A stretch of 10,495 nt of DNA from positions 1-10,495 of the forward strand of contig NW_021827401.1 of the NCBI RefSeq assembly GCF_006345805.1, given 5' to 3'. Made by a program: the position numbers and the translations under genes. The first letter of the stretch is position 1. Each line of letters begins with the position of its first letter. Of the stretch, positions 1 to 10,495 are shown piece by piece. The notes beneath the pieces are model-generated. The model did not search any database, was not told the origin of the DNA, and saw nothing but the letters and a program-made list of their open reading frames with translations. The stretch is from Octopus sinensis (taxonomy: Eukaryota).

Positions 1-205
1 CTACCAAACAATCAAGTGATTCAAATTATGGTGAAGGTTTATTTTTTCATAAATAAAGTGTTTGATTTCTTTTAATAAAGTAAACTTAAAGAAATATGAA
101 TACAAGTACTTTTCAGAACTAAAAGCCTTTCGAATATTGACATTTCCAAAACTCAATTACCCTCCTGCCAACAACAGAAATTTTACATTTATGAACATAA
201 ATTAA
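1..205 (+). CDS. Possible 3' end or short spliced ORF on the plus strand
   Basis: A GT..AG segment at 31-58 (28 nt; 37-58 is an alternative) joins LPNNQVIQIM to an open frame at 59-205 (CLISFNKVNLKKYEYKYFSELKAFRILTFPKLNYPPANNRNFTFMNIN-stop). No recognisable motif. Confidence 0.25.
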
Positions 206-384
206 CTATTTTCCATCATAAGATAAAAAACTACTAAAATTCCTTTTTATTTTTAAAACTCAATTCTCTCCGTTTTTTTCCAAGAAATTTTCTATCTGTG
301 CAAAATCTTTAGTAATTCAATCATATTTTTTCTTTTGTTTTGATACAAAAATTGTTTAATGAATGATATAGCATAAAATCAATT

Positions 385-641
385 TTATTTATCATTTTTA
401 GAGAGAATATCAGAAATTATGTCATCCACAATACTTGGGAGAGATGTACTGTTGTGGAATTGCTGATATAGTGAATTAGCAACCTGTAAAATAATTCGCG
501 TGCAAACTTACTATTCCTGCGTTGTGTGGATCAATTGGCCTCCTTGGTTTATTAATAAACATTTTAATATCTAAAATATATTTGTAGCCAAAAACTGTTT
601 AATCTCTCATCATTTTTATCTATAAAAAATCGACAATCCAT
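385..641 (-). CDS. Putative small spliced protein of unknown function, 67 aa, 3 exons
   Basis: ATG at 641-639. Introns 595-571 (25 nt, GTTTTT..TTTTAG) and 511-484 (28 nt, GTAAGT..TTTTACAG) join into one frame: MDCRFFIDKNDERLNNIKMFINKPRRPIDPHNAGIVANSLYQQFHNSTSLPSIVDDIISDILSKNDK, TAA at 387-385 with overlapping AATAAA. Intron sizes match the neighbouring gene. No homologue recognised. Confidence 0.5.
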
Positions 642-695
642 TAAACACTACAAGACACGAGAAATTATATATTATTTTAAATTAACTCATTTTTA

Positions 696-2028
696 TTATA
701 GATAATAGCACTCAATTTCAATTTTATCCACAATATATTGTGGCATACAGTAGATTGGATTGACCTTTTTAAGTCCCTCTTCCTCCAAAAGAGCTAGACC
801 TGCCAACCCGAATAATGTATGATAAGGATCAGGCTACAACTAGTCACAACACGACTCACAACATCCCCAGGAATGTCAGCAATGCCTCCTAGTTCTTCAT
901 CTTGAGAGGAAAGAATAAAATCACGGAGAGATCTCTACAAACCTTCATCCATCAGTCTACACCTTATCAATCCATTCCATTCGACCAATTATACTCAGAG
1001 ATGCCAATACCCACCAGGAATAACAAATATCCGGCATCTTCTCTGGCCTCCCTTGAATTAGTCAAAATCCCCCAACCATTCAGTCCCCCTGAAGGCAACT
1101 GTCGAGACTGCAGCCAAGAAGCCAATGAGCTTGTATCCACATGATGTAATCCCTTCAAAATGGCCAAAGTGGCTAAACAACAATAAATCTAATTATGTTA
1201 ATAAATTTATTACAATTAAAAAGTTATTTAAAAATAATTATTATTATAATATATAACCTGGCCTGAGTGTGACTCACTCCCGGGGAGAGATCCAAACCCT
1301 CCATCAAAGTTACGACAGGACAGGACGTAGTTTATAGTAGAAGACCTGTTGACCAGGTGTACCTTACCCTATATGTTTGTCAATATCAAAATGACAATCA
1401 ATGAAAGAGAGGCAACTCCGCAAAATGTTAGTCTTGTATCAGCTTCTCCTAAAAATTATAATATTAAATATATAGTTAATATATATAATTAAAAATAAAA
1501 TGTATTATATTAGGTACTCATGTGGTGCCTACCCCATTCGTCCCCACTAAAGCTGCCATCCTCACATTGAAGACTAGATACATATGAAGCAATAGCTTCA
1601 ATATCAAATAAATGAATTGAATCATATATAATTAATATCTATAATAACAAAACAGATAAACGACCTGTATTGCACTAAGAGTAGACAACAAGTGTGCTTC
1701 GTGGTCAGGATAAGGCGAGAACCCTCCCGATTTTTGAAAGCACGTGGTTATAAATTTGATTATTTCATTGCGAGGAATGGTTTCTAATTTGTCCATGAGA
1801 TCAAGAGCAGTTAAAGACCAATAAATTCCATTCATTCTAATAGATTGAGAGACATTATATTCCTAAAGGTATTTGTTGCAATGTGTTTACAAAATAATCG
1901 GTATCTCTTCCATATTCTGCTATGAAGTTTGTGTGTTTTTCGTAAAGAATTCTTTCGGGAATTTTATTTGGGAGTTTAATGTCTTTTCTCTCAAAAGCCT
2001 TAATCTTTTAATTGCAACAAAAAACCAT
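696..2028 (-). CDS. RABGGTB: Rab geranylgeranyltransferase type II beta subunit, complete, 10 exons, 330 aa
   Basis: Manual splicing on the minus strand. Exons: 2028-2026 (ATG only), 1998-1891, 1862-1665, 1638-1533, 1448-1396, 1368-1258, 1188-1077, 1051-963, 934-860, 833-696 (993 nt, ends TAA). All nine introns are GT..AG (27, 28, 26, 84, 27, 69, 25, 28, 26 nt) and give one uninterrupted frame. Motifs: [125 protein letters not shown]. The Zn-ligand positions (PDxC and DPxH) are intact. Track ORFs 1632-1835 and 967-1167 are partial exons read into introns. Confidence 0.97.
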
Positions 2029-2230
2029 TTTAATTATTAAAAATATATTTAAATTTTATATATTAATTTAAAAATATTATTAATAAATAAAGTGTTTAAA
2101 ATTTTTTTAGATATAAAAAATTTTAATCTTAATGGGATTAATCTAATATTTCGTCAAAAAAAATTTTAATTAAATATGGTTAATTTGTGTTATCGTAATT
2201 TGATTTATTTTATTAAATCAACCTCCTTCC
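2029..2230 (-). promoter_or_regulatory. Presumed RABGGTB promoter/5' UTR, very AT-rich
   Basis: This is the only non-TE sequence between the start codon and retrotransposon fragment A. The call is positional; no specific motif identified. Confidence 0.4.
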
Positions 2231-2731
2231 ATTAAGACTTACGTTCACTGCACGGATGGCCATATTTATGTCGACGCATGGTCTATATTTCGAGGATTCC
2301 CAAATATTGTTATCATTCAACCCATCGAGAGCAAGCTTTCATTGAAAAAGACTTTATATTTGTCCCACATTTTCAGCGTTTCTTTTCAACCAGCTAGGGC
2401 AAAAAACGATTCAATTTTTTACCATCAATTTCACTATGATGCAAAAAAGCTTTATATCGTCCATAAATAGGAGGTGGTTAGTGGGATATGTGGGTTTCCT
2501 CCTGCCCGAGTTTCTTATAATCACTTTCGCGAATTTTCCGTTAAGTATTTTGTCACATGCCCCGCTCGTTACCATTGCTCTAAATTTTTAAAATTTCAAT
2601 TTAAAATATTTAAATGATTGAAATATATTTACTTATTAATTTAAAAATTAATAATATTATGGATTTTTATTTTTTCAATGCTTAACCATTATCATTAAAA
2701 ACAATAAATTAAGCATGCTGTTTTATCTCAT

Positions 2732-2917
2732 GGTTATGGTTAGGGTATAGGTTAGGGTTAGGGTATAGGTTAGGGTTTGGGTGAAGGTTAGGGTTTGGGT
2801 GAAGGTTAGGGTTTGGGTGAAGGTTAGGGTTTGGGTGAAGGTTAGGGTTTGGGTGAAGGTTAGGGTTTGGGTGAAGGTTAGGGTGAAGGTTAGGGAATTG
2901 GTTGGGTTTAGGGTTTG
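2732..2917 (+). repeat. Interstitial telomere-like array of GGTTAG variants with an 18-bp higher-order unit
   Basis: Hexamer register from 2732: GGTTAT GGTTAG GGTATA GGTTAG GGTTAG GGTATA, then six perfect GGTTAGGGTTTGGGTGAA (2768-2875), then GGTTAG GGTGAA GGTTAG and a degenerate end. Eleven exact GGTTAG units lie in register. Confidence 0.95.
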
Positions 2918-3007
2918 AAAAAATTTAAAGTAGAATTTTCGAATGGAGATACAAAGATTGTTCACATGAAAAGAATCAAAAAAGGACAAATTTATTTTTC
3001 GTTTTAA
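2912..3007 (+). pseudogene. Remnant resembling the C-terminal (GPY/F-type) tail of a Gypsy/Ginger integrase
   Basis: Frame 2912-3007 reads GLKKFKVEFSNGDTKIVHMKRIKKGQIYFSF-stop. It fits the (Y/F)xVxxxxGxxxxVHxxxLK pattern that ends Gypsy/Ginger integrases. Short, motif-level recognition only. Confidence 0.5.
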
Positions 3008-4329
3008 ACTTCAGATCTATATATGATTTTAAACTAAAAAACTGGATAAAGTTTGAGTTTTTTATAAGAGATCTACAGATGATTTTAAACCTTTATCTTT
3101 TTACATTTCAAAAAATGTTTTAAATAAAACTAAAAACTGGTTAGAGTTAATTATAAAACTATCAAATTATGTGCCTTTAAAGCGTTTCACACAATTCACA
3201 TTTTTAAAATATGTTTTAATGTGCTTATCAGTCAAAATGGTTTGTTGTATAAAAATATTATTTTAATTTATTTGTTTTAAAGCATCTTTTAGTATATCAT
3301 TAAATTGTACTCTAATTAACCTAATATATAGGTTGAATTTTATGTCGTTGTGATTGATTATTAATTTTTCTAAAAAATTGAAAAATCATTAATCAATTAT
3401 TTCTCAGAAATAATTCGGAGGTAACGAGTGGGGCATAGTAATCCCTGAGGCATGTGACATATTTGGTTCAGAGGGTCCATTAACCACTCAAAAATCGGAG
3501 GTGAGAAAGAATCTCCTTGCGAAATACCTTCATTGATTTAACCTCTCATAATTTTCTGTATACCAGATTTAACTAATTTTCCATTTTGTGATAAGTTTCT
3601 GGATAAACACTACCATCTAACACGGGAGGCCAGGGTTTTGCAAGATTAAGAATTCGTAGTCTACCAAGTGAGTCAAATGCTTTCCTCACATCAATCCACA
3701 TAGCAAATTACTTATTATCATTTTGCTGGTTTATACACTAATTGAGATTGCCTGGTTTTTTTTCTGACACATTCTTCGTGTCTCAAATTGATTGTTACGG
3801 ATGTGGAAAGTGACATTATGTGGACGGAAAGTACACAAGAAAGTTGCTCAGGAAATCGAGTTCTTCAGGGGTGCGTCTGGTTTGCTGTTAAGAGTTCAGG
3901 TTAATCTGCTATGGAGTCAGTCCGATTAATTAATAGGTCGGTCATCTGCGATCGTCTTCGGAACCAGATAGGATTAATTTCTTTTGGAATATTTAAATTT
4001 ATTAATCTAATTTTTTATTAAGTATTTTAATCAATAAGTTATGCTTACAATTTCCTTGCTTAAGTACTAAATTTAGAATTTTTTTACAAATCGCTAATTT
4101 CCAAATTAGGCTTTATACTTTACTATAAAAAAAATGGTTTTCATTTTGTATATAACGATGTTATTTGATAAATAGCATTATTAGTTTCGACATTTAGTAA
4201 TTTCGAAATTATTAATTTGTATTGTTTCCTTTCATATTTATTCAAATGTTCTATCGTTCTCTATTTTGATATTATTTTATTTTCACTTTTTTTTAATTTT
4301 TAATATTTATTATAAATTTCTTTTTTTAA

Positions 4330-4790
4330 TTTTCTGATCCTCACAACATTTGAAAAGTACGGAATGCAACATCTTCGATTTAATAATCTTCATTAGATTC
4401 TTTTGTTGATTCTCCTTGATTATGTTTATATTCAATTCTGAAGGATCTTCAATATTGTATTTGAAGGTAAGAAATCTTTGAGATAGTGGCCATATGTGTT
4501 TTCTTTATTTTAAGACCCGCAAGATTCCAGACTTTCTGAGACACATTGTAGACTTTCTTTCAAGATCAGTCAAAAATTGGTATAACATGCATTCACTTTT
4601 ATGGACAATTGAATTAAGTCCTCTAACAAAGTTAGATCTGCTTATATATAATCTTTCCTTATTTGCAGGTTTCAGATGAACATGTAAATTAGATAGAATC
4701 CTTCGAACTTCGGTATCAATGGCTTGAAACTCGTGTTGCTCAATGTCAAGTAGTCCAAAACTCAATTATTAAAAGAAACAAAATTTAACT
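4330..4790 (-). mobile_element. Non-LTR retrotransposon copy B: post-RT (thumb/linker) fragment, truncated at both ends
   Basis: ORF 4505-4765 (HLKPANKERLYISRSNFVRGL) continues after a stop and frameshift as THMATI..FLTFKYNI..IIKENQQKNLMKIIKSKMLHSVLFKCC. Homologous to copy C (HLKPANKERLYLSRKSLGRGL, WHMATIAGFLASKY, KMLHSVLFKCM). Confidence 0.92.
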
Positions 4791-4803
4791 TAAGCTAGAC
4801 TAT

Positions 4804-7600
4804 TTAATTTAGATTCTCAGTCCCAATTATTGGAATCTCTCTCCTCCTTTTAGGAGAAGAGCTTGCAACCAGTTCCTCCTCACTCTCCCTCTCCCAGCCA
4901 GATAGATTTTCTATTTGTCTCATATTTTTCACCGGCGTGTCACGGCAGCATGCCACTTCTGCAAGCTGGTAAGCAGCAGAGGCGTATTCTTCGGCAGATA
5001 CTCTCACTCCATGTCTATGTTCAACTACCATGCTTTCCACGTTAACGCCGTCCCACGTCAAGACAACCGGGATAATCTTTACCTTTGCATCATAAAGTAT
5101 CGAAAGTTCGTTTGCGAGCAGATCTTATTTATGAAATTTCTCGATTTCGACTTGTTTGAAGCGATCTTGTGACGTGATGCCAACTTCGATTAAGGTTATC
5201 TCTTGTTTAGTTTTGTCATACACGAAGATATCTGGTTTGTTGGATTGAACTTTAGTTTCCGTCATGATTGACATATCGACTCTGATTTCAACATTCTGCG
5301 TCGATATTATGAACTGAACAGAATGAGTCTTTAATTTGCTTCCTCTCTTAATACCGTAGGTTCGACACAAATGAAGGTGAATGCAGTTCACAACTTCATT
5401 ATGTCTCCGCAGATAATCACTGTTTAACATCTTCCCACACTGCGTAGTCAAATGATCAATTGTTTTCTTGCATTTTTTGCAGTGACTGCATAAAGATCCC
5501 ATGGATGTGAAGAACAAATTCCTATCCTGCAAGAGACAGTACAATGCTTCACTCCGTGGGCCATTATTTCCTTTAGATAACCACTCTGAGGATGTGGCTA
5601 GATCAACATTTTGTTTGTCCATGCATTTAAAAAGAACCGAATGTAGCATTTTACAATTGATGTTCTTAAGCAAATATTTTCTTTGAGCATCTTTGATAAA
5701 CTCAACACCCAAATTCTCCATGTCGAGAATTGCATACTTGGAGGCAAGAAATCCTGCAATTGTGGCCATATGCCATTTATTTGTTTGTATCACACGCCGG
5801 ATTCCCGATCTCCGTAAGCATACTGTCGACTGTCTTTCTAAACTTTTCAGGAACTGGAAAAGTATCAGTTCACTTCTGAAAGAGACTGAAGCAAGTCCTC
5901 TCCCAAGAGATTTCCGACTTAAATATAACCTCTCTTTATTTGCAGGTTTGAGATGGAGTCTGAGAGTCGTAAGAAGTTGTCGTATTTGACGGTCAATACA
6001 ATCAAATTCATGAGGTTCAATATTAATAAGTCGGATGTAATAATTATATAGAGAAATGGCATATTCATTTACAGCGTGGAATAAATTTACCGCATTTAAT
6101 TTCGTCTATGAAAGGATGGTTATCCTTTCCTTTACATTTCCAATAATAGAATCCATTACTTTACTCTTAAGAACATTACTTCCTGCATCTTCAAGTACAC
6201 CCAAGTAGCGATATCCTATGACTCCTTCCAAAGTCTCACAACAAGATAACGATTTAACATTTGATGCTGACTTTTCTGAGTTCATCTCCAAGCCAACAGT
6301 TTTAAAGAATACATCAACAGCTTCCATCATTTTAATTACTATATCTTCTTTAAGAGCGAATATCTTTAGGTCGTCAATGAAGAACAAATGATTAGTAGAA
6401 TAGGTCAACATATTTGGGTCCTGTTGATTAATCTGAACCTTTGGAAACATGGCATTAAGAATCCTGCTTAATGGGTCCATCACCATAACAAACAGTTGCG
6501 GGGATAACGAGTCTCCTTGTAAAATCCCTCGGCTCAACTTTACAGAACCAATTCTCCTTCCGTCAACATGGAGCTTTACAGTCCACATTCGTACAGTCCT
6601 TTTCACAAAGTTAACAATCCATACAGGTATCCCAGAGCATTCCAACACATGAAATAGAAAGTCGTGGTTAACAGAATCGAAAGCCTTCTTGACATCAATC
6701 CATGTAGAGTATAGCCCATTTCCATACTCTTTATTTAGGCATTGGTTAATAAGGGCCTGTTCTTTAGCACCCTGACGCTGTCTCCTCGTAACAAGTTGAT
6801 TGTCGGAAATTAAGCCAAATACATCCATGAACTCAGACAGTTTTCCATTAACACACTTGGTAACTAACTTATAAAGTGTCGACATGCATGTTATAGGCCG
6901 TAAATCTTTCAGGGTCTCACAGTCGTTCTTTTTAGGAATTAGATATGTAATTCCAGTATAAAACCAGTTTTCTGGCATGTAATCACCGTTGATTATTTTG
7001 TTGATTTAAACACATAAGAATTCATGCAGAGATTCTAGTCTTTTAATGAAGAAATTATATATTCCGTCACACCCCGGTGCCTTCCAGTCAGGAAGATATT
7101 TAATGATCTCCATTATGTAATTATTTGATAAATCTGGCAACATGTCTTCACTGCCGGTTATTCTTTTACTAACATTGTCCAGTGACACGGATATTTCGCG
7201 CCTTTTGCTCCATACTTTTTCCCAGAACGACATGCACTCCTCATCGTCAAAAGAGTATGTTGTGACTTCATTACTCTCTGATAAGTTTCTGTAAAATCTT
7301 CTTCTGTTTAGTTCGAAGCAAACATTGTCCTTACGGAAGTCCTTCCTCGAGTTATATACAGCATTTTGTTTTTTCTTAACTCTGATTAGGTCATGTAGTA
7401 AGGATTCGATTCTCAAAAGCTCTCCTTTTTTCCTTTTTATATCCATAACGACATAGAATATCCATCACATTTTGTTTTTCACACTGTGGCAGAGCCTGTC
7501 TTACGTAACAATTTACAAGTTCTAGTTCTGCGGATAATTTTGAAATCTTCGCCTCGGTATTTCCCAACCATGTGGTCTGTGACTTAACTTTGAAAGTTTG
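4804..7600 (-). mobile_element. Non-LTR retrotransposon copy C: near-complete RT + CCHC knuckle + RLE ORF, pseudogenised
   Basis: Track ORFs 7006-7446, 6106-6978, 5125-5793 and 4804-5061 share one frame, broken only by single stops at 7008-7006 (TAA), 6108-6106 (TAG) and 5127-5125 (TAA). A frameshift near 7425-7445 links an upstream piece (KVKSQTTWLGNTEAKISKL, to about 7600). Motifs: WKAPGCDGI, LRPITC, WIDVKKAFDSV, GILQGDSLSP, FIDDLK, YRYLG, C-x2-C-x8-H-x4-C (CSHCKKCKKTIDHLTTQC), RHNEVV, KPDI..LIEVGIT..EKFHK. Confidence 0.96.
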
Positions 7601-7738
7601 TGGTATAATGATCGGGGCGAAATTTTTTATCGCAAGGATTCTGGAATTAATGATGTAAATCGTTACGTCATTTTTTGTTCGGATTATCAGGTTGACATTT
7701 TGAGAAAATCAGATGTCTGGGTTATTGATGGTACCTTC

Positions 7739-7889
7739 AAAAGCGTGTCTAATCAATTCAAACAAATGATTACAATACAAGGAAAATACTTAGGTAAATT
7801 CTGTGGAATTTCAAACAAATGATTTCAAATAAAAGCGTGCCTAATCAATTCAAACAAATGATTACAATACAAGGAAAATACTTAGGTAA
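7739..7889 (+). repeat. 59-bp direct duplication with a 33-nt spacer
   Basis: 7739-7797 and 7831-7889 are identical except T7748/C7840. The spacer holds a third partial copy TTCAAACAAATGATT (7810-7824). Confidence 0.95.
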
Positions 7890-8371
7890 TTGAAAAATTT
7901 TCTCTTGATGCGACAGGAAAAGAAAACAACCAACAAATAATGCATTTTTTGATTTATTTTAAAAAACAATTTATTGCTGACCCATCTTATGACGTCAGTT
8001 TTTGGAGTTGTTTTCATCGGGTATTAAAGTCAATGCCCAGGACGACCAATTCATTGGAAGGTTGGCATAAGCTGTTGAACAGTTCTTTTAACAGAGCGCA
8101 CTCAAATTTGGCAGCTTTTGTCAATGTTTTGGCCAGGTAAAAACAAAGACTTTTTGTGAAAATGACACAAATTAAGTCAGGAAAGTATCTTGAAGTGTCT
8201 GCGACAGACTGCAAAAAGGAACTTGAACTGAGAATAGCATGTGAAAATTTTCATGAATTTGAAGTAGATTGCTATTTTAAGCTAATTGATGGTTTGATTT
8301 GCTTTAAAAGTTCAGAATAAAAAGTAATTGTTTTAAAATTTTATTTTATTTACCCTTAAAATATTTTTCTT

Positions 8372-8440
8372 TGTAGACGAGTTGTCGCCAAATAAATTTA
8401 GGCGAGTTAGGGGACAACTCGTCTACAGGGGAGTTGTCGC
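8372..8440. repeat. Perfect 15-bp inverted repeat and GAGTTGTCGC subrepeats in the probable MULE right TIR
   Basis: TGTAGACGAGTTGTC (8372-8386) pairs with GACAACTCGTCTACA (8413-8427). GAGTTGTCGC occurs at 8379-8388 and 8431-8440. Confidence 0.85.
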
Positions 8441-8454
8441 TCAACGGAATTTCC

Positions 8455-8750
8455 GTTTTCTGTTATACCCACATCATTTTGATTACCACAAGTCTTATGG
8501 GCTTTCACTTTCAATAATTTTTTAACATCGGAGATACTTTTCTGAACAAGAAAACGGATATTGAAATTATGTATAATTAGGTTCCATCCACCACGAGGGA
8601 TTCTTCCAAATCTCCTCTTAGCCGAATCAACAACAGAAGATATCCACTCCAATTTGCCGTTAGAATGTGTTTCAGTTATCAATGATTTAAGGGGAAGCAA
8701 ATGCGTTCGTGAAGGTTCAATTAAGGATCATTGCAAATTTCAGGCGTTCC
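8455..8750 (-). mobile_element. Probable N-terminal domain of the copy C retrotransposon ORF, separated from it by the MULE
   Basis: ORF 8407-8700 (EWISSVVDSAKRRFGRIPRGGWNLIIHNFNIRF) is on the same strand and upstream of C. It resembles an RxPRxxW helix I recall from N-termini of related microsporidian-type RT proteins (unverified). Its last 15 or so codons run into the MULE TIR. Confidence 0.5.
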
Positions 8751-8849
8751 ATGTAGCCCTGAAGACACGTTTCCAACTTCTGATTGATTATTATTATTTG
8801 TATTTTGCATAGGAAGGCCCTCAGGATTTGTTTGTCTTCTAGTCGCTCC

Positions 8850-10010
8850 ATCCTCTATTCGCAAAGTGATTCAGATAGGCAAGCCCACCTCTTTCCCTTG
8901 GTGATAAATTTCTCTTATTCGCTGACAGGCAGGGGCGATGTTAAAGACATACTAATTTGGTGATAAATTTCTCTTATTCGCTTGTCCAGTTTGAACGTTC
9001 TTTCCCATGGTTCAACCCTGTTTCTAAAAGAAACAATCATGCTCTCAAGGGTCTTCTTTATAGTGAGCGATTGAATGTATGCGTGCGTTCTCTCACTGAT
9101 TTTAAGCGAACGTGCATATTTCAGGAATTTTTGAGTAACCAGCCCATCCCATGTTAATACAATGGGTACTATCTTCACTTTTGCATGATATATTAATTCC
9201 AGCTCTTTGGATAGGAAGTCATATTTCCTTATTTTTTCGATCTCCACTTGCTGTAAGTTTTGGGAAGATGTGATCACAACTTTCACAAACAAAATTTGAT
9301 TCCTTATCTTGTCGAAAACAAACAAATCGGGTTTGTTATGTTCGACGACGATGTCGGTCTTTATAAATGTGTTCATTCTGATTTCAATCTTTGCATTTGA
9401 CTATACAGATTCTACCGAGTGTTTTTTAAGCTTTTTATCATTCTTGAGTCCGAACTCTCGACAAAAATAAAAGTGGATGCATCTCACCACTTCATCGTGC
9501 CTCCTGACATAATCCCCATGTAACATCTTCTCACATCTGGTGGCACAGTGATCGACGGTCTTCTTTCATCTTATGCAGTGAGAACACATTGAGTTATGTT
9601 CTGTAAAGAATTTCACTATATTTAAACCATTTTTATTTTTGTCTCTGGATTTTTCTATTTGGAATCCGGCGTTCCTTTTAATTTATTTATTTCAAAAATA
9701 TAGATACTGAATAAATTACACATACAAATGCTTCCCAATCACTCATAGATTGTATTTTGGATTCTCTGTTTCCAATTCGATTTGATTGAAATTCGTTGAT
9801 ATACAAATTGCGCGAAATATATCAGGGTTGAAATATCTTCAATACCTGTAGGTAGATTCTTTGATTCAATCAATGTTTTATTTATCATTTCAATTATTTC
9901 GTGATTTACATGTTATATCTTTTTTGTTTGTGGCCTCGCATTGATTGGTTTAGATTTATTTTCAACATCTTGATTTAATAATTCTTCAGACACCTTGTTG
10001 GTGTCAAATC
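8850..10010 (-). mobile_element. Non-LTR retrotransposon copy D: CCHC + RLE end, probably joined to an N-terminal piece with the RT deleted
   Basis: MCSHCIR-stop-KKTVDHCATRC (about 9590-9535), RRHDEVVRCIH and ORF 8915-9376 (KPDLFVFD..EKIRKYD..VLTWDG..HAYIQ..KKTLES). Upstream 9740-9975 reads NARPQTKKI..EDISTLIYFAQFVYQRISIKSNWKQRIQNTI, resembling the N-terminal W-x3-(I/T)E-x-KI segment of C. No RT motifs lie in between. The RLE part is firm; the N-terminal part is tentative. Confidence 0.85.
8898..8982. repeat. 26-bp perfect direct repeat flanking a 33-nt insert
   Basis: TTGGTGATAAATTTCTCTTATTCGCT at 8898-8923 and 8957-8982; unique spacer 8924-8956. Confidence 0.95.
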
Positions 10011-10094
10011 AGGAAATTTATCTTTTATTTTTTTATTTTTGGTAATTTCACTTTTATTTTCAAAATATTTCATAACAGAATGAAAAGTTCATTT

Positions 10095-10365
10095 TCTAGA
10101 TAACAAAGATAGTTTTTGAAGAATTTTGACACTATTTTGTCCCAGATCATAACGACAGGGACGATCTTTACTTTTGCCCGGTAGATCGCTCCCAGTTCAT
10201 TTGCCAGCAAGTCCTATTTGTGTAACTTTTTCACTTTAATCTGATTGAAACAATTTTGTGAAGTGATTCCCACCTCGATAAGAGTAATTTTGTTCCTCGA
10301 TTTGTCATGAACAAATATGTTTGGCTTGTTATTCGGGGTGAACAATTATAAAGCATCAATTCCAA
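10095..10365 (-). mobile_element. Non-LTR retrotransposon copy E: RLE fragment
   Basis: A frame absent from the ORF track reads PNNKPNIFVHDKSRNKITLIEVGITSQNCFNQIKVKKLHK-stop-DLLANELGAIYRAKVKIVPVVMIWDKIVSKFFKNY, clearly homologous to the RLE of C and D. Confidence 0.92.
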
Positions 10366-10379
10366 AAAATGAATTTTAT

Positions 10380-10495
10380 TTCGTTCATTGATTGAATGAT
10401 TCGCCGTGGTAGTTAAGTGTTTATACTCCGGACACATGTTCTCCAGTTTTTTAATTACATTTGTCTGAACATAAGCACGTGTTGAATCCTGGATT
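10380..10495 (-). mobile_element. Non-LTR retrotransposon copy F: C-terminal end, continuing beyond the window
   Basis: IQDSTRAYVQTNVIKKLENM matches copy D SERTHAYIQSLTIKKTLESM, the segment that follows the RLE core. Confidence 0.75.

What the first reader, a model, noticed from the sequence alone, without database searches (positions are those of the whole stretch)
2732..3007. Telomere-like array carried inside the transposon, at the point where its coding region is missing
A roughly 185-bp TTAGGG-variant tract with a homogenised 18-bp unit sits between the AT-rich left arm and the integrase-tail remnant, abutting the latter directly. Its G-rich strand runs 5'->3' away from the left arm, the polarity expected if telomerase extended a broken left arm that was then rejoined to the right arm. 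Telomerase-associated break repair is an established origin of interstitial telomeric sequences. Alternatively the family carries the tract as functional cargo: a telomere-protein binding site, a G-quadruplex former (GGG-TTT-GGG-N9-GGG-TTT-GGG), or a seed for chromosome breakage and healing. A mobile element dispersing telomeric seeds would be a notable system, especially in a lineage with DNA rearrangement or elimination. The functional ideas are speculation.
Basis: partly seen in the sequence, partly recalled or inferred. Interest (0 to 1): 0.75.

Follow-up and report, generated by a model that had tools for sequence, protein, structure and literature searches.

The report
Telomere-like minisatellite inside a small transposon
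A 186-base run of decayed TTAGGG telomere-type repeats, recently expanded as an 18-base unit, sits inside a 909-base non-coding mobile element in what looks like a dicyemid (octopus-kidney parasite) genome; it is most likely an ordinary passenger repeat, and no second copy could be found to test anything more.

Summary
The array is real. Positions 2732-2917 are 186 nt with no C and 30 in-phase hexamers whose consensus is TTAGGG (12 exact). They are organised as 18-mers: two older variants, six identical GGTTAGGGTTTGGGTGAA units, and a decayed 3' edge.

It does lie inside a mobile element. Removing 2551-3459 (909 bp, TGTCA...TGACA ends, 23-bp inverted termini, 5-bp duplication TATTT) restores an old reverse-transcriptase frame exactly.

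The 'integrase-tail remnant', and so 'the point where the coding region is missing', is not supported. There was no Pfam hit, no integrase among 1.84 billion representatives, and the open frame is what chance gives. The element is non-coding: a solo LTR or a TDD/Ginger-like non-autonomous element.

The host is not octopus. Ultra-short introns (21-31 nt) in the neighbouring RabGGTB gene, and transposons shared with Octopus sinensis assembly scaffolds, point to a dicyemid.

At 1.10 mismatches per hexamer, with the same variants repeated six times, the array is not a fresh telomerase product. It looks like an old telomere-type tract re-amplified by slippage. Where the seed came from, and whether the family carries it, could not be tested: no other copy turned up in 183 kb of related DNA or in any public collection. 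Interest is modest.

The parts
2732..2917 (+). Telomere-like minisatellite. It has 30 in-phase hexamers (consensus TTAGGG, 12 exact) arranged as 18-mers: two A-type units (TTAxGG TTAGGG TATAGG, 2734-2769), six identical B-type units (TTAGGG TTTGGG TGAAGG; core 2768-2875), and a decayed 3' edge (2876-2917).
   Evidence: TRF; repeat family D1; hexamer and 18-mer dissection; G4 prediction
2551..3459 (+). 909-bp non-coding mobile-element insertion that contains the array. Termini are 5'-TGTCA...TGACA-3'.
   Evidence: Removing it restores the host RT reading frame and colinearity with an intact RT copy, with no gap at the join. No coding signal was found in any frame.
2546..2550 (.). Left copy of the 5-bp target-site duplication TATTT
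   Evidence: Six equivalent in-frame joins from 2545|3460 to 2550|3465
3460..3464 (.). Right copy of the 5-bp target-site duplication TATTT
2551..2573 (+). Left terminal inverted repeat TGTCACATGCCCCGCTCGTTACC
   Evidence: Inverted-repeat pair I13. The 17-mer occurs only at the two ends; 0.02 matches expected by chance.
3420..3459 (-). Right terminal inverted repeat. It is the same 23 nt with one mismatch, plus a 17-bp insert (AGTAATCCCTGAGGCAT) bounded by GGCAT direct repeats.
2574..2731 (+). AT-rich 'left arm' of the element, non-coding, with an AT-rich palindrome at 2583-2649
2918..3419 (+). AT-rich 'right arm' (21% GC).
   Evidence: D10; no protein-family or homologue support; open frames are within chance
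2230..2545 (-). 3' half of the old, stop-ridden non-LTR reverse-transcriptase fragment that the element split (…LNGKFAKV…NHLLFMDDIKLF…)
3465..3720 (-). 5' half of the same split reverse-transcriptase fragment (…WIDVRKAFDS…GISQGDSFSPPIFEWLMDPLNQI)
711..2028 (-). Neighbouring intact RabGGTase-beta gene with ultra-short introns. It identifies the host lineage. Its probable start lies about 520 bp from the element.
   Evidence: Pfam Prenyltrans; 423-bit end-to-end match to human/rat RabGGTB; intron lengths

Best explanation
The tract is an interstitial telomere-type repeat that has become an ordinary minisatellite. It rides as a passenger inside a 909-bp non-coding, integrase-type mobile element (TG...CA ends, 5-bp TSD). 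That element is nested in a dead non-LTR retrotransposon about 0.5 kb upstream of RabGGTB, in a dicyemid-like genome.

Shown: the insertion and its limits; the hexamer phase and TTAGGG consensus; the 18-mer higher-order structure with six identical central copies and older variants at the edges; the absence of coding capacity.

Inferred history: a short (TTAGGG)n-like tract existed in the element and decayed by point mutation into variant hexamers (TTTGGG, TGAAGG, TATAGG). A three-hexamer block was then amplified recently by replication slippage or unequal exchange. These are the usual dynamics of G-rich tandem repeats and of TTAGGG tracts in particular.

No function needs to be invoked. The origin of the seed (telomerase or DSB repair, capture of subtelomeric DNA, or a family-born repeat) is unresolved.
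For: The array is real, strand-pure and in one phase over 30 hexamers with consensus T-T-A-G-G-G. It has 1.10 mismatches per unit, and the same variant triplet is copied six times without change, flanked by more divergent 18-mers. That is the signature of local amplification rather than templated synthesis.

Tandem arrays of period 9-96 bp are common in related scaffolds, with at least 8 distinct arrays in about 160 kb, several beside retroelements. PMC6410037 states that ITS amplify by unequal crossing-over and replication slippage, that (TTAGGG)n tracts expand by polymerase slippage, and that ITS are often flanked by mobile elements.

The element is one insertion event. The TSD, the inverted termini and exact restoration of the host RT tie both arms together across the array. 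No protein-coding signal is present in the element.
Against: Only one copy of the element is available, so it cannot be shown that the array is dispensable or copy-specific. A TTAGGG-type tract is unique in about 190 kb of this genome, so its presence inside a mobile element could be more than coincidence. The G-strand is predicted to form stable G-quadruplexes, which can have biological effects. The host lineage is reported to eliminate chromatin (PMC6543705), which leaves room for a functional reading.
Confidence: 0.6

Rival explanations
1. An autonomous, integrase-encoding transposon broke internally. Telomerase extended the 3' end of the left arm with TTAGGG repeats, and the healed end was rejoined to the right arm. 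This deleted the coding region and left the array as filler at the deletion junction.
For: The hexamer consensus is the canonical metazoan telomere unit. The hexamer just upstream (TCATGG) ends with GG in register with the repeats, which resembles the 1-5 nt microhomology seen at telomerase-inserted ITS (PMC2246262). The G-strand polarity is compatible. Internal-deletion derivatives of DNA transposons are common (general knowledge).
Against: No remnant of an integrase or any other ORF is detectable on either side of the array, so the 'deletion point' is conjecture. If the element is a solo LTR there was never a coding region. At 1.10 mismatches per unit in an 18-mer higher-order pattern, the array is not a direct telomerase product. 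Polarity is uninformative, since either orientation fits one of the two ends. The dicyemid telomere motif is unknown.
Confidence: 0.15
2. The 909-bp unit is a solo LTR, and the array is a family-born tandem repeat of the LTR (U3-type repeats). It was present before integration and is shared by other LTRs of the family.
For: TG...CA termini (TGTNR) with a 5-bp TSD are the commonest LTR signature (PMC6839031; PMC2836005). The size (909 bp) and lack of coding capacity fit an LTR. Tandem repeats inside LTRs are frequent (general knowledge).
Against: The inverted termini (23 nt, or 40 nt with the insert) are long for an LTR and typical of TIR elements. No full-length element, PBS/PPT or second LTR was found in the window or in 183 kb of related DNA.
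Confidence: 0.15
3. Functional cargo. The family disperses telomere-like seeds that bind telomere proteins, form G-quadruplexes, or serve as sites of chromosome breakage and de novo telomere addition during dicyemid chromatin elimination.
For: The inferred host is a dicyemid, a lineage with reported chromatin elimination and extrachromosomal circular DNA (PMC6543705). Four G4s are predicted on the G-strand. The tract is the only telomere-like sequence in about 190 kb. Ciliate transposon-like elements bearing telomeric repeats are a precedent (my own knowledge, not checked here).
Against: There is no second copy, no conservation evidence and no data on ends or coverage. The array is degenerate and still changing rather than conserved. 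The element is rare or absent in 183 kb. It sits beside an intact housekeeping gene, which is not an obvious elimination boundary.
Confidence: 0.06
4. Assembly artefact: the array joins unrelated sequences, or its length is mis-assembled.
For: Low-complexity G-rich repeats are error-prone. Six identical units could be a collapsed or expanded array.
Against: Both sides of the array belong to a single insertion event. Matching inverted termini and the TSD bracket it, and the two host RT halves rejoin exactly. A chimeric join at the array is therefore very unlikely. Only the copy number is uncertain.
Confidence: 0.03

Closest known systems
Short interstitial telomeric sequences (ITS) of vertebrates, inserted at double-strand breaks by telomerase (Nergadze et al. 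2007, PMC2246262; review PMC6410037)
   Same: An internal tract of TTAGGG-type hexamers in one orientation. There is possible in-register microhomology at the 5' junction. It is prone to slippage expansion and associated with mobile elements.
   Different: It is far more degenerate (1.10 versus at most 0.4 mismatches per unit) and organised as an 18-bp higher-order repeat. It lies inside a transposon rather than at a simple break in unique DNA. No empty orthologous site is available, and the host telomere motif is unknown.
G-rich minisatellites and higher-order tandem repeats inside transposable elements
   Same: An 18-bp unit with identical central copies and divergent edges, in the non-coding interior of a non-autonomous element. 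Arrays like this are common in the same genome.
   Different: The unit is built from three telomere-type hexamers. No other array in 183 kb is telomere-like.
Ginger2/TDD DNA transposons, and LTR retrotransposon LTRs (integrase-type integration)
   Same: TGTNR...YNACA termini, a 5-bp TSD (TDD-4/5 and most LTR elements) and an AT-rich target.
   Different: No integrase or any ORF is present. The TIRs are shorter than reported for Ginger2 (50-180 bp) and longer than usual for LTR ends. Metazoan Ginger2 makes 4-bp TSDs. No autonomous or full-length relative was found.
Ciliate telomere-bearing transposon-like elements (Oxytricha TBE1, Tetrahymena Tel-1) - cited from my own knowledge, not verified here
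   Same: Mobile elements that carry telomeric repeats, in lineages that eliminate DNA.
   Different: In those elements the telomeric repeats are at the element termini and match the host telomere exactly. Here the array is internal, degenerate and seen in a single copy.

Membership tests
Telomerase-inserted short ITS (criteria of PMC2246262) | At least 4 TTAGGG units with fewer than one mismatch per unit | tested here: not met
   There are 30 units and 12 are exact, but the mean is 1.10 mismatches per unit. Reference values are 0-0.14 (young) and 0.29-0.40 (old).
Telomerase-inserted short ITS | [quoted passage not shown] | tested here: inconclusive
   The upstream in-phase hexamer is TCATGG (4 of 6 match, terminal GG in register). 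Without an empty site it cannot be told apart from a decayed repeat.
Telomerase-inserted short ITS | An orthologous or paralogous empty site lacking the repeats | not testable with these tools
   No other copy of the element and no orthologous locus could be retrieved.
Telomerase-inserted short ITS | The repeat equals the host telomere motif | not testable with these tools
   No dicyemid telomere motif appears in the searched literature. No chromosome ends are among the loci. TTAGGG is expected for Spiralia only by inference.
Minisatellite / higher-order tandem repeat | Head-to-tail copies of a 10-100-bp unit, homogenised centre and divergent edges | tested here: met
   18-bp unit, 8.5 copies, 97% match. 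Six units are identical and edge units differ at 3-8 of 18 positions.
Transposable-element insertion | Target-site duplication, and exact restoration of the interrupted sequence on removal | tested here: met
   5-bp TSD TATTT. The RT frame is restored and colinear with an intact copy.
Ginger1 DNA transposons (PMC2836005) | 4-bp CCGG/CCGT TSD; Gypsy-like integrase with GPY/F; TGTNR ends | tested here: not met
   The TSD is 5-bp TATTT and no integrase is present. Only the TGTNR ends match.
Ginger2/TDD DNA transposons (PMC2836005) | TGTNR ends; 4-bp TSD (metazoan) or 5-bp TSD (TDD-4/5); AT-rich target; TIRs of about 50-180 bp; DDE integrase-like transposase | tested here: inconclusive
   Ends TGTCA, a 5-bp TSD and an AT-rich target are met. 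The TIR is only 23-40 bp and there is no transposase. It could be a non-autonomous derivative.
Solo LTR of an LTR retrotransposon | TG...CA ends, 4-6-bp TSD (mostly 5), non-coding, 0.1-5 kb; family members exist as direct pairs around gag-pol with PBS/PPT | tested here: inconclusive
   The first four features are met. No paired copy or internal region was found in 183 kb, which is too little DNA to decide.
   The only Pfam hit is DUF4926 at E = 0.076. An exhaustive phmmer scan gave 3 hits, none an integrase. The open frame is expected by chance. Caveat: a 31-aa query has low power.
G-quadruplex-forming sequence | Four G3 tracts with loops of 1-7 nt (canonical) or up to 12 nt (extended); stable predicted G4 | tested here: met
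   There is no canonical motif, but four extended motifs with 3-9-3 loops. ViennaRNA with G4 enabled predicts four G4s at -16.3 kcal/mol, against 0 without G4. In vitro formation was not tested.
Telomere-bearing transposons of ciliates (TBE1/Tel-1 type) | Host telomeric repeats at the element termini | tested here: not met
   The termini are TGTCAC... inverted repeats, and the array is internal, 181 bp from the left end.
Dicyemid genome (host assignment) | Animal genes with many introns under 30 nt; about 36% GC; repeat-rich; association with octopus | tested here: met
   Introns are 21-31 nt in 7 of 9 positions (and direct reading). The window and related scaffolds are 33-40% GC. TEs are shared with O. 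sinensis assembly scaffolds. The gene is 57% identical to true octopus RabGGTB and has a different structure. Reference values come from PMC6736024 and PMC13644364. No dicyemid sequence was available for direct comparison.

The most novel reading that the evidence does not exclude
The 909-bp element belongs to a family that carries a telomere-type, G4-forming array as a working part. For example, it could act as a seed or boundary for chromosome breakage and de novo telomere addition, or for excision into the extrachromosomal circles reported in dicyemid somatic cells. That would make it an animal counterpart of the telomere-bearing transposons of ciliates.
Probability: 0.05. Interest if true: 0.85.

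Novelty: new member of a known kind. Interest (0 to 1): 0.3.

Why it matters
As it stands this is one more interstitial telomere-like minisatellite inside a transposon, which is a known kind of thing. Its modest value has two parts. First, it gives a hint that TTAGGG-type repeats exist in a dicyemid-like genome whose telomeres are undescribed. Second, it marks a concrete, PCR-sized locus where the old reports of chromatin elimination and circular DNA in dicyemids could be tested. If the family proved to carry the array systematically, the link between mobile elements, telomere seeds and programmed DNA loss in an animal would be of real interest.

Tried and rejected
1. A metagenome scan with the 17-nt terminus gave 77 hits. 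All were GC-rich bacterial contigs and none was preceded by TGTCAC, so they are chance matches.

2. The 88-aa minus-strand ORF across the array and 'tail' was used as a homology query to catch other copies. It returned only one low-complexity hit.

3. Exact look-ups of window ORFs found nothing on record.

4. I sampled nine loci (183 kb) from Octopus sinensis assembly scaffolds that share the window's retroelements. They hold no copy of the element, no terminus and no telomere-like tract. A 15/16 match to the right terminus in L079 proved to be chance.

5. A RabGGTB homology search, meant to reach an orthologous locus, found nothing above 58% identity. The host is not in the database.

6. The array double unit and the 23-nt terminus were scanned against viral and prokaryotic genome collections, with zero hits.

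7. Rfam and tRNA scans of the window found nothing relevant, so the element is not SINE- or ribozyme-like.

8. Hydra/Ginger1 was my first guess from the AT-richness and TGT ends. I rejected it on the TSD (5-bp TATTT, not CCGG), the lack of an integrase and the dicyemid-type introns.

9. An octopus origin for the window was rejected on gene structure and 57% identity to the true octopus gene.

10. The Dicyema circular-DNA 'signal' motifs are published only as logos, so they could not be compared.

11. Longer open frames in the right arm (69 and 64 codons) are not significant (p about 0.06 and 0.10) and match no family.

Full report
**1. The observation**

- Tandem Repeats Finder reports one strong array at 2732-2884: period 18, 8.5 copies, 97% matches, score 257, unit GGTTAGGGTTTGGGTGAA.
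- Read in hexamer phase from 2734, it is 30 consecutive units. There are 12 TTAGGG, 6 TTTGGG, 7 TGAAGG, 2 TATAGG and single TTATGG, AATTGG and TTGGGT. The per-position consensus is exactly T-T-A-G-G-G.
- The 186 nt at 2732-2917 contain no C.
- Twelve of the window's 13 TTAGGG motifs lie in the tract.
- No TTAGGG dimer and no other strand-pure G tract occurs in the rest of the window or in 183 kb of related DNA.
- At the 18-mer level there are two older units (TTAxGG TTAGGG TATAGG), six identical units (TTAGGG TTTGGG TGAAGG, 2768-2875) and a decayed 3' edge.

This is far beyond chance.

**2.

- On the minus strand, 3720→3465 and 2545→2230 are two halves of one old reverse-transcriptase fragment.
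- Joining any of 2545|3460 to 2550|3465 gives the continuous frame ...GISQGDSFSPPIFEWLMDPLNQILNGKFAKV...NHLLFMDDIKLF.
- That frame aligns colinearly, with no gap at the join, to the intact RT copy at 6106-6978 (49% identity, E = 1e-19).
- Six equivalent joins mean a 5-bp target-site duplication: TATTT at 2546-2550 and 3460-3464.
- The insert is 2551-3459 (909 bp). Its ends are inverted repeats: TGTCACATGCCCCGCTCGTTACC on the left, and the same 23 nt with one mismatch plus a 17-bp insert on the right.
- The 17-nt core occurs only at these two places, with 0.02 matches expected by chance.
- Because one insertion event brackets the array, a chimeric assembly join at the array is very unlikely. 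Only the repeat number could be wrong.

**3. The 'integrase-tail remnant' is not supported**

The + frame at 2912-3004 (GLKKFKVEFSNGDTKIVHMKRIKKGQIYFSF) failed every test.
- It has no Pfam match apart from DUF4926 at E = 0.076.
- An exhaustive phmmer scan of 1.84 billion representatives gave three weak hits. All are long repetitive proteins and none is an integrase.
- No similar peptide occurs in 183 kb of related DNA.
- A 29-31-codon stop-free frame is found in 99% of shuffles of this 21%-GC arm.
- Longer open frames in the arm are also within chance and match no family.

The element is therefore non-coding, and nothing shows that a coding region is 'missing' at the array. A 31-aa query has limited power, so this is absence of support rather than disproof.

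**4. What kind of element it is**

TGTNR...YNACA ends with a 5-bp TSD are the signature of integrase-type integration.
- Most LTR retrotransposons make a 5-bp TSD and end TG...CA (PMC6839031).
- Ginger1 makes 4-bp CCGG TSDs. Metazoan Ginger2 makes 4-bp TSDs in AT-rich targets. TDD-4/5 make 5-bp TSDs. All have TGTNR ends (PMC2836005).

The 23-40-nt inverted termini are long for an LTR and short for Ginger2. I cannot decide between a solo LTR and a TDD/Ginger-like non-autonomous element.

**5. The host**

The neighbouring gene (minus strand, about 711-2028) is an intact RabGGTase-beta.
- My hand-spliced product aligns end to end with human and rat RabGGTB (423 bits).
- Its introns are 28, 26, about 84, 27, 69, about 25, 31 and about 26 nt. 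A possible 21-nt intron follows directly after the ATG (read from the sequence).
- The true Octopus vulgaris gene is only 57% identical. It spans about 13 kb with 0.5-2 kb introns.
- Among animals, introns under 30 nt are known only in dicyemids and myxozoans (PMC13644364).
- Dicyema japonicum lives in Octopus sinensis. Its genome has 36.7% GC, 49% repeats and a mean intron of 38 bp (PMC6736024).
- The window's R2-like retroelement and other repeats are 73-96% identical to scaffolds of the O. sinensis assembly GCA_006345805.1. Those scaffolds share no repeat with 36 kb of genuine octopus chromosome.

I infer that the window is dicyemid DNA, either from a dicyemid assembly or from parasite contamination of a host assembly. 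This is inference, because no dicyemid sequence was available for direct comparison. Dicyemids are reported to eliminate chromatin and to produce circular DNA (PMC6543705). I found no description of their telomere repeat.

**6. How the array most likely arose**

- The TTAGGG consensus in a fixed phase argues for descent from a telomere-type hexamer tract.
- The visible array is not a direct telomerase product. It carries 1.10 mismatches per unit, against 0-0.14 for young and 0.29-0.40 for old telomerase-inserted ITS (PMC2246262).
- The same three-hexamer variant block is copied six times without a single difference, while edge units differ at 3-8 of 18 positions.
- That is the pattern left by replication slippage or unequal exchange. 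The ITS literature gives these as the mechanisms for amplification of such tracts (PMC6410037).
- Tandem arrays of 9-96-bp period are common in the related scaffolds.

The best-supported account is therefore an old, decayed telomere-type tract, recently re-expanded as an 18-bp minisatellite, carried passively in a non-coding mobile element (confidence about 0.6).

The origin of the seed is open. It could be telomerase or DSB repair, capture, or a family-born repeat. The upstream hexamer TCATGG has GG in register, which fits microhomology or a decayed repeat equally well. The polarity argument does not discriminate between models.

**7. Function**

The G-strand has no canonical G4 motif (loops of 7 nt or fewer). 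It does have four extended motifs with 3-9-3 loops. ViennaRNA with G4 enabled predicts four G4s at -16.3 kcal/mol, against 0 without them. G4 formation is therefore plausible in silico. Nothing else bears on function.

**8. What could not be done**

The key test is whether other family copies carry the array, and it failed for lack of data. No second copy was found in the window, in 183 kb of related scaffolds, or in the metagenome, viral or prokaryotic collections. ORF-based and neighbour-gene-based searches found no relatives either. The family is thus not highly abundant, but its true copy number is unknown.

**9. Verdict**

It is a transposon-borne array, but the 'coding region missing here' and 'integrase tail' parts do not hold. 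The telomerase-healing story is neither needed nor excluded. The thing is a new instance of a known kind: an ITS-derived minisatellite in a mobile element. Interest is modest (0.3). It is raised slightly by the probable dicyemid host, where a link to DNA elimination is conceivable but unsupported (about 5%).

Noticed in passing
window 711-2028 (minus strand): An intact RabGGTase-beta gene is packed into about 1.3 kb with introns of 28, 26, ~84, 27, 69, ~25, 31 and ~26 nt. A possible start ATG (2028-2026) is followed at once by a 21-nt GT..AG intron (2025-2005). This is the ultra-short-intron signature of dicyemids.
   Followed up: yes
L078-L086 (GCA_006345805.1 scaffolds VCDQ01005863, 8573, 10661, 000570, 10235, 8158, 10986): Scaffolds annotated as Octopus sinensis carry retroelements 73-96% identical to the window's. 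They share no repeat with 36 kb of genuine octopus chromosome (L087). They are probably dicyemid contamination of the host assembly, or else host-parasite transposon sharing.
   Followed up: partly
window 4766-7581, 8915-9600, 10140-10340 (minus strand): Three copies or fragments of an R2-like non-LTR retrotransposon: an RT domain plus a C-terminal Cys/His motif and a KPD...E...K nuclease-like motif (the last two read by eye). Beyond the octopus-labelled scaffolds, its nearest protein relatives (43-50% identity) are in microsporidia and Babesia/Theileria. That is a patchy, parasite-biased distribution.
   Followed up: partly
window 3432-3453: The right terminal repeat of the 909-bp element contains a 17-bp insert (AGTAATCCCTGAGGCAT) bounded by GGCAT direct repeats. 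It looks like a small duplication or repair footprint.
   Followed up: no
window 8372-8427: A near-perfect hairpin: 21-nt arms, 90% complementary, 14-nt loop (TGTAGACGAGTTGTCGCC... / ...GGGGACAACTCGTCTACA). It lies just after a transposase-like open frame at 7598-8140, which I recognised only by eye (no Pfam hit). It may be the terminus of another DNA transposon.
   Followed up: no
window 7739-7797 / 7831-7889 and 8898-8923 / 8957-8982: A 59-nt direct repeat (98% identical, 92 nt apart) and a perfect 26-nt direct repeat (59 nt apart) lie inside the transposon cluster. Their origin is unexplained.
   Followed up: no
L080 6395-6908, L082 3984-5636, L083 11803-12511, L085 106-993; L082 18727-20609, L079 6099-6784: A 94-96-bp satellite recurs next to R2-like copies on four scaffolds. 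A 21-bp satellite (TAATCCCAC...) forms a 1.9-kb array. Tandem arrays are frequent companions of retroelements in this genome.
   Followed up: no
window 4332-4758 and 8477-8834 vs L082 8538-10862: Two window segments that are 3.7 kb apart are 94-96% identical to segments only 1.5 kb apart in L082. The window therefore holds one repeat family interrupted by later nested insertions, that is, a transposon graveyard beside a housekeeping gene.
   Followed up: partly
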